The position numbers were made by a program, and so were the translations under genes. From Eledone cirrhosa (Eukaryota), in assembly GCA_964016885.1 (NCBI GenBank), contig OZ024740.1:440324001-440388000 (forward strand): 64,000 nucleotides of DNA, given 5' to 3'. The notes under the pieces were generated by a model that saw nothing but the letters and a program-made list of their open reading frames with translations, was not told where the DNA came from and did no database searches. Position 1 is the first letter of the stretch, and each line of letters opens with the position of its first letter. Shown here piece by piece: positions 1-64,000 of this stretch.

Positions 1-3000
1 TGTGGTTGTGTGTGTGGTTGTGTGTGTGGTTGTATGTGTGGTTGTGTGTGTTTGTGTGGTTGTGTGTGTGGTTCTGTGTGTGTTTGTATGTATGGTTGTG
101 TGTGTGGTTGTGTGTGTGGTTGTGTGTGTGGTTGTATGTGTGGCTGTGTGTGTTTGTGTGGTTGTGTGTGTGGTTGTGTTTGTGGTTGTGTGTGTGGTTG
201 TGTGTGTGGTTGTGTGTGTGGCTGTGTGTGTGGTTGTGTGTGTGGTTGTGTGTGTGGTTGTGTGTGTGGTTGTATGTATGGTTGTGTGTGTGGTTGTGTG
301 TGTGGTTGTGTGTGTGGTTGTGTGTGTTTGTGTGGTTGTGTGTGTGGTTGTGTGTATGGTTGTGTGTGTGGTTGTGTGTGTGGTTGTGTGTGTGGTTGTG
401 TGTGTGGTTGTATGTGTGGTTGTGTGTGTGGTTGTGTGTGTGGTTGTGTGTGTGGTTGTGTGTGTGGTTGTGTGTGTGGTTGTGTGTGTGGTTGTATGTG
501 TGGGAGTGTGTGTGGTTGTATGTATGGTTGTGTGTGTGGTTGTGTGTATGGTTGTCGGTGTGTGGTTGTGGGTGTGGTTGTGTGTGTGGTTGTGTGTGTG
601 GTTGTGTGTGTGGTTGTATGTGTGGTTGTGTGTGTTTGTGTGGTTGTGTGTGTGGTTGTGTGCGTGGTTGTGTGTGTGGTTGTATGTGGGGGAGTGTGTG
701 TGGTTGTGTGTGTGGTTGTATGTATGGTTGTGTGTGTGGTTGTGTTTGTGGTTGTGTGTGTGGTTGTGTGTGTTTGTGTGGTTGTGTGTGTGGTTGTATG
801 TATGGTTGTGTGTGTGGTTGTATGTGTGGTTGTGTGTGTGGTTGTGTGTGTTTGTGTTGTTGTGTGTGTGGTTGTGTGTATGGTTGTGTGTGTGGTTGTG
901 TGTGTGGTTGTGTGTGTGGTTGTATGTGTGGTTGTGTGTGTGGTTGTGTGTGTGGTTGTGTGTGTGGTTGTGTGTGTGGTTGTGTGTGTGGTTGTGTGTG
1001 TGGTTGTGTGTGTGGTTGTGTGTGTGGTTGTGTGTGTGGTTGTATGTATGGTTGTGTGTTTGGTTGTGTGTGTGGTTGTGTGTGTGGTTGTATGTGTGGT
1101 TGTGTGTTTGGTTGTGTGTGTGGTTGTATGTATGGTTGTATGTGTGTTTGTGTGTGTTTGTGTGGTTGTGTGTGTGGTTGTGTGTGTGGTTGTATGTGTG
1201 GTTGTATGTATGGTTGTGTGTGTGGTTGTGTGTGTGGTTGTGTGTGGTTGTGTGTGTGGTTGTATATGTGGTTGTGTGTGTGGTTGTGTGTGTGGTTGTA
1301 TGTGTGGTTGTGTGTGTTTGTGTGGTTGTGTGTGTGGTTGTGTGTGTAGTTGTATGTATGGTTGTGTGTGTGGTTGTGTGTGTGGTTGTGTGTGTGGTTG
1401 TATGTGTGGCTGTGTGTGTTTGTGTGGTTGTGTGTGTGGTTGTGTTTGTGGTTGTGTGTGTGGTTGTGTGTGTGGTTGTGTGTGTGGCTGTGTGTGTGGT
1501 TGTGTGTGTGGTTGTGTGTGTGGTTGTGTGTGTTTGTGTGGTTGTGTGTGTGGTTGTATGTATGGTTGTGTGTGTGGTTGTGTGTGTGGTTGTGTGCCTG
1601 GTTGTGTGTTTGTGTGGTTGTGTGTGTGGTTGTGTGTATGGTTGTGTGTGTGGTTGTGTGTGTGGTTGTGTGTGTGTGGTTGTGTGTGTGGTTGTGTGTG
1701 TGTGGTTGTGTGTGTGGTTGTGTGTATGGTTGTGTGTGTGGTTGTGTGTGTGGTTGTGTGTGTGGTTGTGTGTGTGGTTGTGTGTGTGGTTGTGTGTGCG
1801 GTTGTATGTGTGGTTGTGTGTGTGGTTGTGTGTGTGGGTGTATGTTTTGTTGTATGTGTGTTTGTGTGTGTTTGTGTGGTTGTGTGTGTGGTTGTGTGTG
1901 TGGTTGTATGTATGGTTGTATGTGTGTTTGTGTGTGTTTGTGTGGTTGTGTGTGTGGTTGTGTGTGTGGTTGTATGTGTGGTTGTATGTATGGTTGTGTG
2001 TGTGGTTGTGTGTGTGGTTGTGTGTGGTTGTGTGTGTGGTTGTATATGTGGTTGTGTGTGTGGTTGCGTCTGTGGTTGTATGTGTGGTTGTGTGTGTGGT
2101 TGTGTGTGTGGTTGTATGTATGGTTGTGTGTGTGGTTGTGTGTGTGGTTGTGTGTGTGGTTGTATGTATGGTTGTGTGTGTGGTTGTATGTGTGGCTGTG
2201 TGTGTATGTGTGGTTGTGTGTGTGGTTGTGTTTGTGGTTGTGTCTGTGGTTGTGTGTGTGGTTGTGTGTGTGGCTTTGTGTGTGGTTGTGTGTGTGGTTG
2301 TGTGTGTGGTTGTGTGTGTTTGTGTGGTTGTGTGTGTGGTTGTATGTATGGTTGTGTGTGTGGTTGTGTGTGTGGTTGTGTGTGTGGTTGTGTGTGTGGT
2401 TGTATGTATGGTTGTGTGTGTGGTTGTGTGTGTGGTTGTGTGTGTGGTTGTGTGTGTGGTTGTGTGTGTGGTTGTGTGTGTGGTTGTATGTATGGTTGTG
2501 TGTTTGGTTGTGTGTGTGGTTGTGTGTGTGGTTGTATGTGTGGTTGTGTGTGTGGTTGTGTGTGTGGTTGTATGTGTGGTTGTGTGTGTGGTTGTGTGTG
2601 TGGTTGTATGTGTGGTTGTGTGTATGGTTGTATGTGTGGTTGTGTGTTTGGTTGTGTGTGTGGTTGTGTGTGTGGTCGTATGTGTGGTTGTGTGTGTGGT
2701 TGTGTGTGTGGTCGTATGTGTGGTTGTGTGTGTGGTTGTGTGTGTGGTTGTATGTATGGTTGTATGTGTGTTTGTGTGTGTTTGTGTGGTTGTGTGTGTG
2801 GTTGTGTGTGTGGTTGTATGTGTGGTTGTGTGTGTGGTTGTGTGTGTAGTTGTATGTGTGGTTGTGTGTGTGGTTGTGTGTGTGGTTGTATGTATGGTTG
2901 TATGTGTGTTTGTGTGTGTTTGTGTGGTTGTGTGTGTGGTTGTGTGTGTGGTTGTATGTGTGGTTGTATGTATGGTTGTGTGTGTGTGGTTGTGTGTGTG

Positions 3001-4806
3001 GTTGTGTGTGGTTGTGTTTGTGGTTGTATGTGTGGTTGTGTGTGTGGTTGTGTGTGTGGTTGTATGTGTGGTTGTGTGTGTTTGTGTGGTTGTGTGTGTG
3101 GTTGTGTGTGTGGTTGTATGTATGGTTGTGTGTGTGATTGTGTGTGTGGTTGTGTGTGTGGTTGTATGTGTGGCTGTGTGTGTTTGTGTGGTTGTGTGTG
3201 TGGTTTATTTGTGGTTGTGTGTGTGGTTGTGTGTGTGGTTGTGTGTGTGGCTGTGTGTGTGGTTGTGTGTGTGGTTGTGTATGTGGTTGTGTGTGTGTTT
3301 GTGTGTGTGGCTGTGTGTGTGGTTGTGTGTGTGGTTGTATGTGTGGTTGTGTATGTGGTTGTGTGTGTTTGTGTGGTTGTGTGTGTGGTTGTGTGTGTGG
3401 TTGTGTGTGTGGCTGTGTGTGTGGTTGTGTGTGTGGTTGTATGTGTGTTTGTGTATGTGGTTGTGTGTGTGGTTGTGTGTGTGGTTGTGTGTATGGTTGT
3501 GTGTGTGATTGTGTGTGTGGTTGTGTGTGTGGTTGTGTGTGTGGTTGTGTGTGTGGTTGTGTGTATGGTTGTGTGTGTGGTTCTGTGTGTTTGTGTGGTT
3601 GTGTGTGTGGTTGTGTGTGTGGTTGTGTATGTGGTTGTGTGTGTGGTTGTGTATGTGGTTGTGTGTGTTTGTGTGTGTGGTCGTGTGTGTGGTTGCGTGT
3701 GTGGCTGTGTGTGTGATTCTGTGTGTGGTTGTATGTGTGGTTGTGTATGTGGTTGTGTGTGTGTGGTTGTGTGTGTGGTTGTGTGTATGGTTGTGTGTGT
3801 GGTTGTGTGTGTGGTTGTGTGTGTGGTTGTGTGTGTGGTTGTGTGTGTGGTTGTGTGTGTGGTTGTGTGTATGGTTGTGTGTGTGGTTGTGTGTGTTTGT
3901 GTGGTTGTGTGTGTGGTTGTGTGTGTGGTTGTGTATGTGGTTGTATGTGTGGTTGTGTATGTGGTTGTGCGTGTTTGTGTGGTTGTGTGTGTGGTTGTGT
4001 GTGTGGTTGTGTGTGTGTGGTTGTGTGTGTGTGGTTGTATGTATGGTTGTGTGTGGTTGTGTGTGTGGTTGTGTGTGTGGTTGTGTGTGTGGTTGTGTGT
4101 GTGTGGTTGTGTGTGTGGTTGTATGTGTGGGAGTGTGTGTGGTTGTGTGTATGGTTGTGTGTGTGGTTGTGGGTGTGGTTGTGTGTGTGGTTGTGTGTGT
4201 GGTTGTGTGTGTTTGTGTGGTTGTGTGTGTTGTTGTGTGTGTTTGTGTGGTTGTATGTGTGGTTGTGTGTGTTTGTGTGGTTGTGTGTGTTGTTGTGTGT
4301 GTGGTTGTGTGTGTGGTTGTGGGTGTGTGTGTGGTTGTGTGTTTGGTTGTATGTGTAGTTGTGTGTGTGGTTGTGTGTGTGTTTGTATGTGTGGTTGTAT
4401 GTGTGGTTGTATGTGTGGTTGTATGTGTGGTTGTGTGTGTGGTTGTGTGTGTGGTGGTGTGTGTGGTTGTGTGTGTCGTTGTGTGTGTGGGTGTGTGTGT
4501 GGGTGTGTGTGTGGTTGTGTGTTTGGTTGTATGTGTAGTTGTGTGTGTGGTTGTGTGTGTGGTTGTATGTGTGGTTGTATGTGTGGTTGTATGTGTGGTT
4601 GTATGTGTGGTTGTGTGTGTGGTTGTATGTGTGGTTGTGTGTGTGCGGTTGTATGTGTCGTTGTGTGTGTGGGTGTGTGTGTGGTTGTGTGTGTGGTTGT
4701 ATGTGTGGTTGTGTGTGTGGTTGTGTGTGTGGTTGTGTGTGTGGTTGTGTGTGTGGTTGTGTGTGTTGTTGTGTGTGTGGTTGTGTGTGTTTGTGTGGTT
4801 GTGTGT
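1..4806. repeat. 12-bp TG-rich minisatellite, consensus (TGTGTGTGGTTG)n, roughly 400 units, truncated by the window start
   Basis: GGTT recurs about every 12 nt within TG dinucleotides. Common variants are TGTATG, GTTT and GGCT, with occasional 10-, 14- and 18-bp units. The + strand is almost entirely G and T. Confidence 0.97.
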
Positions 4807-4924
4807 ATGCATGTATATACACACACACACACATATAGATACAATTGTGTATGAATGTATGAGTAAGTGGATATACTGGCTATATGAATTGTTAGGTGGA
4901 TACACACACATATATATATATATA

Positions 4925-5004
4925 TGTGTGTGTGTGTGTCTGGTTATCTATGTGTGTGTGTGTCTGTGTGTCTATATGTGTGTGCGTGTCTGTGTGGGTG
5001 AGTG

Positions 5005-5037
<33 letters not shown>

Positions 5038-5730
5038 CTATATGTGTGTGTGTGTGTGTGTCTGTGTGTCTATGTGTGTATGTATGTGTGTGTGTGTGTG
5101 TGCACGTGTGTGTATGTGTGTGTCTATGTGTCTTTGTGTGTATGTATGTGGGTGTGTGTGTGTGTGTGCACGTGTGTGTAGGTGTGTGTGTGTGTCTATG
5201 TGTGTCTGTATGTGTGTGTGTCTGTGTGTCTATGTGTGTGTGTGTATGTATATGTGTGTGTGTGTCTATGTGTGTGCGGGTGTGTGTCTATGTGTGTGCG
5301 GGTGTGTGTGTATATGTGTGTATGTGTGTGTGTGTGTATGTCTGTGTATGTGTGTATGTGTGTGTGTGTGTTTGTGTGTCTATGTGTGTGTGTCTGTGTG
5401 TCTGTGTGTTTGTGTGTATGTATGTATGTGTATCTATGTGTCTGTGTTTGTGTGTCTATGTGTGTGTGTGTGTATGTCTATGTGTGTGTGTGTCTATGTG
5501 TATGTGTGTGTCTGTGTGTCTATATATGTGTGTCTGTGTGTGTGTGTCTATCTATGTGTGTGTGTGTGTGTCTATGTGTGTCTGTGTGTCTATGTGTGTG
5601 TATGTGTGTCTGTGTGTGTCTATCTATGTGTGTGTGTCTATCTATGTGTGTGTGTGTCCATCTATGTGTATGTGTGTGTGTCTATCTATCTATGTGTGTG
5701 TGTGTGTCTATATATGTGTGTGTGTGTGTG
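4925..5730. repeat. Degenerate (TG)n microsatellite interrupted by TCTA/TCTG/TATG
   Basis: TG runs punctuated by GTCTAT and GTCTGT motifs. There is no GGTT periodicity, so it is distinct from the upstream 12-mer. Confidence 0.93.
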
Positions 5731-6056
5731 CATTGGAAAGCAGTAGGAAATAAATTACAACACGAAGAAACAGTGAATTTCATAATATTGAAATATAAAC
5801 ATATAAATAGTGGGGATATGGTGGAGTTAGGAAGAAAGTATGGAAGGATAGAAGAGAAGAAAATGGCAACATAAGAATATGTAGATATAAGATATTAGGG
5901 TAGAGTGAGTGTAACAGAGAAGATGAGAGACAACGAAATATAGGAAGGTATTGAGAGAAGGGGAGGGGAGATAGTGAGAGAGAGAAAACAACGTAGTTCT
6001 GTGTTATGTATAATGTACAATAGATATATACATGTGTGTACGCTACATACACACAC

Positions 6057-6059
6057 GTA

Positions 6060-6096
<37 letters not shown>

Positions 6097-6250
6097 TGTA
6101 TATAGTATATCTCCCAAAAATGTATACACACTTCAACAGCATTCTAATCAAAGTGTATATATATATATATATATATGCATATATTTACGTGTGAAAGTAC
6201 CTGTAAGCAAATATATAGAGAGTACATGTAAGTATATATATATATATATA
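6057..6250. repeat. Cluster of (TA)n microsatellite runs
   Basis: TA runs at about 6057-6096, 6156-6176 and 6234-6250. The last run abuts the palindromic element. Confidence 0.9.
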
Positions 6251-6903
6251 TTGGTAAACGGAATAGAAAATGCTGACAAATTGTTCACAGTTGAAAAATG
6301 GTTTAATTAGGAATAAAAGAGTATTAGTGATTGTATGGGTTAGTATTCAGTTGTGGTTTAAAGTTTTTAAGCTTTTACCGGTTGCGCATTTCTAAATGCT
6401 TTTCAAAAATAATTTTGAGATAGAGTGTCCGTGCTGTTTGCTCTGATCTGATTAGTTTTGGGAATTCTACCTGTTTTTATGTTAAAAAAATGGCTCCAGC
6501 GTTATTTTTGTGTTGCAAAAATGCTTGTGGTCAAAACAATTTTGATTGGTCGGTAGAGGTCATGTGAATGTAAAAGCTTTTTACATTCACATGACCTCTA
6601 CCGACCAATCAAAATTGTTTTGACCACAAGCATTTTTGCAACACAAAAATAACGCTGGAGCCATTTTTTTAACATAAAAACAGGTAGAATTCCCAAAACT
6701 AATCAGATCAGAGCAAACAGCACGGACACTCTATCTCAAAATTATTTTTGAAAAGCATTTAGAAATGCGCAACCGGTAAAAACTTAAAAACTTTAAACCA
6801 CAACTGAATACTAACCCATACAATCACTAATACTCTTTTATTCCTAATTAAACCATTTTTCAACTGTGAACAATTTGTCAGCATTTTCTATTCCGTTTAC
6901 CAA
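6251..6903. mobile_element. 653-bp near-perfect palindrome; putative non-autonomous foldback/MITE-like DNA element inserted in (TA)n
   Basis: 6251-6575 is the reverse complement of 6579-6903 (paired positions sum to 13154, no indels). There is one mismatch (C6372 vs A6782) and a 3-nt spacer GCT at 6576-6578. Termini are TTGGTAAACGG...CCGTTTACCAA with TATATA on both sides. The palindrome is directly seen; the mobile-element call is inference. Confidence 0.7.
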
Positions 6904-6938
6904 TATATAATAACTTGTGTGTTACACCTCTATTCTTT

Positions 6939-7056
<118 letters not shown>

Positions 7057-7205
7057 GATATCGAAAATGCAACTGGAGTCTTTTTTTTTTTTAATATATA
7101 TATTTATTTGGTTCCTTTACCGGTTTCATCTTTTTTTCTTTATACTTTCACTCGTGTAGGACACCTCGGTTGTTTTCATTTTGTAAAAAAAAACACTTTC
7201 TAATA

Positions 7206-7211
<6 letters not shown>

Positions 7212-7255
<44 letters not shown>
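7212..7255. repeat. (TA)22 microsatellite
   Basis: Perfect TA run lying immediately 3' (minus-strand sense) of the hammerhead motif. Confidence 0.95.
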
Positions 7256-7257
<2 letters not shown>

Positions 7258-8456
7258 AACAAGTAAGACCCCGACGGCTGAGCTCAAGCCGTTTCGACGG
7301 CTAATTCTGGACTGAATGAAAATTTATTCTGGTATTTAAATAGCCGAGCTTATCAAGGGGTAATTCCATATATGGTCAAAGAGATAATCACCAGGATTGG
7401 TCACATCACAAGTTAGTAGTAAATCTGTGATGGCAAATTGGTGGGGGAAGGGGTAGCTAAACCTGCCGGAAGGAGAAAAGGGGAGAGGGGGTAAGGCCGG
7501 CTACAGCTGGGCGTGAGGTCAAAGATGATACTGGGGAGGGGGAGGGTGAGGAAGTCGAAACGGTAAGTAGAACAATGAAGGGTAAAAACTATAAAAAGTA
7601 CTGAGAGAGAAAAAAAAAAAAACAAAGTCTGGTTACTAAGACTTAAGTCTCTCGCTATTGCTAGGCTAAAGAAATACATAAATAAATAAACAAATAAGTG
7701 AATAAAAGAATAGATAAATAAATTTAAAAAAAATATATATATAATGAAGAATAAAAAAAAAATAATAATAATAAAAATAAACTAGGTGGGACGGAAATAA
7801 AGGGACCCTTATACGAGGTATAAGTGCGTGTATCGTACGGTCGGGTCAACGAAGGGGGGCCCAAAATACTAAAGAGACTACCACGAAATAATAAAGGTTT
7901 CTACCCCAATCACAGGGCCAGCAACCACCCAGTGCAAGAAAGTAAACTAGTACGAGAATATAATTCAGGGTCCCGCAAAAAAATACTAGTGCTAACTCTA
8001 AGGGTACCGCCACGAAACAAAAAGTATTATACAAGCTACATGAAAGATCGTACGAAGTAAAAGTAAAGAACGGAAAATTAATACAGAAACACCCCCCCCC
8101 CCAAAAAAAAAAGGGAAAAAGAAGAAAGAAATACTGGATAAACGAGAAATTGAAGCAAAGATGCCACTAAGAAATATAGAAGGCACGGAAAAAAAGCACA
8201 GCGGTCGGAGAAGGGGGCAAGTATCCGAAGTCTAACACCTCTGCTATAAAAAGCGGAGTGAGCCAAATCTATCATAGAATAGGGGAGGGGGTGGGGGTGC
8301 TGAAGCTACAAGGGACCGAGGAGCTACCTCGTGTGGGCGAGAAAAAGACGACGACAAAGAACAGGAACTGGGGTAGAAGGACTAGGGAGGGATGGGGTGA
8401 AGGAGGAAATATAGAGGAAGCGATAAAAGAATGTCAAAGAAGATTTTACGTCTCCA
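7256..8456 (-). mobile_element. Possible non-coding remnant or terminus of a Penelope-like element or retrozyme (far boundary uncertain)
   Basis: A hammerhead motif next to a (TA)n run, with CCAAT and TATTTAAATA motifs nearby and pyrimidine-rich minus-strand sequence upstream. Type I hammerheads in animals are known from Penelope-like pLTRs and retrozymes. I recognise no RT or GIY-YIG coding remnant. Confidence 0.35.
7268..7361 (-). ncRNA. Type I hammerhead ribozyme motif, U3-A8 core variant
   Basis: The minus strand reads ACCCC-UUGAUAA-G-CU-CGGCUA-(37 nt)-UAGCCG-U-C-GAA-ACGGCU-UGAGCUC-AGCCGU-C-GGGGU. Stem I is ACCCC/GGGGU. The core UUGAUAA is CUGANGA with C3U and G8A. Stem II is a G-C pair plus CGGCUA/UAGCCG, followed by GAAA. 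Stem III is ACGGCU/AGCCGU, followed by a GUC triplet, with predicted cleavage between 7273 and 7272. Confidence 0.8.
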
Positions 8457-9604
8457 TTGGATGTAGTATGTGTGATAGGGATGTAGAGTGTGTTATATGG
8501 ATGTAACATGTGTGTGATATCGATGTAGAGTGTAGTGATATGGATGTAGAGAGTTTGATATAGATGTAGAATATGTGATATAGATGTAGAATGTGTGATA
8601 TGGTTGTAGAGTTTGTGATATGGATGTAGAGAGTGTGCTATGAATGTAGAATGTGTGATATTGATGAAGAGTGTGTGATATAGATGTAACCTGTGTGTCA
8701 TATGGATGTAGAATGTGTGATATGGGTGTAGAGTGTGTGATATGTATATAGAATGTGCCATATGGATGTATAGTGTGTGATATGGATATAGAATGTGCCA
8801 TATGGATGTAGAGTGTATGATATGGATGTAGGGTGTGTGATATGCATATAGAGTGTGTGATATGGATATAGGGTGTGCGATATGGATTCAGAGTGTGTCA
8901 TATGGATGTAGCGTGCCTGATATGGATGTAGAGTATGTGAAATGGATGTAGAATGTGTGATATAGATGTAGAGCGTGTTACATGGATGTAGTGTGTGTGA
9001 TATGGATGTAGAATGTGTGATATGGATGTAGAATGTGTGATATCGATGTAGAGTGTGTGATATGGATGTAGAGTGTGTGATATGGATGGAGAGTGTGTGA
9101 TATGGATGTAGAATGTGTGATATTGATGTAGAGTGTGTGATATGGATGTAGAGTGTAGCAATATGGATGTAGAATGTGTGATATGGATGTAGAGCGCCTG
9201 ATATGGATGTAGAGTATGTGATATGGATCTAGAATGTGCGATATGGATGTAGAGTGTGTGATATGGATGGAGAGTGTGTGATATGGATGTAGAATGTGTG
9301 ATATTGATGTAGAGTATGTGATATGGATGTAGAGTGTAGCAATATGGATGTAGAATGTGTGATATGGATGTAGAGCGCCTGATATAGATGTAGAGTATGT
9401 GATATGGATCTAGAATGTGCGATATGGATGTAGAGTGTGTGACATGGATGTAGAGTGTGTGATATGGATATAGAATATGTGATATAGATGTAGAATTTGA
9501 GATATGGATATAGAGTGTGTGATATGGATGTAGAGTGTAGTTATATGGATGTTGAACGTGTAATATGGATGTAGAATTTGTGATATGGATGTAGAGTGTG
9601 TGAA

Positions 9605-12600
9605 ATGGATGTAGAATGTGTGATATGGATGTAGAGTGTGTGATATGGATGTAGAGTGTGCGTTATGGATGTAGGCAGTGTGATATGGATGTAGAGTGTG
9701 TGATATGGATGTAGGGTGTGTGATATGGATGTAGGATGTGTGATATGGATGTAGAATGTGTGATATGGATGTAGAATGTAGTGATAAGGATGCAGAGTGT
9801 GTTGTATGGATGTAGAATGTGTGATATGGATGTAGAATGTGTGATATGGATGTAGAATATAGGGATATGGATGTAGAGTGTGTGATATGGATGTAGAATG
9901 TGTGATATGGATGTAGAATGTGTGATATCGATGTAGAGTGTGTGATATGGATGTAGAGTGTAGTGATATGGATGTAGAATGCGTGATATGGATGTAGAAT
10001 GTGTGATATGAATGTAGAGTGTGTGATATGGATGTAGCGTGTGTGATATGGATGTAGAATGTGTGATAATGTTGTCGAATGAGTGATATGGATGTAGAGT
10101 GTGTGACATGGATGTAGAGTGTGTGATATGGATATAGAATGTGCCATATGGATATAGAGTGTGTGATATGGATGTAGGGTGTGTGATATGCATATAGAGT
10201 GTGTGATATGAATATAGGGTGTGCATATGGATGTAGACTGTGTCATATGGATGTAGCGTGCCTGATATGCATGTATAGTATGTGATATGGATGTAGAATG
10301 TGTGATATGGATGTAGAGCGTGTTACATGGATGTAGAGTGTGTGATATGGATGTAGAGTGTAGCGATATGGATGTAGAATGTGTGATATGGATGTAGAGC
10401 GCTTGGTATGGATGTAGAGTATGTGATATGGATGTAGAATGTGTGATATGGATGTAGAATGTGTGATATGGATGTAGAGTGTGTGATATTGATGTAGAGT
10501 GTGTGATATGGATGTAGAATGTGTGATATGGATGTAGAGTGTGTGACATGGATGTAGAGTGTGTGATATGGATGTAGATAGTGTGATATGGATGTAGAGT
10601 GTGTGATATGGATATAGAATATGTGATATGGATGTAGAATGTTAGATATGGATGTAGAGTGTGTGATATGGATGTAGAGTGTAGTTATATGGATGTAGAA
10701 TGTGTAATATGGATGTAGAATTTGTGATATGGATGTAGAGTGTGTGATATGGATTTAGAATGTGTGATATGGATGTAGAATGTGTGATATTGATGTAGAG
10801 TGTGTGATATGGATGTAGAGTGTGTGATATGGATGTAGAGTGTGCGATCTGGATGTAGGCAGTGTGATATGGATGTAGAGTGTGTGATATGGATGTAGAA
10901 TGTGTGATATGGATATAGAGTTCCTGATATGGATGTTGAGTGTGGGATATGGTTGTGGAGTGTGTGATATGGATGTAGAGTGTGTGACATGGATGTAGAG
11001 TGTGTGATATGGATATAGAATGTGTGATATGGATGTAGAATGTGTGATATGGATATAGAGTGTGTGATATAGATGTAGAGTGTAGCGATTTGGATGTAGA
11101 ATGGGTGATATGGATGTAGAGTGCCTGATATGGATGTAGAGTGTGTGATATAGATGTAGAATGTGTGATATGTATCTAGAATTTGTTATGTGGATGTAGA
11201 GTGTGTGATATGGATATAGAATGTGAGATATGGATTTAGAACGTGTGATATTGATGTAGAGTGTTTGATATAGAGGTAGAGTGTGTGATATGGATGTAGA
11301 GTGTGTGATATGGATGTGGAATGTGTGATATGGATATAGAGTGCCTGATATGGATGTAGAGTGTGTGTATGGATGTAGTGTGTGTGATATGGATGTAGGA
11401 TGTGTGATATAAATGTAGAATGTGTGATATGGATATAGAGTGTGTGATATGCATGTAGAGTGAGCGTTATGGTAGTAGGCAGTGTGATATGGATGTACAG
11501 TGAATGATGTGGATGTAGATTCTGTGATATGGATGTAGAATGTGTGATATGGATGTAGAATATAGTGATATGGATGTAGAGTGTGTGATATGGATGTAGA
11601 GTGTGCGATATTGATGTAGGCAGTGTGATATGGATGTAGAGTGAGTGATGTGGATGTAGAGTGTGTGATATGGATGTAGAGTGTGTGATATGGATGTAGA
11701 GTGTGTGATATGCATGTTGAATGTGTGATATAGATGTAGAATGTGTGATATAGATGTAGAGCGTGTTACATGGATGTAGTGTGTGTGATATGGATTTAGA
11801 ATGTGTGATATGGATGGAGAATGTGTGATATCGATGCAGAGTGTGTGATATGGATGTACAGTGTGTGATATGGATGTAGAGTGTGTGATATAGATATAGA
11901 ATATGTGATATGGATCTAGAATGTGAGATATGGATGTAGAGTGTGTGATATGGATGTAGAGTGTAGTTATATGGATGTAGAATGTGTAATATGGATGTAG
12001 AATTTGTAATATGGATGTAGAGTGTGTGATATGGATGTAGAATGTGTGGTATTGATGTAGAATGTGTGATATTGATGTAGAGTGTGTGATATGGATGTAG
12101 AGTGTGTGATATGGATGTAGAGTGTGCGATATGGATGTAGGCAGTGTGATATGGATGTAGAGTGTGTGATATGAATGTAGAATGTGTGATATGGTTGTCG
12201 AATGAGTGATATGGATGTAGGTTGTGTGACATTGATGTAGAGTGTGTGATATGGATAAAGAATGTGTGATATGGATGTAGAATGTGTGATATGGATGTAG
12301 AGAGTGTGATATAGATGTAGAGTGTAGCTATTCGGATGTAGAATGGGTGATATGGATGTAGAGTGCCTGATATGGATGTAGAGTGTGTTATATAGATGTA
12401 GAACGTGTGATATGTATCTAGAATTTGTTATGTGGATGTAGAGTGTGTGATATGGATATAGAATATGAGATATGGATGTAGAATATGTGATATTGATGTA
12501 GAGTGTTTGATATAGATGTAGAGTGTGTGATTTGGATGTAGAGTGTGTGATATGGATGTAGAACGTGTGATATGGATATAGAGTGCCTGATATGGATGTA

Positions 12601-15600
12601 GAGTGTGTGATATGGATGTAGTGTGTGTGTGTGATATGGATGTAGGACGTGTGATATGAATGTAGAATGTGTGATATGGATATAGAGTGTGTGATATGCA
12701 TGTAGAGTGAGCGTTATGGTAGTAGGCAGTGTGATATGGATGTACAGTGAATGATGTGGATGTAGATTCTGTGATATGGATGTAGAATGTGTGATATGGA
12801 TGTAGAATATAGTGATATGGATGTAGAGTGTGTGATATGGATGTAGAATGTTTGATATTGATGTAGAATGTGTGATATGCATGTAGAATGTGTGATATGG
12901 ATGTAGAGTGTAGTAATATGGATGTAGAATGTGTGACATGGATGTAGAATTTGTGATATGGATATAGAGTGTGTGATATGGATGTAGAGTGTGCGATATG
13001 GATTTAGGCAGTGTGATATGGATGTAGAGTGAGTGATGTGGATGTAGAGTGTGTTATATGGATGCAGAATGTGTGATATGGATGAAGAGTGTGTTATATG
13101 GATGAAGAACGTGTGATATGCATGTTGAATGTGTGATATGGATGTAGAATGTGTGATATGGATGTTGAGTGTGTGATATGGATGTAGAGTGTGTGATATG
13201 GATGTAGAATGTGTGATATAGATGTACAGCGTGTTACATGGATGTAGTCTGTGTGATATGGATGTAGAACATGTGATATGGATGTAGAACGTGTGATATC
13301 GATGTAGAGTGTGTGATATGGATGTAGAGTGTGTGATATGGATGGAGAGTGTGTGATATGGATGTAGAATGTGTGATATTGATGTAGAGTGTGTGATATG
13401 GATGTAGAGTGTAGCGATATGGATGTAGAATGTGTGATATGGATGTAGAGCGCCTGATATGGATGTAGAGTATGTGATATGGATCTAGAATGTGCGATAT
13501 GGATATAGAGTGTGTGATATGGATGGAGAGTGTGTGATATGGATGTAGAGTGTGTGATATTGATGTAGAGTGTGTGATATGGATGTAGAGTGTAGCAATA
13601 TGGATGTAGAATGTGTGATATGGATGTAGAGCGCCTGATATAGATGTAGAGTATGTGATATGGATCTAGAATGTGCGATATGGATGTAGAGTGTGTGACA
13701 TGGATGTAGAGTGTGTGATATGGATATAGAATATGTGATATAGATGTAGAATTTGAGATATGGATATAGAGTGTGTGATATGGATGTAGAGTGTAGTTAT
13801 ATGGATGTAGAACGTGTAATATGGATGTAGAACTTGTGATATGGATGTAGAGTGTGTGAAATGGATGTAGAATGTGTGATATGGATGTAGAGTGTGTGAT
13901 ATGGATGTAGAGTGTGCGTTATGGATGTAGGCAGTGTGATATGGATGGAGAGTGTGCGATATGGATGTAGAACGTGTGATATGGATATAGAGTGCCTGAT
14001 ATGGATGTAGAGTGTGTGATATGGATGTAGGGTGTGTGATATGGATGTAGGATGTGTGATATGGATGTAGAATGTGTGATATGGATGTAGAATGTAGTGA
14101 TAAGGATGCAGAGTGTGTTGTATGGATGTAGAATGTGTGATATGGATGTAGAATGTGTGATATGGATGTAGAATGTAGGGATATGGATGTAGAGTGTGTG
14201 ATATGGATGTAGAATGTGTGATATGGATGTAGAATGTGTGATATGGATGTAGAGTGTGTGATATGGATGTAGAGTGTAGTGATATCGATGTAGAATGCGT
14301 GATATGGATGTAGAATGTGTGATATGGATGTAGAGTGTGTGATATGGATGTAGCGTGTGTGATATGGATGTAGAATGTGTGATAATGTTGTCGAATGAGT
14401 GATATGGATGTAGAGTGTGTGACATGGATGTAGAGTGTGTGATATGGATATAGAATGTGCCATATGGATATAGAGTGTGTGATATGGATGTAGGGTGTGT
14501 GATATGCATATAGAGTGTGTGATATGGATATAGGGTGTGCATATGGATGTAGACTGTGTCATATGGATGTAGCGTGCCTGATATGCATGTATAGTATGTA
14601 ATATGGATGTAGAATGTGTGATATGAATGTAGAGCGTGTTACATGGATGTAGAGTGTGTGATATGGATGTAGAGTGTAGCGATATGGATGTAGAATGTGT
14701 GATATGGATGTAGAGCGATTGATATGGATGTAGAGTATGTGATATGGATGTAGAATGTGTGATATGGATGTAGAATGTGTGATATGGATGTAGAGTGTGT
14801 GACATTGATGTAGAGTGTGTGATATGGATGTAGAATGTGTGATATGGATGTAGAGTGTGTGACATGGATGTAGAGTGTGTGATATGGATGTAGATAGTAT
14901 GATATGGATGTAGAGTGTGTGATATGGATATAGAATATGTGATATGAATGTAGAATGTTAGATATGGATGTAGAGTGTGTGATATGGATGTAGAGTGTAG
15001 TTATATGGATGTAGAATGTGTAATATGGATGTAGAATTTGTGATATGGATGTAGAGTGTGTGATATGGATGTAGAATGTGTGATATGGATGTAGAATGTG
15101 TGATATTGATGTAGAGTGTGTGATATGGATGTAGAGTGTGTGATATGGATGTAGAGTGTGCGATCCGGATGTAGGCGGTGTGATATGGATGTAGAGTGTG
15201 TGATATGGATGTAGAATGTGTGATATGGATATAGAGTGCCTGATATGGATGTTGAGTGTGGGATATGGTTCTAGAGTGTGTGATATGGATGTAGAGTGTG
15301 TGACATGGATGTAGAGTGTGTGATATGGATATAGAATGTGTGATATGGATGTAGAATGTGTGATATGGATGTAGAGTGTGTGATATAGATGTAGAGTGTA
15401 GCGATTTGGATGTAGAATGGGTGATATGGATGTAGAGTGCCTGATATGGATGTAGAGTGTGTGATATAGATGTAGAATGTGTGATATGTATCTAGAATTT
15501 GTTATGTGGATGTAGAGTGTGTGATATGGATATAGAATGTGAGATATGGATTTAGAACGTGTGATATTGATGTAGAGTGTTTGATATAGATGTAGAGTGT

Positions 15601-18600
15601 GTGATATGGATGTAGAGTGTGTGATATGGATGTGGAATGTGTGATATGGATATAGAGTGCCTGATATGGATGTAGAGTGTGTGATATGGATGTAGTGTGT
15701 GTGATATGGATGTAGGATGTGTGATATAAATGTAGAATGTGTGATATGGATATAGAGTGTGTGATATGCATGTAGAGTGAGCGTTATGGTAGTAGGCAGT
15801 GTGATATGGATGTACAGTGAATGATGTGGATGTAGATTCTGTGATATGGATGTAGAATGTGTGATATGGATGTAGAATATAGTGATATGGATGTAGAGTG
15901 TGTGATATGGATGTAGAGTGTGCGATATTGATGTAGGCAGTGTGATATGGATGTAGAGTGAGTGATGTGGATGTAGAGTGTGTGATATGGATGTAGAGTG
16001 TGTGATATGGATGTAGAGTGTGTGATATGCATGTTGAATGTGTGATATAGATGTAGAATGTGTGATATAGATGTAGAGCGTGTTACATGGATGTAGTGTG
16101 TGTGATATGGATTTAGAATGTGTGATATGGATGGAGAATGTGTGATATCGATGCAGAGTGTTGTGATATGGATGTACAGTGTGTGATATGGATGTAGAGT
16201 GTGTGATATAGATATAGAATATGTGATATGGATCTAGAATGTGAGATATGGATGTAGAGTGTGTGATATGGATGTAGAGTGTAGTTATATGGATGTAGAA
16301 TGTGTAATATGGATGTAGAATTTGTAATATGGATGTAGAGTGTGTGATATGGATGTAGAATGTGTGGTATTGATGTAGAATGTGTGATATTGATGTAGAG
16401 TGTGTGATATGGATGTAGAGTGTGTGATATGGATGTAGAGTGTGCGATATGGATGTAGGCAGTGTGATATGGATGTAGAGTGTGTGATATGAATGTAGAA
16501 TGTGTGATATGGATATAGAGTGCCTGATATGGATGTTGAGTGTGTGATATGTTTGTAGAGTGTGTGATATGGATGTAGAATGTGTGATATGGTTGTCGAA
16601 TGAGTGATATGGATGTAGAGTGTGTGACATTGATGTAGAGTGTGTGATATGGATAAAGAATGTGTGATATGGATGTAGAATGTGTGATATGGATGTAGAG
16701 AGTGTGATATAGATGTAGAGTGTAGCTATTTGGATGTAGAATGGGTGATATGGATGTAGAGTGCCTGATATGGATGTAGAGTGTGTTATATAGATGTAGA
16801 ACGTGTGATATGTATCTAGAATTTGTTATGTGGATGTAGAGTGTGTGATATGGATATAGAATATGAGATATGGATGTAGAATATGTGATATTGATGTAGA
16901 GTGTTTGATATATATGTAGAGTGTGTGATTTGGATGTAGAGTGTGTGATATGGATGTAGAACGTGTGATATGGATATAGAGTGCCTGATATGGATGTAGA
17001 GTGTGTGATATGGATGTAGTGTGTGTGTGTGATATGGATGTAGGACGTGTGATATGAATGTAGAATGTGTGATATGGATATAGAGTGTGTGATATGCATG
17101 TAGAGTGAGCGTTATGGTAGTAGGCAGTGTGATATGGATGTACAGTGAATGATGTGGATGTAGATTCTGTGATATGGATGTAGAATGTGTGATATGGATG
17201 TAGTATATAGTGATATGGATGTAGAGTGTGTGATATGGATGTAGAATGTTTGATATTGATGTAGAATGTGTGATATGCATGTAGAATGTGTGATATGGAT
17301 GTAGAGTGTAGTAATATGGATGTAGAATGTGTGACATGGATGTAGAATTTGTGATATGGATATAGAGTGTGTGATATGGATGTAGAGTGTGCGATATGGA
17401 TTTAGGCAGTGTGATATGGATGTAGAGTGAGTGATGTGGATGTAGAGTGTGTTATATGGATGCAGAATGTGTGATATGGATGAAGAGTGTGTTATATGGA
17501 TGAAGAACGTGTGATATGCATGTTGAATGTGTGATATGGATGTAGAATGTGTGATATGGATGTTGAGTGTGTGATATGGATGTAGAGTGTGTGATATGGA
17601 TGTAGAATGTGTGATATAGATGTACAGCGTGTTACATGGATGTAGTCTGTGTGATATGGATGTAGAACATGTGATATGGATGTAGAACGTGTGATATCGA
17701 TGTAGAGTGTGTGATATGGATGTAGAGTGTGTGATATGGATGGAGAGTGTGTGATATGGATGTAGAATGTGTGATATTGATGTAGAGTGTGTGATATGGA
17801 TGTAGAGTGTAGCGATATGGATGTAGAATGTGTGATATGGATGTAGAGCGCCTGATATGGATGTAGAGTATGTGATATGGATCTAGAATGTGCGATATGG
17901 ATATAGAGTGTGTGATATGGATGGAGAGTGTGTGATATGGATGTAGAGTGTGTGATATTGATGTAGAGTGTGTGATATGGATGTAGAGTGTAGCAATATG
18001 GATGTAGAATGTGTGATATGGATGTAGAGCGCCTGATATAGATGTAGAGTATGTGATATGGATCTAGAATGTGCGATATGGATGTAGAGTGTGTGACATG
18101 GATGTAGAGTGTGTGATATGGATATAGAATATGTGATATAGATGTAGAATTTGAGATATGGATATAGAGTGTGTGATATGGATGTAGAGTGTAGTTATAT
18201 GGATGTAGAACGTGTAATATGGATGTAGAACTTGTGATATGGATGTAGAGTGTGTGAAATGGATGTAGAATGTGTGATATGGATGTAGAGTGTGTGATAT
18301 GGATGTAGAGTGTGCGTTATGGATGTAGGCAGTGTGATATGGATGGAGAGTGTGCGATATGGATGTAGAACGTGTGATATGGATATAGAGTGCCTGATAT
18401 GGATGTAGAGTGTGTGATATGGATGTAGGGTGTGTGATATGGATGTAGGATGTGTGATATGGATGTAGAATGTATGATATGGATGTAGAATGTAGTGATA
18501 AGGATGCAGAGGGTGTTGTATGGATGTAGAATGTGTGATATGGATGTAGAATGTGTGATATGGATGTAGAATGTAGGGATATGGATGTAGAGTGTGTGAT

Positions 18601-21600
18601 ATGGATGTAGAATGTGTGATATGGATGTAGAATGTGTGATATGGATGTAGAGTGTGTGATATGGATGTAGAGTGTAGTGATATGGATGTAGAATGCGTGA
18701 TATGGATGTAGAATGTGTGATATGGATGTAGAGTGTGTGATATGGATGTAGCGTGTGTGATATGGATGTAGAATGTGTGATAATGTTGTCGAATGAGTGA
18801 TATGGATGTAGAGTGTGTGACATGGATATAGAATGTGCCATATGGATATAGAGTGTGTGATATGGATGTAGGGTGTGTGATATGCATATAGAGTGTGTGA
18901 TATGGATATAGGGTGTGCATATGGATGTAGACTGTGTCATATGGATGTAGCGTGCCTGATATGCATGTATAGTATGTAATATGGATGTAGAATGTGTGAT
19001 ATGAATGTAGAGCGTGTTACATGGATGTAGAGTGTGTGATATGGATGTAGAGTGTAGCGATATGGATGTAGAATGTGTGATATGGATGTAGAGCGATTGA
19101 TATGGATGTAGAGTATGTGATATGGATGTAGAATGTGTGATATGGATGTAGAATGTGTGATATGGATGTAGAGTGTGTGACATTGATGTAGAGTGTGTGA
19201 TATGGATGTAGAATGTGTGATATGGATGTAGAGTGTGTGACATGGATGTAGAGTGTGTGATATGGATGTAGATAGTATGATATGGATGTAGAGTGTGTGA
19301 TATGGATATAGAATATGTGATATGAATGTAGAATGTTAGATTTGGAAGTAGAGTGTGTGATATGGATGTAGAGTGTAGTTATATGGATGTAGAATGTGTA
19401 ATATGGATGTAGAATTTGTGATATGGATGTAGAGTGTGTGATATGGATGTAGAATGTGTGATATGGATGTAGAATGTGTGATATTGATGTAGAGTGTGTG
19501 ATATGGATGTAGAGTGTGTGATATGGATGTAGAATGTGTGATATGGATGTAGAGTGTGTGATATGGATGTAGAGTGTGCGTTATGGATGTAGGCAGTGTG
19601 ATATGGATGTAGAGTGTGTGATATGGATGTAGGGTGTGTGATATGGATGTAGGATGTGTGATATGGATGTAGAATGTGTGATATGGATGTAGAATGTAGT
19701 GATAAGGATGCAGAGTGTGTTGTATGGATGTAGAATGTGTGATATGGATGTAGAATGTGTGATATGGATGTAGAATATAGGGATATGGATGTAGAGTGTG
19801 TGATATGGATGTAGAATGTGTGATATGGATGTAGAATGTGTGATATCGATGTAGAGTGTGTGATATGGATGTAGAGTGTAGTGATATGGATGTAGAATGC
19901 GTGATATGGATGTAGAATGTGTGATATGAATGTAGAGTGTGTGATATGGATGTAGCGTGTGTGATATGGATGTAGAATGTGTGATAATGTTGTCGAATGA
20001 GTGATATGGATGTAGAGTGTGTGACATGGATGTAGAGTGTGTGATATGGATATAGAATGTGCCATATGGATATAGAGTGTGTGATATGGATGTAGGGTGT
20101 GTGATATGCATATAGAGTGTGTGATATGAATATAGGGTGTGCATATGGATGTAGACTGTGTCATATGGATGTAGCGTGCCTGATATGCATGTATAGTATG
20201 TGATATGGATGTAGAATGTGTGATATGGATGTAGAGCGTGTTACATGGATGTAGAGTGTGTGATATGGATGTAGAGTGTAGCGATATGGATGTAGAATGT
20301 GTGATATGGATGTAGAGCGCTTGGTATGGATGTAGAGTATGTGATATGGATGTAGAATGTGTGATATGGATGTAGAATGTGTGATATGGATGTAGAGTGT
20401 GTGATATTGATGTAGAGTGTGTGATATGGATGTAGAATGTGTGATATGGATGTAGAGTGTGTGACATGGATGTAGAGTGTGTGATATGGATGTAGATAGT
20501 GTGATATGGATGTAGAGTGTGTGATATGGATATAGAATATGTGATATGGATGTAGAATGTTAGATATGGATGTAGAGTGTGTGATATGGATGTAGAGTGT
20601 AGTTATATGGATGTAGAATGTGTAATATGGATGTAGAATTTGTGATATGGATGTAGAGTGTGTGATATGGATTTAGAATGTGTGATATGGATGTAGAATG
20701 TGTGATATTGATGTAGAGTGTGTGATATGGATGTAGAGTGTGTGATATGGATGTAGAGTGTGCGATCTGGATGTAGGCAGTGTGATATGGATGTAGAGTG
20801 TGTGATATGGATGTAGAATGTGTGATATGGATATAGAGTTCCTGATATGGATGTTGAGTGTGGGATATGGTTGTGGAGTGTGTGATATGGATGTAGAGTG
20901 TGTGACATGGATGTAGAGTGTGTGATATGGATATAGAATGTGTGATATGGATGTAGAATGTGTGATATGGATATAGAGTGTGTGATATAGATGTAGAGTG
21001 TAGCGATTTGGATGTAGAATGGGTGATATGGATGTAGAGTGCCTGATATGGATGTAGAGTGTGTGATATAGATGTAGAATGTGTGATATGTATCTAGAAT
21101 TTGTTATGTGGATGTAGAGTGTGTGATATGGATATAGAATGTGAGATATGGATTTAGAACGTGTGATATTGATGTAGAGTGTTTGATATAGAGGTAGAGT
21201 GTGTGATATGGATGTAGAGTGTGTGATATGGATGTGGAATGTGTGATATGGATATAGAGTGCCTGATATGGATGTAGAGTGTGTGTATGGATGTAGTGTG
21301 TGTGATATGGATGTAGGATGTGTGATATAAATGTAGAATGTGTGATATGGATATAGAGTGTGTGATATGCATGTAGAGTGAGCGTTATGGTAGTAGGCAG
21401 TGTGATATGGATGTACAGTGAATGATGTGGATGTAGATTCTGTGATATGGATGTAGAATGTGTGATATGGATGTAGAATATAGTGATATGGATGTAGAGT
21501 GTGTGATATGGATGTAGAGTGTGCGATATTGATGTAGGCAGTGTGATATGGATGTAGAGTGAGTGATGTGGATGTAGAGTGTGTGATATGGATGTAGAGT

Positions 21601-24600
21601 GTGTGATATGGATGTAGAGTGTGTGATATGCATGTTGAATGTGTGATATAGATGTAGAATGTGTGATATAGATGTAGAGCGTGTTACATGGATGTAGTGT
21701 GTGTGATATGGATTTAGAATGTGTGATATGGATGGAGAATGTGTGATATCGATGCAGAGTGTGTGATATGGATGTACAGTGTGTGATATGGATGTAGAGT
21801 GTGTGATATAGATATAGAATATGTGATATGGATCTAGAATGTGAGATATGGATGTAGAGTGTGTGATATGGATGTAGAGTGTAGTTATATGGATGTAGAA
21901 TGTGTAATATGGATGTAGAATTTGTAATATGGATGTAGAGTGTGTGATATGGATGTAGAATGTGTGGTATTGATGTAGAATGTGTGATATTGATGTAGAG
22001 TGTGTGATATGGATGTAGAGTGTGTGATATGGATGTAGAGTGTGCGATATGGATGTAGGCAGTGTGATATGGATGTAGAGTGTGTGATATGAATGTAGAA
22101 TGTGTGATATGGTTGTCGAATGAGTGATATGGATGTAGGTTGTGTGACATTGATGTAGAGTGTGTGATATGGATAAAGAATGTGTGATATGGATGTAGAA
22201 TGTGTGATATGGATGTAGAGAGTGTGATATAGATGTAGAGTGTAGCTATTCGGATGTAGAATGGGTGATATGGATGTAGAGTGCCTGATATGGATGTAGA
22301 GTGTGTTATATAGATGTAGAACGTGTGATATGTATCTAGAATTTGTTATGTGGATGTAGAGTGTGTGATATGGATATAGAATATGAGATATGGATGTAGA
22401 ATATGTGATATTGATGTAGAGTGTTTGATATAGATGTAGAGTGTGTGATTTGGATGTAGAGTGTGTGATATGGATGTAGAACGTGTGATATGGATATAGA
22501 GTGCCTGATATGGATGTAGAGTGTGTGATATGGATGTAGTGTGTGTGTGTGATATGGATGTAGGACGTGTGATATGAATGTAGAATGTGTGATATGGATA
22601 TAGAGTGTGTGATATGCATGTAGAGTGAGCGTTATGGTAGTAGGCAGTGTGATATGGATGTACAGTGAATGATGTGGATGTAGATTCTGTGATATGGATG
22701 TAGAATGTGTGATATGGATGTAGAATATAGTGATATGGATGTAGAGTGTGTGATATGGATGTAGAATGTTTGATATTGATGTAGAATGTGTGATATGCAT
22801 GTAGAATGTGTGATATGGATGTAGAGTGTAGTAATATGGATGTAGAATGTGTGACATGGATGTAGAATTTGTGATATGGATATAGAGTGTGTGATATGGA
22901 TGTAGAGTGTGCGATATGGATTTAGGCAGTGTGATATGGATGTAGAGTGAGTGATGTGGATGTAGAGTGTGTTATATGGATGCAGAATGTGTGATATGGA
23001 TGAAGAGTGTGTTATATGGATGAAGAACGTGTGATATGCATGTTGAATGTGTGATATGGATGTAGAATGTGTGATATGGATGTTGAGTGTGTGATATGGA
23101 TGTAGAGTGTGTGATATGGATGTAGAATGTGTGATATAGATGTACAGCGTGTTACATGGATGTAGTCTGTGTGATATGGATGTAGAACATGTGATATGGA
23201 TGTAGAACGTGTGATATCGATGTAGAGTGTGTGATATGGATGTAGAGTGTGTGATATGGATGGAGAGTGTGTGATATGGATGTAGAATGTGTGATATTGA
23301 TGTAGAGTGTGTGATATGGATGTAGAGTGTAGCGATATGGATGTAGAATGTGTGATATGGATGTAGAGCGCCTGATATGGATGTAGAGTATGTGATATGG
23401 ATCTAGAATGTGCGATATGGATATAGAGTGTGTGATATGGATGGAGAGTGTGTGATATGGATGTAGAGTGTGTGATATTGATGTAGAGTGTGTGATATGG
23501 ATGTAGAGTGTAGCAATATGGATGTAGAATGTGTGATATGGATGTAGAGCGCCTGATATAGATGTAGAGTATGTGATATGGATCTAGAATGTGCGATATG
23601 GATGTAGAGTGTGTGACATGGATGTAGAGTGTGTGATATGGATATAGAATATGTGATATAGATGTAGAATTTGAGATATGGATATAGAGTGTGTGATATG
23701 GATGTAGAGTGTAGTTATATGGATGTAGAACGTGTAATATGGATGTAGAACTTGTGATATGGATGTAGAGTGTGTGAAATGGATGTAGAATGTGTGATAT
23801 GGATGTAGAGTGTGTGATATGGATGTAGAGTGTGCGTTATGGATGTAGGCAGTGTGATATGGATGGAGAGTGTGCGATATGGATGTAGAACGTGTGATAT
23901 GGATATAGAGTGCCTGATATGGATGTAGAGTGTGTGATATGGATGTAGGGTGTGTGATATGGATGTAGGATGTGTGATATGGATGTAGAATGTGTGATAT
24001 GGATGTAGAATGTAGTGATAAGGATGCAGAGTGTGTTGTATGGATGTAGAATGTGTGATATGGATGTAGAATGTGTGATATGGATGTAGAATGTAGGGAT
24101 ATGGATGTAGAGTGTGTGATATGGATGTAGAATGTGTGATATGGATGTAGAATGTGTGATATGGATGTAGAGTGTGTGATATGGATGTAGAGTGTAGTGA
24201 TATCGATGTAGAATGCGTGATATGGATGTAGAATGTGTGATATGGATGTAGAGTGTGTGATATGGATGTAGCGTGTGTGATATGGATGTAGAATGTGTGA
24301 TAATGTTGTCGAATGAGTGATATGGATGTAGAGTGTGTGACATGGATGTAGAGTGTGTGATATGGATATAGAATGTGCCATATGGATATAGAGTGTGTGA
24401 TATGGATGTAGGGTGTGTGATATGCATATAGAGTGTGTGATATGGATATAGGGTGTGCATATGGATGTAGACTGTGTCATATGGATGTAGCGTGCCTGAT
24501 ATGCATGTATAGTATGTAATATGGATGTAGAATGTGTGATATGAATGTAGAGCGTGTTACATGGATGTAGAGTGTGTGATATGGATGTAGAGTGTAGCGA

Positions 24601-27600
24601 TATGGATGTAGAATGTGTGATATGGATGTAGAGCGATTGATATGGATGTAGAGTATGTGATATGGATGTAGAATGTGTGATATGGATGTAGAATGTGTGA
24701 TATGGATGTAGAGTGTGTGACATTGATGTAGAGTGTGTGATATGGATGTAGAATGTGTGATATGGATGTAGAGTGTGTGACATGGATGTAGAGTGTGTGA
24801 TATGGATGTAGATAGTATGATATGGATGTAGAGTGTGTGATATGGATATAGAATATGTGATATGAATGTAGAATGTTAGATATGGATGTAGAGTGTGTGA
24901 TATGGATGTAGAGTGTAGTTATATGGATGTAGAATGTGTAATATGGATGTAGAATTTGTGATATGGATGTAGAGTGTGTGATATGGATGTAGAATGTGTG
25001 ATATGGATGTAGAATGTGTGATATTGATGTAGAGTGTGTGATATGGATGTAGAGTGTGTGATATGGATGTAGAGTGTGCGATCCGGATGTAGGCGGTGTG
25101 ATATGGATGTAGAGTGTGTGATATGGATGTAGAATGTGTGATATGGATATAGAGTGCCTGATATGGATGTTGAGTGTGGGATATGGTTCTAGAGTGTGTG
25201 ATATGGATGTAGAGTGTGTGACATGGATGTAGAGTGTGTGATATGGATATAGAATGTGTGATATGGATGTAGAATGTGTGATATGGATGTAGAGTGTGTG
25301 ATATAGATGTAGAGTGTAGCGATTTGGATGTAGAATGGGTGATATGGATGTAGAGTGCCTGATATGGATGTAGAGTGTGTGATATAGATGTAGAATGTGT
25401 GATATGTATCTAGAATTTGTTATGTGGATGTAGAGTGTGTGATATGGATATAGAATGTGAGATATGGATTTAGAACGTGTGATATTGATGTAGAGTGTTT
25501 GATATAGATGTAGAGTGTGTGATATGGATGTAGAGTGTGTGATATGGATGTGGAATGTGTGATATGGATATAGAGTGCCTGATATGGATGTAGAGTGTGT
25601 GATATGGATGTAGTGTGTGTGATATGGATGTAGGATGTGTGATATAAATGTAGAATGTGTGATATGGATATAGAGTGTGTGATATGCATGTAGAGTGAGC
25701 GTTATGGTAGTAGGCAGTGTGATATGGATGTACAGTGAATGATGTGGATGTAGATTCTGTGATATGGATGTAGAATGTGTGATATGGATGTAGAATATAG
25801 TGATATGGATGTAGAGTGTGTGATATGGATGTAGAGTGTGCGATATTGATGTAGGCAGTGTGATATGGATGTAGAGTGAGTGATGTGGATGTAGAGTGTG
25901 TGATATGGATGTAGAGTGTGTGATATGGATGTAGAGTGTGTGATATGCATGTTGAATGTGTGATATAGATGTAGAATGTGTGATATAGATGTAGAGCGTG
26001 TTACATGGATGTAGTGTGTGTGATATGGATTTAGAATGTGTGATATGGATGGAGAATGTGTGATATCGATGCAGAGTGTTGTGATATGGATGTACAGTGT
26101 GTGATATGGATGTAGAGTGTGTGATATAGATATAGAATATGTGATATGGATCTAGAATGTGAGATATGGATGTAGAGTGTGTGATATGGATGTAGAGTGT
26201 AGTTATATGGATGTAGAATGTGTAATATGGATGTAGAATTTGTAATATGGATGTAGAGTGTGTGATATGGATGTAGAATGTGTGGTATTGATGTAGAATG
26301 TGTGATATTGATGTAGAGTGTGTGATATGGATGTAGAGTGTGTGATATGGATGTAGAGTGTGCGATATGGATGTAGGCAGTGTGATATGGATGTAGAGTG
26401 TGTGATATGAATGTAGAATGTGTGATATGGATATAGAGTGCCTGATATGGATGTTGAGTGTGTGATATGTTTGTAGAGTGTGTGATATGGATGTAGAATG
26501 TGTGATATGGTTGTCGAATGAGTGATATGGATGTAGAGTGTGTGACATTGATGTAGAGTGTGTGATATGGATAAAGAATGTGTGATATGGATGTAGAATG
26601 TGTGATATGGATGTAGAGAGTGTGATATAGATGTAGAGTGTAGCTATTTGGATGTAGAATGGGTGATATGGATGTAGAGTGCCTGATATGGATGTAGAGT
26701 GTGTTATATAGATGTAGAACGTGTGATATGTATCTAGAATTTGTTATGTGGATGTAGAGTGTGTGATATGGATATAGAATATGAGATATGGATGTAGAAT
26801 ATGTGATATTGATGTAGAGTGTTTGATATATATGTAGAGTGTGTGATTTGGATGTAGAGTGTGTGATATGGATGTAGAACGTGTGATATGGATATAGAGT
26901 GCCTGATATGGATGTAGAGTGTGTGATATGGATGTAGTGTGTGTGTGTGATATGGATGTAGGACGTGTGATATGAATGTAGAATGTGTGATATGGATATA
27001 GAGTGTGTGATATGCATGTAGAGTGAGCGTTATGGTAGTAGGCAGTGTGATATGGATGTACAGTGAATGATGTGGATGTAGATTCTGTGATATGGATGTA
27101 GAATGTGTGATATGGATGTAGTATATAGTGATATGGATGTAGAGTGTGTGATATGGATGTAGAATGTTTGATATTGATGTAGAATGTGTGATATGCATGT
27201 AGAATGTGTGATATGGATGTAGAGTGTAGTAATATGGATGTAGAATGTGTGACATGGATGTAGAATTTGTGATATGGATATAGAGTGTGTGATATGGATG
27301 TAGAGTGTGCGATATGGATTTAGGCAGTGTGATATGGATGTAGAGTGAGTGATGTGGATGTAGAGTGTGTTATATGGATGCAGAATGTGTGATATGGATG
27401 AAGAGTGTGTTATATGGATGAAGAACGTGTGATATGCATGTTGAATGTGTGATATGGATGTAGAATGTGTGATATGGATGTTGAGTGTGTGATATGGATG
27501 TAGAGTGTGTGATATGGATGTAGAATGTGTGATATAGATGTACAGCGTGTTACATGGATGTAGTCTGTGTGATATGGATGTAGAACATGTGATATGGATG

Positions 27601-29451
27601 TAGAACGTGTGATATCGATGTAGAGTGTGTGATATGGATGTAGAGTGTGTGATATGGATGGAGAGTGTGTGATATGGATGTAGAATGTGTGATATTGATG
27701 TAGAGTGTGTGATATGGATGTAGAGTGTAGCGATATGGATGTAGAATGTGTGATATGGATGTAGAGCGCCTGATATGGATGTAGAGTATGTGATATGGAT
27801 CTAGAATGTGCGATATGGATATAGAGTGTGTGATATGGATGGAGAGTGTGTGATATGGATGTAGAGTGTGTGATATTGATGTAGAGTGTGTGATATGGAT
27901 GTAGAGTGTAGCAATATGGATGTAGAATGTGTGATATGGATGTAGAGCGCCTGATATAGATGTAGAGTATGTGATATGGATCTAGAATGTGCGATATGGA
28001 TGTAGAGTGTGTGACATGGATGTAGAGTGTGTGATATGGATATAGAATATGTGATATAGATGTAGAATTTGAGATATGGATATAGAGTGTGTGATATGGA
28101 TGTAGAGTGTAGTTATATGGATGTAGAACGTGTAATATGGATGTAGAACTTGTGATATGGATGTAGAGTGTGTGAAATGGATGTAGAATGTGTGATATGG
28201 ATGTAGAGTGTGTGATATGGATGTAGAGTGTGCGTTATGGATGTAGGCAGTGTGATATGGATGGAGAGTGTGCGATATGGATGTAGAACGTGTGATATGG
28301 ATATAGAGTGCCTGATATGGATGTAGAGTGTGTGATATGGATGTAGGGTGTGTGATATGGATGTAGGATGTGTGATATGGATGTAGAATGTATGATATGG
28401 ATGTAGAATGTAGTGATAAGGATGCAGAGGGTGTTGTATGGATGTAGAATGTGTGATATGGATGTAGAATGTGTGATATGGATGTAGAATGTAGGGATAT
28501 GGATGTAGAGTGTGTGATATGGATGTAGAATGTGTGATATGGATGTAGAATGTGTGATATGGATGTAGAGTGTGTGATATGGATGTAGAGTGTAGTGATA
28601 TGGATGTAGAATGCGTGATATGGATGTAGAATGTGTGATATGGATGTAGAGTGTGTGATATGGATGTAGCGTGTGTGATATGGATGTAGAATGTGTGATA
28701 ATGTTGTCGAATGAGTGATATGGATGTAGAGTGTGTGACATGGATATAGAATGTGCCATATGGATATAGAGTGTGTGATATGGATGTAGGGTGTGTGATA
28801 TGCATATAGAGTGTGTGATATGGATATAGGGTGTGCATATGGATGTAGACTGTGTCATATGGATGTAGCGTGCCTGATATGCATGTATAGTATGTAATAT
28901 GGATGTAGAATGTGTGATATGAATGTAGAGCGTGTTACATGGATGTAGAGTGTGTGATATGGATGTAGAGTGTAGCGATATGGATGTAGAATGTGTGATA
29001 TGGATGTAGAGCGATTGATATGGATGTAGAGTATGTGATATGGATGTAGAATGTGTGATATGGATGTAGAATGTGTGATATGGATGTAGAGTGTGTGACA
29101 TTGATGTAGAGTGTGTGATATGGATGTAGAATGTGTGATATGGATGTAGAGTGTGTGACATGGATGTAGAGTGTGTGATATGGATGTAGATAGTATGATA
29201 TGGATGTAGAGTGTGTGATATGGATATAGAATATGTGATATGAATGTAGAATGTTAGATTTGGAAGTAGAGTGTGTGATATGGATGTAGAGTGTAGTTAT
29301 ATGGATGTAGAATGTGTAATATGGATGTAGAATTTGTGATATGGATGTAGAGTGTGTGATATGGATGTAGAATGTGTGATATGGATGTAGAATGTGTGAT
29401 ATTGATGTAGAGTGTGTGATATGGATGTAGAGTGTGTGATATGGATGTAGA
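9605..29451. repeat. Tandem duplication of a 9,918-bp satellite block (~9605-19533 matches ~19523-29451)
   Basis: Identical ORF translations recur at offset 9918 (11186/21104, 13666/23584, 14639/24557, 18317/28235). Boundaries were set by the first mismatches seen, at 9604/19522 and 19534/29452. Confidence 0.92.
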
Positions 29452-32233
29452 GTGTGCGATCCGGATGTAGGCGGTGTGATATGGATGTAGAGTGTGTGAT
29501 ATGGATGTAGAATGTGTGATATGGATATAGAGTGCCTGATATGGATGTTGAGTGTGGGATATGGTTCTAGAGTGTGTGATATGGATGTAGAGTGTGTGAT
29601 GTGGATGTAGAGTGTGTGATATGGATATAGAATGTGTGATATGGATGTAGAATGTGTGATATGGATGTAGAGTGTGTGATATAGATGTAGAGTGTAGCGA
29701 TTTGGATGTAGAATGGGTGATATGGATGTAGAGTGCCTGATATGGATGTAGAGTGTGTGATATAGATGTAGAATGTGTGATATGTATCTAGAATTTGTTA
29801 TGTGGATGTAGAGTGTGTGATATGGATATAGAATGTGAGATATGGATTTAGAACGTGTGATATTGATGTAGAGTGTTTGATATAGATGTAGAGTGTGTGA
29901 TATGGATGTAGAGTGTGTGATATGGATGTAGAATGTGTGATATGGATATAGAGTGCCTGATATGGATGTAGAGTGTGTGATATGGATGTAGTGTGTGTGA
30001 TATGGATGTAGTATGTGTGATATGAATGTAGAATGTGTGATATGGATATAGAGTGAGTGATGTGGATGTAGAGTGTGTGATATGGTTGTCGAATGAGTGA
30101 TATGGATGTAGAGTGTGTGACATGGATGTAGAGTGTGTGATATGGATATAGAATGTGTGATATGGATGTAGAATGTGTGATATGGATGTGGAGTGTGTGA
30201 TATGTATGTAGAGTGTAGCGATATGGATGTAGAATGTGTGATATGGATGTAGAGTGCCTGATATGGATGTAGAGTGCGTTATATGGATGTAACCTGTGTG
30301 TGATATGGATGTAGAGTGTAGTGATATGGATGTAGAGTGTTTGATATGGATGTAGAGTGTGTGATATGGATGTGGATTGTGTGATATGGATGTAGAATGT
30401 GTGATATGGATGTAGAGTGTGTGATATGGATGTAGGATGTGTGATATGCTTGTAGAATGTGTGATATGGATATATAGTGTGTGATATGGATGTAGAGTGA
30501 GCGATATGGATGTAGGCAGTGTGATATGGATGTACAGTGAGTGATGTGGATATAGATTCTGGGATATGGATGTAGAGTGTGTGATATTGATGTAATATGT
30601 GTGATATGGAAGTAGAATGTGTGATATTGATGTAGACTGTGTGATATGGGTGTAGAATGTAGTGATACTTATGTAGAGTGTGTGATATCGATGTAGAGTG
30701 TGTGATATGGATGTAGAGTGTGTGATATGGATGTAGAGAGTGTGATATGGATGTAGAGTGTGTGATATGGATGTAGAATGTGTGATATGGATGTAGCGTG
30801 TGCTATATGAATGTAGTGTGTGATATGGATGCACAGTGTGTGATATGGATGTAGAGTGTGCGATATGGATGTAGAATGTGTGATATGGATGTAGAAAGTG
30901 TTATATGGATGTAGAGTGTGTGATATGGATGTAGAATATGTGATATGGATGTAGAATGTGTGAGATGGTTGTAGACTTTGTGATATGGACGTAGAGTATG
31001 TGCTATGGATGTAGAATGTGTGATATGGATGTAGAGTGCCTCATATGGATGTGGAATGTGTGATATGGATGTAGAATGTGTGATATGGATCTAGAATTTG
31101 TTATATGGATGTAGAATGTGTGATATGGATATAGAATGTGTGATATGGATGTACAACGTGTAATATTGATGTAGAGTGTGTGGTATGGATGTAGAGTGTG
31201 TGATATGGATGTGGTGTGTGTGATATGGATGAAGAATGTGTGATATGGATGTAGAGAGTGTGATATGGCTGTAGAGTGTGTGGTATAGATATAGAGTGTA
31301 GTGATATGGATGTAGAGTGTTTGATATGGATGTAGAGTGTGTGATATGGATGTATAGTGTGTGATATGCATATAGAGTGTGTGATATGGATATAGGGTGT
31401 GCGATATGAATGTAGAGTATGTGATATGGATGTAGAATGTGTGATATGGATTTAGAGTGCCTGATATGGATGTAGAGTGTGTGATACGGATGTAGAATGT
31501 GTGATATGGATCTAGAATTTGTTATATGGATGTAGAATGTGTGATATGGATGTTGAATGTGTGATATGGATGTAGAATGTGTCATATCGATATAGAGTGT
31601 GTTATATGGATGTAGAGTGTGTGATATGGAAGTAGAGTGTGTGATATGGATGTAGAATGTGTGATATGGATGTAGAGTGTGTGATATGGATGTAGAGTCT
31701 AGCGATATGGATGTAGAATGTGTGACATGGATGTAGAATGTGTGATATGGATGTAGATTGTAGCGATATGCATGTAGAATGTGTGATATGTATGTAGAGT
31801 GCCTGATATAGATATAGAGTGTGTGATATGTATGTAGAATGTGTGATATGGATGTAGACTGTGTAATATTGATATAGAGTGTGTGATATGGATGTAGAGT
31901 GTGTGATATGGATGTACAGTGTGTGATATGGATGTAGAATGTGTGATATGGATGTAGAGTACCTGATATGTATGTAGAGTGTGTGATATGGATCTAGAAT
32001 TTGTTATATGGATGTAGAGAGTGTGATATGGATATAGAATGTGTGATATGGACGTAGAATGTGTAATATTGATGTAGAGTGTGTGATATGGATGTAGAGT
32101 GTGTGATATGGATGTAGAATGTGTGATATGGATGTAGAGTACCTGATATGTATGTAGAGTGTGTGAAATGGATCTAAAATTTGTTATATGGATGTAGAGA
32201 GTGTGATATGGATATAGAATGTGTGATATGGAC

Positions 32234-35200
32234 GTAGAATGTGTAATATTGATTTATAGTGTGTGATGTGGATGTAGAGTGTGTGATATGGATGTAGAGT
32301 GTGTGATATGGATATAGAGTGTGTGACATGGATGTAGAGTGGGTTATATGGATGTAGAGTGTGTGATATGGATGTAGATTTTGTGATATGGATGTAGAGC
32401 GTGTGACACGGATGTAGAGTGTGTAATATGGATGTAGAATGTATCATATAGATGTAGAATTTGTGGTATGGATGTAGAGCGTGTGATATGGATGTAGAGT
32501 GTGTGATATAGATGCAGAGCGTGTGATATGCATGTAGCGTGTGCGATATGAATGTAGTGTGTGATATGGATGTAGAGTCTGTGATATGGATGTAGAGTGT
32601 GCGATATGCCTGTAGAATGTGTGATATGGATGTAGAGTGTGCAATATGAATGTAGTGTGTGATATGGATGCAGAGTGTGTGATATGGAGGTAGAGTGTGC
32701 GATATGGATGTAGAATGTGTGATATGGATGTAGAAAGTGTGATATGTATGTAGAGTATTTGATATAGATGTAGAATGTGTGATATGGTTGTCGAATGAGT
32801 GGTATGGTTGTAGAGTGTGTGACATGGTTGTAGAGTGTGTGACATGGATGTAGAATGTGTGATATGGATGTAGAATGTGGGATATGGATGTAGAGTGCCT
32901 GATATGGATGTAGAGTGTGTGATATGGATATAGAAGGTGTGATATGGATGTAGAATGTGTAATATTGATGTAGAATGTGTGACATGGATGTAGAATGTGT
33001 GATATGGATGTAGAATGTGTGATATGGATGTAGAGTGCCTGATATGGATGTAGAGTGTGTGATATGGATATAGAATGTGTAATAAGGATGTAGAACGTGA
33101 AATATTGATGTAGAGTGTGTGATATGAATGTAGAATGTGTGATATGGATGTAGAACGTGTGATATGGATGTGCAATGTAGTTATATGGATGTAGCGTGTG
33201 TTATATGGATGTAGAATGAGTTATATGGATGTAGAATGTGTAATATGGATGTAGAATATGTGATATGGATGTAGAGTGTAGTGATATGGATGTAGAATGT
33301 GTGATATGGATATAGAGTTGTAATATGGATGTAGAGTGTGTAATATGGATGTAGGCAGTGTGATATGGATGTACAGTGAGTGATGTGGATGTAGAGTGTG
33401 TGATATGGATGTGGAATGTGTGATATGGATGTAGAAAGTGTGATTCTGATGTAGACTGTGTGATATGGATGTAGTGTGTGTGATATGAATGTAGACAGTG
33501 TGATATGGATGTAGAGTGTGTCAGATGGATGTAGAATGTGTTATATGGATGTAGAGTGTGTGATATGGATGTAGAGTGAGTGATATGTATGTAGAATGTG
33601 TGATATGGACGTAGAGTGTGTGATATGGATGAAGAATGCGTGATATGGATGTAGAAAGTGTGACATGGATGTAGAGTGTGTAATATGGATGTAGAGTGTA
33701 GTTATATGGATGTAGAATGTGTGATGTGGTTGTCGAATGAGTGATATGTATGTAGAGTGTGTGACATGGATGTAGAATGTGTGCTATGGATGTAGAATGT
33801 GTGATATGGATGTAGAGTGTGTGATATGGATGTAGAGTGTAGCGATATGCATGTAGAATGTGTGATATGGATGTAGAAGGTGTGATATGGATAAAGAGTG
33901 CCTGATATGTATGTAGAGTGTGTGATATGGATGTAGAATGTGTGATATGGATGTAGAGTGTGTGATATAGATGTAGAATGTGTGATATGGATGTAGAGTT
34001 GTGGTATGGATGTAGGGTATAGTGATATAGATGTAGAATGTGTGATATTGATGTAGAGTGTGTGATATAGATGTAGAGTGTGAGATATGGATGTAGAGTG
34101 TGTGATATTGATGTAGAATATGTGATATGGATGTAGAGTGTGTGATATGGATGTAGAGTGTGTGATATGAATGTAACCTGTGTGTGACATGGATGTAGTA
34201 TGTATGATATGGATGTAGAATGTGGGATATGGATGTAACCTGTGTGTGATATAGATGTAGAGTGTAGTGATATGGATGTAGAGTCTTTGATATGGATGTA
34301 GAGTGTGTGATATGGATGTGGAATGTGTGATATGGATGTAGAATGTGTAATATTGATTTATAGTGTGTGATGTGGATGTAGAGTGTGTGATATGGATGTA
34401 GAGTGTGTGATATGGATATAGAGTGTGTGACATGGATGTAGAGTGGGTTATATGGATGTAGAGTGTGTGATATGGATGTAGATTTTGTGATATGGATGTA
34501 GAGCGTGTGACACGGATGTAGAGTGTGTAATATGGATGTAGAATGTATCATATAGATGTAGAATTTGTGGTATGGATGTAGAGCGTGTGATATGGATGTA
34601 GAGTGTGTGATATAGATGCAGAGCGTGTGATATGCATGTAGCGTGTGCGATATGAATGTAGTGTGTGATATGGATGTAGAGTCTGTGATATGGATGTAGA
34701 GTGTGCGATATGCCTGTAGAATGTGTGATATGGATGTAGAGTGTGCAATATGAATGTAGTGTGTGATATGGATGCAGAGTGTGTGATATGGAGGTAGAGT
34801 GTGCGATATGGATGTAGAATGTGTGATATGGATGTAGAAAGTGTGATATGTATGTAGAGTATTTGATATAGATGTAGAATGTGTGATATGGTTGTCGAAT
34901 GAGTGGTATGGTTGTAGAGTGTGTGACATGGTTGTAGAGTGTGTGACATGGATGTAGAATGTGTGATATGGATGTAGAATGTGGGATATGGATGTAGAGT
35001 GCCTGATATGGATGTAGAGTGTGTGATATGGATATAGAAGGTGTGATATGGATGTAGAATGTGTAATATTGATGTAGAATGTGTGACATGGATGTAGAAT
35101 GTGTGATATGGATGTAGAATGTGTGATATGGATGTAGAGTGCCTGATATGGATGTAGAGTGTGTGATATGGATATAGAATGTGTAATAAGGATGTAGAAC

Positions 35201-36452
35201 GTGAAATATTGATGTAGAGTGTGTGATATGAATGTAGAATGTGTGATATGGATGTAGAACGTGTGATATGGATGTGCAATGTAGTTATATGGATGTAGCG
35301 TGTGTTATATGGATGTAGAATGAGTTATATGGATGTAGAATGTGTAATATGGATGTAGAATATGTGATATGGATGTAGAGTGTAGTGATATGGATGTAGA
35401 ATGTGTGATATGGATATAGAGTTGTAATATGGATGTAGAGTGTGTAATATGGATGTAGGCAGTGTGATATGGATGTACAGTGAGTGATGTGGATGTAGAG
35501 TGTGTGATATGGATGTGGAATGTGTGATATGGATGTAGAAAGTGTGATTCTGATGTAGACTGTGTGATATGGATGTAGTGTGTGTGATATGAATGTAGAC
35601 AGTGTGATATGGATGTAGAGTGTGTCAGATGGATGTAGAATGTGTTATATGGATGTAGAGTGTGTGATATGGATGTAGAGTGAGTGATATGTATGTAGAA
35701 TGTGTGATATGGACGTAGAGTGTGTGATATGGATGAAGAATGCGTGATATGGATGTAGAAAGTGTGACATGGATGTAGAGTGTGTAATATGGATGTAGAG
35801 TGTAGTTATATGGATGTAGAATGTGTGATGTGGTTGTCGAATGAGTGATATGTATGTAGAGTGTGTGACATGGATGTAGAATGTGTGCTATGGATGTAGA
35901 ATGTGTGATATGGATGTAGAGTGTGTGATATGGATGTAGAGTGTAGCGATATGCATGTAGAATGTGTGATATGGATGTAGAAGGTGTGATATGGATAAAG
36001 AGTGCCTGATATGTATGTAGAGTGTGTGATATGGATGTAGAATGTGTGATATGGATGTAGAGTGTGTGATATAGATGTAGAATGTGTGATATGGATGTAG
36101 AGTTGTGGTATGGATGTAGGGTATAGTGATATAGATGTAGAATGTGTGATATTGATGTAGAGTGTGTGATATAGATGTAGAGTGTGAGATATGGATGTAG
36201 AGTGTGTGATATTGATGTAGAATATGTGATATGGATGTAGAGTGTGTGATATGGATGTAGAGTGTGTGATATGAATGTAACCTGTGTGTGACATGGATGT
36301 AGTATGTATGATATGGATGTAGAATGTGGGATATGGATGTAACCTGTGTGTGATATAGATGTAGAGTGTAGTGATATGGATGTAGAGTCTTTGATATGGA
36401 TGTAGAGTGTGTGATATGGATGTGGAATGTGTGATATGGATGTAGAATGTGT
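32234..36452. repeat. Tandem duplication of a 2,104-bp satellite block
   Basis: Identical ORFs at 32344/34448 and 32444/34548. The rare variant GATTTATAGT recurs at this offset (~32251 and ~34355). Confidence 0.9.
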
Positions 36453-38111
36453 GATAAGGATGTAGAGTGTTTGATATGGATGTAGAGAGTATGATATGGA
36501 TGTAGAGTGTGTGATATGGATGTAGAATGTGTGATGTTGTTGTCGAATGAGTGATATGGATGTAGATTGTGTGACATGGATGTAGAATGTGTGATATGGA
36601 TGTAGAATGTGTGATATGGATGTAGAGTGAGTGATATGATTGTAGATTGTAGCGATATGCATGTAGAATGTGTGATATGGATATAGAGTGTGTGATATGG
36701 ATGTAGAATATGTGATATGGATGTAGAATGTGTGATATAGATGTAGAATGTAGTGATATGGATGTTGAGTGTGTGATATGGATGTAGAACGTGTGATATG
36801 GATATAGAGTGCCTGATATGGATGTAGAGTGTGTGATATGGATGTAGAATATGTGATATGGATGTAGAGCGTGTGACATGGATGTAGAGTGTGTAATAAG
36901 GATGTAGAATGTGTCATATGGATGAAGAGTGTGTGATATGGATGTAGAACTTGTGATATGGATATAGAGTGTGTGATATGGAAAAAGACTGTACCACATA
37001 GATGTAGGCAGTGTGATATGGATGTACAGTGAGTGATGTGGATGTAGAGTGTGTTATATGGATGTAGAGTGTGTGATATGGATGTAGAGTGTGTGATATG
37101 GATGTAGAATGTGTGATATGGACGTAGAGTGTGTGATATGGATGAAGAATGTGTGATATGGATGTTGAATGTGTGATGTAGTTGTAGAATGTGTGATATG
37201 GATATAGAGTGTAGTTATATGGATGTAGAACGTGTGATATATATGTAGAGTGTGTGATATGGATGTACAGTGTAGCGATATGCATGTAGAATGTGTGATA
37301 TGTATGTAGAGTGCCTGATATGGATGTAGAGTGTGTGATATGGATGTAGATTGTGTAATATTGATGTAGAGTGTGTGATATGGATGTAGAGTGTGTGATA
37401 TGGATGTAGAGTGTGTGATATGGATGTAGATTGTGTAATATTGATGTAGAGTGTGTGATATGGATGTAGAGTGTGTGATATGGATGTAGAGTGGGTGATA
37501 TGGATGTAGAGTGGGTGAAATGGATGTAGAGTATGTGATATGGATGTAGAAAGTGTGATATGGATATAGAGTGGCTGATATGGATGTAGAGTGTGTGATA
37601 TGGATGTAGAGTGTGTAATATGGATGTAGAATGTATCATATGTATGTAGAATTTGTGGTATGGATGTAGAGCGTGTGATATGGATATAGAGTGTGTGATA
37701 TGGATGTAGAGTGTGTGATATGGATGTAGAGTGTGTGATATGGATGTAGAGTGTGCGATATGCATGTAGAATGTGTGATATGGATGTAGCGTGTGCGATA
37801 TGAATGTAGTGTGTGATATGGATGTAGAGTGTGTGATATGGATGTAGAGTGTGCGATATGGATGTAGAATGTGTGATATGGATGTAGAAAGTGTGATATG
37901 GTTATCGAATGAGTGATATGGATGTAGAGTGTGTGACATGGATGTAGAATGTGTGATATGGATGTAGAATGTGTGATATGGATGTAGAGTGCCTGATATG
38001 GATGTAGAGTGTGTGATATGGATATAGAACGTGTAATAAGGATGTAGAACGTGTAATATTGATGTAGAGTGTGTGATATGGATGTAGAGTGTGTGATATG
38101 CATGTAGAGTG

Positions 38112-41100
38112 TGTGATATGGATGTAGAGTGGGTGATATGGATGTAGAGTGTAGTGATATGGATGTACAGTGTTTTATATGGATGTAGAGTGTGTGATAT
38201 GGATGTAGAGTGTGTGATTTGGATGTGGAATGTGTGATATGGATGTAGAATGTGTGATATGGATATAGAGTGCCTGATATGGATGTAGAGTGTGTGATAT
38301 GGATGTAGAACGTGTGATATGGATATAGAGTGCGTGATATGGAAGAAGAGTGTACCATATGGATGTAGGCAGTGTGATATGGATGTACAGTGAGTGAAGT
38401 GGATGTAGAGTGTGTTATATGGATGTAGAGTGTGTGATATGGATGTAGAGTGTGTGATATGGATGTAGAATGTGTGATATGGACGTAGAGTGTGTGATAT
38501 GGATGAAGGATGTGTGATATGGATGTTGAATGTGTGACGTAGTTGTAGAGTGTGTGATATGGATATAGAGTGTAGTTATATGGATGTAGAATGTGTGATA
38601 TATATGTAGAGTGTGTGATATGGATGTAGAATGTAGTGATATGGATGTTGAGTGTGTGATATGGATGTAGAACGTGTGATATGGATATAGAGTGCCTGAT
38701 ATGGATGTAGAGTGTGTGATATGGATGTAGAATATGTGATATGGATGTAGAGCGTGTGACATGGATGTAGAGTGTGTAATAAGGATGTAGAATGTGTCAT
38801 ATGGATGAAGAGTGTGTGATATGGATGTAGAACTTGTGATATGGATATAGAGTGTGTGATATGGAAAAAGACTGTACCACATAGATGTAGGCAGTGTGAT
38901 ATGGATGTACAGTGAGTGATGTGGATGTAGAGTGTGTTATATGGATGTAGAGTGTGTGATATGGATGTAGAGTGTGTGATATGGATGTAGAATGTGTGAT
39001 ATGGACGTAGAGTGTGTGATATGGATGAAGAATGTGTGATATGGATGTTGAATGTGTGATGTAGTTGTAGAATGTGTGATATGGATATAGAGTGTAGTTA
39101 TATGGATGTAGAACGTGTGATATATATGTAGAGTGTGTGATATGGATGTACAGTGTAGCGATATGCATGTAGAATGTGTGATATGTATGTAGAGTGCCTG
39201 ATATGGATGTAGAGTGTGTGATATGGATGTAGATTGTGTAATATTGATGTAGAGTGTGTGATATGGATGTAGAGTGTGTGATATGGATGTAGAGTGTGTG
39301 ATATGGATGTAGATTGTGTAATATTGATGTAGAGTGTGTGATATGGATGTAGAGTGTGTGATATGGATGTAGAGTGGGTGATATGGATGTAGAGTGGGTG
39401 AAATGGATGTAGAGTATGTGATATGGAGGTAGAAAGTGTGATATGGATATAGAGTGGCTGATATGGATGTAGAGTGTGTGATATGGATGTAGAGTGTGTA
39501 ATATGGATGTAGAATGTATCATATGTATGTAGAATTTGTGGTATGGATGTAGAGCGTGTGATATGGATGTAGAGTGTGTGATATGGATGCAGAGCGTGTG
39601 ATATGCATGTAGCGTGTGAGATATGAATGTAGTGTGTGATATGGATGTAGAGTGTGTGATATGGATGTAGAGTGTGCGATATGGATATAGAATGTGTGAT
39701 ATGGATGTAGAAAGTGTGATATGGTTATCGAATGAGTGATATGGATGTAGAGTGTGTGACATGGATGTAGAATGCGTGATATGGATGTAGAATGTGTGAT
39801 ATGGATGTAGAGTGCCTGATATGGATGTAGAGTGTGTGATATGGATATAGAACGTGTAATAAGGATGTAGAACGTGTAATATTGATGTAGAGTGTGTGAT
39901 ATGGATGTAGAGTGTGTGATATGCATGTAGAGTGTGTGATATGGATGTAGAGTGGGTGATATGGATGTAGAGTGTAGTGATATGGATGTACAATGTTTTA
40001 TATGGATGTAGAGTGTGTGATATGGATGTAGAGTGTGTGATTTGGATGTGGAATGTGTGATATGGATGTAGAATGTGTGATATCGATGTATAACGTGTGA
40101 TATGGATGTAGAATGTAGTTATATGGATGTAGCGTGAGTGATATGGATGTAGAATGAGTGATATGCATGTAGAAGGTGTAATATGGATGTAGAATATGTG
40201 ATATGGATATAGAGTGTGTAATATGGATGTAGAGTGTGTAATATGGATGTAGGCAGTGTGATATGGATGCACAGTGAGTGATGTGGATGTACAGTGTGTG
40301 ATATGGATGTGGAATGTGTGATATTGATGTAGAAAGTGTGATACTGATGTAGACTGTGTGATAAGGATGTAGTGTGTGTGATATGGATGTAGAGTGTGCG
40401 ATATGAATATAGACAGTGTGATATGGATGTAGAGTGTGTCAGATGGATGTAGAATGTGTTATATGGATGTAGAGTGTGTGATATGGATATAGAGCGTGTG
40501 ATATGGATGTAGAATGTGTGATATGGACGTAGAGTGTGTGATATGGATGAAGAATGTGTGATATGGATGTTGAATGTGTGATGTAGATGTAGAGTGTGTG
40601 ATATAGATGTAGAGTGTAGTTATATGGATGTAGAATGTGTTATATGTATGTAGAGTATGTGATATGGATTTAGCGTGTGTGATATGGATTTAGAATGTGT
40701 GATGTGGTTGTCGAATGAGTGATTTGTATGTAGAGTGTGTGACATGGATGTAGAATGTGTGATGTGGATGTAGAATGTGTGATATGGATGTAGAGTGTGT
40801 GATATGGATGTAGAGTGTAGCGATATGCATGTAGAATGTGTGATATGGATGTAGAAGGTGTGATATGGATGTAGATCGTGTGACATGGATGTGGAGTGTG
40901 TAATAAGGATGTAGAATGTGTCATATGGATGAAGAGTGTGTGATATAGATGTAGAATGTGTGATATGGATGTAGAGTTGTGATATGGATGTAGAGTGGGT
41001 GATATGGATGTAGAGTGTAGTGATATGGATGTACAGTGTTTTATATGGATGTAGAGTGTGTGATATGGATGTAGAGTGTGTGATTTGGATGTGGAATGTG

Positions 41101-43862
41101 TGATATGGATGTAGAATGTGTGATATGGATATAGAGTGCCTGATATGGATGTAGAGTGTGTGATATGGATGTAGAACGTGTGATATGGATATAGAGTGCG
41201 TGATATGGAAGAAGAGTGTACCATATGGATGTAGGCAGTGTGATATGGATGTACAGTGAGTGAAGTGGATGTAGAGTGTGTTATATGGATGTAGAGTGTG
41301 TGATATGGATGTAGAGTGTGTGATATGGATGTAGAATGTGTGATATGGACGTAGAGTGTGTGATATGGATGAAGGATGTGTGATATGGATGTTGAATGTG
41401 TGACGTAGTTGTAGAGTGTGTGATATGGATATAGAGTGTAGTTATATGGATGTAGAATGTGTGATATATATGTAGAGTGTGTGATATGGATGTAGAATGT
41501 AGTGATATGGATGTTGAGTGTGTGATATGGATGTAGAACGTGTGATATGGATATAGAGTGCCTGATATGGATGTAGAGTGTGTGATATGGATGTAGAATA
41601 TGTGATATGGATGTAGAGCGTGTGACATGGATGTAGAGTGTGTAATAAGGATGTAGAATGTGTCATATGGATGAAGAGTGTGTGATATGGATGTAGAACT
41701 TGTGATATGGATATAGAGTGTGTGATATGGAAAAAGACTGTACCACATAGATGTAGGCAGTGTGATATGGATGTACAGTGAGTGATGTGGATGTAGAGTG
41801 TGTTATATGGATGTAGAGTGTGTGATATGGATGTAGAGTGTGTGATATGGATGTAGAATGTGTGATATGGACGTAGAGTGTGTGATATGGATTAAGAATG
41901 TGTGATATGGATGTTGAATGTGTGATGTAGTTGTAGAATGTGTGATATGGATATAGAGTGTAGTTATATGGATGTAGAACGTGTGATATATATGTAGAGT
42001 GTGTGATATGGATGTACAGTGTAGCGATATGCATGTAGAATGTGTGATATGTATGTAGAGTGCCTGATATGGATGTAGAGTGTGTGATATGGATGTAGAT
42101 TGTGTAATATTGATGTAGAGTGTGTGATATGGATGTAGAGTGTGTGATATGGATGTAGAGTGTGTGATATGGATGTAGATTGTGTAATATTGATGTAGAG
42201 TGTGTGATATGGATGTAGAGTGTGTGATATGGATGTAGAGTGGGTGATATGGATGTAGAGTGGGTGAAATGGATGTAGAGTATGTGATATGGAGGTAGAA
42301 AGTGTGATATGGATATAGAGTGGCTGATATGGATGTAGAGTGTGTGATATGGATGTAGAGTGTGTAATATGGATGTAGAATGTATCATATGTATGTAGAA
42401 TTTGTGGTATGGATGTAGAGCGTGTGATATGGATGTAGAGTGTGTGATATGGATGCAGAGCGTGTGATATGCATGTAGCGTGTGAGATATGAATGTAGTG
42501 TGTGATATGGATGTAGAGTGTGTGATATGGATGTAGAGTGTGCGATATGGATATAGAATGTGTGATATGGATGTAGAAAGTGTGATATGGTTATCGAATG
42601 AGTGATATGGATGTAGAGTGTGTGACATGGATGTAGAATGTGTGATATGGATGTAGAATGTGTGATATGGATGTAGAGTGCCTGATATGGATGTAGAGTG
42701 TGTGATATGGATATAGAACGTGTAATAAGGATGTAGAACGTGTAATATTGATGTAGAGTGTGTGATATGGATGTAGAGTGTGTGATATGCATGTAGAGTG
42801 TGTGATATGGATGTAGAGTGGGTGATATGGATGTAGAGTGTAGTGATATGGATGTACAATGTTTTATATGGATGTAGAGTGTGTGATATGGATGTAGAGT
42901 GTGTGATTTGGATGTGGAATGTGTGATATGGATGTAGAATGTGTGATATCGATGTATAACGTGTGATATGGATGTAGAATGTAGTTATATGGATGTAGCG
43001 TGAGTGATATGGATGTAGAATGAGTGATATGCATGTAGAAGGTGTAATATGGATGTAGAATATGTGATATGGATATAGAGTGTGTAATATGGATGTAGAG
43101 TGTGTAATATGGATGTAGGCAGTGTGATATGGATGCACAGTGAGTGATGTGGATGTAGAGTGTGTGATATGGATGTGGAATGTGTGATATTGATGTAGAA
43201 AGTGTGATACTGATGTAGACTGTGTGATAAGGATGTAGTGTGTGTGATATGGATGTAGAGTGTGCGATATGAATATAGACAGTGTGATATGGATGTAGAG
43301 TGTGTCAGATGGATGTAGAATGTGTTATATGGATGTAGAGTGTGTGATATGGATGTAGAGCGTGTGATATGGATGTAGGATGTGTGATATGGACGTAGAG
43401 TGTGTGATATGGATGAAGAATGTGTGATATGGATGTTGAATGTGTGATGTAGATGTAGAGTGTTTGATATAGATGTAGAGTGTAGTTATATGGATGTAGA
43501 ATGTGTTATATGTATGTAGAGTATGTGATATGGATTTAGCGTGTGTGATATGGATTTAGAATGTGTGATGTGGTTGTCGAATGAGTGATATGTATGTAGA
43601 GTGTGTGACATGGATGTAGAATGTGTGATGTGGATGTAGAATGTGTGATATGGATGTAGAGTGTGTGATATGGATGTAGAGTGTAGCGATATGCATGTAG
43701 AATGTGTGATGTGGATGTAGAAGGTGTGATATGGATGTAGATCGTGTGACATGGATGTGGAGTGTGTAATAAGGATGTAGAATGTGTCATATGGATGAAG
43801 AGTGTGTGATATAGATGTAGAATGTGTGATATGGATGTAGAGTTGTGATATGGATGTAGAGT
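38112..43862. repeat. Tandem duplication of a 2,866-bp satellite block with a few substitutions
   Basis: ORFs at 38415/41281, 38576/41442 and 38797/41663 share offset 2866. Single differences are visible, such as ILHPY vs ILNPY in the 491-aa translations. Confidence 0.9.
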
Positions 43863-46800
43863 ATAGTGATATGGATGTAGAATGTGTGATATTGATGTAG
43901 AGTGTGTGATATAGATGTAGAGTGTGTGATATGGATGTAGAATATGTGATATGGATGTAGAGTGTGTGATATGGATGTAGAGTGTGTGATATGGATGTAG
44001 AGTGTGTGATATGAATGTAACCTGTGTGTGATATGGATGTCGTATGTGTGATATGGACGTAGAGAGTATGATATGGATGTAGAGTGTGTGATATGGATGT
44101 AGAATGTGTGATGTGGTTGTCGAATGAGTGATATGGATGTAGAGTGTGTGATATGGATGTAGAATGTGTGATATGGATGTAGAATGTGTGATATGGATGT
44201 AGAGTGAGTGATATGGATGTAGATTGTAGCGATATGAATGTAGAATGTGTGATATGGATGTAGAGTGCCTGATATGGATATAGAGTGCCTGATATGGATA
44301 TAGAGCGTGTGATATGGATGTAGAATATGTGATATGGATGTAGAGCGTGTGACATGGATGCAGAGTGTGTAATATGGATGTAGAATGTGTCATATGGATA
44401 TAGAGTGCCTGATATGCATGTAGAATGTGTGTTATGGATGTAGGGTGTGTGATATGGATGCAGGATGTGTGATATGGATGTAGGCAGTGTGATATGTATG
44501 TACAGTGAGGGATGTGGATTTAGATTCTGTGATATGGATGTAGAATGTGTGATATGGATGTAGATTGTAGTGATATGGATGTAGAGTGTGTGATATGAAT
44601 GTAGAATATGTGTGATATGGATGTAGAATGTGTGAGATGGATGTAGAATGTGCGATATGGATGTAGAATGTGTGATATGGATGTAGAATGTAGTGATATG
44701 GATGTTGAGTGTGTGATATGGATGTAGAATGCGTGATATGGATATAGAGTGCCTGATATGGATGTAGAGTGTGTGATATGGATGTAGAATGTGTGATATG
44801 GATGTAGAGCGTGTGACATGGATGTAGAGTGTGTAATAAGTATGTAGAATGTGTCATATGGATGAAGAGTGTGTGATATGGATGTAGAACGTGTGATATG
44901 GATATAGAGTGCGTGATATGGAAGAAGAGTGTACCATATGGATGTAGGCAGTGTGATATGGATGTACAGTGAGTGAAGTGAATGTAGAGTGTGTTATATG
45001 CATGTAAAGTGTGTGATATGGATGTAGAGTGTGTGATATGGATGTAGAATGTGTGATATGGACGTAGAGTGTGTGATATGGATGAAAGATGTGTGATATG
45101 GATGTTGAATGTATGACGTAGTTGTAGAGTGTGTGATATGGATATAGAGTGTAGTTATATGGATGTAGAATGTGTGATATATATGTAGAGTGTGTGATAT
45201 GGATTTAGAGTGTGTGATATGGATGTAGAATGTGTGATGTGGTTGTCGAATGAGTGATATGGATGTAGAGTGTATGACATGGATGTAGAATGTGTGATAT
45301 GGATGTAGAGTGTGTGATATGGATGTAGAGTGTAGCGATATGCATGTAGAATGTGTGATATGGACGTAGAATGTGTGATATGGATATAGAGTGCCTGATA
45401 TGGATGTAGAGTGTGTGATATGGATGTAGAATGTGTGATATGGATGTAGAATGTGTCATATGGATGAAGAGTGTGTGATATAGATGTAGAATATGTGATA
45501 TGGATGTAGAGATTGTGATATGGATGTAGAATGTGTGATGTCGATGTAGAATTTGTGATATGGATGTAGAGTGTGAGATATGGATGTAGAGTGTGTGATA
45601 TGAATGTAACTTGTGTGTGATATGGATGTAGTATGTATGATATGGATGTAGAGTGTGTGATATGGATGTAACCTGTGTGTGATATGGATGTAGAGTGTAG
45701 TGATATCGATGTAGAGTGTTTGATATGGATGTAGAGTGTGTGATATGGATGTGGAATGTGTGATATGGATGTAGAGTGTATGATATGGATGTAGAGTGTG
45801 TGACATGGATGTAGAATGTGTGACATGGATGTAAAAAGTGTGATATGGATGTAGAGTGTGTGATATGGATGTAGATTGTAGCTATATGCATGTAGAATGT
45901 GTGATATGGATGTAGAGTGCCTGATATGGATGTAGAGTGTGTGATATGGATGTAGAGTGGGTGATAATGATGTAGAGTGTGTGATATGGATGTAGAATGT
46001 GTGATATGGATATAGAGTGCCTGATATGGATGTCGAGTGTGTGATATGGATGTAGAATGTGTGATATGGATGTAGAGTGTGTGACATGGATGTAGAGTGT
46101 GTAATATGGATATAGAATGTGTCATATGGATGTAGAAGTTGTGGTATGGATGTAGAGTATGTGATATGGATGTAGAGTGTCTGATATGGATGCAGAGCGT
46201 GTGATATGGATGTAGAGTGTGTCATATGGATATAGAATGTGTGATATGGATGTAGAATGTGTAATATTGATGTAGAGTGTGTGATATGGATGTAGAGTGT
46301 GTGATATGGATGTAGAGTGTGTGATATGGATGTAATATGTGTGATATGGATGTAGAGTGTGTGATATGGATGTAGATTGGGTGATATGGATGTAGAGTGT
46401 AGTGATATGGATGTACAGTGTTTGATATGGATGTAGAGTGTATGATATGGATGTAGAGTGTGCGATATGGATGTGGAATGTGTGATATGGATATAGAACG
46501 TGTGATATGCATGTAGAATGTAATTATATGGATGTAGCGTGTGCGATATGGATGTAGAATGAGTGATATGGATGTAGAATGTGTAATATGGATATAGAGT
46601 GTGTAATATGGATGTAGAATGTGTAATATGGATGTAGGCAGTGTGATATGGATGTACAGTGAGTGATGTGGATGTAGAGTGTCTGATATGGATGCACAGT
46701 GTGTTATATGGATGTGGAACGTGTGATATGGATGTAGAACGTGTGATACTGATGTAGACTGTGTGATATGTATGTAGAGTGTGTCAGATGGATGTAGAAT

Positions 46801-49800
46801 GTGTGAAATGGATGTAGAGTGTAGTTATATGGATTTAGAATGTGTGATATGGATGTAGAACGTGTGATATGGATATAGAGTGTGTGATATGGAAGTAGAG
46901 TGTGCCATATGGATGTAGGCAATTTGATATGCAAGTACAGTGAGTGATGTGGATGTAGAATGTGTTATATGGATGTAGAGTGTGTGATATGGATGTAGAG
47001 TGTGTGATATGGATGTAGAATGTGTGATATGGACGTAGAGTGTGTGATATGGATGTGAATGTGTGATGTAGATGTAGAGTGTGTGATATAGATGTAGAGT
47101 GTAGTTATATGGATGTAGAATGTGTGATATGTATGTAGAGTGTGTGATATGGATTTAGAGTGTGTGATATGGATGTAGAATGTGTGATGTGGTTGTTGAA
47201 TGAGTGATATGGATGTAGAGTGTGTGACATGGATGTAAAATGTGTGATATGGATGTAGAATGTGTGATATGGATGTAGAGTGTGTGATATGGATGTAGAG
47301 TGTAGCGATATGCATGTAGGATGGGTGATATGGATGTAGAATGTGTGATATGGATATAGAGTGCCTGATATGGATGTAGAGTGTGTGATATGGATGTAGA
47401 ATGTGTGATATGGATGTAGAGCTTGTGACATGGATGTGGAGTGTGTAATAAGGATGTAGAATGTGTCATATGGATATAGAGTGCCTGATATGTATGTAGA
47501 AAGTGTGATATGTATATAGGGTGTGTGATATAGATGTAGAAAGTGAGATATGGATGTAGAGTTTGTGATATGGATGTAGAGTATAGTGATATGGATGTAG
47601 AATGTGTGATATTGATGTAGAGTGTGTGATATGGATGTAGAGTGTGTGATATGGATGTAGATTGTGTGATATGGACGTAGAATATGTGATATGGATGTAG
47701 AGTGTGTGATATGGATGTAGAGTGTGTGATATGAATGTAACCTGTGTGTGATATGGATGTAGTATGTATGATATGGATGTAGAGTGTGTGATATGGATGT
47801 AACCTGTGTGTGATATGGATGTAGTATGTATGATATAGATGTAGAGTGTAGTGATATGGATGTAGAGTGTTTGATATGGATGTAGAGTGTGTGATATGGA
47901 TGTGGAATGTGTGATATGGATGTAGAATGTGTGATATGGATGTAGAGTGTTTGATATGGATGTAGAGAGTATGATATGGATGTAGAGTGTGTGATATGTA
48001 TGTAGAATGTGTGATGTGGTTGTCGAATGAGTGATATGGATGTAGAGTGTGTGACATGGATGTAGAGTGACTGATATGCATGTAGATTGTAGCGATATGC
48101 ATGTAGAATGTGTGATATGGATGTAGAGTGCCTGATATGGATATAGAGTGCCTGATATGGTTGTAGAGTGTGTGATATGGGAGAAGAATGTGTGATATGG
48201 ATGTAGAGTGTGTAATAAGTATGTAGAATGTGTCATATGGATGAAGAGTGTGTGATATGGATGTAGAACGTGTGATATGGATATAGAGTGCGTGATATGG
48301 AAGAAGAGTGTACCATATGGATGTAGGCAGTGTGAAATGGATGTACAGTGAGTGAAGTGGATGTAGAGTGTGTTATATGGATGTAGAGTGTGTGATATGG
48401 ATGTAGAGTGTGTGATATGGATGTAGAATGTGTGATATGGACGTAGAGTGTATGATATGGATGAAGAATGTGTGATATGGATGTTGAATGTGTGATGTAG
48501 TTGTAGAGTGTGTGATATGGATATAGAGTGTAGTTATATGGATGTAGAATGTGTGATATATATGTAGAGTGTGTGATATAGATTTAGAGTGTGTGATATG
48601 GATGTAGAATGTGTGATGTGGTTGTCGAATGAGTGATATGGATGTAGAGTGTATGACATGGATGTAGAATGTGTGATATGGATGTAGAATGTGTGATATG
48701 GATGTAGAGTGTGTGATATGGATGTAGAGTGTAGCGATATGCATGTAGAAAGTGTGATATGGACGTAGAATGTGTGATATGGATATAGAGTGCCTGATAT
48801 GTATGTAGAAAGTGTGATATGTATATAGGGTGTGTGATATAGATGTAGAAAGTGAGATATGGATGTAGAGTGTGTGATATGGATGTAGAGTGTGTGATAT
48901 GGATGTAGATTGTGTGATATGGATGTAGAATATGTGATATGGATGTAGAGTGTGTGATATGGATGTAGAGTGTGTGATATGAATGTAACCTGTGTGTTAT
49001 ATGGATGTAGTATGTATGATATGGATGTAGAGTGTGTGATATGGATGTAACCTGTGTGTGATATGGATGTAGTATGTATGATATAGATGTAGAGTGTACT
49101 GATATGGATGTATAGTGTTTGATATGGATGTAGAGTGAGTGATATGGATGTGGAATGCGTGATATGGATGTAGAATGTCTGATATGGATGTAGAGTGTTT
49201 GATATGGATGTAGAGAGTATGATATGGATGTAGAATGTGTGATATGGATGTAGAACGTGTGACATGGATGTAGAGTGTGTAATATGGATGTAGAATGTGT
49301 CATATGGATGAAGAGTGTGTGATATAGATGTAGAATGTGTGATATGGATGTAGAGATTGTGATATGGATGTAAAGTATAGTGATATGGATGTAGAGCGTG
49401 TGATATCGATGTAGAATTTGTGATATGGATGTAGAGTGTGGGATATGAATGTAGAATGTGTGATATGGATGTAGAGTGTGTGATATTGATGTAGAGTGTG
49501 TGATATGGATGTAGTGTGTGATATGGATGTAGAGTGTGTAATATGGATGTAGAATATGTGATATGGATGTAGAGTGTGTGATATGAATGTAATCTGTGTG
49601 TGATATGGATGTAGTATGTATGATATGGATGTAGAGTGTGTGATATGGATGTAACCTGTGTGTGATATGGATGTAGAGTGTAGTGATATGGAGGTAGAGT
49701 GTTTGATATGGATGTAGAGTGTGTGATATGGATGTGGAATGTGTGATATGGATGTAGAGTGTATGATATGGATGTAGAGTGTGTGACATGGATGTAGAAT

Positions 49801-52800
49801 GTGTGATGTGGTTGTCGAATGAGTGATATGGATGTAGAGTGTGTGACATGGATGTAGAATGTGTGACATGGATGTAGAATGTGTGATATGGATGTACAGT
49901 GTGTGATATGGATGTAGATTGTAGCTATATGCATGTAGAATGTGTAATATGGATGTAGAGTGCCTGATATGGATGTAGAGTGTGTGATATTGATGTAGAG
50001 TGGGTGATAATGATGTAGAGTGTGTGATATGGATAGAGAGTGCCTGATATGGATGTAGAGTGTGTGATATGGATGTAGAATGTGTGATATGGATGTAGAG
50101 TGTGTGACATGGATGTAGAGTGTGTAATATGGATGTAGAATGTGTCATAGGGATGTAGAAGTTGTGGTATGGATGTAGAGTGTGTAATATGGATGTAGAA
50201 TGTATCATATGGATGAAGAGTGTGTGATATAGATGTAGAATGTGTGATATGGATGTAGAGATTGTGATATGGATGTAGAGTATAGTGATATGGATATAGA
50301 ATGTGTGATATGGATGTAGAATGTGTAATATTGATGTAGAGTGTGTGATATGGATGTAGAGTGTGTGATATGGATGTAATAAGTGTGATATGGATGTAGA
50401 GTGTGTGGTATGGATGTAGAGTGTAGCGATATGCATGTAGAATGTGTGATATGGATGTAGAATGTGTGATATGGATATAGAGTACCTGATATGGATGTAG
50501 AGTGTGTGATATGGATGTAGAATGTGTGATATGGATGTAGAACGTGTGACATGGATGTAGAGTGTGTAATATGGATGTAGAATGTATCATATGGATGAAG
50601 AGTGTGTGATATAGATGTAGAATGTGTGATATGGATGTAGAGATTGTGATATGGATGTAGAATGTGTGATATCGATGTAGAATTTGTGATATGGATGTAG
50701 AGTGTGGGATATGGATGTAGAATGTGTGATATGGATGTAGAGTGTGTGATATTGATGTAGAGTGTGTGATATGGATGTAGAGTGTGTGATATGGATGTAG
50801 AGTGTGTGATATGGATGTAGAGTGTGTGATATGGAGTAGAGTGTGTGATATGAATGTAACCTGTGTGTGATATGGATGTAGTATGTATGATATTGATGTA
50901 GAGTGTGTGATATGGATGTAACATGTGTGTGATATGGATGTAGAGTGTAGTGATATGGATGTACAGTGTTTGATATGGATGTAGAGTGTGTGATATGGAT
51001 GTGGAATGTGTGATATGGATGTAGAGTGTATGATATGGATGTAGAGTGTGTGACATGGATATAGAACGTGTGATGTGGTTGTCGAATGAGTGATATGGAT
51101 GTAGAGTGTGTGACATGGATGTAGAATGTGTGACATGGATGTAGAATGTGTGATATGGATGTAGAGTGCCTGATATGGATGTAGAGTGTGTGATATTGAT
51201 GTAGAGTGGGTGATAATGATGTAGAGTGGGTGATAATGATGTAGAGTGTGTGATACGGATAGAGAGTGCCTGATATGGATGTAGAGTGTGTGATATGGAT
51301 GTAGAATGTGTGATATGGATGTAGAGTGTGTGACATGGATGTAGAGTGTGTAATATGGATGTAGAATGTGTCATAGTGATGTAGAAGTTGTGGTATGGAT
51401 GTAGAGTATGTGATATGGATGTAGAGTGTCTGATATGGATGCAGAGCGTGTGATATGGATGTAGCGTGTGCGATATGAATGTAGTGTGTGATATGGATGT
51501 AGAGTGTGTGATATGGATATAGAATGTGTGATATGGATGTAGAATAGTAATATTGATGTAGAGTGTGTGATATGGATGTAGAGTGCGTGATATGGATGTA
51601 GAGTGTGTGATATGGATGTAATACGTGTGATATGGATGTAGAGTGTGTGGTATGGATGTAGAGTGTGTGATATGGATGTAGAGTGTAGCGATATGCATGG
51701 AGAATGTGTGATATGGATGTAGAATGTGTGATATGGATATAGAGTGCCTGATATGGATGTAGAGTGTGTGATATGGATGTAGAATGTGTGATATGGATGT
51801 AGAACGTGTGACATGGATGTAGAGTGTGTAATATGGATGTAGAATGTGTCATATGGATGAAGAGTGTGTGATATAGATGTAGAATGTGTGATATGGATGT
51901 AGAGTTTGTGATATGGATGTAGATATAGTGATATGGATGTAGAATGTGTGATATCGATGTAGAATTTGTGATATGGATGTAGAGTGTGGGATATGGATGT
52001 AGAATGTGTGATATGGATGTAGAGTGTGTGATATTGATGTAGAGTGTGTGATATGGATGTAGAGTGTGTGATATGGATGTAGAGTGTGTGATATGGATGT
52101 AGATTGTAGTGATATGGATGTAGAGTGTGTGATATGGATGTCGAATATGTGTGATATGGATGTAGAATGTGTGAGATGGATGTAGAGTGTGTGATATGGA
52201 TGTAGAATGTGTGGTATGGATGTAGAGCGTGTGACATGGATGTGGAGTGTGTAGTAAGGATGTAGAATGTGTCATATGGATGAAGAGTGTGTGATATAGA
52301 TGTATAACGTGTGATATGGATATAGAGTTGTGATATGGATGTAGAGTATAGTGATATGGATGTAGAATGTGTGATATTGATGTAGAGTGTGTGATATAGA
52401 TGTAGAGTGTGTGATATGGATGTAGAGTGTGTGATATGGATGTAGAATATGTGATATGGATGTAGATTGTGTGATATGGATGTAGAGTGTGTGATATGAA
52501 TGTAACCTGTGTGTGATATGGATGAAGTATGTATGATATGGATGTAGAATATGTGATATGGATGTAACCTGTGTGTGATATAGATGTAGAGTGTAGTGAT
52601 ATGGATGTAGAGGGTTTGATATGGATGTAGAGTGTGTGATATGGATGTGGAATGTGTGATATGGATGTAGAAAGTGTGATATGGATGTAGAATGTGTGAT
52701 ATGGATATAGAGTGCCTGATATGTATGTAGAATGTGTGATATGGATGTAGCGTGTGTGATATGGATGTAGGATGTGTGATATGGATATAGAGTGTGTAAT

Positions 52801-55800
52801 ATGGATGTAGAGTGAGCGATATGGATGTAGGCAGTGTGATATGGATGTACAGTGAGGGATGTGGATGTAGATTCTGTGATATGGATGTAAAATGTGTGAT
52901 ATGGATGTAGATTGTAGTGATATGGATGTAGAGTGTGTGATATGGATGTCGAATATGTGTGATATGGATGTAGAATGTGTGAGATACATGTAGAGTGTGT
53001 GATATGGATGTAGAATGTGTGGTATGGATGTAGAGCGTGTGACATGGATGTGGAGTGTGTAGTAAGGATGTAGAATGTGTCATATGGATGAAGAGTGTGT
53101 GATATAGATGTATAACGTGTGATATGGATGTAGAGTTGTGATATGGATGTAGAGTATAGTGATATGGATGTAGAATGTGTGATATTGCTGTAGAGTGTGT
53201 GATATAGATGTAGAGTGTGTGATATGGATGTAGAGTGTGTGATATGGATGTAGAATATGTGATATGGATGTAGAGTGTGTGATATGGATGTAGAGTGTGT
53301 GATATGAATGTAACCTGTGTGTGATATGGATGAAGTATGTATGATATGGATGTAGAATATGTGATATGGATGTAACCTGTGTGTGATATAGATGTAGAGT
53401 GTAGTGATATGGATGTAGAGTGTTTGATATGGATGTAGAGTGTGTGATATGGATGTGGAATGTGTGATATGGATGTAGAAAGTGTGATATGGATGTGGAA
53501 TGTGTGATATGGATGTAGAGTGTATGATATGGATGTAGAGTGTGTGACATGGATGTAGAACGTGTGATGTGGTTGTCGAATGAGTGATATGGATGTAGAG
53601 TGTGTGACATGGATGTAGAATGTGTGACATGGATGTAGAATGTGTGATATGGATGTAGAGTGTGTGATATGGATGTAGATTGTAGCTATATGCATGTAGA
53701 ATGTGTGATATGGATGTAGAGTGCCTGATATGGATGTAGAGTGTGTGATATGGATGTAGAGTGGGTGATAATGATGTAGAATGTGTGATATGGATATAGA
53801 GTGCCTGATATGGATGTAGAGTGTGTGATATGGATGTAGAATGTGTGATATGGATGTAGAGTGTGTGACATGGATGTAGAGTGTGTAATATGGATATAGA
53901 ATGTGTCATATGGATGTAGAAGTTGTGGTATGGATATAGAGTAGGTGATATGGATGTAGAGTGTCTGATATGGATGCAGAGCGTGTGATATGGATGTAGC
54001 GTGTGCGTTATGAATGTAGTGTGTGATATGGATGTAGAGTGTGTCATATGGATATAGAATGTGTGATATGGATGTAGAATGTGTAATATTGATGTAGAGT
54101 GTGTGATATGGATGTAGAGTGTGTGATATGAATGTAGAGTGTGTGATATGGATGTAATATGTGTGATATGGATGTAGAGTGTGTGATATGGATGTAGATT
54201 GGGTGATATGGATGTAGAGTGTAGTGATATGGATGTACAGTGTTTGATATGGATGTAGTGTTATGATATGGATGTAGAGTGTGTGATATGGATGTGGAAT
54301 GTGTGATATGGATGTAGAATATGTGATATGGATATAGAACGTGTGATATGTATGTAGAATGTAATTATATGGATTTAGCGTGTGTGATATGGATGTAGAA
54401 TGAGTGATATGGATGTAGAATGTGTAATATGGATGTAGAATGTGTGATATGGATGTAGAGTGTAGTGATAAGGATGTAGAATGTGTGATATGGATATAGA
54501 GCGTGTAATATGGATGTAGAATGTGTAATATGGATGTAGGCAGTGTGATATGGATGTACAGTGAGTGATGTGGATGTAGAGTGTCTGATATGGATGCACA
54601 GTATGTTATATGGATGTGGAACGTGTGATATGGATGTAGAACGTGTGATACTGATGTAGACTGTGTGATATGGATGTAGTTTGTGTTATATGGATGTAGA
54701 GTGTGCGATATGAATGTAGACAGTGTGATATGGATGTAGAGTGTGTCAGATGGATGTAGAATGTGTGAAATGGATGTAGAGTGTAGTGAAATGGATGTAG
54801 AATGTGTGATATGGATGTAGAACGTGTGATATGGATATAGAGTGTGTGCTATGGAAGTAGAGTGTGCCATATGGATGTAGGCAATTTGATATGCATGTAC
54901 AGTGAGTGATGTGGATGTAGAATGTGTTATATGGATGTAGAGTGTGTGATATGGATGTAGAGTGTGTGATATGGATGTAGAATGTGTGATATGGACGTAG
55001 AGTGTGTGATATGGATGTTGAATGTGTGATGTAGATGTAGAGTGTGTGATATAGATGTAGAGTGTAGTTATATGGATGTAGAATGTGTGATATGTATGTA
55101 GAGTGTGTGATATGGATTTAGAGTGTGTGATATGTATGTAGAATGTGTGATGTGGTTGTCGAATGAGTGATATGGATGTAGAGTGGGTGACATGGATGTA
55201 GAATGTGTGATATGGATGTAGAATGTGTGATATGGATGTAGAATATGTGATATGGATGTAGAGTGTGTGATATGGATGCAGAGTGTAGCGATATGCATGT
55301 AGAATGTGTGATATGGATGTAGAATGTGTGATATGGATATAGAGTGCCTGATATGGATGTAGAGTGTGTGATATGGATGTAGAATGTGTGATATGGATGT
55401 AGAGCTTGTGACATGGATGTGGAGTGTGTAATAAAGATGTAGAATGTGTCATATGGATATAGAGTGCCTGATATGTATGTAGAAAGTGTGATATGTATAT
55501 AGGGTGTGTGATATAAATGTAGAAAGTGAGATATGGATGTAGAGTTTGTGATATGGATGTAGAGTATAGTGATATGGATGTAGAATGTGTGATATTGATG
55601 TAGAGTGTGTGATATGGATGTAGAGTGTGTGATATGGATGTAGATTGTATGATATGGATGTAGAATATGTGATATGGATGTAGAGTGTGTGATATGGATG
55701 TAGAGTGTGTGATATGAATGTAACCTGTGTGTGATATGGATGTAGTATGTATGATATGGATGTAGAGTGTGTGATATGGATGTAACCTGTGTGTGATATG

Positions 55801-57499
55801 GATGTAGTATGTATGATATAGTTGTAGAGTGTAGTGATATGGAAGTAGAGTGTTTGATATGGATGTAGAGTGAGTGATATGCATGTAGATTGTAGCGATA
55901 TGCATGTAGAATGTGTGATATGGATGTAGAGTGCCTGATATGGATATAGAGTGCCTGATATGGTTGTAGAGTGTGTGATATGGATGTAGAGCGTGTGACA
56001 TGGATGTAGAGTGTATAATATGGATGTAGAACGTGTCATATGGATATAGAGTGCCTGATATGTATGTAGAATGTGTGATATGGATATAGGGTGTGTGATA
56101 TGGATGTAGGATGTGTGATATGGATGTAGAATGTGTGATATGGATATAGAGTGTGTAATATGGATGTAAAGTGAGCGATATGGATGTAGGCAGTGTGATA
56201 TGGATGTACAGTGAGGGATGTGGATGTAGATTCTGTGATATGGATGTAAAATGTGTGATATGGATGTAGATTGTAGTGATATGGATGTAGAGTGTGTGAT
56301 ATGGATGTCGAATATGTGTGATATGGATGTAGAATGTGTGAGATGGATGTAGAGTGTGTGATATGGATGTAGAATGTGTGGTATGGATGTAGAGCGTGTG
56401 ACATGGATGTGGAGTGTGTAGTAAGGATGTAGAATGTGTGATATGGATGAAGAGTGTGTGATATAGATGTATAACGTGTGATATGGATATAGAGTTGTGA
56501 TATGGATGTAGAGTATAGTGATATGGATGTAGAATGTGTGATATTGATGTAGAGTGTGTGATATAGATGTAGAGTGTGTGATATGGATGTAGAGTGTGTG
56601 ATATGGATGTAGAATATGTGATATGGATGTAGAGTGTGTGATATGGATGTAGAGTGTGTGATATGAATGTAACCTGTGTGTGATATAGATGTAGAGTGTA
56701 GTGATATGGATGTAGAGGGTTTGATATGGATGTAGAGTGTGTGATATGGATGTGGTATGTGTGATATGGATGTAGAAAGTGTGATATGGATGTAGAATGT
56801 GTGATATGGATGTAGAGTGAGTGATATGGATGTAGATTGTAGCGATATGCATGTAGAACGTGTGATATGAATGTAGAGTGCCTGATATGGATATAGAGTG
56901 CCTGATATGGATGTAGAGTGTGTGATATGGATGTAGAATGTGTGATATGGATGTAGAGCGTGTGACATGGATGCAGAGTGTGTAATATGGATGTAGAACG
57001 TGTCATATGGATATAGAGTGTGTGATATGTATGTAGAATGTATGATATGGATGTAGGGTGTGTGATATGGATGTAGGATGTGTGATATGGATGTAGAGTG
57101 TGTGATATAGATGTAGAGTGAGCGATATGGATGTAGGCATTGTGATATATATGTACAGTGAGGGATGTGGATGTAGATTCTGTGATATGGATGTAGATTG
57201 TAGTGATATGGATGTAGAGTGTGTGATAAGGATGTAGAGTGTGTGATATGGATGTAGAATGTGTGATATGGATGTAGAATGTAGTGATATGGATGTTGAG
57301 TGTGTGATATGGATGTAGAATATGTGATATGAATATAGAGTGCCTGATATGGATGTAGAGTGTGTGATACGGATGTAGAATGTGTGATATGGATGTAGAG
57401 CGTGTGACATGGATGTAGAGTGTGTAATAAGGATGTAGAATGTGTCATATGGATGAAGAGTGTGTGATATGGATGTAGAACGTGTGATATGGATATAGA

Positions 57500-60400
57500 G
57501 TGTGTGATATGGAAGAAGAGTGTGCCATATGGATGTAGGCAGTATGATATGGATGTACAGTGAGTGATGTGGATGTAGAGTGTGTTATATTGATGTAGAG
57601 TGTGTGATATGGATGTAGAGTGTGTGATATGGATGTAGAATGTGTGATATGGACGTAGAGTGTGTGATATGGATGAAGAACGTGTGATATGGATGTTGAA
57701 TGTGTGATGTAGTTGTAGAGTGTGTGATATGGATATAGAGTGTAGTTATATGGATGTAGAATGTGTGATATATATGTAGAGTGTGTGATATGGATTTTGA
57801 ATGTGTGATATGGATCTAGAATGTGTGATGTGGTTGTCGAATGAGTGATATGGATGTAGAGAGTATGACATGGATGTAGAATCTGTGATATGGATGTAGA
57901 ATGTGTGATATGGATGTAGAGTGAGTGATATGCATGTAGATTGTAGCGATATGCATGTAGAATGTGTGATATGGATGTAGAGTGCCTGATATGGATATAG
58001 AGTGTCTGATATGGTTGTAGAGTGTATGATATGGATCTAGAGTGTGTGATATGGATGTGGAATGTGTGATATGGATGTAGAATGTGTGATATAGATGTAG
58101 AACGTGTGATATGCATGTAGAATGTAATTATATGGATGTAGCGTGTGTGATATGGATGTAGGATGAGTGATATGGATGTAGAATGTGTAATATGGATGTA
58201 GAATGTGTGATATGGATGTAGAGTGTAGTGATAAGGATGTAGAATGTGTGATATGGATATAGAGTGTGTAATATGGATGTAGAGTGTGTAATATGGATGT
58301 AGGCAGTGTGATATGGATATACAGTGAGTGATGTGGATGTAGAGTGTCTGATATGGATGCACAGTGTGTTATATGGATGTGGAACGTGTGATATGGATGT
58401 AGAACGTGTGATACTGATGTAGACTGTGTGATATGGATGTAATGTGTGTTATATAGATGTAGAGTGTGCAATATGAATGTAGACAGTGTGATATGGATGT
58501 AGAGTGTGTCAGATGGATGTAGAATGTGTGAAATGGATGTAGAGTGTAGTGATATGGATGTAGAATGTGTGATATGGATGTAGAACGTGTGATATGGATA
58601 TAGAGTGTGTGATATGGAAGTAGAGCGTGCCATATGGATGTAGGCAGTTTGATATGCATGTACAGTGAGTGATGTGGATGTAGAATGTGTTATATGGATG
58701 TAGAGTGTGTGATATGGATGTAGAATGTGTTATATGGACGTAGAGTGTGTGATATGGATGTTGAATGTGTGATGTAGATGTAGAGTGTGTGATATGGATG
58801 TAGAGTGTAGCGATATGCATGTAGAATGTGTGACATGGATGTAGAATTTATGATATGGATATAGAGTGCCTGATATGGATGTAGAGTGTGTGATATGGAT
58901 GTAGAATGTGTGATATGGATGTAGAGCGTGTGACATTGATGTGGAGTGTGTAATAAGGATGTAGAATGCGTCATATAGATATAGAGTGCCTGATATGTAT
59001 GTAGAAAGTGTGATATGGATGTAGGGTGTGTGATATAGATGTAGAAAGTGAGATATGGATGTAGAGTATAGTGATATGGATGTAGAATGTGTGATATTGA
59101 TGTAGAGTGTGTGATATGGATGTAGAGTGTGTGATATGGATGTAGATTGTGTGATATGGATGTAGAATATGTGATATGGATGTAGAGTTTGTGATATGGA
59201 TGTAGAGTGTGTGATATGAATGTAACCTGTGTGTGATATGGATGTAGTATGTATGATATGGATGTAGAGTGTATGATATGGATGTAACCTGTGTGTGATA
59301 TGGATGTAGTATGTATGATATAGATGTAGAGTGTAGTGATATGGATGTAGAGAGTTTGATATGGATGTAGAGTGTGTGATATGGATGTGGAATGTGTGAT
59401 ATGGATGTAGAATGTGTGATATGGATGTAGAGTGTTTGATATGGATGTAGAGAGTATGATATGGATGTAGAGTGTGTGATATGGATGTAGAATGTGTGAT
59501 GTGGTTGTCGAATGAGTGATATGGATGTCGAATGAGTGATATGCATGTAGATTGTAGCGATATGCATGTAGAATGTGTGATATGGATGTAGAGTGCCTGA
59601 TATGGATATAGAGTGCCTGATATGGTTGTAGAGTGTATGATATGGATCTAGAGTGTGTGATATGCATGTGGAATGTGTGATATGGATGTAGAATGTGTGA
59701 TATAGATGTAGAACGTGTGATATGCATGTAGAATATAATTATATGGATGTAGCGTGTGTGATATGGATGTAGAATGAGTGATATGGATGTAGAATGTGTA
59801 ATATGGATGTAGAATGTGTGATATGGATGTAGAATGTAGTGATAAGGATGTAGAATGTGTGATATGGATATAGAGTGTGTAATATGGATGTAGAGTGTGT
59901 AATATGGATGTAGGCAGTGTGATATGGATGTACAGTGAGTGATGTGGATGTAGAGTGTCTGATATGGATGCACAGTGTGTTATATGGATGTGGAACGTGT
60001 GATATGGATGTAGAACGTGTGATACTGATGTAGACTGTGTGATATGGATGTAATGTGTGTTATATAGATGTAGAGTGTGCGATATGAATGTAGACAGTGT
60101 GATATGGATGTAGAGTGTGTCAGATGGATGTAGAATGTGTGAAATGGATGTAGAGTGTAGTGATATGGATGTAGAATGTGTGATATGGATGTAGAACGTG
60201 TGATATGGATATAGAGTGTGTGATATGGAAGTAGAGCGTGCCATATGGATGTAGGCAGTTTGATATGCATGTACAGTGAGTGATGTGGATGTAGAATGTT
60301 TTATATGGATGTAGAGTGTGTGATATGGATGTAGAATGTGTGATATGGACGTAGAGTGTGTGATATGGATGTTGAATGTGTGATGTAGATGTAGAGTGTG

Positions 60401-63400
60401 TGATATGGATGTAGAGTGTAGCGATATGCATGTAGAATGTGTGATATGGATGTAGAATTTGTGATATGGATATAGAGTGCCTGATATGGATGTAGAGTGT
60501 GTGATATGGATGTAGAACGTGTGATATGGATGTAGAGCGTGTGACATGGATGTGGAGTGTGTAATAAGGATGTAGAATGTGTCATATGGATATAGAGTGC
60601 CTGATATGTATGTAGAAAGTGTGATGTGGATGTAGGGTGTGTGACATAGATGTAGAAAGTGAGATATGGATGTAGAGTATAGTGATATGGATGTAGAATG
60701 TGTGATATTGATGTAGAGTGTGTGATATGGATGTAGAGTGTGTGATATGGATGTAGATTGTGTGATATGGATGTAGAATATGTGATATGGATGTAGAGTG
60801 TGTGATATGGATGTAGAGTGTGTGATATGAATGTCACCTGTGTGTGATATGGATGTAGTATGTATGATATGGATGTAGGGTGTATGATATGGATGTAACC
60901 TGTGTGTGATATAGATGTAGAGTGTAGTGATATGGATGTAGAGTGTTTGATATGGATGTAGAGTGTGTGATATGGATGTGGAATGTGTGATATGGATGTA
61001 GAAAGTGTGATATGGATGTAGAGTGTTTGATATGGATGGAGAGAGTATGATATGGATGTAGAGTGTGTGATATGGATGTAGAATGTGTGATGTGTTTGTC
61101 GAATGAGTGATATGGATGTAGAATGTGTGATATGGATGTAGAGTGAGTGATATGGATGTAGATTGTAGCGATATGCATGTAGAATGTGTGATATGGATGT
61201 AGAGTGTGTGATATGGATGTAGAATGTGTGATATGGATGTAGAATGTGTGATATGGATGTAGAGCGTGTGACATGGATGTAGAGTGTGTAAAATGGATGT
61301 AGAATGTGTCATATGGATATAGAGTGCCTGATATGTATGTAGAATGTGTGATATGGATGTAGGGTTTGTGATATGGATGTAGGATGTGTGATATGGATGT
61401 AGAGCGTGTGACATGGATGTAGAGTGTGTAAAATGGATGTAGAATGTGTCATATGGATATAGAGTGCCTGATATGTATGTAGAATGTGTGATATGGATGT
61501 AGGATGTGTGATATGGATGTAGAATGTGTGATATGGATATAGAGTGTGTGATATGGATGTAGAGTGAGCGATATGGATGTAGGCAGTGTGATATGTATGT
61601 ACAGTGAGGGATGTGGATGTAGATTCTGTGATATGGATGTAGAATGTGTGATATGGATGTAGATTGTAGTGATATGGATGTAGAGTGTGTGATATGGATG
61701 TAGAATATGTGTGATATGGATGTAGAATGTGTGAGATGGATGTAGAATGTGTGATATGGATGTAGAATGTGTGATATGGATGTAGAATGTAGTGGTATGG
61801 ATGTTGAGTGTGTGATATGGATGTAGAATATGTGATATGAATATAGAGTGCCTGATATGGATGTAGAGTGTGTGATATGGATGTAGAATGTGTGATATGG
61901 ATGTAGAGCGTGTGACATGGATGTAGAGTGTGTAATAAGGATGTAGAATGTGTCATATGGATGAAGAGTGTGTGATATGGATGTAGAGTGTGTGATATGG
62001 AAGAAGAGTGTGCCATATGGATATAAGCAGTGTGATATGGATGTACAGTGAGTGATGTGGATGTAGAGTGTGTTATATTGATGTAGAGTGTGTGATATGG
62101 ATGTAGATTGTGTGATATGGATGTAGAATGTGTGATATGGACGTAGAGTGTGTGATATGGATGAAGAACGTGTGATATGGATGTTGAATGTGTGATGTAG
62201 TTGTAGAGTGTGTGATATGGATATAGAGTGTAGTTATATGGATGTAGAATGTGTGATATATATGTAGAGTGTGTGATATGGATTTTGAATGTGTGATATG
62301 GATCTAGAATGTGTGATGTGGTTGTCGAATGAGTGATATGGATGTAGAGTGTATGACATGGATGTAGAATCTGTGATATGGATGTAGAATGTGTGATATG
62401 GATGTAGAGTGAGCGATATGCATGTAGATTGTAGCGATATGCATGTAGAATGTGTGATATGGATGTAGAGTGCCTGATATGGATATAGAGTGCCTGATAT
62501 GGTTGTAGAGTGTATGATATGGATCTAGAGTGTGTGATATGGATGTGGAATGTGTGATATGGATGTAGAATGTGTGATATAGATGTAGAACGTGTGATAT
62601 GCATGTAGAATGTAATTATATGGATGTAGCCTGTGTGATATGGATGTAGGATGAGTGATATGGATGTAGAATGTGTAATATGGATGTAGAATGTGTGATA
62701 TGGATGTAGAGTGTAGTGATAAGGATGTAGAATGTGTGATATGGATATAGAGTGTGTAATATGGATGTAGAGTGTGTAATATGGATGTAGGCAGTGTGAT
62801 ATGGATATACAGTGAGTGATGTGGATGTAGAGTGTCTGATATGGATGCACAGTGTGTTATATGGATGTGGAACGTGTGATATGGATGTAGAACGTGTGAT
62901 ACTGATGTAGACTGTGTGATATGGATGTAATGTGTGTTATATAGATGTAGAGTGTGCGATATGAATGTAGACAGTGTGATATGGATGTAGAGTGTGTCAG
63001 ATGGATGTAGAATGTGTGAAATGGATGTAGAGTGTAGTGATATGGATGTAGAATGTGTGATATGGATGTAGAACGTGTGATATGGATATAGAGTGTGTGA
63101 TATGGAAGTAGAGCGTGCCATATGGATGTAGGCAGTTTGATATGCATGTACAGTGAGTGATGTGGATGTAGAATGTGTTATATGGATGTAGAGTGTGTGA
63201 TATGGATGTAGAATGTGTTATATGGACGTAGAGTGTGTGATATGGATGTTGAATGTGTGATGTAGATGTAGAGTGTGTGATATGGATGTAGAGTGTAGCG
63301 ATATGCATGTAGAATGTGTGACATGGATGTAGAATTTATGATATGGATATAGAGTGCCTGATATGGATGTAGAGTGTGTGATATGGATGTAGAATGTGTG

Positions 63401-64000
63401 ATATGGATGTAGAGCGTGTGACATGGATATGGAGTGTGTAATAAGGATGTAGAATGCGTCATATAGATATAGAGTGCCTGATATGTATGTAGAAAGTGTG
63501 ATATGGATGTAGGGTGTGTGATATAGATGTAGAAAGTGAGATATGGATGTAGAGTATAGTGATATGGATGTAGAATGTGTGATATTGATGTAGAGTGTGT
63601 GATATGGATGTAGAGTGTGTGATATGGATGTAGATTGTGTGATATGGATGTAGAATATGTGATATGGATGTAGAGTTTGTGATATGGATGTAGAGTGTGT
63701 GATATGAATGTAACCTGTGTGTGATATGGATGTAGTATGTATGATATGGATGTAGAGTGTATGATATGGATGTAACCTGTGTGTGATATGGATGTAGTAT
63801 GTATGATATAGATGTAGAGTGTAGTGATATGGATGTAGAGAGTTTGATATGGATATAGAGTGTGTGATATGGATGTGGAATGTGTGATATGGATGTAGAA
63901 TGTGTGATATGGATGTAGAGTGTTTGATATGGATGTAGAGAGTATGATATGGATGTAGAGTGTGTGATATGGATGTAGAATGTGTGATGTGGTTGTCGAA
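57500..64000. repeat. Repeat at offset 4,488 bp (~57500-59512 matches ~61988-64000) with a nested 1,611-bp repeat
   Basis: ORFs at 58037/62525, 58369/62857 and 58730/63218 share offset 4488. ORFs at 58369/59980 and 58509/60120 share offset 1611. The last 10 nt of the window match 59503-59512. Confidence 0.85.

Follow-up and report, generated by a model that had tools for sequence, protein, structure and literature searches.

A terminal U3-A8 hammerhead motif in a Hydra-clade Penelope-like element of Eledone cirrhosa, and a genomic record of its putative cleavage

The role of the hammerhead ribozymes (HHRs) of Penelope-like elements (PLEs) is stated as open in the parts of three papers that are drawn on here (PMC4209133, PMC8557442, PMC11167929). 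For the Cercyon PLEs of Schistosoma, circle formation has been modelled as the role of cutting, and the same parts of that paper report no in vivo evidence for these hammerheads (PMC4209133). For the PLE of Anolis, the reverse transcriptase (RT) was found to start internally, and the HHR to be assisted by protein and not required for insertion in vitro; an RNA-seq test in Anolis found no cut ends (PMC11167929). The U3-A8 core alone is not new, as it has already been published, PLEs included (PMC3088659, PMC4209133). The initial annotation of the DNA described here, which presented U3-A8 as a natural compensatory core that is missed by CUGANGA searches, agrees with both of these papers.

The described elements that most resemble the present one are the Hydra-clade PLEs (Craig et al. 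2021, PMC8557442, consulted in part). These have a single ORF with RT and GIY-YIG domains and a 3' hammerhead. They also share with the PLE of this study the signatures RW(K/R), DKT, CxCx5C and CxxC/CxH, the absence of CCHH, a (TA)n target, partial tandems, an inverted 5'-truncated partner and an optional tail.

The window is a stretch of 64,000 nucleotides of the Eledone cirrhosa assembly GCA_964016885.1 (contig OZ024740.1, positions 440,324,001 to 440,388,000), about 2.5 Mb from the contig end, and all positions below count from its first letter. Our main reading, to which we assign a probability of roughly 0.6, is that it holds the terminal hammerhead of a high-copy Hydra-clade PLE, a ribozyme that is likely slow and partner-dependent and likely cuts a few percent of the RNAs in vivo.

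The hammerhead motif and its host element

Most of the window consists of simple repeats and a 20-bp satellite. A mixed island that contains retroelements lies at about 5730-8460, flanked by a 12-bp TG-rich array (1-5730) and the 55-kb 20-bp satellite with its strong G skew. The initial annotation placed a type I hammerhead with three stems in this island, and every coordinate and pairing that it gave was found in the minus-strand sequence:

7256-7367, minus strand: type I hammerhead with extended stem I, letters and pairing checked
7361-7357 and 7272-7268, minus strand: stem I, ACCCC/GGGGU, checked base by base
7350-7356, minus strand: core box UUGAUAA, with U3 at 7356 and A8 at 7351
7349 and 7296, minus strand: base of helix II, G10.1-C11.1, followed by a 2x1 loop (CU/U)
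7346-7341 and 7303-7298, minus strand: outer pairs of helix II, CGGCUA/UAGCCG, checked base by base
7304-7340, minus strand: loop II, 37 nt, which holds five of the shared subfamily changes discussed below
7295-7292, minus strand: GAAA, checked base by base
7292-7287 and 7279-7274, minus strand: stem III, ACGGCU/AGCCGU, full 6 bp
7272-7273, minus strand: predicted cleavage site GUC/G, between 7273 and 7272, the second hot spot of copy 5' ends

Three helices surround the core and helix I is open, as in type I hammerheads, and the window copy has U4, G5, A6, N7, A9, G12, A13, A14, A15.1, U16.1 and H17 together with a Watson-Crick 3-8 pair. The sequence also agrees with the proposed distal extension of stem I (GGAAU 7367-7363 with GUUCC 7260-7256, CUUACUU 7267-7261 being unpaired). 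The length of loop II (37 nt) is a feature that the earlier account did not mention. The letters of G10.1-C11.1 are present, and the predicted pairing is 0.03 in the monomer and 0.10 in the dimer. Both the stem I bulge and loop II, the partners of the putative loop I-loop II contact, vary between subfamilies, without clear covariation.

As a control, the same descriptor, with positions 3 and 8 left free, was run on 3.23 Mb of dinucleotide-shuffled loci. Eight matches were obtained, of which one had a Watson-Crick 3-8 pair and none was as strong as the window motif. Since no shuffled match reached this strength, the motif is beyond chance, and the sequence supports a genuine type I hammerhead for which self-cleavage is predicted. 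A check against the Rfam hammerhead models, which had been suggested, gave no match at the gathering score and no hammerhead among the 51 matches at E≤10. The long loop II in combination with U3-A8 is the likely cause.

The motif had been taken for a hidden single ribozyme. It proved instead to be the terminal motif of a high-copy retroelement, and the following features define its setting:

7253-8460, minus strand: 5'-truncated PLE copy of 1.2 kb, 3' UTR/pseudo-LTR (pLTR) only, no tail
7203-7255, strand not specified: (TA)n target; the PLE stops at 7253, which is 20 nt beyond the cut site
8458-63996, strand not specified: 20-bp satellite that abuts the truncated 5' end of the PLE copy

In an alignment of 1265 columns, the window copy is 91% identical to the 3' part of a full unit in another locus (L034); it begins about 50 nt after the ORF stop codon and contains no ORF. 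From its sister copies it differs by a median of 2.7% substitutions over 7253-7600 (54 alignments), and it is a young, non-coding fragment. The same PLE was present at 30 of 30 loci in one fetched set and at 16 of 16 in another. A query of 165 nt around the motif gave 1,538 candidates in its own genome; among 40 scored places, chosen for identity, 36 of those listed, the window being one of them, were identical over the full length. The copies are 5'-truncated, often with an inverted partner, and inserted in (TA)n, and they have two fixed 3' ends 80 nt apart, at 7253 (51 alignments) and 7173 (52 alignments).

The full unit measures 3610-3639 nt, which is the spacing of tandem cut sites. It encodes a single ORF with RT and, at its C terminus, a GIY-YIG domain (motifs YRDD and VIY..YIG), in which DKT, RWR, CxxC..E and N..CxH are present and CCHH is absent; CxCx5C is present in the ORF of locus L032 and altered in that of L034. 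The ORF has 775 unnamed homologues, and Pfam and PDB searches with it gave no matches. An ORF of RT and GIY-YIG, partial tandems, an inverted truncated partner, an optional tail and an HHR in the pLTR are the features of EN+ PLEs. The RWK-like motif, DKT, CxCx5C, the lack of CCHH, CxxC and CxH around E and N, and the (TA)n target place the element in the Hydra clade, an assignment made from motifs and target. Neptune and Naiad were rejected on account of the motifs. So was a non-LTR retrozyme, whose tandem units would be short, non-coding and furnished with one hammerhead apiece, because the unit is 3.6 kb and coding. An intron starting from a TACTAAC-like branch point near 7417-7411 was also rejected, as the motif is missing in other subfamilies and no splice joint was observed. 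The two sequence runs that were examined consist of contigs whose kind is not recorded; their depth is 3'-heavy, they show no GT-AG joint, and they are mute on expression and splicing. In the tail of L032, L033 and L034, a 13-codon upstream ORF lies 62 nt after the cut site, ahead of the main ATG at +190.

Other hammerhead-like motifs were seen nearby and in the fetched loci. At 6156-6982 of the window, another repeat inserted in (TA)n forms a head-to-head palindrome of 0.8 kb, and each arm carries a minimal hammerhead-like U3-A8 motif with GCAA replacing GAAA (plus strand 6748-6778; the partner on the minus strand near 6390). The minus strand at 7053-7135 holds the 3' half of a minimal hammerhead family (GAAA-CCGG-UA), of which whole U3-A8 copies occur in L032 and L075. 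Family B (L010:2620-2710, minus strand; L047-L076; L073:2624, plus strand) forms retrozyme-like 591-bp tandems with U3-A8 and a loop II of about 45 nt; in its diverged L073 copy, stem I shows a compensatory change. Family C (L031:790-840, minus strand; L107-L136; 1,749 candidates) forms 319-bp tandems with U3-A8 and shows a compensatory change in its palindromic helix III. Family D (L015:120-230, minus strand; L077-L106; 2,430 candidates) has C3-G8 and a structured loop II of about 70 nt.

Core positions 3 and 8

Exact genome counts for the window family gave 1,088 copies with U3-A8, 1,051 with C3·A8, 11 with U3·G8 and 2 with C3-G8. The two C3-G8 copies were considered as a compensated sub-lineage, which was rejected, since about 11 would be expected from random change. 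The C3·A8 copies have kept their stems and are linked to the same ORF, with about 85-95% protein identity to that of L034. Core position 7 differs between subfamilies, being U, G, A or C.

The descriptor with free positions 3 and 8 was also run on 136 loci, which overlap and had been fetched by these motifs, and on part of the window; within this scope, 214 of 216 matches had U-A or C-G at 3-8. The matches comprise the window family, seven other families (four U3-A8, three C3-G8) and one likely chance match. The earlier claim of a maintained 3-8 pair holds across families, where all seven of the others have U-A or C-G, and is weakened within the window family, which has 1,051 C3·A8 copies.

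Changes shared by at least 25 copies were then counted among 167 whole-core copies, the paired and core positions being those outside the search pattern. Shared subfamily changes were found at 7 of 53 unpaired positions versus 0 of 32 paired or core positions (p=0.04). In the core and stems, shared changes occur at positions 3 and 7 only. The distribution of these changes supports the view of a maintained ribozyme, which the C3·A8 copies, about half of the family, weaken.

A midpoint-rooted tree with one outgroup copy was restricted to the 28 copies with a linked ORF end. One U3-A8 copy falls outside, six C3·A8 copies form a basal grade, and the remaining 21 (20 with U3-A8 and one with a single C3 change) form a 100/98 clade that includes the window's subfamily. 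A basal C3·A8 grade with a nested U3-A8 clade suggests that the mismatched state amplified well and that the pair was likely restored afterwards.

Where the genomic copies begin

Exact genome matches to the 3' half of the motif number 36,540, against about 2,150 for the 5' core. The same step is seen in read depth and loose ends, taken from contigs of unrecorded kind. In a sample of 89 copies taken in genome order, 74 (about 83%) start at 7307-7319, 2 start in the interval from that zone to the core, and 13 contain the core in full. The 74 short copies include 68 head-to-head arms, 31 with the tail and 37 without it. An apparent peak at 7317 (15 of the 89 copies) is partly an artefact of inverted arms. 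By exact matching, the longest arms spread over 7307-7317 in 35 of 36 cases, and none of 50 distinct (TA)n-flanked places clearly extends past 7317 when scored by eye. Of 16 copies that start at A7313, seven are preceded by an untemplated extra G (by eye), and such a G is attributed to cap copying in the cited literature. Two sequence motifs lie close to this position:

7310-7315, minus strand: initiator-like TCAGTC (TTAGTC in other subfamilies), with the inferred start at A7313
7335-7342, minus strand: tentatively TATA-like TATTTAAA, 29 nt before 7313

TCAGTC resembles the initiator consensus. Not every subfamily retains the TATA-like motif (TATTCATA). The transcription start and promoter of the element likely lie in loop II. 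TATA and initiator-like motifs in pLTRs are already known (Arkhipova 2013 among others), and promoter motifs placed inside a hammerhead loop were not found in the literature consulted on pLTR promoters. Head-to-head joints were explained by self-priming on antisense RNA (Arkhipova 2013); arms that end at landmarks of the sense RNA would fit two cDNAs made on sense RNA better.

The second hot spot coincides with the predicted cut site. Matches that start at G1.1 (7272) after three non-template letters number 921, whereas a start placed 3 nt upstream gave 53. In the first 100 such G1.1 matches, 21 are G-run expansions and no true starts, and the control 3 nt upstream is contaminated by TTAGTC jumps. 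Another 386 G1.1 matches are preceded by C, and about 73 of the first 100 are CCCC/GGGG joints of two arms. It is estimated that about 1,000 copies, or about 3%, start exactly at 7272. The cleanest class is that of the A/T-flanked starts. Of the first 100 of 594, scored by eye, 31 are at 7272, 6 at 7273/4 and 7 at 7275, which scales to about 184, 36 and 42; there are 25 at 7271. In this class, the peak at 7272 is 4-7-fold over the neighbouring positions.

Short head-to-head joints were found at 428 places (control 8). Among the 49 distinct joints listed and scored by eye, 26 have both arms at 7272 and 7 have the longer arm exactly there, while 14 continue through the cut site and 2 are ambiguous. 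In many copies, mostly of the older subtype, TTAGTC is followed immediately by the GTC of the cut site, which is a jump from one RNA landmark to another. In families B, C, D, G and H, the copies are too few for a cut-site peak to be judged. Taken from genomic sequence, the 7272 starts likely record cleavage by the ribozyme in vivo. Speaking against cleavage, the C3·A8-linked subtype shows no depletion of such starts (22 of 73, versus 13 of 69 in the background, p=0.13). A first contrast (p=8e-6), which pointed to weaker cutting in C3·A8 copies, had used the contaminated control.

It is also conceivable, though in our judgement unlikely, that the motif folds and rarely or never cuts, acting as a structural or protein-binding signal, and that the 7272 peak reflects RT stalling at the three-way junction or repair at the G run. 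Stalling at the base of helix III would be expected to retain C17, whereas 7273/4 starts are rare (6 versus 31), and the matches preceded by C are mostly joints of two arms. The absence of shared changes in core and stems apart from positions 3 and 7, and the U3-A8 core of the younger subfamilies, also speak against it. In its favour are the 1,051 copies in which 3-8 is unpaired and whose linked ORFs share about 85-95% protein identity with that of L034, the HHR mutants of Anolis that leave insertion in vitro unaffected (PMC11167929, in part), and the joints with GG or GGG microhomology that were observed, as the G run gives microhomology to an inverted arm. That 7272 is a minor transcription start (C/G) with no cut is far less probable: an extra G does precede 6 of 37 A/T-flanked cut-site starts, well above a G-run slippage estimated at about 0.5%, but it is less frequent than at 7313 (7 of 16, p=0.04), and the exact match to a hammerhead cut site would be a coincidence.

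Predicted folding, proposed cycle and known systems

Another feature absent from the initial annotation is that helices II and III have the same 3' strand, a run of seven letters that all main subfamilies share. The motif is therefore not the minimum-energy fold, and a competing hairpin becomes possible:

7287-7302, minus strand: competing hairpin AGCCGU-CGAA-ACGGCU, which would sequester GAAA
7274-7292, minus strand: helix III with a near-palindromic loop, self-complementary between two copies

The predicted pair probability of the competing hairpin is 0.65 at 37 °C and 0.93 at 20 °C, and that of an active monomer with all pairs is 0.011. According to these predictions, the hairpin would keep the monomer mostly off. 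The helix III duplex of two copies is predicted at -30.7 kcal/mol, compared with -7.1 for the hairpin. Two copies are predicted to fold, unconstrained, as a double hammerhead in which helices I, II and III are mostly at 0.85-1.0, and a whole copy with a half that starts at 7313 gives the same arrangement (most pairs 0.85-1.0). The fast, canonical monomeric type I hammerhead stabilised by contacts between loops I and II that the initial annotation pictured is thus very improbable: the full 6-bp helix III, the extended stem I (predicted at 0.82-0.97) and the ability of long-helix-III PLE hammerheads to work as monomers (PMC4209133, in part) would suit it, but the competing hairpin dominates the prediction, loop II is long (37 nt) and variable, only an estimated 3% or so of copies start at the cut site, and the junction is intact in all long copies.

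In the slow, partner-dependent reading that we prefer, Pol II would start at A7313 inside loop II, and a unit transcript would begin with one half of a hammerhead and carry a complete one at the 3' end. RT would initiate internally, at 7253 or at 7173, both of them downstream of the cut, and probably with one site for each target strand. Starting near the RNA 5' end, it would give rise to the tens of thousands of head-to-head copies of 60/140 nt; starting at the 3' copy, it would produce long copies like that of the window, whose whole ribozyme would arise only by read-through. The monomer would mostly be trapped in the competing hairpin, and pairing of two palindromic helix III regions would provide the cleavable fold. 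Cutting would then free an RNA that begins at GGGG, recorded as copies of 20/100 nt, the sole products expected when it precedes reverse transcription. Because the cut would part the element body from the sites where RT starts, only RNA that is uncut or re-ligated could give long copies, and this would account for the failure of the C3·A8 mismatch to stop amplification. A ribozyme that is off as a monomer and on with a partner fits this need of the long copies, the tolerance of C3·A8 and the protein-assisted, dispensable HHR of Anolis. Cutting may serve to form circles, as modelled for Cercyon (PMC4209133), or may limit the element.

We put forward only tentatively, at somewhat below even odds, that a strand-swap hairpin switches a ribozyme divided between both ends of a single transcript and that cutting occurs in trans, with the 3' copy cutting the 5' copy, a capped start in loop II, a cut at G1.1 and a core change that was crossed via a C3·A8 state, itself copied a thousand times. 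If this is true, the copies would be direct evidence of PLE hammerhead cutting in vivo and would have captured an intermediate of compensatory evolution in a ribozyme core, and the genome itself would map the RNA ends of its retroelement. The tens of thousands of tiny copies allow the 5' ends of the RNA to be counted, and one sharply defined class of them falls at the predicted cut. Counting copy starts is applicable to any genome with young PLEs, and the natural U3-A8 and C3·A8 cores in one frame provide material for a kinetic comparison. Neither genomic copies that begin where a PLE hammerhead cuts nor an amplified C3·A8 core was found in the open-access literature searched; subscription papers and supplements may bear on both points.

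Judged by its sequence, the motif is a genuine hammerhead whose kind and setting are known. Its anatomy is a variant one, and the indirect record of its activity is unusually strong. Compared with the Hydra-clade PLEs (PMC8557442, in part), whose units are under 3 kb with tails of 30-40, the window PLE has a unit of 3.6 kb and a tail of 80 nt. All 26 Hydra hammerheads in File S2 of that paper are C3-G8 with a loop II of 3-10 nt, whereas the window family has U3-A8 or C3·A8 and 37 nt. The Cercyon PLEs (Cervera and De la Pena 2014, PMC4209133, in part) likewise have U3-A8 pLTR hammerheads that CUGANGA descriptors miss, and share with the window PLE the palindromic helix III, the long helix II and the dimer model; their hammerheads are minimal with little or no helix III, while that of the window has a full 6 bp and the strand-swap hairpin. 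The hammerheads of Perreault et al. 2011 (PMC3088659), in which C3-G8 covaries to U3-A8, are active in vitro and have a palindromic loop III in repeats, as in the window PLE; an amplified C3·A8 state, as counted in the window family, and a loop II promoter, as proposed for it, do not appear in the parts of that paper drawn on here. The Poseidon PLE of Anolis (Frangieh et al. 2024, PMC11167929, in part) is like the window PLE in having two internal RT start sites that define the tail and an HHR at the pLTR-ORF junction. Its ORF starts in stem II, whereas the ORF ATG of the window family lies 190 nt past the cut, and no RNA ends were seen at its cut site, whereas the genomic copies of the window family pile up there.
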